Source of the DNA: Podarcis liolepis
Taxonomy: Eukaryota
Assembly: GCA_965112155.1 (NCBI GenBank)
Contig: OZ218099.1
Direction: 5' to 3' (one strand)
DNA length: 64,000 nucleotides
Shown here: piece by piece, positions 1-64,000 of the stretch
Numbering within the stretch: position 1 is the first letter of the stretch
Layout of the letters: each line of letters opens with the position of its first letter
The notes under the pieces: generated by a model
Databases searched by the model: none
What the model saw: only the letters and a program-made list of their open reading frames with translations
What the model was told of the DNA's origin: nothing
Program-made: the position numbers and the translations under genes

Positions 1-689
1 ATCTGGTGAAGGAGAGAAGCCAGAGTCCTGCCATTGCTCCCTTTTAAAGGAAGGAGGTGGGGTTCTACTCCTTTGCAGGCTGGCCTTAGCTCTCCTGATG
101 ACTTTCTTAATGGGTCTTCACCCTTCCATTTTGTCCTCTTTTAATGGCACCTCTCTCCAGGCAATTTCCTGAACATGAAGAAAACTGGTTTGGCCTGTAT
201 TATATTATTTGGCTTGCTAAACTTGGTGTCTGGCACTCAGGAATGAAAAGGGGAGTCCAGGAATTAGAAAGGGGCGCCCAAGAACCCCACAAACTCATAA
301 CAATACCACTTGCGTCTTGAGAACATGCTTGGGTATGTCCTCCCAGTTGCTGCTGCTTGCATCGTATTTAATCTAGTTCTGGAGGGTTCCCCACCCTAAG
401 AAGTTGCTTTGTTGGGGATACACAAAGGGTGGCTGTTGGAAGAGAGAGCCATCAAGGCTTCCATTTAAACAAATGGTGTTTTTTTTTGCATGATCCTTTG
501 GACTTCTGCCATACATTTCATCTTACCAAATAGTAAGAGTTCAACAAACCGTGAAATTGAGATACCCAGCTCCTTCCTTAGGTGGATTGAGCTCAATATT
601 CTACAGGAGACATTCAGCCAGCTCGTTGGAAAGATACTCTCAACATTACTCAGTTTTCATCATTAAATAAATACTGGACAGAGATAAAT

Positions 690-995
690 GCAACAAAAGT
701 ACTCCTAAGATGTCATCACAATTAAAACATCAAATTTTGGCTGACTCTGATGAGTGTTGGCAGTTTGGTAGTGGAAAGGATGGACTGAGACCCATGATTT
801 GGGACTGACAGATTATAACAGTTTTTGGCAATACATATTTAGATGTTTTAATTTGGTGTTGGGGACCACCTGTTCCTTTACAAGCTATTCTAGGCATTCT
901 TCCTAGAATATGGGGTTGGCTTGACAAGCAACAACTTTGGCTTCACCAAGGTTTTCTTGTTGCAAAGGAATTAATATTAAGATGTTGTAAATCTA
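690..995 (+). mobile_element. Degenerate L1/Tx1-clade LINE ORF2 C-terminal fragment (zinc-knuckle region)
   Basis: Manual translation gives ECWQFGSGKDGLRPMIWD*QII..FWQ, a decayed CWRC...HMxWxC...FW CCHC knuckle. It is followed by PLQAILGILP...WLHQGFLVAKELILRCCKS, typical of the L1 ORF2 end. Boundaries are approximate. Confidence 0.65.
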
Positions 996-1364
996 CATAG
1001 CTTCCAAATCGACAAGACATGCCAATCTTAAGCTTGCCAAGGTAAGTAACACTTGACTTCACTGGGACTTCCTACTGAGTAAGTGCACATAGAATTGCAG
1101 TATGAATCAATAAATGTGCCAGGAATGTGCATATTAGGCTCTTGGGGAAAATCTGAATTATTTGAACAAATTTGTGTTATAATACATTAGTAGCTTCCTC
1201 GGCTTGTGAACTGTATTGACAGCTAAATTAATAATAATTAGAGGGTACTGATGTGGCAATTAGTTGTTTGGATGTGACAATAAGTCATGGTATAGCATGA
1301 TGGGAACAAACTTAAATGACTCCCCATCTGGTGCAGCCACATGGAGGACTTCAGAAGCTTTAAC

Positions 1365-1365
<1 letters not shown>

Positions 1366-1408
<43 letters not shown>

Positions 1409-1456
1409 CATCATCATCATCATCATTATCATCATTATCATCATTATTATTATTAT
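1366..1456. repeat. Compound (TTA)n/(TCA)n microsatellite
   Basis: Directly visible. It explains the poly-L/I/N/D ORFs at 1238-1572. Confidence 0.97.
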
Positions 1457-2021
1457 CTGTAGCTTGTAATATCATCCAAACTAGTGCTGAAACCTCTCCT
1501 CCAAGTTCTGACAGGGCACAACAGAATAGCTTTGCAATTGTGGTGGGTGTGGGCTGGAATGTATCATTGTAAAGTGGCTGTGTGTTTTTTTCTTTTCATT
1601 AAACATTTATCTAGTTCTCTGCAGCCCACCAGGCTGCTTGTACCTCCTGATCTGTAAAAGCCCCATGGGAAGAATTACCTCCTGATTTCTTCCCCTGGGA
1701 TTCGATTAAATTGTGAGAAGTTGGGAAGACTGACTACTAACCACCTGCGATCAGTGAGTGCGCTGATTTTGTTTTTAAGGGAAGTCCTTACTTTTAACCT
1801 TTTCAAAAGATGTTTCTGCACTAATTTCTTTAAAAGTTAACTTTTTAATTAAAAAACAGGTAACTGTCAGGCACACGGTAGACAGCCCCGTGCCATGCTG
1901 TCCGCTGAGCTAACAGGAAAGTCCAGCTGATAATGTAATGGGGTTTTCAGGATGCATGGGCACCCAGGAGGGCTGCAGAACACAGGCCAGTAGAGAAATG
2001 ATTTGTAAAAAACAGGATTGC

Positions 2022-2575
2022 TGTCAGGGACTGGCAGGACTCCAAAGAGTGTGAGGCAAGAGAGGGGAGCAATGGTTTATGGGGTTTGACACTGCTTGCA
2101 AGGCAGGAGCCAGGGGAGGGGGGAGAGTCACAGCGGTCTGTATTGGAGGAAGGTGTGCCAAATGTGACAAAAAAGAGGCTGTTTAGTTGAAAGATAGACA
2201 GTAGATTCCCCACTTTCCCCCGCCCCATTGTCTCCTAGAACCAGAAGGGCTGGAAGCAGAAAAGAGCAGCAGTGATCACCATGCAGGAGAAATCTCAGGT
2301 TATGGGTGTGCAACTCGTCAGTTGAGGGTATATAAAATGGCAGAGGGGTGGCATCCCACTGTTGCTGCAACTACTCCACAGTGCCTAGAAGCTAGAATTG
2401 TGTGTACACGTGTATCCAGAACACTGTGGAAGCTGTGGTAAGGGCTTTTCTTGTCAATAAAGCTGGGTAGGGCCAGGACAATTATTCACAACCCCCCATG
2501 GCCATTTCCTGATGTAGATGTGGTTGCAGCTGATCAGGGGGACCGGACCCCTGTTCTTTTCATGTGCCGTTAACA
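2022..2575 (+). mobile_element. Solo-LTR-like element (Gypsy-type TG...CA ends) with a decayed internal ORF
   Basis: Starts TGTCAGGGACTGG, homologous to TGTCATGGACTGG at 31552. TATATAAAA at 2329, AATAAA at 2456, ends CCGTTAACA. No clear TSD, so the right end is tentative. Confidence 0.6.
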
Positions 2576-2898
2576 GCAGCTTGATCTGCAGAAAGCTTTT
2601 CAGGGCACGGAGGAGAAATTGCTGGCTAATGTCCACAGATCAAACTGCTCTTAAAGGAGTGGGGATCTAGTAAAGAAGTTGGCAACACACTATGGAGTTG
2701 AAATATGCCACACCTACCTATGCAATCAAGATGACGATGAGGAGGAGGAGGAGATTAAATTTGTATACCACCCTTCCCAGCATAAAAATATGATCAGGAT
2801 CTTGCCAAAAAAGTTTCACCAGGATAGATCAAAAGAGGTAACATTCTTAAAACATCAGTTACATAGAACAGGGAGATTTGCTATGGAATTCTTGAATA

Positions 2899-3129
2899 CA
2901 GTGGTACTTCAGGTTAAGAACTTAATTCGTTCTGGAGGTCCGTTCTTAACCTGAAACCGTTCTTAACCTGAGGTACCACTTTAGCTAATGGGGCCTCCCG
3001 CTGCTGCCACGCGATTTCTGTTCTCACCCTGAAGCAAAGTTCTTAACCCAAGGTACTATTTCTGGGTTAGCGGAGTCTGAAACCTGAAGCACCTGTAACC
3101 CGAAGCGTCTGTAACCCGAGGTACCACTG
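2899..3129. mobile_element. Tc1/mariner (pogo/Tigger-like) MITE
   Basis: TIRs CAGTGGTAC(T/C)TC(A/G)GGTTA ... TAACCCGAGGTACCACTG with TA on both sides. A close copy lies at 41469-41710. Confidence 0.88.
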
Positions 3130-5140
3130 TACTACAAAATTCATAAAATTCCAAGCATTCAGCAACCAATCCATTAATGATTATAGCTCTTTGTGTGATA
3201 TTTGTGCACATTTGGGAACGAAGTATCCTGTTAAGAAGAAGTCATTTGAAGAGGCTAGGTGCTTAGGAGTTGCTAATGTTCAAGATCCATGACAACTGAG
3301 TAAAACTATTCTCTGAATTTAGTAGTCAAGCATCTTGCATTCCAGACACTCTTCACAATCTGCTGAAGGGATTCCAGTAGTCAGGATGAAAACACAAGAC
3401 AAAATAAAGTCAAATATAAATTGTTTCTGTTGCTTTTGGACAGGTTTGTCTGGAAACGGGGCCAGCGTCTGATTTTATTCCAACATCCAAGCAATGAAGA
3501 GAACCTTTACACTCGGCAAACAAAAAACTCAAATGCGACTTTGGCATTCTTTTTTCGTATCCTGTTACACTGTGAGCATGTGTTGTGTTGGCTTCTGTGG
3601 ACAAAGCAGATAGGGCAGATTTTTAAATTGGAACTTTCTGCAAGCGCCAAAGGCATATTTTTGTCAACGATAACTTTTAAAAATAGTGCTGTAGGGTCTG
3701 TTTATACTGAGCGTATGTTTTTCTCCTACAAAAATCTGCTGCTTAAAAAATGCAATTCTGTTATCAGAATCAGCCAGCTGCTTACCACAGAAACAAGGCA
3801 AAGTTATGAGAAGGACCCATTGTCTAACTTTCTCTTATCTCCAGGGCTGCAAACAAGGTTGTGTGCCTATTTCAATTTGAAGACAGTTAAGGAGACAGTT
3901 TCCTGCCCCCTTGGTAGAATCAGCCATTGCTGGGATCTAAATATCACACAACCCTGCCAGAAGCCTCTGCCACCCCAGTTTTATGGCTGAAATCATCTGT
4001 GAAATCCACTTCCTTCCTAGACACATTGGAAGTTTCCAATACTTGCAAACAGAGAGGTTGCACTTAAGAGACATTTCCCACATTTTTCTTTACCAAAGTT
4101 CTGAGCATTTCTACATGGAAGATGTCCCTGCTAAAAAGTGAGACAAAAGGAAAACAGCTTTTCAGATGGTGCAAGACAGCAGAGTAGAGGGATGCCCTGT
4201 TATGTTGTTGGATCCATGTTTTAATCAAACCAGCCTGATTCACATCCCCATGATTCACCCATAACCAGAAGACAGCTACCCTTTGGTTTCTGCACTACTC
4301 TAAATTTTGCAACATAGTTCTTTGCTTTAAAAAGATGCAAAGGGTGGCATTCAAGTAAGTTTCATAGAGTAGACGCATTGAAATTAATGAACATGACTAA
4401 GTTTGTTCCATTGATTTCAGTGGGTCCACCTGAAGAAAACGTAGTGGAATACCACCCCAAGTAATTCAGGTCTATGGTGGTTGACTTGATTTGGACCAGA
4501 CAACCTTGATCATCTGTTTCAGATGTTGCAATATGATACCTGACAGAATCATTATAGAGCTTTCCATTTTCTCTTGCACTTCCTCTGTGCATGCACACTC
4601 TCTGGGAATATGATACTGGTAACGTTAAGATAAGCTGGACAGCATGATTACAGTAGCTATAGGGAATTAACATAGCTTTCATAGGAGGATTCAGAAACCA
4701 GTTGTGATCCATTCAAAACAAATTATCTTGTCTCAGTTCAAGAGTGCCAACCAGGAACTCCATGTGGTACAAGGCAGTGGGAGACAATTTCATTAATACA
4801 TATTAATTCTGCAAAGCTCTTAAAGACTTGTTTCTTTGTTCTAATGCTGGGCTGTTTATTTTTAAGGCTTATTGTTGCAGCAGGGTTACTTTGAAACAAT
4901 GCCATTGGCTCCTAGGGGTATCCTTATTCAAGTTCACTCAAGTAGGATGTAATGAGAAACATTTTATGTCTTTCCTATTACAAAATAGATCTCTTTTCTC
5001 GTTAAGAAGCTGGCGCTCAAATGATTAAGACTACTTAATCCCACCTAGAATAGAAACTGCACCACCCCAAAACGTCTGCTTTAAATGACAGAACAAAAGG
5101 CAGAACAGAATGTGGCAGCCTTGAACTCAAAGACTTAGAA

Positions 5141-5273
5141 CATGGGCCGACAACATGGCAGCCGTCAGATGTTGTTAGGTCACAACTTCCATCAGCCCAG
5201 CCAACATGGCCAGATGTCAACGATGGTGGGAGTTGTAGCCCAACATCTGGAGGGCACCAAACTGGTTATCCCT
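5141..5273. mobile_element. Degenerate palindromic hAT MITE (same family as 5777-5912)
   Basis: Has the CAGATGTTG...CAACTTCCATCA ... TGGGAGTTGTAG..AACATCTG inverted core and ends CCCTG. Confidence 0.65.
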
Positions 5274-5558
5274 GTTTAGAACTCAGGGTGGGATGGGGGA
5301 ATCATAGTTCAGTCCATTCATGTTTGGTGGGTGGGTGGCATTTGACAACACATTTTCTCTCTCAAATCTTTATTGCATTGAAAATAATGCCACCCAGCAG
5401 GCGCCAAGATCTTTCTCTTAAAGAAGGCGGCTGAAGGAAGGAATCCATTGAGGAAAGAGATTGTGGTGGCGGTGAAAACTACAACACGTTAAAAAAACCA
5501 AAATACTCACCTTGGATATTTAAGATTAAAGTGCAAAACAATAACAAAAGCTCAATAA

Positions 5559-5711
5559 TTCCTTCTAGTAGCACCTTAGAGACCACAAGTGTGCATGCAC
5601 AGGGAAGCTCATACCAATAACAAACTTAGTTGGTCTCTAAGGTGCTACTGGAAGGAATTTTTTTATTTTGTTTCGACTATAGCAGACCAACACGGCTACC
5701 TACCTGTAACT
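5559..5711. mobile_element. Penelope-like retroelement terminal remnant with inverted duplication
   Basis: Inverted arms TTCCTTCTAGTAGCACCTTAGAGACCA / TGGTCTCTAAGGTGCTACTGGAAGGAA surround GTGTGCATGCAC. Flanked by a 13-bp direct repeat with 1 mismatch: AAAAGCTCAATAA (5546-5558) and AAAAGCGCAATAA (5712-5724). Penelope assignment is from recall of the squamate motif. Confidence 0.65.
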
Positions 5712-5776
5712 AAAAGCGCAATAAGAACATGTGTGTGCATGTAAAAAAGAATTAAAGCGATGCTATCAGTATAGAT

Positions 5777-5912
5777 CAGGCTTCCTCAAACTTGGCCTTT
5801 CAGATGTTTTGAGACTACAATTCCCAGCACCCCTGACCACTGGCCCTGCTAGCTAGGGGTCATGGGAGTTGTAGGCCAAAAACATCTGGAGGGCCGAGTT
5901 TGAAGAAGCCTG
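5777..5912. mobile_element. hAT (Charlie/URR1-like) palindromic MITE
   Basis: TIRs CAGGCTTCCTCAAACT...AGTTTGAAGAAGCCTG. Exact 8-bp TSD GTATAGAT (5769-5776, 5913-5920). Confidence 0.92.
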
Positions 5913-6602
5913 GTATAGATCACCCAACCTATGAAACACAGAATGACTTGTGCCTTTGTCATGCATACCTAGCACAAAGGCCTGCCTCACTGTCTATATC
6001 ACCAAAGTACTTCCATGTTACAGAACCAGTAAGCAGACTAGATAAAGAGTTGCTGCTGAGGATTGATCACATGGTCCGAAACGAGTGACAGGCGGTGCCC
6101 TGCTTGCCAACTACACACCCAAGAGGCAGCATAGGGATGGTTTTAAAGCAAATATTCCAGCCTGCCATTTCCCGTAAGAAGGTTAGAAATCTCAACTGTG
6201 AGTAGAGTTGCTGACACGGCGAGCTTGAGCCTCCTGCTTTATGCGCTTACAAGTCGATGTGCAGAAGCAATGACGGTTGTGTGATCAAATCCACTCTTTT
6301 CAAAAACAGAACGACTTCCCCATTGACGGGGGAAATGGAAAGGTTCCATTGCAGAAGTTCAAGCCTTATAACAAAAAATCAGAACCCGATTCTCTCAAGA
6401 AGATCTGCTAGCAAGGGATTCCACCGGCTGGTTTGCAATGGCAGGCAGGGCTGCCTACCCATGAATGCATACCCCAATAGTGTCATTCAAGTGGCACACT
6501 GTGTCCAGACATTATCCGAACTTTTAGGGGGGAAGTGCACACCTCTTTAACTATGTATGGCTTCTCATCATGCTGGCTACACGTGATTGCTAGGATCAGA
6601 AG

Positions 6603-7104
6603 CATAGCTGTCAACTTACAGATTTGAAAATAAGGGACCAGCAGCCTCGAAAATACGGGATCAGCAGCCAAATTAAGGGATTTTCTGGGCACAGGTATGT
6701 TCAACTTCTCAGCGCCTCCAATCCAAAGGCAGAAAGCCCAGCCAGCAGCCAAACGAAGCCTCAAGTGGTGGTTCCCACATCGCAGCAACCCGGCAAAGGG
6801 GATGCAGCAAGGAAAACCACCATCACAAAGGCGAGTCCCCAGGCAACACGGCCAATTTGATCGGCACAAGGCATGCAAGCTCCACCCCCAGTCGTTCTTA
6901 GACTCCTTATTGGGTGAGCAACGCAGCCAAGCAACACAGTTGGAGCCTCCCTTCTCCCTGGTCGGCAGGGAGGGAGAGAGAGAGAGGAGCTGCTTCCTTT
7001 GAAACCCGGGAAATTTAAGGGACATCGTCAATAAGGGACAGCAGCGGGACACAGCGCTAGGATAAGGGACTTTCCCACCAAATAAGGGACAGTTGACAGC
7101 TATG
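6603..7104. mobile_element. Non-autonomous hAT-like DNA transposon
   Basis: 14-bp perfect TIR CATAGCTGTCAACT / AGTTGACAGCTATG and repeated subterminal TAAGGGAC motifs. 8-bp TSD ATCAGAAG (6595-6602 and 7110-7117), with 5 extra nt on the right. Explains the ORFs at 6483-7217. Confidence 0.85.
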
Positions 7105-7117
7105 ATATGATCAGAAG

Positions 7118-7212
7118 TTGGCATCTGGTCAGCCACTATGGGATAGAGGCTGTTGAACTGGATAGGCCTTTGGTGTGTTCCAGCGGGACGTTTCTTATGT
7201 TCTAATGTTCTT
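7118..7212 (+). mobile_element. 3' end of a CR1-type LINE or derived SINE
   Basis: GCATCTGGTCAGCCACT...GGCCTTTGGTGTGTTCCAGC...TTCTTATGTTCTAATGTTCTT, an octamer-repeat tail. A related copy lies at 43765-43882. Confidence 0.55.
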
Positions 7213-7724
7213 CCCACCCTTATAAGTGATTCTGTCCAAGGTGTGGTTTGGATTTCGCCAGCTTTTTCTGGAATATATCCAGAGGGGAAACAGCCAGTGC
7301 AGACACACCCTAAAGGAAGCTGGCATTCCCTGATGGGAAGGGCCTAGGAAGGACAAGGCATGACAACAGGAGCGTGATCGCTGAAGAGGGATTTGGAAAT
7401 TCAAGAAGGGAAAAAAGAAAACACAAATGGAAAATTTAAGACAAAGTGGCAAGTGGCCAAGAAAGAATCAGACAAAACATTTCTGAAAAAGAACAAGGTT
7501 GCATGGAAGAAAAATGTCTGTTGTTCTAATCATCATAGGGACTGTAACACCATATGCAACAGGAAATTGAACCATGGCACTCAACTGTCTTATTTTCCCT
7601 TTGATTTTAAATGTTCTGTGGAACCATCCTTAGACCACAGATTATTATTTTTGAACAGGAAGAAGAATTGAGACATTGTATTGAGGAATCAGCCCCTCTT
7701 TTTACAATGTACTGTGAGATTAAA

Positions 7725-7979
7725 AGCCAGTGTGGTGTAGTGGTTAAGAGCGGTAGTCACGTAATCTGGGGAACCGGGTTCGCGTCTCCGCTCCTCCACA
7801 TGCAGCTGCTGGGTGACCTTGGGCCAGTCACACTTCTGTGAAGTCTCTCAGCCCCACTCACCTCACAGAGTGTTTGTTGTGGGGGAGGAAGGGAAAGGAG
7901 AATGTTAGCCGCTTTGAGACTCCTGAAGGGGAGTGAAAGGCGGGATATCAAATCCAAACTCTTCTTCTTCTTCTTCTTC
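7725..7979 (+). mobile_element. Squam3-like tRNA-derived SINE, full length
   Basis: A box (TGGTGTAGTGG) and B box (GGTTCGCGTCT) in the tRNA-like head, with a (CTT)n tail. Close copies lie at 58896 and 61421. Confidence 0.9.
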
Positions 7980-9904
7980 AATTGGGGAGGGGTCCCTTTA
8001 AGCATTACCCTGGACGTGTAGGAGCAACATTTCCTAAAAGGCTAGTGACATTTAAATGGTCCAACCATGTGGGCCAATTTGCATTGATGACAATTACTAA
8101 ACAGGACCCATGGAAGGGGACTGATTCAGTGGAAAGAGCTATAGCAATCAGCTACGACTCGTGCAGTTGGGTCATTTAAATGTTACCCCGGCCATGTAGA
8201 AGCCACTCATGGAAAAGTGGCGTGCGTATGCCTATGGTAATGTATAAGTTCCTCTCAGAGATCTACAGCCAAACCAAATTCTAATGAAAAAATGCACATT
8301 CTGTGTTATCAACAGGCTTTCTTCTATTTACCAGGAAACAAGGAATAGAGGAGAAATTTGTTTGAAAGAATGAGGAAATGCCATTTTATGTGCACAGCAA
8401 GACCCCCTACCACTCAAACATCCTGAATTCTGTGATTGCGAATGCTCCAAATGAATACCAACATTAGTTCTTTGCTCCTAATATAAGAAAAATTCACAAA
8501 ATATACTCAGTGAAGTTGTACCTGCTTTCCCATAGGTACAGGAATGTTACTTTATATAGGTTCCTTAAGAGTAGATGAATTTAAAGGACAAACATATTTC
8601 TGCGGTAGCTCAGGCACAATATTCCTTTCCTCTACAGCAATCCAACGGAACACATTTTGTTTAACAGAAGGAAAGCATACCAACGTATGGTCAGAGCTTA
8701 ATTATCTAAGCATTTACACAATTTTAATGAATAGCTCCAGCAATTTTGCACATAAATATCTGACCCTAGGGTTGTTGTAATTTATAGAGTTTCCACTTAT
8801 GGAAAGTATTCTAGCATTTTCTGCATGACCTCTATATACTGCTTCTGAACTTCAACTGGGTGTTCCCTTTGTTGCTAGTTCATCCGTTTTCACTTTTTCC
8901 ATTTTCTTGAAATATGCTCACTGTATCTGGAACTGGCCCTCCAAAATGATCTAAGGAGGCTGAAATCCTAAAGATTCTTCCTAGGAAAATACGTTTTATG
9001 AAACTCAGTGAGACCTCTGAATGAACAGGTAGAGATTTTCATTTATTTCACAAGTACAACTCATTGTTAAAACCGTGCTAATGGAAGACAATCTTACTCG
9101 GCTATGCCAAAGAAGAAGAAGATTCTATTAGAAGTCAAGAACTTTACAAAAAAAAAAGAGACCCCAAATTAAGCAATGTTCAGCCCAACTAATTTCTATA
9201 GAAGACTTTAAGTGTATGCTTAAATATTCACCATTCTATATTAGTGGGAGATTTCAGCAACTGAAATAAGAGCTCGGTCAAATTTTGAGGGGTTTTGTCT
9301 TCCGTGTTAGAATTTTCATGTTCTGTGTGAGAGAGCTTTTCCTGAATGGCTAAGCAAATGGCACAAACATCAAAAGAATTTTTCCGTTGTTCCCCTGAGT
9401 CCTGGACACCAACTACAGCTCAGATACAACTGTGCCAAAGCCCCTACTGTTTAAATTAACAGTAATTAAATTTAACAGTAATTAAATTTAAATTAAATTA
9501 ATGTTTAAATTAACCATGCGGCCCCATGCTGGGCTACGGGGCAACACGCAAAGAAGCTCACAGGCTTTGAGTGCAAGGGAACTATGCAATGTTTCAGTTT
9601 TCTGGCAAAGTTTGGGAAAACTCCTAGATCCAACTAAGCGAAGCCTTAGGCAAGCTCTTTACAGACTCTCTGTAAGCCCTCTTCCTTGGCCTATTTGGTT
9701 GGCAATGACCCCACTCCCCAGACCTCCTACAGTCAAATGGGTGGCACAAGTTTAGAGAGAGAACATTAAAGGATTCTGTATACCTTATTTTGTCAGAGAT
9801 AATTCCTAAGCATGATGAGACCTCAGGAACTGAACGGCTCCCTGGCTGCAAATTCTTTCCTTAACTGTGTCTTGTGGGACCACTCTGTTCCAATTTTTTT
9901 TTGC

Positions 9905-10089
9905 TTATTACATTTATATCCCATTTTTCCTCCCAGTTAAGACAAGGTGGCATATATGGTTCTCTTCCTCCAGGTTAGGGCTGAGAGACTGACTGGTCCA
10001 AACTGACCTAGTGAGCTTCGTGGTTGAGCAAAGATCTGAGTCCTCTTCTCCTAAGTCCTAGTCTAACACTCTAACCATTACACCACATT
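9905..10089 (-). mobile_element. Old degenerate tRNA-derived SINE (Squam3/MIR-like)
   Basis: The reverse strand begins ATGTGGTGTAATGGTTAGAGTGTTAGACTAGG and ends in an A-rich TAAATGTAATAA tail. Confidence 0.7.
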
Positions 10090-10905
10090 TGAATTATTGT
10101 ATGTCGTGTGTGTCCAGGACATGTACATATTTTTTTAAAGAGAAATTCAACCTACTGAAATTTATATAGATGGGCCACTCAAACAGGGTGGTCCTTTTTG
10201 ACAGTAATAAAAATGAAACTGAAATGAGATTGTTTTGATTTGGCTCCATTTGAAATCAACTAGACTTGAAGGTGCCTTTTCTTTCTTTAAAAAAGGACTG
10301 CTTCCAGGGTCTTTTGTCAATTTCCTCAACTGATCTTAAAAATGATATAATTAAGCATGTGCCTGTTTTGCTATCCTCACACTTTCTTTTAAAAGTAAAT
10401 AGTTTTTATAGATCCTTCCAACAAATTTTGACCCTTCTGAAAATGCCAAGCCTTGAAATGTGCTAATGACTAATGTCAATGTTTGGGGGGTTATGGAAAT
10501 TCTTACTGAATTAAAGCTATGCCAAAAATATGTTTGCATTGTCTAAACCAGTATATAAATTATGTTACCCAGAACCTTGTCGTATTAACATTTTAATTAA
10601 AAAACTACTATATACCGGTTATGAACAAAGTGCAACACACGTCTTCTTTAATTCTGAACCAGAGTAATATGCTGATCATCTTCGTAATCAGAATATTTTA
10701 AAACAAAATACCAAGTGTGCTTTAATTAATGTTGGGAAGGCTAAAAAGAAATTAGGGAGAAAAAGAGGTTAGAAAGGCTAATGATTATTTGATCAAATAC
10801 CATAAATGTTAAAAAGACAATATTTATTTGATAAGGTCTGGTTTGGAAATGAATCAAGGAACAAAAGTAGTAGCTATGAATGAATAAGCGATAGTGATAG
10901 TGATA

Positions 10906-11159
10906 CAGTGGTACCTCTGGATGCGAATGGGATCCATTCCGGAGCCCCGTTTGCATACTGAGTAGAACGTAACACGTGACTGTGCATCTGTGCATCTGCG
11001 GGTCGCATTTCGCCGCTTCCGCGCATGACGTCATTTTGAGTGTCTGCACATGCGCGAATGGCGAAACCCAGAAGTAACGCACTCCATTACTTCCAGGTCG
11101 CCGCGGAGTGTAACCTGAAAACGCCCAAACTGAAGCATATTTAACCCGAGATATGACTG
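10906..11159. mobile_element. Tc1/mariner-type MITE (related TIR family)
   Basis: TA-CAGTGGTACCTC ... GAGATATGACTG ends, with a CpG-rich, partly palindromic interior. Confidence 0.8.
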
Positions 11160-11160
11160 T

Positions 11161-11230
11161 CTAGCTATAGATACAACTATAGCTATAGCTATAGCTATAG
11201 CTATAGCTATAGCTATAGACATAGATATAT
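11161..11230. repeat. (TAGCTA)n self-complementary hexamer microsatellite
   Basis: About 7 tandem copies directly visible. It is the source of the AIAIAI ORF. Confidence 0.9.
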
Positions 11231-12699
11231 CCCCCTCCACAAACAGCTTTGACAAAAACACAATATGTAACAATGGATAATGAAGAAAAGGCTCCAAGAA
11301 TGTTTTCTCTTTTTTTTAAGTAGAAAGAATTTCTCCGTTCTTAGATGGAAGATGGAAGCCCTCCCTTCTAAACAATTAATCTTGTTTGACGAAGGAAGAG
11401 TGGAATGAGGGGTGTCCAAAGACACAGTAGTCAGCCAAACATATGTTTGCTTAACTTTTATTTGTCTCAGAGCCAATGTAAAACACGCTATAGTGCTAAT
11501 ATGAGTTCTTTCAAAATATGTTTCCGCTCTTTAGGGAATATAGCAGAGGAGGATTGTTTAGTTCAAAAGGGAGGATTACAACGTCTCGTATTATTATTCT
11601 TCATTACAATAGCAGCAAGAGAACAGAGTTTCTTATGGGCTCTTCTTGTGTTTAGTGCTGCAAGAAGCTGTTCTCACCCCCCCCCCCCGCCCCCAGCCAG
11701 GAACATATTAATTCAAAGAGACAGAGGAAGTGAAGGATAGAAAGGAATATATGGGAAAATAATAGCTTGAGTGCCACATTAGACTCTGGACTTTAAAAGT
11801 AAGAAGTCAAGAATATAACTACTTGAGAATTAGAATCTAATAACTGGTTCCAGTCAACATATAGTTTGTGGGGTGTGTGTTTTTTTTAAATAAATTCTAC
11901 TTTTCTGATCAAGTAGCAAATCTGCTTTTTGCAGAGTGAAATGGAGCACAAACTTAGGTCTGTTTGCACCTCTGTTTATGTCTAAGAACTAGGAATGCCT
12001 GGAGGGAAGTATGGGAGAAGTGTGGCCTTGGGCTCACCACACATCTAGTGACTGGATTCCATGTTGCTGAAGTGAACAGTTGATTTTGTCTTTTTTTCTA
12101 AAACTCCGGTTATGTTATACATCATTTCAAGAGTGAAATATTGTAGCCTGAGTGGTTCATCACAGAGATACTACACACACTAGTGTCTCAGTCCTGGTGC
12201 TTGTGATCCTATCCTTCAAATGTTACCGGAGCCCTATGGGATCCATGGGAACAGCAACCATTCCACCCCAGCAATGCACCAGCTGAGTCAGAGAGTAGAA
12301 CCTGAAGACTTCAGGTCTGCAGGATCTGACTCATTTTACCTGAGGATGAGAGAACTACGTAGAAGGCATTGTAATAGACATGTGACCATCAACTTTTGGA
12401 CACAGCATTAAATGGGATATGAAAGATACTTGGCACATGGCATGACAACAGTGCTCTGGCTATGGTTTCCTAATGTCACTCCTATGATCTGCAAAGCCAC
12501 AGAAATTTGTGGTTCTCTCCAAGTTGTAACTGAGTACCAGAGCTCCGTCTGCAGTATCAGAGGAGTAATCTGCATGACTCCGCTCATAAAAACAGTATGC
12601 ATATCAAAGTGAAAGCTCGTGGCATTTAGTAGAAATCTTTGGTTATTTTTTTAATTAAGAAAACATAGAATGAACACTTTAGTTGGGGTAAAAATCAAG

Positions 12700-12761
12700 G
12701 TGGGATAAATTCTAATTCTAAATGAATTAGTGGGATAAATTCTAATTCTAATTCTAAATGA
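12700..12761. repeat. 30-bp tandem duplication
   Basis: GTGGGATAAATTCTAATTCTA(ATTCTA)AATGA occurs at 12700 and 12730. Confidence 0.85.
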
Positions 12762-14650
12762 TGGAACAGAAGACTGAAATATATGAGCTTTCTAATGACG
12801 CACTATGTCACTATGTCTGCAACTCTGTTTCCATTTACTTGGGAGTAAGGACCACTGAACCCAGTGGGACTTCCTTACTGGGTAGATATAATATATGATT
12901 GCACTGTAAGACATGCTGTCTCTTACATAAGGCATGCATTAAAAATAGTTGTGTGTTTTTTTTCAAGAACGGAGACAAATGCAACACTAAAAATGTTTTA
13001 AAATAACTTTTTATAAATTGTGGTGTATGTGTGTGTAGGGGGCAGGATAACACAGAGAGCATTTGAAACATTTAAAGCTCTCTTTTAACTTGAGCAATAT
13101 GATGGGGTAATAGACATTCATCCAAGGTTTTTGTAAGACTAGAAGAATGTTCAGCCTTTAGCTTCCGTCTAAACTGAACTTGGTCAGCACTTCAACATGA
13201 AACTTGGACAAGTTCTTAGGTTTTCTTGAGAACCCTTTGGGATGCCTGTTCTTGGAAGTGTGTTCAATTTGTGCTTTGTTATGCTATGAAACCTGGCACA
13301 ACCTAGCACAACATGCATCATTCTGCAGAAAATGGGAGAAGAAAGGAACTACTAATTTGGTTGTTTATATGGATGAAAAAATGAACTGATTGTAGAAGGG
13401 AGTTAAAGCTACTATGCATCTTGGACAATCATGCCTTATCAAAGAGATAGGAGCAAATTATGCAAGCCAAAAGCCTGGCCTGGCAATGAAAGCTGTTACT
13501 GAGCTACATGTGATCCAGGAAAAATTCTTAACCTGTGCATGCTCTCTTATCCATTAAAATATCAAAGGAAAACAGCAATTTTTTTTAAAGACAGAGCTAA
13601 TTTGCCACAAATCCATAGTTTCTAGTAAAGGATTTTTACACTCCTTGTGCCTTAAGATTCCTATGCAACTGAATTTCTTCTTCGATTTTGGAGCTTTCAA
13701 GTTATCTGAGTTTTTATTTTTTATTAGCACTGATCTGTTTTTGGTATCTGGGTTTTGTTCAGACCATTAGCCAGGCACAGTTTTTCAACTGGCATATATT
13801 TTCCTTTGTTACAGATTACCAATGAGTGTGCATGCACTCACACCAATATTTTGTTTTGCACCGTGATTTAAGCCAATTGTAATGCACTCATGTCCACCAG
13901 GTCAACGTGTGTAGGGAAAAGAAAAGACTAATGGGAAACTTCAGCAAACTGCACATGTCCCAATTCTGTAATTAATTTTAGAAGCTCTCCATTATAAACT
14001 GGAAGACACGCAGAGCAGAACACAAGACAGAGCCAAGCCAAGTCACAGTATAATAACAACATGAAAGTAGAGGATATCTGCACATTCTTAATTGTCTAGC
14101 TATAGCTAAACACAAAAGCTAAGTGAGGCAGGTAGGAGAAAGCAAAAGAATATGGGAAACTGTTGACAGGTAGGTGAATCTGTCTTCTTACCCTGCACAA
14201 ACTGATGGAAGAAAATGGAAGAAAACCACTTATCCCACCAGCTGCTTATGGGATGTTTAACCCCCCACCCAAGGAATTTTCTTTCTTTCCACTTTCATTC
14301 ATAAGGGGGAGAAGCATGTACCTGATTCACAGATTCGTGAGTACTTAAACATGCATGTGGATCTCTTGCACACATAGTGGCCCTTACTGATTTCATAGAG
14401 GGAACTATTACGTGTGCAAAAACAATTCACACACAGATAGGCTCCTTTCAGTGAAGTGCATGAGTAAGTTTTTCAGAGCCTCTGTGCTTGCATAGAGCAC
14501 TGGTCCAGGGTCAAGTTGTTAGCAGACATGCAAAAGGTGGGTAAGAAAAGAAATTTTAGGTGGCACAACATAACAACTAGGAATTTAGCCCTGGGATTTC
14601 CCCTAAAGCAAAAATATGAGGTTCATGCTTAGGCAAAACTTCTAAGGAAC

Positions 14651-14993
14651 TTAAAGGTATTCCTGACCGTTAGGTCCAGTCGCGAACGACTTTGGGGTTG
14701 TGGCGCTCATCTCGCTCTATAGGCTGAGGGAGCCGGTGTTTGTCCGCAGACAGCCTCTGGGTCATGTGGCCAGCATGACTTAGGCGCTTCTGGCGAAATC
14801 AGAGCAGTGCACAGAAATGCCATTTACCTTCCCACCAGAGTGGTATCTATTTATCTACTTGCACTTTGATGTGCTTTCGAATTGCTAGGTGGGCAGGAGC
14901 TGGGACCAAGCAATGGGAGTTCACCCCATCGCGGGGATTTGAACAGCCGACCTTCTGATCGGCAAGCCCTAGGCTCAGTGGTTTAGAGCACAG
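14651..14993 (-). mobile_element. Sauria SINE, near full length
   Basis: Diagnostic segments GGTCATGTGGCCAGCATGACT, TATTTATCTACTTGCAC and CTTCTGATCGGCAAGCCCTAGGCTCAGTGGTTTAG. The TAAAGGT tail is at the left end. Confidence 0.92.
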
Positions 14994-17900
14994 AAGAACT
15001 AAAGGAGTTTTGATAAAGCTAGTGATCTGTAAATTGCCATCCAAGTTTATATGAATTACATAAACCTTTAGCATTCTTATTAGCAAGGAAGCTTTCATTT
15101 CCTCAAGTGTTCTGTGCTTCAAGTTGTCTTTAACTATCTGAAGCTTATATGGCCAAGTCAAGCCACTGTCCACTTGGCCCAACGTTGTCTACTTTGACTG
15201 ACAGTGGCTCTGGAAAGTCTTTGGGAGACCTTCTGTATTCAAAGCATTGACCACAGACACTTACTCATGTAATTTGTTCTAGTTATGGATTTGAAGGGGT
15301 ACACGGGAAACTACAGAGCACCAAAAGTTGCAAGATGCATTCTCATTACTCAGTATATTATTCTGTAATTTTTTGCCTCTTGTTATGAATGTAGGAGCCC
15401 TTCCTTCTCCACCTAGTTGAAAGGGTGTTACTTTACTTTCAGCTTTACTGAAATAAAAAGAAGACATAAAATAAACAAATTAAACAAACAAACAAACAAA
15501 CATAAAAATCTAATATTTCACACTGGCAGAGGAAGGAAGCAGAAAGAGAAAGGCAATGGTATAGGTCCCCCTTCATTGACACCTGGGAGAGTTTCTAGGG
15601 CTTGGACCCGACCCCCCAGCTCCTGAATCTGCTATTGGAAGTATCACTGAGAAGTTGCAAGGTTGCTCCCGAGGACTGTATAGGCAGAAGCCTCATGCCT
15701 AGCTAAATGCACTCCAAAATACAATCTTGAATTGCTCTCACTACTTTGACTACATGGAGCCCTTGAACTCTGTTCTACCTGTGCACATTTATTAGAGGTT
15801 GCTATTCTTCTTGATACTGAATGTTGCTTGTGGAGATTTTTGAGCCCATGGCATTATCTAGGGTGGTAGAAGTGTTTTGGCCCAATTCCAGAATGAAGCT
15901 TATCTAGCTGAAACCTCCCCCCCCAAAATTCCTGTTTTCAGCTAACATAGCTGCCCTTGAGCTGTGCATTGCTGATTAGTGAGCTGCTTGTCATTAGGAA
16001 GATGCTAAGATTCACAGAGGTGGTGATATCGTACTACCATGGGAGGTTATTTTAGTATACACCATGAATAATATGTTTTGAAAATCCCTTTGGGGTGAAC
16101 ACTTAATTAGCACTAAATCATCTCTGTGCTATGCATTTGATTACTGAAGTGCTTTCTTCAGTCACATATATTTTATAATAAGCATACCGCAGGGTGAAAT
16201 GTACCTCCAGTAATAATCAGCTCAGAACTGTTTCAGAAGGCACATTTTCATCTCTCAATGGTCCCTTTCTAACAACCTACTAATCTTTTCATTAAGCAGG
16301 CTTTTCATCAGCTCTGTTTCACACATCACTGCAACCTGAAGAGTTAAACAACCTAATTACAAAGGAGATGTTTCCACTTTTAAAGGCACATTAATTGTTG
16401 TCTGGAGCATTCAGTATACAGCACATTCTTACCCATGGATCAGTTTCTGACATTTACTTTACAAACAGGCAGTGACTAAGCTGCAAGAAACAAATGTCAA
16501 TACAAAGCCTAGCAACGACCTACAATGTGTACAAACTCGAGAAACCTGCTATCATGAGAAAGATGCTGTGCCAAATCAAAGTCCTAAAGAGCATAGAATG
16601 CAATAGGCTGTGATTCCCCCCCCCTCCAGTGCAATCCAGAAACACTGGGAAATGTTGCTCATCTCAAAGATTCACACAAGTGATAAACATATTTGCACAT
16701 TGTCATAAGGCTATAAATCTTGTCTCTAGCTTTGAATTTCATTGTTCTGCTCTTTGTCTTCAGACACTATGCGTCTGAACTCTAAATTAGTAAAAGCACA
16801 AGCAAAATTCATCATGTTCTGGTTCTTCATTTTCTCTTACTAATAAGCTCCAGACTTGTTTGTTCATTTTCTTTCAGACACATTTATTTCTTGTGGCTTG
16901 CATGTCATTACTTGTGATGGACAAGTCTCAAGAGTTTAGTAGGTTCAGCTAAGCCCTTAAAGGTCTGGACAAATAAATAGGGATTATCTGAAGCTTTGGA
17001 GTGCATGTCTTCCGATTATCTATATTTCATTTGTCTTCCTTTTCTTTTTTTCTTTTTACATCTACTTTCTTCACTTGTCTTCTTAACTCATGAGTTACAA
17101 GTAGATTCTAGAGGGCCAACTGAAAATAATCTTTCACAGCAGCCCATATTCATGGTGCAGTACTGATGCCAGTAGCTGGTCTCACACTGGATCTGAATAA
17201 AGTCACTGTTGTTAGGAAGAGTAGCAAGCAGCTATTCAAGTGTTCTATTCAATAGTTTGATGGTGACTAAGTCACAATCATGTGTCAATGTTGAGATCCA
17301 GACCCAATAACCAACGCAGAAGCAGCCATCAACTGGGCTGGAGCTGTATATGCCTTAGGTAAAGAACAAATTTATAAAGCAAGAAAAATTCTTAGAACAG
17401 GATAAAGACAACTTCCTAAGATTATCCATGCTATATGTGGGTGGCAAAATGGGGGAAAAGGTGAATTTGCCAAATATTTTCAATGGTGGACTGAAATTCT
17501 CTTAACAGTTCAGGAGGAGATGGGGGAGGAATCCAAAGAAGTTAGAAAATTCTTTTGGGAGAAACTTCTGGTCACTTACTTTTGAAAGAAACAATCGCTA
17601 GCTCATTTGGGTGGCTAAAGGATGAAATGGGGTAAACGAAAAGAACTGGAAGGAGTAACAATTAAGCCTATTTCTTCCTTCAACAATATTAATATTAAAA
17701 AGTATTAAAGTTGGTTCCACAGCTGAATCCAAAACTGACATATGGCAAAAACAGAGGCCATTTTACTGAATATTTTGGGGGGAGGAATGACATTCTCTAA
17801 CACCTCAGAAGGAATTGATTTCCCCCAAAAATCTTTGTCAGATAATTATTTTCTGAGCAATTTCAGCATGGCTCTAGCTCTGGTAAATGGGAGGTATCCG

Positions 17901-19019
17901 TCTCCCCATGACAGCAACACTTTGCTGCCCCCTTTCCCTGTTTGGCTTCATAAAATTACATTGTTTGTGACCATTTGAATGGTTCCCTTAGAAGTGAGGC
18001 CAGGCCCATCAAATGGACCCAAATTCCATTATGCTGTATCCAATATGTTCACAGCTTCTTGTGAAATGAAGTGTCTACTGGTTTGGAGTCACACTGTGAT
18101 CTCAGGAGAACTGAGCCAAAATTTCTCAGAAGATATTTTGCTGGAAAAAATGCCTGAGCTTCCCTGGCCCCTCATCCCCACTAGAGAAAGGCGACTTTGT
18201 ATAATCTTCTCCACCATTTTTTGATGGCAGAAAAACATACCCCAATGCCATGGAACAATGCCAGGCCTAGGGCAGTATGGAGGATGCAAATGGCAGGCAG
18301 GCTGCCAGCACAGTTGGCAAAATCACTACTTGAAGGAGCATCAGCAAGAGCAACACACACTCTGCAAAAAAAGAAGAAGAAAAAGAAAAGAGGAAAAAGA
18401 ATATGTGCTACTGCCACTGCTTATAGTAAGCCCCACCCCCAAGAAACTATTGGAGGATTTCATATTCTCTTGGAGAAACTCAGTGAAATGGTTGCCCCAA
18501 TTTCTACTTCCACAAATAGGGTGGAAACTTTCAAGAGGCTGTTTGTGCAGGAGCTCTAGATCTCTGTTTCCTGCCTGGGAGGAATCTGTGGTCACAGACA
18601 CAATCAACACCAGAAGGATAAAAGATATATTCCCTGAGTTGTGTTTTCTTATCTTTCACCACTTTAAGCCACCACAGCACTCTTCAGAGGGAGATGTAGC
18701 CTCTGGTATGGATACCTGTAAGCTTGACTGAAGGTCTCTAGGAACCACACTTACATTAGGTTCACATCCATCAGAAAGTGGACATTTTTGCACCTTAAAT
18801 AACAGAGAATTCTCTACTTGGAGTTCTCTACTTGGAATAGACTCGGAGAGAAACCATTACTTCTCTCCCCACATCCCCAGACTTTATGTCCCCTATACAG
18901 ACTAACCAGGTATAGGTTGTGACTATCAGCAGCAAAACATCTTCCTAGCTAGCACATTATATATCCAGGACTTAGTTGGGAAACAATGTATACCTGAGAT
19001 TTATAATAATAGTGGAAAC

Positions 19020-19053
19020 CACACACACACACGCGCGCGTGTGTGTGTGTGCG

Positions 19054-19098
<45 letters not shown>
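19020..19098. repeat. Compound microsatellite (AC)6(GC)3(GT)6-(CT)13-(AT)9
   Basis: Directly visible. Confidence 0.95.
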
Positions 19099-19129
19099 GA
19101 GAACTGTGAAGTTATGGTGGTGGCAGTGA

Positions 19130-19790
19130 TTATTTTATTTCCTGTCCTTCACCCTAAGGTCCCAGGGTGGGTTACAACAATTCAAATACAACATTTAAAC
19201 AGTTTAAAACAACTTATAATCACAAACATTGGAGGAATCCTAAATAAACATCTCAGGTGTCTAAGGCCCTGGAGAAGACAGAGACATTTTCAAACACTGC
19301 ATAGTTCAGCAACTGTGTGTCACTGAAAACTGTAAAGTTTCCAGATATGCCTCTGTGGGGTACAGATTCCACAGCTTAGCAGGGGTCAGCAAACTTTTTC
19401 AGCAGGGGGCCAGTCCACTGTCCCTTAGACCTTGTGGGAGGGGCGGACTATATTTTGAGGGGGGAAATGAATTAATTCCTATGCCCCACAAATAACCCAG
19501 AGATGCATTTTAAATAAAAGGACACATTCTACTCATGTAAAAACACACTGATTCCTGGACCATCCGTAGGCTGGATTTAGAAGGCGATTGGGCCTGATCC
19601 AGCCCCCAGGCCTTAGTTTGCCTACCCATAGAGGCTGCCACATAAAGTGTCTGTCCCAGGCCGTCACCACCCTAAGCTTCTGAGGGTGAAATGTCCAAAA
19701 GGGCTCCCTCTGCTGCTCTTAATACCCAAGGGGATCTGCAGGGAAGGAGGTGGTCTTCCAGATACACAGGAATATGAAATAGTCATTATA
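19130..19790 (-). mobile_element. Degenerate L2-type LINE 3' region, interrupted by a hAT MITE
   Basis: A TTTATTT..CCCAGGGTGGGTTACAAC tail-like end, and TTCCACAGCTTAG/GAGGCTGCCAC resumes across the MITE. Boundaries are approximate. Confidence 0.5.
19380..19630. mobile_element. hAT MITE
   Basis: Imperfect TIRs CAGGGGTCAGCAAACT ... AGTTTGCCTACCCAT. No TSD evident. Confidence 0.75.
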
Positions 19791-22700
19791 TCACAATTGC
19801 CAGAAAGATTCCTCAAAGTCAATGATTTCCAAGGCAGAGTGGGAAGACAGTAAGCCCCTCAACTTCCATCTGTCTGCATTGATGCTGCAGAAAAAAACTT
19901 AGCCTACATAAGGGGTTGGGGTTAATCTCCTAGAGAGGGGCAAGCTTTCAAGAATGTTCCACCCAGAACTCATGTACGGGCAGACTTGTCTAATTGCACC
20001 CTCACATGTGACACTGCACAGAGGCCATGTAACAACCATTAGACACCAGGGATAAATTATCTGAGAAAATGCAGAAATGGGAGAAGACTGAAAGGGGGAA
20101 ATATAGCAATAACAGGTAGGACTTGCAGCTAGCCTTGCTAAAGCATTCATTTCTGTGAATTCTTGAACTTCTAGTTCCTGATTAATCTTCTCTGTAGGTT
20201 TACCAAAAGAGATTTGACTTGCGCGTCTATCTCTTTAAAGAAAAACAGATGTGCCTGAGGAAGCCATTAGTGCTCAATAAGGTGTCCTATGTCTGATGAG
20301 CAAACTGACCACAGTACCGCTTCCTAAGTATTCTGATTAAACAAATAAAAGAGGAATACAGAGCTGGCTTTCAATACTAACGGTTTTAAAAGCCCTCCAT
20401 AGAGATCATTATCTTGGCAAGATCTGTGAAGAGAATCTTTGCAGAGCCTAATAATGTGGCAGTGGTAAGCACTTAAGAGATTCATCGTTTCAAAAGAGAC
20501 CCCAACGCAGAGGACTTGAAGGGAACGTATATGGAACCTTCAGCCTGGAAAAATACTTTAATGAGGGGTGAGATATAGCCCAGACTTGTGGAAATTTTTC
20601 TCTTTGAGGATCCTTTTTTTAAAAATACCAATTACTCTTCAAAGCTATCACATTAACATATTTTGGCATAAGATGATAATTAAAGTAGATGAGTGGTTTG
20701 TCCAGTGCTTTTGCATGTGATGTACTCAACAACACTCTTTTCTGACACTCTTAGGCTGTCACACACATTTCTTACTTTGGCACGTTATATAAACACTGAT
20801 TTCAATTAAGTCAAGAATCTAAAAACATTTCAGACTATTCATCTTTTCTCTCTCTCTCCCTGAAGACATGACAAATTATTAATTACAGTGATTGTTGTTC
20901 CTTGTTTTCAAAACCTTTTGCACACTAGAGGGGAAAAATTGCCAGCAATTTTGTGTTTTCCTGTTGCATCTTCCAAATTCGTTTTTATTTTAGCTCAAAT
21001 CCTCTTAAGGATTAACAGTGACTGTTTTTCATTCTGCTTCTCATAACTGCTCAAAACCCTTCCTTGTTTTCATGTGCTTCTGGTAACACCACAGTAAAAA
21101 ACAACACTGCAACATTAAAGACTTGGACACAGATGAGGACTAAACAGAGCCCACAGAAGGAAGAGGCATAGGTCTCAATGTTTGTTCATTGGTTTCATTT
21201 GTGCATCAATTCTTGTGCTCACAAAATGAACACTTCTTCCCTTAAGTACCTTTCCATTTTAAAAAATAACTTACAGTCCTTTCACTGAGTTCTGCCACCT
21301 CCATTCTGCCACAGGGGGATCCTAGGGCATTTTCTATTGCCCTAATCAGTTAGAGACTTCCAATTATGTTTCTGGCTAGCTGTGCCCCACGACAAACATG
21401 TCAACCATGCTCCCTAGATGATGCAGGATTGATGCAATTCTGAAAGGAACTGTGGATATGTGCACCTAGGGCTCCCTGCAGAGGGATGTGAACCCTAACT
21501 GACCAGCTGGGAGGGAGCAATACATATACAGGTATTGTGTGTTGCAGGGTGTGTGGCTGGCACACTGGAAGTTCTATGATTTTTAGTAAATAGTAAATAG
21601 CAGCCACCAGGGTTGATCTGGATTGAGGTGGTGGTGGTGGTGATGATGATGAGGGGGAGGAGGGGATGGAAGCCCTTTCTTGTGACTACTATTAACAGAA
21701 CAAAATAGAATCATTGCCAGTTTTGTGTTCATTGTCATGCCAACTTAAGGACAGGGCCTTTTCTACAGTGGCATCAAAACTAAGGAACCATACTCTGGAG
21801 CAAAACTGTTTCATCCCTTTGACATTGACTTTCCACTAACAGGCAAAAAGACTGGATTGTTGTGAATCCAAAGCCACTTGAGTGGTAGAGGGGATTCCTC
21901 AATTTAGCTCATTGTCTGACTCTCAGCTCCCTCTGCTGGCTTCAGTTTTTTGGCTTATTTTCATAGTTTGCCGTTTTCAACTCTTGGGTTTTTTAAAAAA
22001 TCACTAGCCATATTGAAGAGCCTTTGGCATAAAAGGGAGAATACTAAAAGTAAAGAAAAAATAAGACACATAAATCTTTGAGCATTTTATTCTCCTCTTA
22101 ATAGGAACACATAATTCCCCCCCCCCCATTTTCTCTGGGTTATCTGTAGTGGTGTGGCAACAGCAGAACTCCTGTGTTAGTCTAGCCACTATTTTATTTT
22201 CCATACAGTGTCCAGACATAATATTATTGCAGGGCATTGTAGAGTAAATGACAGATGCGGAGAAAACAGCTACCTACTGGGACATTGTGGGGAAATCAAA
22301 ATGGTGGCTTTGGCACCAGCATGGAAACCCATCTGTTGCACTGACCAGAAGATTCAGATGGGACCCCAATTCAGTGCTTAGGAAAATCGCTACCTTGAGC
22401 TGAAGTGGTTTGGAGGCCTGGGGGGGGGGTGAAGGTTGTTTCCCCTCATTCAGTTTTGGGATATTAAAAAAAATGTCTATCACTTTCTTCCCTATTGTTG
22501 TAAGTAGCTAAAATTTGCAAACACAGTAATTTATAAAGCCTGCCAAATTACAGGCAGATAGGGCAATATCTGTGTGTGCTGGGGGCCTCCCAAAAACATT
22601 TTTTTTAAAGGAATCCTCTAGAACATTTTTATTTTTTGACGATAAAAGTTGACACAAGTTGCTATTTCTAAGGGCATGTATACAATACAATATAACAAAT

Positions 22701-23159
22701 AAACAATATAATCAAAGCAAAATAAAACCTAAAACCAATAAAACAGCAGTATAAAACATATAAAAGCAAATAAAACAAAAATTCAGGGGATTTGAGCACA
22801 TAAAACAGGGTCAAATTTTACGGGTCAGGGAAAGCCTGGGCAAAAAGATGTCTTTATAAGACATCTGAAGCAACTGATAATTGCTGCTTCACATATGGCA
22901 GAGAGAAGGGCATTCCATGGCCTGCCCCTTTTCAAGGCAACACCCTATGATATTCTGCAGTGTGTGGTGGCACAGGTAGAATTTCTTGAGATGATGTAAG
23001 ATGGCAGCTGGCAGAGTTCTGGGGCTGCTGCCCCCTCACCGTGTCCCTGGCAGAGCTGGTGGCTTTTAAATGTAAAAAAGGGAGATGCAAAGGTAAAAAG
23101 TCACATACAGGATTTAAGCCCTTTCGCCTCCCCTAAAGTCTGAGTGATTCATACTACTA

Positions 23160-23410
23160 AGGTAAAGGTAAAGGTACCCCTGCCCGAACGGGCCAGTCTT
23201 GACAGACTCTGGGGTTTGTGCGCCCATCTCACATCTATAGGCCGGGGGCCAGCGCTGTCCGGAGACACTTCCGGGTCACGTGGCCAGCGTGACAAAGCTG
23301 CATCTGGCGAGCCAGCGCAGCACACGGAACGCCGTTTACCTTCCCGCTGGTAAGCGGTACCTATTTATCTACTTGCACCCGGGGGTGCTTTCGAACTGCT
23401 AGGTTGGTAG
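23160..23410 (-). mobile_element. 5'-truncated young Sauria SINE
   Basis: (AAAGGT)n tail and CpG-rich body. Exact 12-bp TSD TTCATACTACTA (23148-23159, 23411-23422). Confidence 0.93.
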
Positions 23411-23811
23411 TTCATACTACTACCTTCTTCCTATTGTGAGATTTGTCAGAAATGAGTGAAATAATTTTTTAAAAGCCTATTTTTTAAACTGAAAGGAAGA
23501 CCCTTAAAATATAATGAGTATAAGCATCAGGATAAAAGAAAATGGAGTGGGGGAGATGAATTGGAGTATGGCACTTATTTTCTTTCTTTTTATCTTTGTC
23601 TGTTTGCCAGAAAAGTAATGGTAGTAGACTGAGTCAAGGGTGTCCCTTGCTCAAATTCCTATCTTTCTCCTGCTTTCATCTGCAAGCCACAAACCCAAGA
23701 GTGTGCCAAACCAGACAAGATAGAAATAAGATGGGGATATCTCAAGGTTTCTGCTTGCTTGTAAAAATATCAAAGTAGCCCCAACCTGGATCAGAATCAA
23801 AATGCTAGGAA

Positions 23812-23813
<2 letters not shown>

Positions 23814-23858
<45 letters not shown>

Positions 23859-23862
23859 TGTG
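23814..23862. repeat. (TG)n microsatellite
   Basis: Directly visible. Confidence 0.97.
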
Positions 23863-24816
23863 TCACAATCTGAATTGTCACACCTGAAATTTTCCTTCAG
23901 GGGCAAATGGTATATTCAGATGTGGAAAATGGTTCTGCCTTAAAAGGAGATACAAGTTAATTCTAACATTGTTCTACCAGCTAGTAACATACATAGCTAT
24001 GAAACCTAGGTGTCTTTTTAATTCTGTTTCAAGTATCCACACATTCCACGTTAAGCTGCAATGCTTAATTTAATATCAGCATGGCAATTGTATGGGTATT
24101 AAACAACAGATTATATCACCTGAGGGACACAGAAATAGAATTCAGAACGCGCTATGATGACTTTGAAGGATGGTTGTATTTTTCATATGAGTCAGAAAAG
24201 CAAAAGCAAAGAATCTCAACCACATATGAAATGAACTAATGCAGACGCTATGTTGAACACACTGCCTGCGGCACTCGTTCCCCATCAGGATGAAAAAGAT
24301 GTCCACACCACTGTCATGGTCCACAGGCTACAAGCGTTCCCAATGTAGCTGATTACTCAAAGCTTTCTGACAGCAGCAGGTCAGCAACTGTGGATCACCG
24401 GATGTCTGAGGGGCAATAATTTTGCATTTTAATGACCTAACTGCCAAAACTTTATCAAGGAAAGAGCAAAGCAGGAGAACCAAGGGACAAGATGGAAAAT
24501 ATATCCAGACATCTTTCTTTGCTTAACTGCTGGTGAGAATGGAACAAATAATACTACTCCAAATTCCACTGACTTGTAAAAATTGTGGGTTCCCCCCACC
24601 AACTGAAAAATATTAATTTTTCTGCTACGGTGAGGTTGACCACATCCACACATGGAATCAGCCATCTGAATATTTGGATACTTTGTGACTGCCTACTGAA
24701 ACTGCAGTTCTTTCCATGCCCTTTTCATATGTGCATACTAAATACATAGAGGTGGAAGCAGGATGGCACCCACAAGCCTCACCCCAACCTGTCTTCAGTG
24801 GAAAGGGGGTCTATAT

Positions 24817-25517
24817 TAGGGTTACCAGATGTCCCTGTTTCCCGGGGACAGTCCCTGGATTTGCGAATAAGTCTCCCAACAAATTCCATCCCGGATTTCA
24901 TCTAATGTCCCCAGGAAATGCAGCAGCCTGGAACAGTTGGCTCTGGCAGGCTTCAGGAGCTGCTCAGAAGTCCCCATATGATGGTGGTGCAGGGGCTCTA
25001 AGATGCAGCTTCCGGGCTGCCTCCACCTTCCCTGATCCCACAACTAAGCTGCGAAGGGAGGCTTCACGCTGCCTATCAGAGCTTGCATGCAAGCAGGAGG
25101 GGGCAGGGATCTCTCAGTTAGGCAGTGTGAAGCCTCCCTTCCCAGCTGAGGGATCCCCGCCCCCTACTGCTTGCACACAAGTAGGAATGGGATTGGGGTT
25201 GCTTCGATGGGAAGGGAGGCATTGCGCTGCCCGAGCCTCGCAGCCACCTCTGCTCTTGGCCCTCCTTCTCTGCCTTCCATGCCTGACCCACCGTGCAACA
25301 CTTCCCCACCACCACCAAAGAACCAGCAACTCAGTTAGCTGCCCAGGCTCATGGAGAAAGGAGATAGAGGAAGGGGAAACACGGCGATTGAGGTCAAGGC
25401 AGCGCCACCCCTCTGCCACCACCATTGCTGCAGCATCAATGTCCTGAATGTGTAGTAGTTAATTATTAATTAATTAAAGTGTCCCCAGATTCATTGAAAA
25501 AAAATCTGATAACCTTA
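24817..25517. mobile_element. Non-autonomous hAT (Blackjack-like TAGGG ends) DNA transposon
   Basis: TIRs TAGGGTTACCAGAT / ATCTGATAACCTTA with subterminal GTCCC repeats. Exact 8-bp TSD GTCTATAT (24809-24816, 25518-25525). Explains ORF 24716-25447. Confidence 0.9.
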
Positions 25518-26489
25518 GTCTATATGCATCCAAATGTATGGGAGCAAGTCCTCTACGAGAATGGAAATGATGTGTGATCAGGGCTCCTGATCATGGAGGA
25601 ACTTAAAGGCACACAGTTATATGTGTCTAGAAGCCTATTTGATACTTCCACTGAATGTCTAGAGTTCAAGAGTGGAGTCAGCAGGCATGGCCCTGCTGCC
25701 CTTTCTGTCCATTCAGTATCCATTTTGGGGCAACAAGTGAATACAGATCCTATTTCCCAAATAATGACAAGCCAGGAATTTGCACCAAACTCAACCTCTT
25801 GCCAGCTCAGTGCTGCGTGACAAACAAAAGAAAAGAATTATGCTTCAGTCTTTCTAATCCTTTGAATGATTGCTTGCTCCAACAGAAAGAGGAACTGAAC
25901 TGGGCCACTGGGGAGAGAATCTGAAAAGGGGATTTTACTACAATAAAAATAACCTTTGCTGCTCCTCCTTTCTGCCAGTAACAACTTTCTTCTGAACAAC
26001 AGGAATGGAACAAGTGAGTGAGAAGATGCTGAGGAGGAGGAGTAACAACAGCAGCAGCTGCCACCACTGAAATTTGCTTACCTGACCCACTCACCCTCTG
26101 GAAGACTCTAGAGATCAGGTCCTTCTTCCCTCCTTAGCACTCACGCAGTTACCTGTTCTTATCCTTGTTTCTAAGCTGATTCCAACATATAGGTAACCAG
26201 GAGCACATGGATCCAGAAGACAGCACAGAATCTTCATTTTTAGTAACATGAACCTTCAGTTTTGACATATCAGGAAATACTTCTGATTTAGCAGAACACC
26301 TTCATATCAAATGTAGACAACCAGTTCATCAGCATAGTGCAGCATCCACCACTCTGATCCAGGTGGACCAGTATTTTCGTCAGGTGCTTCTCCTTCATGA
26401 AAGCCAAACAGCACGACAAGAGCAATTATTTCTGCTTTCTTATCTCTATGAGCTAGTTTTCTGCATTTTCTCATCAACTACTACCAAAC

Positions 26490-26627
26490 CAAGGGTAGAG
26501 AACCTTTGGTTCGTCAGATGCTGCTGAACTACAACTCCTATCATCGCTGATCATTGGTCATACCTGCTAGGGCTGATGGGAACTGCAGTTCAGCCACATC
26601 CAAAGGGGCAAAAAGTCCCCCACACCT
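26490..26627. mobile_element. Degenerate palindromic hAT MITE
   Basis: Same CAGATG..GAACTACAACTCC..ATCA / TGATGGGA..GTTC core as 5777 and 60048. Ends CACCTG. Confidence 0.7.
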
Positions 26628-27591
26628 GTTCTAGACCAGACTGGAGTAAAAAAAAAATTAACCTATCGTCATTAATAGTCCCAGGGATATAAAAGCTGCT
26701 GCAATCGCTGCTACTTTTAAAAACATTTAGTCCCTTTACTGAACTACTAATACGTATGACACACGTGTAACACAAAGATCATAGACGGGAAGAGCAAGAG
26801 TGCTTTTTTAAAAAAATCCTAATTGAAGCCTGGTATCAGGAAACAGAATTTAGTACTGACAAAGATTGCTAAAACATTTAAAATACACATGTGTTTTATT
26901 TAAATGGTGCTGGATTTCTGGGCATGCTTTCCAAATTCCTTTAGTATGCTTCACAATTAGAATCAGATTTGGCACATTTCTGTAACAATGCTGGATAAAA
27001 AAATTAAACAACAACTCATATGTATATACCATGACTATAAATGAATACGGGGCTTGCTATAAATTTGGGGTGGCTATGGAAAGTTACTACCTCAAGTGAA
27101 AAAGTGTGAATTTTTAAAATGCCGTTTGATTATAAGCAACCCGTGTCAGATGGAGCTATTGTCGACCCACTCTATTGAAGAGCCTGCTTAAGCAATATTT
27201 ATTTCATTAACAGTTTGCTAAGTATTTCTGGAGAATTAAACCATATTTCATTTGTTCCTAAAATAACATGCTCATTAACAACAGACCAGAACAAAAGCAA
27301 TCCTATGGGGAGGGTGAGACGACTTCGTGAGAAGGAATCACTAGTTGTTGAATTGTCGCCAGACTTACTCCAGCCAGCACAGAAAGTAGCTGCAGGTCTT
27401 CTTTCCTTCCTTTCATCCCTACACCCTGTTTTGCTTTTTAATTTGCCCCCACTTCCCATTATTTCAATTGGGAGGTGGGGGACAGCCATTGTCACCAGGG
27501 TTGGTGTATTTATTTTTTCCTTGTGTATGTTTGGGAAATGGACAGGATCTGGATCCGGCACATCTATGGTCTCCCTTGATGTATCCTTTAC

Positions 27592-27890
27592 TAGGTATGG
27601 AAGGGTCTATCAATCTTGGTTCTCTCAGTTTTTCAGTTTTCCAGTTCTCCATATTTTGCAGAATTTTGAGAATTGAACAAAATCGTCAGGAAAATTTCAG
27701 TATGAATTTCTCCCAACGAACACATTTTCATACACAATTTTAACTAATGTACACATTTTGCAAGCAATTTTGAATGCTGCTTTTACTAATATATGCATTT
27801 TTATGCACACTTTCAATCTATTTTTGTAAACATGGTCTGGAAAACAGAACCACAAAATTCAGGTAAGCATGAATTTCAAAGGCTAGCTGT
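27592..27890. mobile_element. Fragment of a common squamate non-autonomous DNA transposon (probably hAT)
   Basis: TAGG(T/G)ATGG start and recurring ACACATTTT/ATGCATTTT motifs. Recognised from recall only. Confidence 0.45.
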
Positions 27891-28646
27891 TCACACATTG
27901 CTTTGGAAAGTCTGGAGTTCATAGATTTCCTCTCCACTTCTACTTTGACACCTCCCCCTTTTCTTCTACTGCCATTGGAGGTAAAGTTTTCCACTACCAT
28001 CCCAAGGAGGTCTTCAATAATGAAGGTTTTCTCTACAGCCACCAACCCAGACAGCTTCAGATTTCTCCCTAAGTCACTCAACAGCTTTGTTGAATAATAG
28101 GGATCCTGCTTTCTGAAAGTGTCCATGCCTTGAACCTGAGTTTCCCCACCCATTTTTTTGACTAACCCAGAGCAAATCTGAACAGAAAGTTGGCAGGTGA
28201 TTTCCTAACACTTTCTCACAATGTAAAACCCCAACTTTTAAATTCAAACTGTTGTTTTTGCTATAATAAAAATGTTGACGCACATGTGCACACTTAGGAA
28301 AAGAGCAGAGAAGTGCATAGTAGGGAAATCAACCAGGGGATAGATATGATGACAATCTGCCCATGCAAGTTAGACAGCATCCAAACCCTGTTCAGCAATG
28401 CATAGTAGGGAATAGTGATGGGAAAGGAAAACAGTCACAGTGGAAGAAGTGCAAACACAGCCATGGTAACTCAGGTCTGCTCAGGTCAGGGCCCTACTCT
28501 TGACGACCCTACCATTAGGTAGAGGCCGCTGCCTCACGGGGTAGATGCTAGAGGGTGGCAAGCGCAGTACAGTGTAGGACTGAGCTGTTTGTGCCAGGTG
28601 GCCTATGCTGAGCCCGCTAACCAGTTGTCCTCAGGTGTGGTGGAGG

Positions 28647-28774
28647 CAGGGCTTTTTTCCAGCCAGAACTCACAGGAACTCAGTTCCAGCGCCTCTCAGG
28701 TGGGTGCCATTGTCATTATAAGAGAACAAGGGAGGCATTCATGGTGAGTTCCGGAACCTCTTTTTATAGCACTG
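28647..28774. mobile_element. hAT MITE
   Basis: Ends CAGGGCT...AGCACTG. Exact 8-bp TSD GGTGGAGG (28639-28646, 28775-28782). Confidence 0.85.
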
Positions 28775-28967
28775 GGTGGAGGACTCTGCCAGCGTTAATG
28801 TAAACTGAAGTTGCTACTTCACTTCACTTTTATATATGGGCACAATCTTGTTCTGTGGCTCAGACAGCAAAATGTTTCAGGCTAGTCTTGCCAGACAGGA
28901 CTCTTGGATGTCATAATGTATGCGCCTTGCACTACAACACACCTCTGTCTTCCATCCCCTCACACTT

Positions 28968-29186
28968 CCCACTGTGGCAGAAAGGTAGATGGTGTTTCCG
29001 TGCGCTCTGGCTTCCGTCACGGTGTTCCATTGCTCCAGAAGTGGTTTAGTCATGCTGGCCACATGACCCAGAAAGCTGTCTGTGGACAAACACCGGCTCC
29101 TTCGGCCTGAAAGTGAGAGGAGCGCCACAACTCCATAGTCACTTTTGACTGGACTTAACCGTCCAGGGGTCCTTTACTTTTACCTT
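28968..29186 (+). mobile_element. Sauria SINE 3' half
   Basis: TTAGTCATGCTGGCCACATGACCC ... GGGGTCCTTTACTTTTACCTT tail. Confidence 0.88.
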
Positions 29187-30289
29187 CCATCTGCACACAC
29201 CCAAAGATTCAAACAGGTGAAGATGGCTGACATTGTTAGGATGTAACATTGCACCTTTGTGGATGTCCAAAGTACCTTACTGTAAGGACAAGCTAAAATA
29301 ATATATTCACTGTACAGGAAATACTCTTCCTTAAGTCATGGAATGAAACCCTTTCGCATACAATTTTATCTGTCATTGTGTGCTTAACCCGTTTTGTATC
29401 TGGTACTCACTTATCCTATAGCTTCTCAGAATTTTAAGTACAGGCACATAATGAAATGTGTAGTTTACTTCCATTGGATAGACAAAAAATTAATGATGAT
29501 CAGTAAATAAGAAATTATAACTATTCTGTTCCTATAAATCAAAGATATAAAGCTGAATCGAAAATAAAGAAATAGAAGGGTAAAAATCAGACAGGTATTT
29601 TAGTGCTTGAGAATAAAACACAAGTAGATAGGTTTCAAAATGTCAATAATTCATTGTTTAAGTACAGAATGTAAATTCTCATGAGACAGCTAAAATATAC
29701 TTTTTGCAAGATTTACAGCAGATAAAGCTTGGCGATATTTTAACAAGTGTGGCTAGAATTCTGACACTTTTCAAATTAATGGGAAATTTACTTTTTATTT
29801 AGTGGGATAAGGATTTAATGCATAAGTTATGCCTTCACCATTTACTGCTGTTCTAAGCAGGTGGTTTTAGATTGTAAAGTGCTATATTTACTGTGAACTA
29901 AAACAATAATAGCAATTCTTAAACACCAATATTTCAATACCACATGGCAAAAACAGTACAATGTGCAAAATTACAATCCTTTAACATTAATCATTCAGTG
30001 GAGACTGTCTGGCAACAGAAGGGCAGAGAATTTTCAGAAATCCCTTCTCCTCCCTGCAGTGTCCCATACCTCCTCTAAATCTGCTCCAGATCCTCTAGAA
30101 CAGATTAAGGGGGTGTGGTGCTGCAGAAAGGTGGGAAGGATTGCAGAAAACTGTTTTTCCCAATTTCACTGATGGATTCCCTTCTGTCACTAGACACCAT
30201 TGGATATCTTACTTTATTTGTTTATTTGTTTAACTTTGTTTCTTTGTCTCTACAAGTTTATTGTAAGGACAATGTACTCAACAAATTAC

Positions 30290-30520
30290 CTGTGCATCAT
30301 TAAAAGAACAGGCAAAAATACAAATGATCCAATTTGGGTTGGAACTGGGTTGGAACATGTCTTACCTACACAAGAATTTGTGAATTTTAGTATTTTAAAA
30401 TCTTATTTAAATCTAATAATCTAGAGGAAATAAAAAAAATAAAGATTATCTCAACTGTTTAAATCTCCCAGAGATGGACAAGATAGATCAAAGGAAGCTA
30501 AACAAGTTAATAATGGAAAA
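30290..30520 (+). mobile_element. Degenerate L1 ORF2 fragment (pre-RT linker)
   Basis: Translation DYLNCLNLPEMDKIDQRKLNKLIME resembles the L1 'YL..NLP.L...Q..LN..IT.EE' segment. The sequence is A-rich. Confidence 0.5.
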
Positions 30521-31551
30521 AAGGTTTGCAAACAATAACCCAAAAACCAACAAGATTGTGTGTTCAATTGGAGGGATAAGGATGTATATCTTTGTTGATA
30601 TTTTAGCCAAAACCACTCAAAAAATTGTTAATGATATTACTATAGATCAAAAGATACAAACTTCTTCGTTAGATTCTAATTATAATTTTCTTCTTAATGA
30701 TGGAATAAACATGATATGTGTATTGGTAACATTTTTCAGGCTGGTATCATTGTTAAATGATGTCTATAAACTCTAATTCTAGCTTATAGACATACTCAAC
30801 ATTATGGGTGATATCCAACATTAGCCATAGAGTAGACCCACTGAAATCAATGGACAAGTTATCTGACTATAGATTTCAATGGGTTTGCTCTGAGTATGAC
30901 TAATTTCGGAGATCAGTCTATATAGTATGTGAACCTGACCCAACAGGGTTTATCTGGAATAAGCAAATGAAAGAAAATATTACAAATATTATTCATGTAG
31001 TCAATGAGGTTAGCAGTTGCAAATAATTTCATTTAGTGTTTCTTATTACCCAAAAAGCTTTTGATAATACTGAGTAGCTCTTTCTTTTTAAAGTACTAGA
31101 CATATTAATGTTGATATGAACTAAAAAAAAAAAATGATTCAGAGTGTTTACATGAGGTATCAACCAAACAATTGCTTTAATTTTATATGGTCAAAGGATG
31201 ACATTTCATCCCACTTTCACAATGGAAATCTTGCACAACAAATCTTCCTGTTTCTCATTACTGCCTGCAGCTTCCCTCCTCATGTGCTCCCAAAATCTGC
31301 TTTAGATGGTACCTAAAGCCTTCAGAGCATATTTAGGAAGTACATAAGAGGCTGCAGGGGAAACTCTGTGTCAACACACAGAGAAAGAGACAACACTTCT
31401 ACAATCTTTAAGAGATTATTTTCACTTCAGAATTTTTTGCCGCTTCAGAATTATTTCATGTTCTGTTTTAACCAGAAAAAGTTAGCAAGTGCTAGCAATG
31501 AAGTAGACCACTGGTGCTCTTTCATTATTAATACTTTTAAATATCGTTAGA

Positions 31552-32149
31552 TGTCATGGACTGGTTGGACGCAGAGGAATGGTGAGAGGAACCAGCTGGG
31601 GAACCACCAAGGGAAGAATACTCAGAGCCTGGGTAGTGGTGGTAGGACAATGATGAATGGTCAGAGGGAGAAGGCGGAGAAGACTGGCAAGAGGCAGTGT
31701 GGGAAGCTGAAGAGGTAACAGGACTCAATCAGCTGGGAGAGGCAAAGAATCAGAGGCAGAAGCTGGAGCTGGAGCAGGAGGGTGGGAGGAGAGAGGCCAA
31801 GAGGCAGAGATGAGTCAGGCTGGTGAACAATCATGGATGTCTCCCCCTCCTGCTGCAATAAGCTCCCCTCTCTCCTTGCCTCCCAGAACCAGAAGAGGCA
31901 TGAAGAGGGCAGATGAGAGGTTGGTTGCATGTAGGCGCAATCTCCAATTGCTTGGGAAAAGCACTGGAGAGGAAGCGACATAGATGGCTGTGCGGAGGTG
32001 GGGACTTTCAGTTTCAGCAACTGTTCCATGGGGCTCAAGACCTATCATTAGGCCTGACAGTCCACCAAGTATGCGCAGATTGTGTTTTTGCTAATAAAGA
32101 GTTAATTCCAACTTCAACGCTGTGATTTATTGCCAGTTTCCTCCCGACA
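31552..32149 (+). mobile_element. Solo LTR (Gypsy-type), 598 bp, with a decayed internal ORF
   Basis: TGTCA...CGACA termini, 5-bp TSD TTAGA/TTATA (1 mismatch), AATAAA at 32093. Homologous to 2022-2575. Confidence 0.8.
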
Positions 32150-33974
32150 TTATATGACCTGCCTTGATAGACAGGTAAAACCAGCCTCATCCAAATATTG
32201 TTGTAAAATAGAATGGTTCGTCAAGCTGAATTTGATGTAGAACCTTTGCTATTGTTTCGCAGTTCTAAACATATTTAATGATTCACATATATGAATGATA
32301 ATGCTTCAGTGCCTTATATTGCACTATATTTTCCTGCATTACTTACTACATTTTACCTTCTGGATTCTATATTTAAAAAAGTATATAGTTGCACACACAA
32401 CCACTTTAAAATATTAGTTTTCCCCCATATAGTGTTTTCTCCATGCAGCATCCAAAAAAGGAGGAAAAAAATATTTTACTGAACAATCTCTCTATATAGG
32501 ATGAATGAGGTTAAAAAAGAAAACCCAACGTTTAGTAAATTATTTAGGATGCTTGCTTAGAATATTTGTACAATGTATTTCTGTGTGATAGGGTTTTTCC
32601 AAAAGATTCGGCCTATTATACATTCTGTCCCACTCCACTTCAAAGAACTCTCATTGAAGAAAAAGATCATTATCCTTTCCAATAAAACTTCTGCTAAACA
32701 AGTAATTTTCAATTTAGGAGCAGGTGACACTAAGATATCTCCCAAGGGCAGTGTATTTAGTCTTTATACATAACCAAACAAAACAGTTACGATGAAAGCC
32801 GGATGTTCTTCAGCCCTTGGATATAATGAAAACGTCAGCATTGTATGCAGTTTTGGAACTAGCAGTTTTACTAGAACCATTTAACATTTATCATCACCTT
32901 CTACAAGTGAGTTCTCAGCAACAAGAAAAGTTACATAAAGCAAACCATTCCTTCCTTTACTGTGCCTTCATGAGGAGGCAGATCTGTTTTTAATTCATTT
33001 GCATCTCTTTTTTTGGTGAAAACCGCCTGTATAATGAATTTTCTTGCTGTATGAAGGAAATGAAGACAAAAGACTGCAGAGAAGCTCTTGCTGTGTGGTA
33101 GCTTTGTCTGCTCATGGTTATTTGTCCTGCTTTTCCCATTTCTTCCCTCTCACTTTCCTCCTTTTGCCATAGTCTCATAGTTTCTTTTCCCCACTCCTGT
33201 CAAGTGAATGCTCTCTTGTTCCGTTCCCATTGCTCCTCCATCTTATGTGTCATATTGTCCCCATACCTCCATAGACCTGTTCAGTAAGTCATTGAGGGTG
33301 CAAATGGATTTCTGGATTGGGACTGTGTCCCCTGGCTCTACTCTCAAGCTCTAGGATTGTGAAAGAGCAGACTTACAGTATTCAAGGCTCCAACACATGT
33401 AGGTTCCCCTTGCATGACCCCTGCACAGTAAAAATGGAAGCTGCAAATCACACAAATAATTACAAATATCAGCCTCTAAGTGAGGACGGGAGAACGTCAT
33501 CATGGAACTCCTTTCCACTTCAATCACTTTGAAGGGAAAATGACTCAGTGCTGAATCTGATTCTGTGCTGAATTTGATGGCGCAATTGATTTAGGTCTGT
33601 TGGAGGTCTAAGGAGCAGCATAAAATTACACCTTGTGGAATCAGTTTCAGTTGTTGCAGCCTCAGGATATAGGCAGGATGCTTGCAGTGATGGGGCCAAC
33701 AATATGTCCTCTTCATCCCTGCCCATTATGGCTGATAAAATATAGTAGGAGGGGATTGATTGGATGGGTCTAGGGAGTTCCTCGCTTCAGGAGGAGTTTT
33801 GCCCTATGCCTTGAAAGAGGTGGGGGTACAGCCTCTCTTGAAATGGTTTTCTCTATATGCGGAGGTTTTCGAAAACTACCATACAGACTCTAATATTCAT
33901 TTCCTGGGCAATGTGATCAAATGGGTTATGACCAACTAGCTGTAAAAAAGTGGTGTGGGTGGGTGGTTCCCATG

Positions 33975-34140
33975 TCTGGAGATTAGTTCTGGGAGGGGAT
34001 GCACTCCCCATGAAGGAAGACTTTCATCTCTGGGAGTTCTCCTGAATTCCAATGTGCCACTGGAGTCTGAAGTGCTGCTTTCCTCTTTTGAGGTAATTTG
34101 TAAGTGGCCATCCTACCTTGAAGGGGGCCACTTAATGATC
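33975..34140 (+). mobile_element. L2 LINE ORF2 fragment
   Basis: SLGVLLNSNVPLESEV resembles the L2 RT thumb-region motif SLGVLLDxxLxLExQV. Confidence 0.55.
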
Positions 34141-36668
34141 TTCCATGGTCCATCCAGTCATATGTTTGTGAATCTGTGAGGTTCCACTCAAAGAAGTAAG
34201 TGAGAAAACATTTATCTTTTGGTTGTGCACTACACTAGAAGGTTCCAGTTGTGAGAAGAAGTAAGAACATATCATATCTTGTCTAAAGCTCTGGAGGTTC
34301 CTGGAATAGAGCCATACAGAGTCCACGCAGAAGAAGCAAGCCTAGAGAAATACCATAAAAGTTATTTATATAAATGCCTAAGGAACTGCTTAATTTGTAA
34401 GGGAGCGCATTACTCCAATCACCATACTAACTGACCAACATGATTTACGTTTACTAGTAATGCTAAGGAAAAGTTGGTTCTACAAAGTGGTAGGCTTGTG
34501 ACAGGTCAGGAAGAAAGACCAGGATAAGGGGTATGTCTGGATTCTTGAAAGGATGCCAGGGCAAGTGAGATGGACGGTGCAAAGAACTTTCCATAAAAAA
34601 CAATACGCTGATGTTCCTATTCATCGCACTTTCAGCACTCTAAAAACAATGATATTAGAATACAAGAATGAGGCCTCATCAGGCTAGCTGCACGTTTTGA
34701 ATATTCTATAGGACAATAGAATGATTCTTAGTTAAAACAGATGGAAAAATGGTTTTGGAACAGAGCTATAGAATATATGTTAATTCATTTAGTGGGACTC
34801 CTGCTCTTCCTCATGCATTTTGTTTCTTCATGCTGGCTTTGATTGAGAATGTTAATATGCTGAATGGATTGCTATACAAGAAGACAGATTTCCACAAGCC
34901 CCTTTGCAAAACATTATTTCCAGAAGTGTAGCTTTTTGTCATTAAGTGTATTTAAATTTTGTGTGCCTACATAATGAATTCATGAATGTATAATTCACTT
35001 CCTTTACTCTAATCAGTCATTATTTTGGAATCCTGCCTGCATGAGAAAAAACAGATCTGCACAGAGATTTACCAGTATACCGCTTAATTAGAATACAAAA
35101 TGCAAAACTGGTGGTGAGGCATCCTGACATCTTAATATCTGCTTGAAATCTGCATCTGGGGATTTAGTTAGGTTAGATCCAATGTATAGTCAAACAAGAG
35201 CTACAAAAATAGGTAACTGAAGGTGAATGGTTACTTATGAACACAGCTCCATTAAAGGGAGCACCATGGGTTGGATCCAGACCTGCCAGGAAGGAAGCTT
35301 TGCTGCTGCTGGAGGAAGTTGATTTTAGCTAATTCCTCTTTTCTCTTGTGGTTCTTTGTGCCTCCACAAAACTTGCTTCAGAGGCTTGGGAGATCCTTCA
35401 GAAGTGTGGGAGTTTGCTTGGAGGCAGTGGCAGAGGGAAGATGGAGTTGGTGAAATTGCTATTCTCCCATCCTCCAACCAGTGTCCCTTATGAGAAGGGA
35501 AGGAATTGTCAACATGTGGTGATTAATCTGTGATTGTTCATTCACACTTTGTTTGTTTGTTTGTAGCACTGTATCCCACTCTTCAGTCAAAATGTCTCCC
35601 AGAGAAGATTACATACAATAAATTAAAGGCCGACCCTACTTGGCAGGCTTAGAATCTAATAAACATGACACACAAGGGACAAGGGACATGCAACTCATGT
35701 GAACAGGCTCTGAATCTCTAGCAACCTGCCACACACAGTGAGGCCAAATGAAATGCGCTTTAAAAAATGTTATAGAATGGCTGACCACCTTACTTTCTCT
35801 CATGCTTTGAAATTAAATGTTGGAAATATATATTTAATGTTTGACCTGACATTTCTAGGATTTCTTTTTTTGTGAAATAACAATTGACAGCTGCTTGATT
35901 ACATATCCAAGATACATTTCCATCAAATTAAAAGAAAAGTGGTTGCATAGCTGTTGATGAATTAGAAGCACAACATATAGAGCTGGATCTAGGCATTTCT
36001 AGGTATGTTTCTCCTTAAATATAAAATACAACATTATTAAAAGCAGAAAAGAAAAAAAACAGAAATTTTGCCAATATTAATGGAAATATATCTTCACTGT
36101 GTGAAGTTATGGGCAGCTTTCAGTCTAATCAGCTGGATTCATATGTGCATATCCATTGTTAACTGTAGCAATAAGTGATGACTTTCATGTGTGAATGCAC
36201 AAACCTCAACTAATCACCACAGGTAGAGCATTCCCAACATCTGGTGTTATGTGAATGTACAGCATTTTCTGATGGTGACAGTTCACACATCTGATTGAGA
36301 GTCCACCATTCTTGATTTAATGACAGATATTTAGGGGATGAAAATGCACGTCTGAAGTAGCTAAATATCCATTTGGAAATAAACGATTCCCACTGTCTGG
36401 AGAAACGTGTGTGTCTTAATCACCCCAGTCTTATTGGCTTAGGTGGACGTGGCTAGACCACCCACTATTTTACGTGCTTGCATAATGCATGTTTATGAAT
36501 ATACACAACCCTAGCCACACAGCTCTAAATTCTTTATTGAAAAAGTATAAAACTATATAAAACCCAGGTACCTGTTTAATGCTAGCCATGTGAACATATT
36601 GCTTTCTAAATATGTGATGAAATAGTGCTTTGCCTTCAATCAGCATAATTACAAACATGCGTAAGGGT

Positions 36669-36726
36669 ACACATATGAAATCACTATCGACCTAGAAACA
36701 CATATGAAATCACTATCGACCTAGGA
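36669..36726. repeat. 29-bp tandem duplication
   Basis: ACACATATGAAATCACTATCGACCTAG(A/G)A occurs twice. Confidence 0.93.
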
Positions 36727-39700
36727 ACAAAATGTTTTGCTGCTCTTAGGTAGCTTTCTAGGAAAATTATTTCAAGTGCAGTTTTGTGATGGCTAATCTT
36801 TCTGTTCTTCGCTAATTCATTGGGGGCAGGGGGACTCTTTAAGTTATTCTGGTTTTACTTAACACTTTAAAAAACTCCTAACCCCTGCTACTACCACTTA
36901 GGAACAAGCCCACCATATTTCCAAGTAAGAAAATTACTTTCAATTCTACTGCTTGTAAACCAGAATGAGGCACCTTAAATGAAGCAAAAGAAGGAAATTA
37001 GCCCCAGATACAGCTGAATGCCGGCCATGTGTTTCTGCAGAGGGAATCTACAGGCCTCTCCTAGAGCTCCCTCATCACCAGATCACTAGACATATAAAAT
37101 GTGCAAATCAAGACATAATCTGGGAAAGAGTCTGTTGCAATATAGCAGACAGGAATACATCATATTTTTTGGCTTACATACTCCCCCCTCCAAAAGGGCA
37201 ACATTTGGCCAATGAATAGAATGTTTTAAAAGACCCTACCAGCCCCCAGTTTATAATGAAAGCTTTTCCATGTTTGAGATACTATATTTACTTAGTTCAA
37301 ATATTTATGGGTGCAATGTATATACAGTATTGAACAAAACAGAAACCAGATTCATTCCTTAATGAGTGTGAAGGAATAGACTACATACAGAACTAAATAT
37401 ACCATAGTGTGAAAGGGGTGGGGGAAGCTGCTTGGCTAATACTTTGTTACGCAGCAACCCTAAGAAAATGAAAGTCTTAACAGCTACCGGACTGAAGAAG
37501 AAAAACAAAATAAATTGGTATTAGTTTTTGTTCATTATCAGATTCCACCCCCCACCCCCAAGACAAAGGTTAGAATGTTCAAAACGTCTCTGAATTTATT
37601 CAGCTGTCCTTGTGGTCTCATGTTTCAGAAGTGGCTGCTGTGCTGTCTGTGTTCCCATATGACTGGATTAAAGCTATCTGGCAGGCTGGGTAAAGTTCTT
37701 AGGCCAGCACTGCCGTGCTTGTTCAAATCCTCAGTCATCAGCCATTGACAAGCTGCTAAATGCAGGATAACATCTCCATTTTTTTAAGCAGCAGAACTGC
37801 AAGGCCAATACATCAGTGAGGGATGTATTCCTCAGAAATACATCTACATGCTACTAATTAGGGGAAGAGGAACATTTGCAGAAGTAAAACAACAACAACA
37901 ACGACCAACAGTACTGATAATCATCATTGAATTTGATGCATTTATATTTTGTGCTTCCCATGAGGATCTCAGAACAATGCCTTTGCCTCACAACAATCCT
38001 GTGAGGCAGGTTGCTTGCTTGTCGCAAGGCCATTTTGTCAGTTTCACACCCAAGCCCACCATTTTGGGCTGCCTCCCTAGAGTTTATGGTAGCCATATGT
38101 CTTTGCCATTTGAGGACTGAAAAAGCTTTGCTTGCCAATAGGAGCTAAAGAATTGGATGGGATTTAGAACACACACCTTGCTTCAAGCTTGCATCAGAAG
38201 TATGCCTTATTGTACACAGAGGCTATGATTGCTGGACTTCCAATCCTACCTGTCCTGTATATTCTGGAATAGCTGTCCAGATGATGGTTTCCCAGCCAGG
38301 TAAGTTATATAGGGGAAAATATCTCTCCACCCCCACCTTGAGTGCAACATCTGTTACTGTTTGTGAGTCTATTCAAAATTTATAATGGATTCCATCTGTC
38401 TTCTAGTGGAAAAATGAACATGTCAAAATTACACTGCAAATGGTGTCTTTGTAGATCATCTCAGAAGGAAGTATGCACAGAAATGGTGCAAATGCAAGTC
38501 TGAGCATGGACCGTTAGATTTAATCTTGGCACTGTTGAGGACTCTGTATTTAAAAGTATTTCAATTGTCACAATCACAATTAAATTGCCACATGTGTTCG
38601 TCTATTTCTAATTGTGCATCCCTCTAGAAAGCTTTTCCTGTTCCCAGCATGCATTTCAGCCTGCAATCAGAAGTGCATGAAACAAAATGGACAAGAAAAC
38701 ATAAAATACAATGCAAGGTTTTCATGCTACTTCCTGCTTCTGAAATGCATAAAGCCCACGCAAACCCCACAATTTTTGAAATCAGAGCACAGGGCTCAGG
38801 GACACAATATGACCAATAGGCCTTGGATGCAATGATTGAACATGCCCAGAGACAGAAAAAATAATTCTTAAAGAGACATTATTGGCCATCTATGATTGTG
38901 TTCAACCTAATAGAAGCTTAGATTTGGTCTCAGGAAGCTTAAGCTAGTGTCCTAGTATGAAACAAGAATTTCAGTCAATTCACTTCCACCCACATGCACA
39001 CATTAGTTACTATTTCCACATACTTTGACTGAGGAAAGAGAGGGTGCTTAAGAAGGTAGCTGGCCCTGCTCTACTCATCAAAACACAGACAATGTTGAAA
39101 CACATCTTTGTACTGATAGAAACTCAGGAACTATGCCTTGGAGTGATATTCTGGGTCTGTCATGAAAAGTGACCCCATCCTTGACAGGGTCCAGTGAATA
39201 TCTGAAAAGTGCATGTGAAAACTAACACAAGCTGCAAACTAAAATTAGTATTTTGTGAAAAATGCCTTTTAAAGATCCGTATTAATACGGGATTGCTAAT
39301 CATGTAACGTATCCAATTGTAAGTTACCAACAGCTAAACACTATATGTATACTTGGGTTGGTCGCATTGAGTTCAATGGGGCTTGCTCCCAGGTAAATCA
39401 GTGTAGGATTTCAATCCTGCTTTGCTTATTCTCCCCGATTCTCACTTACTACAATTTTCACTTTGTAATTCTCACCCCTTTAATACAACACCATGACTCT
39501 TGTTGCAAAGCCTGGGCTTGAAATCCAAACAATAAAAGTGTTCTTATTAAAACATGCACTCCACAGGCATGTTTAAGTCTGGTCATCCATTTCGGATACA
39601 TAACCCTGAAACTTTCATCTGCCTGAAAGTGTCCTTCTAAGTATATTAGCAATATCTCAGGTATGGAAATGTTATATAAAATATCAACACATTTACCCTG

Positions 39701-41468
39701 TCACGCCATCTGTGTGAGCTGCAGTCTCCACAACCAAACCTTTTACACACTGAAATCATTATCTCTCTGAAGTCTGCAGCTGGCATTTAAAACTTATTGA
39801 TGGCATGGGTATCAGTGGCTCAGTAGGCAGCCCTTTTGCCTGAGGCTCACGAGGTCACAGGTTCACATTCTGCTCAGAGGAAAAGCTGGACATATTCCAG
39901 GATTGTGTGTGGGCTGTGCTAGACTCCTAGGGGGCAGTCCTTAAGTCAGTAAGTGAAACCATGTATGCCTTGTAGATATCAAAGCTTTGTGTTCCTAATG
40001 GCAGAAGAGAAAGTGGGCAAGGAAGCTACATTCTGTGTGCTTAGAGTAAGTGAAAAAATATATAACCAAGTCTTGGATTCTTTCACTAGTAAATGCTACA
40101 TAACAGTTACTATCACCAATCTGGGGGTTTCTGAGGAAATGACTATAATAATTAAGCACAGGTACACATTCACAAACATCACCTGCGGGCAAAAAATCTG
40201 CAAGGGGTGGGATGTGAAGTAGAACACTATGATAAATTTGAATTTAACCTGCTCTGGTGTTAATGCTCTGATGCTTGGTTATCCCAGATGTCTCCCTCCT
40301 CATCTTCTTTATAGACAGGTAAAGTTGGATCTCTTGAAGGAACTGGGGATCACACTCTAGGCAAAGGTTGGACAGGTGATCAATGTACAGCATGAGATTT
40401 TGCTGTGGCAATGTGCCTCCAACAGTGACTGGATCATCTAGTCAAAAGAAACAAAACCAATATGAAACATTTTGCTTGAGAAAGAGACCAAACAAATCCT
40501 ATGCATAATGGCAGAAAGTGGCATTTACAGTAAAGAAGGATTATAAGCATTTAACTGAAAGGGCTGAAATATTTGGAGACAATTTCTTGCATTTGTTAGG
40601 ACGTAAATGTTGCTACTCAGGAGTTTCGTAACAGAACCCATTATTTTTTTTGAGAGTGATGGTTAGAGGGACCCAATTATTATCACAACTTCATTGTACG
40701 ATTGGTGGGAGAGTTAATATTTAGCCACAGAGCTAATTCTGCAACTTACATTGTCCTCCCCCAATGCTGTTATTATTTAACAAACAAAATTTTATTCAAA
40801 AAATTTATATATCCCTCAATTGTAAAAAAAAAAGCCCTATACGCAGTTTACAGAAACTCAAAATAAAACATTAACATTATTGATAAAAACAATTTAAACC
40901 AGTATTTAAAAATATTCAAAAGATTATTAAAATAAACAGTAGATAAAAGGAAATAAAACACACATAACTTCTACATGTCTGAATAGGCTTGCCTATTTTA
41001 TTTAGCCACAAAGGGGGAAACATACAAGCCCCAATCCAAATTGCCCTCCAACAGCTGATGAAACTGCCATGCAACATATAGCTTAGCCCTGATTTTGTTC
41101 TTCAAAATCAGGTTTACTTACTAATAAGGAGAAACTGGTATCAAGCTCCTCTTTCCTCTGTTAGTTTTCTGCTTGCATCACTTTGACAATCACATCGTAC
41201 TCTAGATCAGTGTGTTGGATCCAGAATTAATCATGCTCAGAGGAGGTTCTGACTATCATAAATTCCAGTAATTTAAATGGATCTGCTCTAAGCACCACTA
41301 AGATTGGATCCAAACCATCATGTGTAATATTCTGATTTAAAGCTGACTGGATGGATTTCAATCCACTTGCAGAAGCACCAGATCATCTCCTGACTCAAAA
41401 TACTATTGAATATTATCTTTCATAAGAACATTAACAATGATTTTCAAATTTTGCTGATTTTGTTAGTA

Positions 41469-41710
41469 CAGTGGTAACTCGGGTTAAGTACTTAATTCGT
41501 TCTGGAGGTCCGTTCTTAACCTGAAACTGTTCTTAACCTGAAGCACCACTTTAGCTAATGGGGCCTCCTGCTGCTGGTGTGCTGCTGGAGCACGATTTCT
41601 GTTCTTATCCTGAAGCAAAGTTCTTAACCTGAAGCACTATTTCTGGGTTAGCAGAGTGTGTAACCTGAAGTGTATGTAACCTGAAGCGTATGTAGCCCGA
41701 GGTACCACTG
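41469..41710. mobile_element. Tc1/mariner-type MITE (copy of the 2899-3129 family)
   Basis: TA-CAGTGGTAACTCGGGTTA ... CCCGAGGTACCACTG-TA. Confidence 0.88.
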
Positions 41711-42491
41711 TACATTCCCCCCCCCCATTAAGCAGCTTATAAATTCTTCCAAATAAATAAATAAAAATACAGTTCAAAGGCTAAAGAAATCATATTCCAA
41801 TCAGAATTAACCTTAGTACTTTGGGGATACACACAAACACCACACAATTAATAAAGACAGGGAAAGGATCGCTTTTTTCCTGAAGACAGTTCTGACTAGA
41901 TATGCTGCTATTTGAGATTAATTTTTTAGGCTCCAAGTACACTTAGATGGAAAATCCCTCAAAATATTTATTCCTCGAAGCCAAGTCAGTGGATCTATGA
42001 ATTAAAATGATCAAATGCTTTCAGACTCATAAAACAAGCACAGAGCAATTTCAAGTTTAGCCCTGGTAAAGGTAAACTGAGCTTCCTTTGTGATGTGAAT
42101 GTAATGGAAACTTGAAATCTCAGTAACTGACTTCTCTGTTCATTCTCTGCAAAATTATTTCTGCTCCAGGAATATGCACGATCATAGGTTTGCACTAAGC
42201 CATGGTTTGGCTTAATGTTATGTGCGAACTGAACCTATGTGTAAAATCAATAAACATGGGACAAAATTGCTGTGAGGCGATAGGCAAGTTGCTGATTATG
42301 CAGAGAATGAACAGAGATTTTAGATTTACATATAAATGCACACCACGAATCGGGTCACCATGACACTTGTACCATGATGACCACCCCCACATCCCGACAG
42401 TGGACATATTTGGATAAATGGGAAAAGCATGGCAAAGAAAGAAACCACAGCTTGTTTCAGAAACAATAAAAAGTAATACAGAATAGTGCTT

Positions 42492-42586
42492 TAGGTTGCA
42501 GGCTTATACACTCTCACCTGAGTGAGAGTAAGACCTATTGAATTCAATGGGACTTACTTTGAGTAGACATGCATAGGATTGCACTG
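42492..42586. mobile_element. Short ancient palindromic MITE (representative copy)
   Basis: Hairpin centred on AGTAAG.CCTATTGAATTCAATGGGACTTACT with a ...CATAGGATTGCA end. Degenerate relatives lie near 1021-1102, 12835-12907, 30806-30917, 39330-39418, 57670-57752, 57830-57925 and 62290-62342. Confidence 0.65.
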
Positions 42587-43764
42587 CAAACAGATTCAGG
42601 TTATAATCCAAAATCTAACAACAATTTCCTCCTGGATTGTTGCTTTAAAAAGTCAGTGTAATTGAGGTTTCTACATCTTTAGTGTGTCAAAGAGCCATTT
42701 GATATACCAAATATGCTCCATAGAAGGTTTAAATAGGAGGCTGCATTCCAGAACTTTGATACAAAATAGAAAAGGCTACACAGTAAAACAAATGCACTTC
42801 ACTACATAACAAGAACACATTTCATAAAGGAGCAGAGCATGTCCTCTTAACCTGTGACAACAAATTTGTTTATTTAGTTTTCTTCTTAGTAAGAAAGCAA
42901 TTGGTTTTTTCACCCAATAAAAATATCCTTATGCATTTATAAACACTACTGGTAATTATGTAATTACCCAGCCCAATCATGTTAAATTGCTGTCAGTTAG
43001 GTTCCCACCACTGATTACCCATGTAGTGCACTAAATCTAAATGAAGCCTTTGCTAAAGTGCACTTAGTGATTTACAAAGGTGTCTCTATGATTCTAAAAA
43101 CCATAACAGCACTATATTATTTGCTATAATCACTCAGTGTCCAAGGTCAAGGATAGATCTCACTGAATTTCTTGTATAAAAATGGAAAGAAACACAGAAT
43201 TAAACACATGGCTTATTTTTGTGTTCCTCATCATGACTTCTGCATCTAATGGTAACCTTTCACCTCCACACATTTAAAATGCTATAATTATGTAATTAAA
43301 ACCAATTATGTAATTTTACCCTATGGATTCTTATCCTACAGGATCCAAATCAATTATTTTGTTCAGTGGCCTTGAAAGATTTTGTAATATGAAACAAACA
43401 GTGAGGTTTAAAATTAAGGAGTAGGAAAATTTACAAATTAATCAAATTAATCCTGCCAAGGGGCTACTTACATGTAACTCAATGTCAAACAAATCCTGTG
43501 ATGATGTTCAGCTCAGAAAGCAACCAACAATATATTTTACAGTCCTTTATAAATTGTAAGAAACATGAATGCCTGCTAAGACTTGACAAGCCAAATCGGA
43601 TGACAACAGACACATTCCTGTACAGTTGTTCAGTCTCCATCCTAATTTCCAAGGTTCATATAATAAATAGTGGAAAAATCCAAAGTAATGTCATCATAGA
43701 CTGGCTGACATTGCTACAGGGGAGATTAATGAGGGATAGGGGAATTTCTCCTTCCCTTTGAATG

Positions 43765-43882
43765 CTAAAAAATGTCCTGGCTTGTGGGCTTCCCAAGAAG
43801 CATTTGGGTTGCCACTGTGGGTAATGGGGTGTTGGACTCGATAGGTGTTTGGTCTGATCCAGTGGGTCTCTTCTTAAGTTCA
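43765..43882 (+). mobile_element. 3' end of a CR1-type LINE or derived SINE
   Basis: GGGCTTCCCAAGAAGCATTTGG..GCCACTGTG...GGTCTGATCCAG..CTCTTCTTAAGTTC, similar to 7118-7212. Confidence 0.55.
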
Positions 43883-44602
43883 GACCTAACAACAACATGT
43901 AAAATCAGAAGGAACTCTTGGGGGACGACTGATCTGACTCAGCATGACAATTCTTTACAGGTGCTTATAATATCAGTGGAAACAGTTGGTAACCGCCTTC
44001 AATTTTAACCTGAAGATTGCCACTTGTCCAGTTTTAATTTTAATTTGTTTGAATTAATTGTGGGATGTATCTTAATTTATTGATCGCTTGTTTTTATGCA
44101 TTGTCTTACTTGTATGATGTTAGCCAATCTGAGCCCGGCTTTGGCTGAGGAGGGGGGATATAAATAAAATATTATTATTATTATTCACTTTCCTATATTT
44201 TCTTTCTCCGCTTTCCCAACAATCTTCCAGAAGCTGAAATAAATCACAGGAGCTGCTGGTGTCTCTCTTACTGCTTCCACACCACACACCATTCTCCACC
44301 TTCCTATTATATGAAATGATTTGACATTTCAAAAGATGCTACATCTCCTTAGCCGTGCAAAGAGCATCTCCTGGTTTAGCAAACTAGTGAAAACAAACAA
44401 AAAGTGAACAATATTTCTCTCCTCATCTCCACAAAAAACACACCTTTCTACACGAGACCAAATTTTAAACAGAAATGCAGCGACTTGTCATTTGGAGGCT
44501 ACGATGTTGAGTTGCAATACCATATATCTGAATTTGAATTCTTTAAATAAAATAAATAAAAACAATGGTATATGCATCTGCTAAAACTATATGACATATA
44601 CC

Positions 44603-44754
44603 CAGTGCTTTTTTCTAAGGGGGGGGGGATGCAGGGGTATGCATACTCCTAAAAATTTTGTGAATCTAAGTTTGGCCTCATTGAGGGGCAGTATTTCAAT
44701 ATGAATAGGAAAATGAGAGCACCCCTAAACATTTTTTTAAAGAAAAAAGTGCTG
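44603..44754. mobile_element. hAT MITE
   Basis: TIRs CAGTGCTTTTTTCT / AGAAAAAAGTGCTG. 8-bp TSD CATATACC/CATATACG. Confidence 0.85.
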
Positions 44755-46652
44755 CATATACGAAATAGCACCTCAATCACATTGTACTGTTAAATTACAA
44801 TTAAAAAATGACTTTTATCATCTTTGACTATGCAGTTTTGGGGGGCAAGTATATCATTCACTTAAAAACTCCCCCCCCCCAAAAAAAACCTCATAAAGGT
44901 CTAAGCAGCAATGAACATCATGAATAAAACTATGGTCCTTCTTCAACGGGATTTGCTTCTAAATCAAATGGAGTTTGTTACTAATCAGATTTCCTCATTT
45001 TAAAATTTATCTTTATCCAAGTAAAGGTGATTTATATCTATGAATACAAAGTTTTTTCATGAGGTCAGCATGTCCAAACAGGTAAGTTCAAAGAAAGATA
45101 ATGTACCTGAAAGTCTTAAGTTGAACAAATCCCCTTATCCCACCACAATGAATAAAGTTTCCTAAGTGGTATACAGTACAAAAATTAAACACTGACACAG
45201 GTCTTCCCCCCTGGTATGTAACAATAACAACAACAACAATAATAATTTACTGAATGAAAAGGGCATGGGGAAGGGAAGGGGAAACAAATAAATTTAGATA
45301 CCCAAACTTTCTAGTCACATAATGACAAGGTGCAACGGCCACTGAAGAAACAACTGAGAGACAGGAGGAGCCAAATTGCAGTTTGTCACAGCAGAGTCAA
45401 GGGAGCAAAAATGTTTGAGGATTTACATGTACATATGAGACTTCTGATCTGTGCTGACCTGATCCACCCCTCCCAGCAACAGGTAAGAATTAAAAACCAT
45501 TATGAGGGAAGCAGTCTTGATACAGAATAATAGCACCAGAGTCTTGGTCTTGGGCTCACTTTGATCTTTAAGATTATGATTCCTTACTCATTCAAATTAG
45601 AAAAAAAAAATCCTTTCAAAATATGGAGCTATATACTTAAACCAGAGCATTTGCAGAATTCCCAAACCAAGTTCTCTCTAAACATAAAGCATACATTTAT
45701 CTGCTAAACACCCCACCTCATCCCCCATTTTGCTTGCAATATGTCACTCATGTCTGCCACGAACAAGATCCTGCTGTTTTTAAAGTTGAACCCCTGCTGC
45801 AATTTGGCCACTCAAAATATTCTGTCATAGTTCATCTAATACAGAATTTTTCAATATATCCGTATTTGGATTCCTTTGCAAATTCTTTTTCTGCTCTGTG
45901 TGTGAAGTTCCATAAGCTGGAAATAAAAGTTTTAATGTGCTCTTTCAAAACCAAAAGAAAGTGAGAGAAATAGACTACAATCCCCCTGGTAAAAAATTAT
46001 CACACAGTATACTTTTCAGCTTTGTTTTATGGTTCACAGAACTGGCAGGTTATTTTAATTGCCTCTTTACTTATTTTATAAGTCAGATATAGTTTGGGTT
46101 TTCTTTTCTTTTTTACTGATGATGACTGCTCACTAGGTTTTCAGTTCTATTTTGTCAAGTACTGACCTTCATCTTTCTAATCTTCATCTACAAAGCACTT
46201 CTTACATTTTCTAAGGAAGGACAGTATATCTCAAAGTAAAGGAATTACACCTTTGTGAATTCCCATGTAGCAAAAGCATCACTATTGGTTTTTAATGGCT
46301 GCTTCTTTGGCCCACAAACACCTCTTCAAAATCCTGACACTGGTCCACACATACAACAAAAATGTAAACAAAGAAAAATCTGTGAACTAGATTGTAATAT
46401 ACAGCCACTGATATTTGGCAGCCTTGAGATATACATCTATTTTTGTTGTGATACAGCCAAGCAACAAAACGATCATCTGGTTAAGTTGGCAACCTAGAAT
46501 AATAAAAAATCAAACTGGTGAACTATAACTACAGCAAGATGATAATCCGGTTAAACTGGGTGACCTATAATATCAATTCCATTCCTTCTCATTCCAATGG
46601 TAGTTTCTGTTTCTCATTCATGTCAAAATCATGATTGACCTGAAACTGTAGA

Positions 46653-46913
46653 GCATGGATGGGGAGCTTGTGTCCCCCTCAGTTGTTTTTGAACTATAAC
46701 TCCTGTCATCATGCTAGCTGGGGCTGATGGGAGATATATGGAGAGCCACAAGTCCGTACTGCTCCTGGAATGCAGGAACAGGGAGCATGTGTCTTTACAA
46801 GGGTTGTTGGACTTCCAACAGCCCATCAGCCCTAGGCCAATATGGCCAATGATCATGGAAAATAGGAGTTATAGTCCAACAACACCTGAAGGCCTGTAGG
46901 TTCCACATCCCTA
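46653..46913. mobile_element. Two adjacent degenerate palindromic hAT MITEs
   Basis: Two successive copies of the 'ACTA.AACTCC..CATCA ... GGAGTT.TAGT' inverted core. Confidence 0.55.
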
Positions 46914-47599
46914 ATACAGAGGAAAAAGTGGAAAAAGAAAATATGGGTCAGTCTTCATGCCAATCATTACACAACAGTAACTGTGCCTTTAAAAGTTCCC
47001 TGTTTTCCTTGATTCCTTTCTTCTGAGGTGTATTCAAAATTGATTTACAAAGGACAAGGCGACTTGGACTCATTCGTGAAAAGTTGGATACAGAATGCTG
47101 CTTTCCTGTCACATGTCTCTTATTTATTTATTTACTTACTAATTAGTATGCCTCCCATATTAAATATCTTTTGGATGACAGGTCTAGTGATATTACACTG
47201 GCCGTGGCAAAGTTTCTCTTGGAAGTTAAAAGAAACAACGATCATCATGCTTGAGACAAAACAAAATGACCGCCTTGGTTCCTCTCTCTTTTGTGGTTGG
47301 CTGTCTTAACTGTATTTTGTTCTGAAATTGTTCAATGGGTCTTTGGACCACAATAAAGATTTTATTAGTTTAAAGCCTACCTTTTTCTCAGTAAAAATAT
47401 AACACGAAACGATAGCATATCAGATTCGCATAAAATTGTAAGCCAGAAGCTATACATCATAATTAAATCCCACACCTAAGGGTGTCCTAAGGAATCAGTG
47501 CAAACTGTACAATAATGGAGCCAGGTAGGCCTCCTTCCCAACAAAAGTGTTGTGATGAAGGAAAGGCCCTATCTTTTATTTCTCCATACCAAACTTCAG

Positions 47600-48092
47600 A
47601 TGAAATGGCCTATGCTACTGGCAGTACACAGGGAAGTATATTTCATTTGAAGTATGTTTTGAAGGACCTGATGTATCCAGGTCTTAAGACCATTTAGGGC
47701 TTAGTGGTAAGAACCAGAATGGTGGATTGAGCCTAGAAAGAAATATGCAAGCAATGCAGGTAAGGAGTATCTGGGAAACTACACTTCCCAAGTAATATTT
47801 GCAGGCACACAAGCTGCCATTGCTCAAACCATCTAGTGCAGTAGAGGCTGGGTTCTAGCGAAGGTTGAGTTGGTTGGGGTGAAAATACAGTGGTGGGTGA
47901 AGTGGGAGAGGGTTGAAGGAGAACTCTTCTCCAGCTTGGTGTCATGACCAGGTATTATGAACATCCTTGAGCGAATACTTTGGAATCCAGAAGAAGCTTC
48001 CGAACTATCACAGCTGAAATTTCTGAACACTTTTCAGAGGCAGCCTCACATAGGACACATTACAATAGTCCAACTTGGATGTTACTAAGGAT
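47600..48092 (-). mobile_element. L2 LINE ORF2 C-terminal fragment(s)
   Basis: The reverse strand of 48090-48010 translates LVTSKLDYCNVSYVRLPLKSVQKFQL, matching the L2 motif LVTSRLDYCN.LY.GLP. L2-like sequence also occurs near 47670-47715. Confidence 0.7.
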
Positions 48093-49174
48093 GCTACTAA
48101 TGGCTGAGGAACGGTATCCACAGGCTGTTGCATAAGCAAATCACAGCCTTATGCTCATTTCTGTAGAAGGAGGACTCTGAGTGTGGGTAAAAAAAAAGCA
48201 AATACAAAGTATGTGTATATACTACAAATTGTGTGCTTTCCCCAGTATTTGCTTTTTGGCCTTTCCTCAGTCCTCTTCAAATCAGCCCCAGAGGGAGGAC
48301 AGCTGGAGTAAGATAGACTAGCATTGTGGGAGCCAGAGGGCTTTTTCACTCTTTGCTTCTCAAAGGTATGAGTTATAATTTTTTGCAGATCCCATAGTCT
48401 TAGCCATATATAGTATTGTGCCTCAGTTTTTGGATGCTGTATGATTAACTCCTTGCCCTACAAAACACAAAACAGAGTTATCCTCACCCTTATTAGATTT
48501 TTTTTCTTTACTATGATCTGATGCAAAATTATTTTTGTTTGGTCTACTCTACGCTGACAGCAATTAATACTAAGGCCTAAAACTTAAAGGGATAGAGCTA
48601 ACACATGTTTTTAATCTGTAAGCAAGTTATCCAATTATTTTAGGTAAACTCTATGATTGCAACCATTCTACCTACTCCAATATAATGAATTATTTTCTCC
48701 CAAAAGGTCTTAGGAGTTGTGTAGCCTTCTTGGTAAAAATATATGGCGATCTCTTCTTTACCATTCATGGGATTATTTAATGACTGTGCATTAATTGTTT
48801 GGGTGTTAGAAATAAGATACTGGGAGCATGACTGAGGAAAATCTTATGTGTGTCAAGATTACAATTTATCATTATAAATTGAGCCTGTGTGAGTCCTGGG
48901 CAAGAATGACTAATGTGATGGATTGGTGATGATGAAACATAATAAATAGAATGAATGGGAAAGGTCATATTTTTGAGCATTTTTTGTAATTATAAAGATG
49001 ATTTGCCTAATCTGGTCTCACTGCTTGTTGGTGCTCCTGTAAAATTAGGTGTTCCTGGCAGGGGAAAATGAAATGATGGCAAACATAACAATAGTGCAAC
49101 AATTGTGCTGGTTTCCCTAACAGATGGGGAATTATAATCTACAATTTAATATTTATATTCATATAGATGTCAAA

Positions 49175-49177
<3 letters not shown>

Positions 49178-49211
<34 letters not shown>

Positions 49212-49218
49212 ACAACAG
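49178..49218. repeat. (CAG)n(CAA)n microsatellite
   Basis: Directly visible; it is not embedded in a credible ORF. Confidence 0.9.
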
Positions 49219-50528
49219 AAGTAGTATTATTGAACAAGTCCCTTATTTGCATAGCAGCATCCCTTGATAGGCATAGATATAGAAGGTTTCTTGGTGTGGT
49301 TCTAAACTATGACAAAATATTTTAATTGAGGAGTATGTAAATAAATATACAAGCAAAGATTTATTTATAACAATATTTATAGCATCGTGTTTTATTTTAG
49401 GATTTTACTATCACCTCAAATATTGTATATGAGGTGGAATTAAATAAGTAATAAATTCACTGTATAACCTTTATAACATTTTGGGCTATGTGCCTGCATT
49501 TATCCTTTTTGGCAAGTTCTTCTTCATATGTCAGGTTTGCATTTATAGACAGCCAGTTTGTCTGATATTTACAGCCATTCTCTTCCTTTGCTTTCTCAAC
49601 AACAACTGTGATATACAACTTGGTCGTCACTATCATATATCTAACTATGGTATAGAAATTCATGTGTCTCAGTCTTGCTTCCTCTTTATGCAATCCTCCT
49701 GAGTTTTATAGGATGCTCTTAATAAGAAGCACATTATTCTGAAGAGGAAGTCCTTGAGCAGACGTTGCAAAGGAGTATGGCAAATTAGTTTCAGAATGTG
49801 GAAGGTCAACTCAGAAAGAAAGCTGAAATGTGCATTTCTATAGCTAAAAAAGAGAACTAGTACGCTGCTAATTCTGTGATGTTTATATAACTCTTGCATT
49901 AGAATCAAGAGCAAGAGTCAAAATGTAGGGGTTATCTCCTTGATGCCAACTCTACTACTCCAAGTTCAGAAAAGCTAGGATTTTGATCTGTACATCTTGG
50001 TAGAAGGCTCCTGATTTAAGAGAGAGGCAACTAAACCAAACCATTATTCAAAAACAAAGCAAGGGATACTGAGTTAGATACAGAGAACCTTCCTTCAATG
50101 GAAAAACTTTCTCTGTCTGAGGGAGGTGCTTTCTCCAATGAACAAAGTGGTCCTTTGATAATTTTAAAAAAACACACCTTGAAGGAAGTTTGTTGGAGTC
50201 TGATCTTCTGGATCCACTCCATTAAGACGAAAACTGGACTGCTGTGCGAAAATGCAAGCAAGTCTAAGACCTCACAAATCTAAAGAAAGTTTCCTCTTAA
50301 AAGCCTTAAGTGCACCGCTGAAAGGCTATACCCCCCGAGTTATTCTGGTATGCAGGTGCTACCAAATGGACTTGGACTGGTGCATATGGCTTGCTCCTTA
50401 GGAGTGATGATCTGATATCCTAGGGACAGCCTTCATCAGTAAATGACCTCGGCAAAGGTTCAGGGGAAGCGGTGCTAGCTCCACAGCACAGAATTATGGA
50501 CTCCAGGAATTCTACCGAAGTAAGATGG

Positions 50529-50766
50529 TAGCAGTTCGAAAGCACATCAAAGTGCAAGTAGATAAATAGGTACCGCTTCAGCGGGAAGGTAAACGGTGTA
50601 TCCGTGTACTGCTCTGGTTTGCCAGAAGCGGCTTAGTCATGCTGGCCACATGACCCGGAAGCTGTCTGCGGACAAACACCAGCTCCCTCGGCCTATAGAG
50701 CGAGATGAGCGCGCAACCCCAGAGTCGGTCATGACTGGACCTAATGGTCAGGGGTCCCCTTTACCC
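50529..50766 (+). mobile_element. 5'-truncated Sauria SINE
   Basis: TAGCAGTTCGAAAGCAC...AGTAGATAAATAGGTACC...GGTCAGGGGTCCCCTTTACC. Confidence 0.92.
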
Positions 50767-52299
50767 TAAGAGAAACAAGAAAAGAGGCCTGAAGCAATAG
50801 TTTCTCCTTCTCATGGTGACATGACCCAAGGACCATGCACTGCCCAGTGGAAGACTCAGAGGAGGGTAAGGCTCCAGCTTCATCCTGAGTGGAAGAACTG
50901 CCAGGACTTTTTTCAGGAGCCCCTCAGCCACAGGACACAGCTTTGCCAACTGCTCTGATTTAGAGAAGTCTCTCAAACTGCCCCAGTCTCCCCAGTCTTG
51001 CAGAAGGCAAAAACTGCAAAATAAGAGAAGGGCACTTTAAGAGCTAGCAGGCTCTTCTGGGGAGGCGGGGTTTTCTACACTACAGGTCTACTTAACTGTA
51101 TGTTAGGCTACAGATGTAGCTTGGTGCATGCTGAGCAGTTTCAGTAGGACTCTGGGAGCTCTCCAAGGTCCTGCACAATCCTGCTGTAGTCTTGAATTTT
51201 TGGCTTGGCCTCTTGCTGAGACACTGAAGGGGCTCACCTGTGAGCCCCGCGCTCTTGCAGAACGCACAGGACGTTACCACATGACACACTGCAGCTGCTG
51301 AAATGCCCTGTTTCTGCAGCTGTTAAAAGTGGAAGAGCCTGTCCTCATCACTAATGTGACTAGCATTAGTCAATATGACTAAAAAGGCAACATACTCATT
51401 TTATTCTCTAAAATAAGTAGCATTTTATTCTTCCAATCGTATTTTTATTTCATCTCTGCAGGAAATGTGACAGCTAATTGCTAATATTTCATTAAAAAAC
51501 ACATACAAAAAAAGTTTTTAAAAATCTAGAAATCTAGAAATTTTTCTTTTAATAAACATTTCATGCATTTCTTCAAAAACAGCAACAGCCAGCCCTCCCC
51601 GTACCACTGTTTTTTAAAAAAACAAACCTTTGCTCTTAATTTTCAGTATTATGTTATGGTCCTATTATACCCTGTGTATAGTTCCAAGGAGTACCATTTT
51701 TTGTTTCCTAGTGTACATATTCCTAGTGTACATAATCACATTTTCTTGGCAATATATGATTAAATAATTTTCAGTCAACTATGGCTACAAGTGTGCTGCC
51801 TGCGCTAACATTCTTCTTGCTTGAGTACTTTGGTGACAGCTTCTCTTAAGGCTCCTTACCTTTGTCTGAAATTTATGGTCATTTATCCACCAGTGGAATT
51901 TTTAATATGGCCCTGTCTGTTCAGTGGTTGTGTGTTAAATGCCAATAAACTGGCTAGAAAAGAGCTGAGAGACTAATTGCCTTTTATCTACAGTGTGATG
52001 ATAATCAGATGCGGGTGGGAGGAAAGACTCCTGCAGATTTAACAAGCCTAACTGACTACCATTTTAACATACTTTGTCTGTATGTATTTACTAATAAGCT
52101 AAAACTTTCAGAATGCTTTATTTTCCACACCATGCTGTTCAGATTTAAAATCTATGTTTTGCTTGCTTTGATGGAACTGGTGGTCTATCAGGTAATCACT
52201 TCTTACACAGGTCTAGCTTTCAGCTGTACACAGCCTGAAACTAATGTGTCTGGAAATGTGAAACACTTACCAGGTATTCAGCTTCCTACCAGGTATACC

Positions 52300-52719
52300 T
52301 AGTGATGTATAGAAGTGAGAGCTGGACCATAAAGAAGGCTGATTGCCAAAGAACTGATGCTTTTGAATTATGGTGCTGGAGGAGACTCTTGAGAGTCCCA
52401 TGGACTGCAAGAAGATCAAACCTCTCCATTCTTAAGGAAATCAGCCCTGAGTGCTCACTGGAAGGACAGATCGTGACGCTGAGGCTCCAATACTTTGGCC
52501 ACCTCATGAGAAGAGAAGACTCCCTGGAAAAGACCCTGATGTTGGGAAAGATTGAGGGCACAAGGAGAAGGGGACGACAGAGGACAAGGTGGTTGGACAG
52601 TGTTCTTGAAGCTACAAACATAAGTTTGACCAAACTATGGGAGGCAGTGGAAGACAGGAGTGCCTGGCGTGCTCTGGTCCATGGGGTCACGAAGAGTCAG
52701 ACACGACTAAACAACAACA
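52300..52719 (+). mobile_element. 5'-truncated BovB (RTE clade) LINE encoding the ORF C-terminus
   Basis: ESWTIKKAD...AFELWCWRRLLRVPWTARRSN...LEKTLMLGKIEG.RRRGRQR.RWLD is the BovB signature. (CAA)n tail and an exact 12-bp TSD ACCAGGTATACC (52288-52299, 52720-52731). Confidence 0.96.
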
Positions 52720-55375
52720 ACCAGGTATACCAGCCCCAGCCTCCAGAATTATTTGGTGTGTTTGTGTCATGGGCAGGCTGCTCTTAGAAGGCCTGTGAGT
52801 GTGTGACTATAGGGAGGAGACTGGGGGCTGTATGCCAGGAATACAAGTGGTGGTGAACAGTTAAGGCACCAGCCGGGTGGGCACTGCTGGGTTACATGAG
52901 CTGCTGGCGCTGCATCTGAACTATTCTCTTTGTTACAAACCTGGGCAGAAAGACCCTGATTTCCTATGTACATATATTTAGCAGCTGAAATGAACCAATA
53001 ACTTGCAGGGATGACCAAAAAGAAAAGAAAACGATGACAACACCAGCTCACCTACTCAATGCCCTAAAGTTCATTTCCATTTTTATAGTGGATGCTATTT
53101 CAAAATGCAAATGCTTGTGCACTTCTTGAAATAAGGTCAGAAATGCTCCTTAACTTATGCCAATTGGTTTCCTTCCATTGACAATATGCACAGTACCCAC
53201 ATTTCTGGCATCCTACATTAAAACAACACTTGATATGACTTCTAAGAATTCTCAAACTAGTATCAGCCACTAGAAGGCCTAGTGGTAGGAGAGTGATGGG
53301 ACTGCCCCTTGAGTTTTGTTATTTATTGGCATTTGGTTCCTGATTGAACTTCATTCCCTGGGATAAACATCCTACCTGTGTGTACGGTTGTAACTTGGGC
53401 AAAAGGTGTGAATCAAGACAAGTGCGTGATGAATAAAGCATGTTCATTAAAAGTGGGTTGGTTTTTTTAAATGCAACCACTTGCATCCTGAGAACCACAA
53501 GCAAAAGGAAGCTCATGGAAGGGGACTTTCCTCTCTACCCTGCTTGTGCAACAGGCCTCTGACCAACCTAGGTGATTCTCACTCCTCCCCTCCAGTGCCC
53601 CATCTCATGCTGCTCCAGAATATTCACCCCTAACTTTGGCACATTCATTCTCCACTTGTCAACAGGATGCAGTTGCTGTAGCACTGCTGTAGAAGCCCAG
53701 TGCTGCAGAGGATTTTTGCACTAGGGTCAGAGGATTATGAGGAATAGAAGAGTTGCTCGGGGACTTTACTGCAGTGTCTCAAAGACCATGGAAGCAACTT
53801 TGTTCAGCTAACATCAGCATACAGCTCTATTAGCAATAAGGTGTGATGAATGAGTTTAGGGAGTTCATGCAAGCAAACCTCTCTAAACAAGAACAGAACT
53901 AAAAGTGTTGTAATGGCAACCTGTAATTCAGATAGATATGTTACTCTGTTTGTATGCTGAGCACAGTGTGTATTCAGAAATCCAAAAGAATTGCTGCAGA
54001 AAGGAATATTGTTAGTGCCACAGTTTCTGAAAGGAGCAAAAGCTGTATCACATTGCAGCAAAATTTAAAAGCTGAAGGTCAAACTAAACATCATGTGTCC
54101 TTCATAAGATGCTTCATGCATCAGAGATTGCACACTCAAACACTTGATTCCATTGGTTTCTGCATTTGCCTATTTTGTAATTTCATAATTTGTTCCAGAT
54201 TTAGGTGTGTGTGTGTTTCTCATGTTGACGGAACATTGTTCTACAACTGGAGTGATGAAATGTCGGTTTGGATGAATACATATTGAAAAGTAAGATAAAA
54301 TTAAAACAAAACCGAAAGCTTAGGCTAGGCTACAGCAGTCTGGGTGGTAACAAACTTGAAGAACTCCAGTTTCCTTATCTGGTCATGTGAAAGATTTGGG
54401 TCATGTTTGAGCTAAAAATATGCCAATTAGCTGTGCCACCATTTTAAAAACAAAAGCACCTATTGGAAATTTCTCCTTCCCACCCCTGTTTCCCCTGTCC
54501 AAGTATTTTATGGTACTAGGGTATACTTATCAAATATGGATTTTTATTACAAGATTTCCAGACAAGTAGGGGGAAATAGGGAGCTAATGTAGGATAAATG
54601 ACTTCAACCACAGTTCAAAGGCACTAGCATTGGTACTGATTTAATAGCATGTTTCTTTATGGACTTGCTCTGAAGTTCATTAAAGTAATTTCAGTGACAT
54701 AGTTCAGCATTTAAAAGATAACCTGAGTAATTCATTTCCAAAAAAAGTCAAAAATTACTTTGAAGCTTTTAAAGAAGATATGAGGGGTGTGAACAGGCCC
54801 CACGATTTACCATGTATCTGTATCTGTGCATTCTTTAAAATTCCAGTCTATTTCTATGTTCTCTTTTCTTTGGTCTGTGTTTCAGGTTCCAAGACACTCT
54901 GTATAAAATGAAGTGTTTCCCCATTCACTATAATGGGGAACCTAAAAATTTCCTCCTCTTTTGGCCAAAGTAGATGAATTTAAGGGAGCCCCTCTGGAGT
55001 AGAGTAAGCTTTCTGAACTACAAGTGAACAGGTCCAGGGGCATTTTGTGAAGGAAGTAACAGGGATTCCCTTTACTTCATAATACCTTATGAAGAGAGTG
55101 GGGGGTTGTTTCTATAATAAAAGGTGGCCAAGTGTTGTGTACTCTTGTTCATACCTTTTTAAAAAAAATTGCAGCTTCACCATGTCCTATCTGTCTGGCA
55201 GTTTTTGTGTGCCCTCATACAGACCTTATATGTATTCCATAGGCCTTGTGATGTGACGCTGTCTAGAATACTGTGTGCAGAATTCTGAAGACCTCTGGAA
55301 TTATTGTTGTTGTTGTTGTTGTTAAAGCAACATGGAATTATTGAAGCAACATAGGGCATCAAACCTCAAGCCCTT

Positions 55376-55559
55376 AGGGTTGCATCCAGTGCTATGTAAG
55401 TGCACTTACACTCGTGCCATAGGCCACTCCTTCTTCTTCTCTCCCCTGCAGCCCCTAAAATCTGCTTGGGAGAGTCTCCCAACCACTGGAGCAGATTCTG
55501 AGGTTGAGGAGCCGCAGGCGGGAGGAGAGGAAGGGGAAGTTCTGCTGCCCAAGTGAAAG
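55376..55559. mobile_element. Palindromic ~200-bp non-autonomous element (truncated by the LTR-like insertion)
   Basis: Hairpin core AATCTGCT...GGAGCAGATT with pyrimidine-rich and purine-rich arms. Degenerate relatives lie near 30030-30205, 31215-31365, 35268-35480 and 53510-53720. Confidence 0.5.
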
Positions 55560-56231
55560 TGTGATGGTCTCATGGCACCATCTGGAAGGGGGAGAGTGTG
55601 GCAGGATCTGTCAGAGGGGAAAGAGTAGTCGGAGTCTGAGGAGTAGGATGGGGAGGGCTCCTGCAACACATTCGAAATCCCGGGGGGGTGGAAGGGGAGT
55701 TGGCCTTGACCCTACCTCTGCTGATGGATGTTCCCTTGGCAGCTGAGCCTGAGGCCAAGAGAGAGCTTGAGGAACTGGACAAGCCTCTGTCTCTAACAGT
55801 GGCGTAGCGTGGGGGGGTGCAGGGGGGGCCGGCCGCACCGGGCGCAACATCTGGGGGTTAGGGTTAGGGGGCGCAAATCCACGGGTTAGGGGGCGCAAAT
55901 CCACGGGTTAGGGGGCGCAAATCCATGGGTTAGGGGGCGCAAATTTCTTGCCTTGCCCCGGGTGCTGACAACCCACGCTACGCCACTGGTCTCTAAGGAT
56001 GTGGTGTCAAATGCACTAGTACAAATTGACTGAGCCCTTCCAGAGGGGTGCTCGGTTGCAGACGTAATCCATGCACTGAGGACATTATCCATGCAAATGG
56101 GAGGCTCCACTCGGTTGTTGAAAAGGAGAGCTGGGGAAGCATGTCAAGTGTTGGGCCAATATCTGAGCTTGGACTTCAGAGTCACAGAGTGAGAGCAACA
56201 GAAGAAAGTATGTTTTGTTCACACGATGACA
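55560..56231 (+). mobile_element. Divergent solo-LTR-like element interrupted by a hAT MITE
   Basis: Starts TGTGATGG. Decayed acidic/Trp ORF from ATG 55572 (WQDLSEGKE*SESEE*DGEG). Possible CA ends at 56200 or 56231; no convincing TSD. Confidence 0.45.
55797..55988. mobile_element. Very young hAT MITE with an internal 22-bp TTAGGG-containing minisatellite
   Basis: 17-bp perfect TIR CAGTGGCGTAGCGTGGG. Exact 8-bp TSD GTCTCTAA (55789-55796, 55989-55996). About 3.8 copies of GGGTTAGGGGGCGCAAATCCAC at 55861-55944. Confidence 0.94.
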
Positions 56232-58895
56232 GCATTCCATACAAGTTTCAAAATATTTTGGTACCTAAAGTAGAAATGGCACCCCATAAATTAAAATAGA
56301 ATAAAAAGCATACAGTTTATTATTATTGAGTGATTGTTGATTAATACTTGACAATTTCTTAATTAAAAATTGAGCAATTATTAATAATTATTTAAACTAA
56401 ATAACTGGTAAGTTGCTGACCTTTTCACAATAGCCCCAAATTTGCCTCTTGAGAAAGGCCGCCTCATTCTCCTTGATATTAGTTCTGGCCCTGACCTTAT
56501 ATGAATTCTACATCAAAGCTGCACACTGAATCTTTAGCTTGCCTCGCTTTATTTCCTAAACCTGCTTATTTTTACTCCAGTTTTCTAACAGTGGCTCTGC
56601 CTTACAGAAAGTGCAAGAAACTGTAAAAATATTAACAAATATTGATAAAACTACAGGACTTTTAACCTTCCAGAGCATATAGCTAATATTCAGATAATCT
56701 CCATTAAAGAAGTTGTGTGTCGTTTAAAAAGCTGATGTGAAAAACAGAAAGATGAAAAAATGAAGATAGATCAGCACTTACAATTCTGAAATTTATCTTG
56801 CAAGTTGTGTCTTTTTAACAACCTTGTTTTTACATACTCTGTTTAAGAAATTAATCAGGATATAGTTTGCTGATTAAAAAAGGTAGTGGGAAATTGATCT
56901 CCATTCCTGTCTCCTAGACTTAGCAAAAATTATGGTGATAAAAGGCCAGCTGCCTTTTTCCTCGCTTCAGTACTAGTCAGTCTCGCTTTTAATTTTTATG
57001 GTTTGTTTTTTTTAAAAAAAACCAAACCCAAACCCTCATGCAACCTCCCCTTGAAGATGTAAGATGAGAGGAAAGAGGAGCAAAGACTGAAAGATCTTTT
57101 CTATATCTCACTCAACTGTACAGCCACTAGCAATTAGAGGAAGAGAAGAAAACATACAGATGGGGGCAGGGAGAGTTTAAAGCTGATGCTAAAAGTTTAA
57201 GCAAAATCACTGAAATAATAATGCCCTTTTTTGCAAAAAATAAATAAACCAGAGGAGTAATCTAATTCCAATTTCAAAAAAATGTTTCAAATGAAGAAAA
57301 GAATCATTGGATTGGATTGGATAACAATCTTTCAAGTGTATGAGAAAACCTGCAAATGCTGATATTCGGCCACAAGCCTGGAGTTCGGTCAATAACAATC
57401 AGAATATTTGCTACAGAGCTGATGTTTGTTCCATTCAAGTCAATGCATGGGGCCAGGACATACCCCTACCTAAACGCCATTAAATCATTTGTATATCACT
57501 GAACACAAGGCCTGGGTGAACTCAACTTCCAAAATGAGAATCCTAGAGAATAGGATGAGGTTTTTAAGTCTCCTTGATTTTCCCAGGAGTAAATTTTACA
57601 AAATCCACGTCACGACAGATGCAACTTGTTTAAGATTAACTGCCAGGAATGTCCCCATTAAGAAAGCAGATTAATTCTGTGCATGTCTACTCAGAAGAAA
57701 GCCTAGCTGAGTTCAATGGGATTTACTCTGAAGTGTACAGAATTGCAGCTTTAATGCCTCATTTCATTTTTCCTGTTTGTTTACTCATTACATTTCCACA
57801 ACATAAGTAAGTGGGTTAATGACTGTATCGCTAACCATACAGTCATATGCATATCTGGTCAGAAGTGAAGCTCCTTGTAGTCAGTGGTACTTACTGCCAG
57901 GTATGTTTGTTGAGGATTGTAGCCAAGATGGCTGAAATGAAATAGTTAAGTGAAAGAACGAAAGACACTTTGCATTTAAAAGAGAAAAATATGACATTTT
58001 ATTCCAGTGACTATTTGGACAGCAACATAAGGTATTAATATGCATTAAATCCAGGATACATTATTTTGTTAAACTACTGAATTAAATTTAGGAGTTTGCA
58101 TGGATGCCTCTCAGTTGCTTTTAAATAACATTCCTGTGGCCTAGTTATAGAAGTTCAATCCTACTTACATTTGCAAAGAAACATCCTTATACCTCAGAGG
58201 AGTGTATATAACTACATGCATCTGAGTTCACTTTATTTATTAAAGAATGTTTAAAATAATCTCATTTGTAGCAGGTTTTCTTGTTCAATATAAACAGATG
58301 CAGAAATGCACAATATTCAATTTAAGCCTGTATAGAGATGGAAAAATGAAAGGCAATTAAGTCTGAGCCAGAATCAAATTCTTTCTAGGTATTAATTCCA
58401 GCCTTCTCTCCTCAACCCGCATTCTTGCCCCTTTTAAAACAGTCCTTGATGTTTAGTAGCTTGAAATCATATGTCCATCTGTTAAGCCAATAGGTATGTG
58501 GAAACAAAGTTTTAAAGAAGTTTTTAAGAAGAGCCATAGAATTCAAAAAGGTTCAGGCTGGTTTTTTAAATATTTTTTTACTTCTGACTGTACTAATACA
58601 TCAGCACTAGTCACTAAGCAACTGAAAATATCTGGGTGAGTGCCCCCTTGCTGTGCTCTATTGTGCTAGAGGGCCCAGGTTTGGGGTGTGTTCCGGTCCT
58701 GAACTTGAGCAATTGCTATAACATGTGTGTGTGTGCGCACACACATGTATGGATGATGGCGGCTGGTTCTATAGAGCAGGAAAGGGGCACGGTGCCCTTC
58801 TCCCTTTCCTTCCTTCTGGAACGTCCCCATATAGTATAGAGAGTGTATGTACCTTTTAATCTCATGGGACACACACACCTCCCCTGCCAAATCTA

Positions 58896-59145
58896 CCAGT
58901 GTGGTGTAGTGGTTAAGAGCGGTAGTCTCATAATCTGGTGAACCGGGTTCGCGTCTCTGCTCCTCCACATGCAGCTGCTGGGTGACCTTGGGCTAGTCAC
59001 ACTTCTCTGAAGTCTCTCAGCCTCACTCACCTCACAGAGTGGTTGTTGTGGGGGAGGAAGGGAGAGGAGAATGTTAGCTGCTTTGAGACTCCTTGGGGTA
59101 GTGATAAAGCGGGATATCAAATCCAAACTCCTCCTCCTCCTCTTC
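58896..59145 (+). mobile_element. Squam3-like tRNA-derived SINE
   Basis: Close copy of 7725-7979 with a (CTC)n tail. Confidence 0.9.
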
Positions 59146-59253
59146 CTTCCAGGAAGCTCACTATAAGCAAGTTTCCTTTCACTCTCTGCTATCCGCTGCC
59201 CTTTCACCCTCAGCTAACATTCGGTGTTTCAACCAGCCCTCTTGACGCCTTTC

Positions 59254-59382
59254 TAAGGTTGCCATATTTTGAAGAGCAGAAAATAGGACACATTTGCCAA
59301 CTTTTAACTATGGATCACTACGACAATTCTACCCATGGAAAAGAGGACGTGTCCCAGAAAAAGAGGACATATGACAACCCTA
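59254..59382. mobile_element. Small hAT (Blackjack-like) MITE
   Basis: TAAGGTTGCCATAT ... ATATGACAACCCTA ends with AGGAC subterminal repeats. TSD not preserved. Confidence 0.7.
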
Positions 59383-60047
59383 CTTCCAGCAGCCAAAAGA
59401 CACTTCATGTGTGAACGACAGACTAATCTGAAAGATGTATGTAATCTGCAAAACATCTAGTTTCCTTATTCCCCCCCACACACAATAGAAATCAAACGGC
59501 CCACAGAAAACAATGAAGAAATCCAGGGAAGGTCTGACATGGCACTAGCATGTCCCCCTCAACAAAAAGTAGCAATAGGCAAAGACAGGCTTCCTGTGAA
59601 CATTTAATATGAACGTGGAAGTTCACTCTCTGATTCTATGATTCTCCAGACTTTGTCAATCATTTTTCTTATCTCTTTGCTCTTAATATTCTGTAAATCC
59701 TGAAGGTCACAGTTAATTATCAATGTTATTGTTATTATTATTATTATTAGTAGTAGTAGTAGTTTCCTTTTAACCTGCACATGTCTGTCTGTACTTCTGC
59801 ATATCTTAGGACTCCCCTTTTATATAGAACCCAGACCCTTATTTTTGAGCGGCCCCATTTTGCTTCCAAATGCAGAATGCATATTCAATTGCCTAAATAT
59901 TGAATGCTCAAGTGGTATGATAAATATCAGTGGCTTTCACAATGTGTTCTGTGCAGTTCTGAAGTCCCATGATGGTTTACCATTGGTTATTAATGAGGAA
60001 ACCAGTGTGGAGACCCACTTGCCTGCATTACTGACCACCCCCTACAA

Positions 60048-60176
60048 GAGGTGTGGGGAACCTTTGGCCCTCAGATGTTGTTGGACTACAACTCCCACCA
60101 ACTATTGGCCAAAAGCCAGGGGTGATGGGACTTGTAGTTCAGCAGCATCTAGAGGGACAAAGGTTCCCCACACCTG
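60048..60176. mobile_element. Palindromic hAT MITE
   Basis: TIRs (G)AGGTGTGGGGAACCTTTG / CAAAGGTTCCCCACACCTG. Exact 8-bp TSD CCCTACAA (60040-60047, 60177-60184). Confidence 0.9.
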
Positions 60177-61420
60177 CCCTACAATGTGCTGCTCACTGGA
60201 GAGCTTTCACATGCATTCTATAGCATAGTCTCAGTGCACGGATTAGGCTAAACACGGCAGGTTTTACTGGCATCATGTGACCCAAAGGCATTCTCATAAT
60301 CTTCTGCAACAATGCACAGGAGACCTGCAGCAGAAAGACTGATGCAAACATTCCCTCAAAAGTTGTCTTATACACACCTTCCTTTAATTACTTGTCACAG
60401 TCCAGATACCTGTTATGTGTGTGGAATCAATATACAGCCTGAGTTTTGTTTGTTGGCTGAGGCGCTGCTTTTGAATAGTTGGGTTCTGATGAGGATGTTC
60501 CCCTGAGACTCAGTGGGAAGAGTTTGAGAGCTCAAGGATGGTCACATTTTGAAGCAGGAAACAGCCTGTAAGCATTTTTTTTGGGGGGGGGGGAGTGGTG
60601 ATTTCTTTTAAAGTAGATCCCTCAGCTGTTTTTTAAAAACCTTGGCTGATAAATTAATCTGTTAAATTTATATAATCTTGCACATGGATAGCACGCCTTT
60701 CAGCACATGAAATGCCTATTCTAAACCAGGTAATAATGGCAAAATTAGACAATACCACTAATGAGAAAGAGACTAAAACCCTAGCATTTTATGTCAAGCC
60801 CTGAGACCTGGCAAGCCTATTTGAAACTCGTCAGAGGTTTGTCCCTTTGGCACCCTCCCACACGCTCCTTACGAAGCTCTGGCTCCCAGAACACTTCTTT
60901 CTTTGCACCCATGGAATTCTCTACATAAGAACTCTGAACAGGCTTCGAGTGCAGCAAAAACTATTCAGGAAAGGGAATTTCAATGCTTTCAGCCAAATAC
61001 TGTGACAATAATTCACACTTTGGGGTTTCAGTATCATGGAAGAAAGCCACAAAACTAAGTGAAACTGTCTGCCCACCCAACAAGTAACGATGACCATGAG
61101 GACAGTATTTAATTTTGTAATGTCTATTACAGCAGCCACAGACCAACCACATAGATCTCTCCACTATGGATACTGTCACCAGAAAATGTCACCAGATGCT
61201 AGAAACTTGGCTGTCACCCCATTTCCTTTGCTTTCATCTTATAGTGTGCTTTCCCACCCTTCTTTGGACCTTACTTCATTTTCCCCTCGATCACATCACA
61301 GACAACTATTTCTAATCTAGCTGCCATTATGGCCAGTAGTAAGATGAAGTCAGAGCTGCAGTGATACCCGCTCAATGTGTATCCTGGATAAAGGTGCAAA
61401 CTGACCTAAAAATACATTTA

Positions 61421-61678
61421 GAAGAAGAAGAGAAGAAGAGTTTGGAATTGATATCCCGCTTTATCACTACCCTAAGGCGTCTCAAAGCAGCTAACAATCT
61501 CCTTTCCCTTCCTCCCCCCACAGCAAACACTCTGTGAGGTGAGTGAGGCTTACAGACTTCAGAGAAGTGTGACTGGCCCAAGGTCACCCAGCAGCTGCAT
61601 GTGGAGGAGCGGGGAATCAAACCCGGTTCACCAGATTACGAGTCTACCGCTCTTAACCACTACACCACACTGGCTCTC
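61421..61678 (-). mobile_element. Squam3-like tRNA-derived SINE
   Basis: The reverse complement begins GAGAGCCAGTGTGGTGTAGTGGTTAAGAGCGG. The (GAA)n tail is at the left end. Confidence 0.9.
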
Positions 61679-61761
61679 CAATTTACAGTTATTAAGACAA
61701 TGTTAAATTATTTGATGTCTTTTCAGGTTGGAAAAATTAAGCTATAACCTTCTGCATATTT

Positions 61762-62283
61762 AAGGGTAAAGGTAAAGGTAAATGACCGCTGGATGGTTAA
61801 GTCCAGTCAAAGGCAACTACAGTCATACCTTGGATCCCAAACATCTTGGTACTCGGATGTTTTGACTCCCAAACGCCACAAACCTGAAAGTGAGTGCTCC
61901 GGTTTGCGAATGTTCTTTGGAACCCGAATGTCCGATGTGGTTTCGCAGCTTCCGTGCTTCGGTTTCCAAACGTTTTGGAAGTCAAACAGACTTCTGGAAC
62001 AGATTCCGTTCGACTTTCAAGGTACGACTGTATGGGGTGTGGTGCTCATCTCACTTCAAGCCGAGGGAGCCAGTGTTTGTCCACAGACTGCACAGAAATG
62101 CCATTTACCTAATCACTGCAGCAGAATCTACTTGCACTGGCGTGCTTTTGAACTGCTAGATTGGCAGGAGCTGGGACAGAGCAATGGGATTTCACCATCG
62201 TCGCGTGGATTAGAACTGCCGACCTTCTGATCAGCAAGCCCAAGAGGCTCAGTGGTTTAGACCACAGCGCCACCCATGTCCCC
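61762..62283 (-). mobile_element. Full-length Sauria SINE split by a MITE
   Basis: (AAAGGT)n tail at left and the head GGGACATGGGTGGCGCTGTGGTCTAAACC at right (reverse complement). The body resumes after 62030. Confidence 0.9.
61820..62030. mobile_element. Tc1/mariner-type MITE nested in a Sauria SINE
   Basis: TA-CAGTCATACCTTG ... CAAGGTACGACTG-TA. Confidence 0.88.
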
Positions 62284-63574
62284 ACTTGAAAGTAAGCCCT
62301 CAGTATGACTAACTATAAGTAAACATGCATAGGATCACACTGCTGGACACACCATCAGTGTGACAGATGAAAAATTGATTTTCAGGTTTCTGGGAAGCTT
62401 AATAAGGGCAGAAAACCAGGCAAAGCTGAACCAAAGCTGGATACTCATTGGTCTGATGTCTGCAAAGTGAAGCTAATGCTGCTTGATGAGTGAAACACTG
62501 GCATATGGTGCCTATACAGCCAGCATCTATGTTCTCAGTTGAATCTCAGCTGTTTCACTGAAGAACAAACCACAGGAGCAGTCTATCTGTGCAACGCTTA
62601 CTTGGGATTTTGTAAAGAGCACCCATAAAGGTACACAACTAATTTCCTAGTTTTACCAGCCATTTCAGATAGCCGACTATTTCATGGGCGGAGGAGATGG
62701 ACAAAGCTATTTCATGCCTATCATATTGAATCACTTAACACTAGCAACAAATGCTAAGAAAAAAATATTTGTCTGCTAATATTAATGACAGCATGAGCAT
62801 CAAAAACTTATCTGTTGTTTGCACTTAGGCTAAGCGGAATTTTTGAAAGCGCTTGTAAATACAAGCATTTACAAGATTTTTAAATTTTGTTTTTACTCTT
62901 ATGGTTATATAAAAATCATGCAGCAACGATGAAGAAACACTCTAAAAGCAAGGAATTATATAACATGGCAAGAAAGAAAGGAAACCTGCAACAACAGGAT
63001 TCTAAGAAACATTAATGTAGCAGAAATACATATGCATGGCATGATGAACGCTAGAAATTAAAATTTATTAAAACCTTGACTGCTGGAGACAGACTCCTAG
63101 CTATGGAAATACTGTTCTGAATACTCTGAAAAGCTCTGTTGTATAACAAAATATACAAAGGCCAATTCAAAATGGTCCATTGATTGCCAGCATGCACTGG
63201 TCAGGTATTACACATGGTTTCAAATTATTGCAGCAGAGCATAAAGAGAAGTGGGTTAAAGGTAAGGCCATGGGGGTTTTGAGTGACAAATCTCACGCTGA
63301 GCAGAATAAACTTCCAAGAGAGGTCTATGTGTCCAAACATCCAATACCTACCCTATATTATCACATCCCGTCTCCTATTTAGGATTATTCTATCGCTACC
63401 AATATCTAAAATTAGAAGAAGCTGATCTTTGCAGTTAAGGAAAGAAAAAAATTCTCAATGTTGGTGTCTTCCTTTTAATTTTTAATATATTGGCAATAAT
63501 TGGAAATAGGATCTAGAATATTGGAATTTAAAATAAATGCTGGGTGTTTTGACATAAAAATTTCTTGGAGGTTT

Positions 63575-63576
<2 letters not shown>

Positions 63577-63640
<64 letters not shown>
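63577..63640. repeat. (CT)n(CA)n compound microsatellite
   Basis: Directly visible. Confidence 0.96.
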
Positions 63641-64000
63641 TACTTTAGTCTTACTGGGTCATGGCTACAATTATTCATTTGTTTGTTTGTTGTTGTTGTT
63701 TAGTCATTTAGGGTTTTTTGGTATTAAAATAGCAAGTGCCAAAAAATGTGATTTGCATGTTTCCAATGGGAGGAACTTAAGTCCGACTCAAATCAATGGG
63801 GCAAGTTAGTCACAGCCAGTTTAAGGGAATGTCTTCTCCCAAGTGAATCTCCAGATCTGTCAATGAGACCTCATGCCTGAATGCCTGAAATTGTGCCTCT
63901 GAGTTGGCTTGTCCCTTTAATCCTTCAGAAAACTAGCATTTATTTATTTTTTGACTGGACTGAAAAATTCTGATGGACCTTCAGATACTGCTATTGCTTT

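Follow-up and report, generated by a model that had tools for sequence, protein, structure and literature searches.

HIV nef and MMTV sag are accessory genes encoded in the U3 part of the LTR, expressed only from the 3' LTR and equipped with their own start codons. In plants, it is the Pol frame that extends into the 3' LTR in CRM group A, the elements with a CR motif. This segment is known to steer integration in plant centromeric chromoviruses, and work on CRM elements treats the equivalent of the tail described below as the integrase C-terminus (PMC3059260). The Tf1/sushi group has been described as having LTRs with TGT..ACA ends and an AATAAA near the LTR end (PMC3601003), and as self-priming without a tRNA (PMC6317226). 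The HMGN/Dsup motif RRSARLSA binds the acidic patch of the nucleosome through an arginine anchor (PMC11741339). A literature search found no account of a U3-encoded, acidic-then-basic Pol tail of 100-220 residues in vertebrate elements; repeat-database reports and older papers may mention the overlap.

The 64,000-nucleotide stretch of Podarcis liolepis DNA analyzed here (contig OZ218099.1, "the window"), which spans C2:82088001-82152000 of the genome, contains a solo LTR with a decayed reading frame. We consider it likely, at roughly 70%, that this frame is the LTR-encoded C-terminal tail of the integrase at the end of the parent element's Pol, which would have tethered the integration complex to nucleosomes. 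As in plant CRM group A, Pol extends into the 3' LTR in four lizard families, here called B, C, D and E, while the family in the window, family A, is known from LTRs alone. In plant CRM, the CR motif replaces the chromodomain and priming is by tRNA-Met, whereas the lizard sister families keep the chromodomain, apparently self-prime and add a long acidic stretch. Because they keep the chromodomain and self-prime, they resemble CRM in layout but are not members. With the vertebrate V-clade of the Tf1/sushi group (Sushi-ichi, Amn-ichi) the lizard families share the LTR ends, the AATAAA, the chromodomain integrase (SH3 plus chromodomain in families C, D and E) and self-priming, as seen in the sister families. 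They have coding sequence inside U3 in common with nef and sag, but these are separate genes, whereas the lizard frame is continuous with Pol in four families.

The comparison with HMGN, which the initial annotation had drawn from the window copy, was a fair lead. The family D tail ends in RRSARLKA, at the place that matches the basic motif of family A, and shares seven of eight letters with RRSARLSA; the R-x-S-L-x-L of family A is a looser match, and the tails of families B, C and E terminate in basic clusters that lack the exact RRSARL motif. This is a short motif in an unrelated protein. No homology to HMGN is claimed; by its motif, the tail is a candidate nucleosome binder.

The solo LTR and its reading frame

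The features of the locus, all on the plus strand, are the following.

31547..31551, plus strand: 5' target-site duplication TTAGA; 5-bp duplications are typical of family A
31552..32149, plus strand: solo LTR from family A, an old Gypsy-type family that is extinct, assigned by its termini, duplication and copy family
31553..31983, plus strand: remains of a reading frame of about 140 codons (LTR frame 2, with three stops and one frame break), probably coding for the C-terminal tail of Pol/integrase within the LTR
31553..31830, plus strand: acidic, Trp-rich part, predicted to be disordered (composition of stop-free copies, fold prediction)
31880..31956, plus strand: stretch that passes from Ser/Pro to basic residues (PRTRR ... 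R-x-S-L-x-L), predicted to form a single helix and, by inferred function, a candidate chromatin anchor
32011..32021, plus strand: candidate transcript start and self-primer site, placed by family D geometry and the fold-back junction in L415
32093..32098, plus strand: polyadenylation signal (AATAAA) at a distance of 57 nt from the end of the LTR
32150..32154, plus strand: 3' target-site duplication TTATA, read in the flank

The element is 598 bp long, has TG..CA termini (TGTCATGG at the start, CGACA at the end) and is flanked by a 5-bp duplication with one mismatch. These ends, the duplication and thousands of candidate copies bear out the initial annotation of a solo LTR. A DNA search of the genome gave 4,331 candidates, with 73-81% identity in the best scored ones, and protein searches gave 4,830 to 9,353, with identity of at most 76% apart from duplicates. 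The family is dispersed and multicopy, with matches along nearly all large contigs and a polyadenylation signal close to the 3' end; the distance from AATAAA to LTR end is 57 nt in the window copy as against 72-75 nt in families B and C. We fetched 83 loci that cover most of the LTR and removed 16 duplicates, leaving 67 independent copies with a mean pairwise distance of 0.23. Duplications of 5 bp with 0-1 mismatch flank 17 of 37 clean-ended copies, and duplications of 4 or 6 bp none of them. Family A is an old, extinct family of solo LTRs.

Contigs from two DNA runs with other organism labels span the left junction of the insertion, which is therefore common to relatives. In the 6-12% covered of each of two RNA runs with a related label, depth on the unique flanks of the window copy was zero; the reads on the LTR match it only in part and therefore derive from other copies. 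The flanks are AT-rich, and no host gene was identified in them. Elsewhere in the window, positions 52245-52787 hold a fragment of the end of a LINE reverse transcriptase, presumably of RTE/Bov-B type, judging by its motif. Tandem segmental duplications at C7:93.5-94.6 Mb and C7:78.8-79.8 Mb hold about 18 copies of one family A insertion and about eight of one family E Pol-LTR junction.

The window copy reads as initially annotated, with an ATG at 31556, the translated segments, three internal stops, one frame break near 31747, a terminal TAG at 31981 and AATAAA at 32093. The frame is open from LTR base 2, and the ATG (LTR base 5) is its second codon; family A reads V-M-D-W-L-D-A-E-E-W-W at the start of the LTR. 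Counting as shared any codon that is a stop in at least 35% of the 67 copies, we found that frame 2 runs for 143 codons before its first shared stop at core nt 431, so the continuous frame of about 140 residues that had been proposed does hold across copies. This stop is the TAG of the window copy and is present in 82% of copies. The other two plus frames have seven and four shared stops upstream of it, and the 26 copies from the DNA search alone show the same pattern. Each copy carries on average 1.66 stops in frame 2, against 7.12 and 4.69 in the other plus frames, and four of 67 (e.g. L067) have neither stops nor frame breaks in their present sequence. Of 2,010 dinucleotide shuffles, 0.4% were stop-free in the given frame, 1% in any plus frame and 12% in any of six; one minus-strand frame of the family is likewise nearly without shared stops. 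The median p-value for codon periodicity is 0.0015 within the ORF versus 0.61 downstream. Indels common to at least four copies are multiples of three in five of five cases in the ORF versus none of seven downstream (p 0.0013), and private indels in 40 of 133. The reading frame in the family A LTR is beyond chance.

The ATG at LTR base 5 is retained in 45 of 64 copies. Pairwise dN/dS within the family is 0.57-0.66 in frame as against 0.63-0.89 in the other frames, and net divergence between two marker groups is about zero. The dN/dS comparison that had been proposed as a check is uninformative either way in family A, because neutral decay after one burst gives flat values; it was informative in sister family B (see below).

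The predicted protein has two parts, as initially annotated. The first 95 residues of stop-free copies consist to 26-38% of D/E and to 5-8% of W, and 22 stop-free natural stretches align well. Fold prediction gives disorder apart from a single helix at residues 110-131, which covers the basic part and is followed by R-x-S-L-x-L, with CpG-type variation at the Arg positions. On this point the initial annotation is supported: a squamate LTR-retrotransposon lineage coded for an acidic segment with a basic motif in U3. The segment does not belong to a described protein family as far as Pfam goes, where no family covers the frame, and a search of the Atlas gave no usable match. In protein databases, the frame returned one short unnamed match and two Zootoca gene models; 17 representatives are nearly all short lizard-type fragments, and a fibronectin-repeat protein among the matches is a chance match.

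At four loci (L192, L193 and L199 at C4:104.8-106.1 Mb, and L472), a family A LTR lies in frame with a ZSCAN exon, 17 codons inside the intron that follows this exon, and the automated models P0003-P0005 (Zootoca vivipara, Podarcis lilfordi) read from the ZSCAN exon into the LTR frame. We reject exaptation in this cluster for now: with a pN/pS of 0.95, the pair L192 and L193 shows no sign of selection.

Pol tails in related chromovirus families

A family with a similar acidic-then-basic layout appeared by chance in L145, after which 20 young Gypsy elements were fetched. In those with TGTCAGGG LTRs, Pol passes the polypurine tract and continues in frame 2 of the 3' LTR without a prior stop, for 102 codons in family C (L229-L231) and for 208-218 in family B (L232-L235). 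More than 1,000 open codons lie upstream of the tail in seven full-length elements of these two families; the remainder of the 20 are broken or belong to families without such a tail. According to Pfam, the family C Pol (L231) consists of RT, RNase H, integrase, SH3_Tf2-1 and Chromo (residues 1111-1159), then the tail. In family B, the SH3 is found, and the divergent chromodomain has no Pfam match. The 24 distinct tails of family B have a mean dS of 0.70, a mean dN of 0.21 and a dN/dS of about 0.3, by which measure the tail is under purifying selection. In two family B elements (L233, L234), the tail upstream of the LTR holds SEPSYWWDD, which resembles SEP..WWWDD inside the family A LTR, as if the LTR boundary had moved along the tail.

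Family D, which is young and abundant in this genome, was found in a search with the family C Pol end, via P0028, a protein that ends in G-V-M-A-W-D, an acidic and Pro-rich stretch and AERRRELVAPRRSARL. In all six elements fetched, the LTR starts with TGTGATGG and reads V-M-A-W-D, acidic then Pro-rich, and Pol, whose integrase carries both SH3 and chromodomain, terminates within the 3' LTR (in L338 after 117 codons). Because Pol terminates there, the ATG at base 5 in family D codes for a residue inside Pol. The corresponding codon is AGG (Arg) in families B, C and E. Tails in intact elements of families B, C and D thus measure 102-218 codons and are acidic, then basic. Between family D tails, pN/pS ranges from 0.18 to 0.84 over ten pairs with few changes, and the elements have a 5-bp duplication where their ends are clean. 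The LTRs of L337-L342 are 99.6-100% identical; gag and pol lie in one frame (1,564 codons) in some copies and in two in others, and no AATAAA was seen in the LTR, where long pyrimidine-rich repeats follow the transcript start.

A closer relative of family A came from a polypurine-tract pattern that found L471, a decayed integrase-SH3-chromodomain end with 51% identity to the family C Pol, followed by an LTR that starts with TGTCAGGGACTGG. This family E is present both as solo LTRs and as Pol-joined copies. L474 and L475 have an LTR that reads V-R-D-W-S-E-E-E-W-W in the frame of the chromodomain; in L473, the same LTR reading joins the chromodomain only past a frame break inside the chromodomain. 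All six family E copies tested against family A beat their own shuffles (z 2.6-4.4), as did family D (z 2.5), whereas families B and C did not rise above shuffles. A DNA profile of family A matches family E copies colinearly with E-values of 0.006-0.01 (2.2 for the best codon shuffle) and matches nothing in families B, C and D. In hhalign, A versus E and A versus D reached probabilities of 2.8% and 3.4%, with E-values of 0.016 and 0.013. The family A profile found no B or C tail, and none of the 120 Pol matches was significant. The apparent homology of family A to family E is weak but consistent across these sequence comparisons.

Tails after the chromodomain are mostly short in the 120 related Pol proteins listed (median 10 residues), so a long tail is not universal in the group. 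Among three frog Pol proteins, the chromodomain is followed by G-V-M in two, and RRS-x-R is present in two. The tail of a Podarcis muralis Pol matches this genome at 99%. A further chromovirus family has an acidic tail ending in RRESRRRVSVKELLCW (P0024, P0025; L043, L067:8466-8822, L116-L118), and its LTR-like fragments are found close to several family A loci.

Self-priming and the search for the parent

In families B, C and D, the primer site can pair over 10-11 bases with a site in the LTR, which lies 39 bases after the stop of the tail in family D and within its last 7-11 codons in families B and C. On the strength of this complementarity, the three families evidently self-prime, as in the Tf1/sushi group. 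Because the site lies near or after the stop, the coding sequence of the tail belongs to U3 and precedes the transcript start, and is translatable only from the 3' LTR of the genomic RNA. By analogy, the candidate transcript start of the window copy, 30 nt after the stop, would place its whole ORF in U3. The family A primer site, guessed beforehand from family D, was seen at one junction among 16 pattern matches. At this locus (L415, C7:49044854-49047871), bases 1-470 of a family A LTR run exactly into an inverted R-U5, which begins with the terminal TGACA and folds back. Such a junction would be expected of a self-primed strong-stop fold-back, and the locus has the look of a reverse-transcription product gone astray.

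A full-length parent with paired LTRs, as the initial annotation had expected, did not turn up for family A: no gag or pol lies beside its LTR among the best matches of searches with polypurine-tract and primer-site patterns and of flank comparisons. This is weak evidence, because it concerns best matches only and a pattern of 16-20 bases survives in few copies of this age. Several candidates were rejected. L067 and L068 are a segmental duplication rather than paired LTRs, the cluster at C7 93.5-94.6 Mb is one duplicated solo insertion, and the pattern matches next to family A LTRs are solos or chance matches. Young elements from an integrase-family search are mostly env-bearing retroviruses without such an LTR frame (8 of 20 with both LTRs in view), and the RNase H matches L222-L226 have other LTRs, with Pol stopping before the LTR in L225. 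Many intact env-bearing endogenous retroviruses are present at L202-L220, some with identical LTR pairs.

A probable integrase tail and its alternatives

The ORF is most likely an integrase tail, because Pol continues into the LTR in this same register in four Gypsy chromovirus families, one of which, family E, weakly resembles family A. It is quite probable, from this comparison, that family A's own Pol was read into its LTR in the same way.

The initial annotation had proposed a separate small regulator, a chromatin-tethered activator translated from the ATG at LTR base 5 by way of splicing, re-initiation or an internal promoter. The retention of this ATG in 45 of 64 family A copies and its presence in intact family D speak for such a protein, as do an acidic, Trp-rich composition that is typical of activation domains and the absence of a family A parent displaying the Pol fusion; with the ATG present in both families, a second start inside the Pol frame is conceivable. 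Yet families B, C and E, whose register is the same, preserve the frame with AGG in place of this codon; in family D the ATG is internal to Pol; and the open frame of family A already begins at base 2, with the ATG lying within the conserved LTR terminus. We therefore regard a separate accessory protein as unlikely. Gypsy polyproteins are processed by their own protease, and the tail is long, predicted to be disordered and modular, so that it could have been made within Pol, cut off and used alone as a small nuclear factor, or both routes could coexist. The treatment of the equivalent CRM segment as part of the integrase, in the work cited above (PMC3059260), argues against this, and we consider it a distinctly improbable variant.

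The two remaining explanations question the coding function itself. Family A could have been non-autonomous, its ORF a vestige of an ancestral Pol tail that was not needed during spread; no internal region was seen among several hundred loci, and the copies show no codon-position signal. The latter, however, is explained by star-like decay, with net between-group divergence of about zero, and the many-copy indels kept the frame in all five cases in the ORF and in none of seven downstream, which makes a non-autonomous family very improbable. That purine-rich promoter sequence left a frame open as a side effect might be suggested by the nearly stop-free minus-strand frame and by the 12% of shuffles that are open in some of six frames. 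But only 0.4% are open in the given frame, periodicity occurs only within the ORF, shared indels preserve the frame, and the register is that of Pol tails under purifying selection; this reading is largely refuted.

The integrase-tail reading suggests a model for the life of family A. The parent was likely a self-priming Gypsy chromovirus of the Tf1/sushi type, with a Pol that would comprise integrase core, SH3, chromodomain, a disordered acidic stretch and a basic helix closing with an R-x-S-x-R-L-type motif. The last ~140 residues would be reached through the polypurine tract into the 3' LTR. Because the genomic RNA would end in U3-R of that LTR, U3 could double as coding sequence. Reverse transcription would then place U3 at both ends, and LTR-LTR recombination would yield solo LTRs, and therefore thousands of untranslated, promoter-upstream tail fragments that decay neutrally. 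Since HMGN/Dsup motifs bind the acidic patch and family D has RRSARLKA, the most likely role of the basic end would be to tether the integration complex to nucleosomes. Whether the basic motif would bind the H2A/H2B acidic patch, with the acidic part handling histones or shielding the basic part, is a more detailed proposal to which we give somewhat less than even odds.

More tentatively still, vertebrate self-priming chromoviruses may carry a second, LTR-encoded targeting module on their integrase, a disordered acidic arm with an HMGN-like arginine anchor that would hold the acidic patch of the nucleosome, beside the chromodomain. Such a module would have arisen independently of the plant CR motif and be rapidly replaced between families, and the thousands of solo LTRs coding for acidic domains that it left behind would be raw material on which host genes could draw. 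As for the copy in the window, it is a dead fragment. The reading of Pol into the LTR, under purifying selection in lizard families with a chromodomain, is a candidate for how vertebrate Gypsy integrases engage chromatin, and an LTR-encoded tail would explain why thousands of squamate solo LTRs look protein-coding and enter automated gene models.
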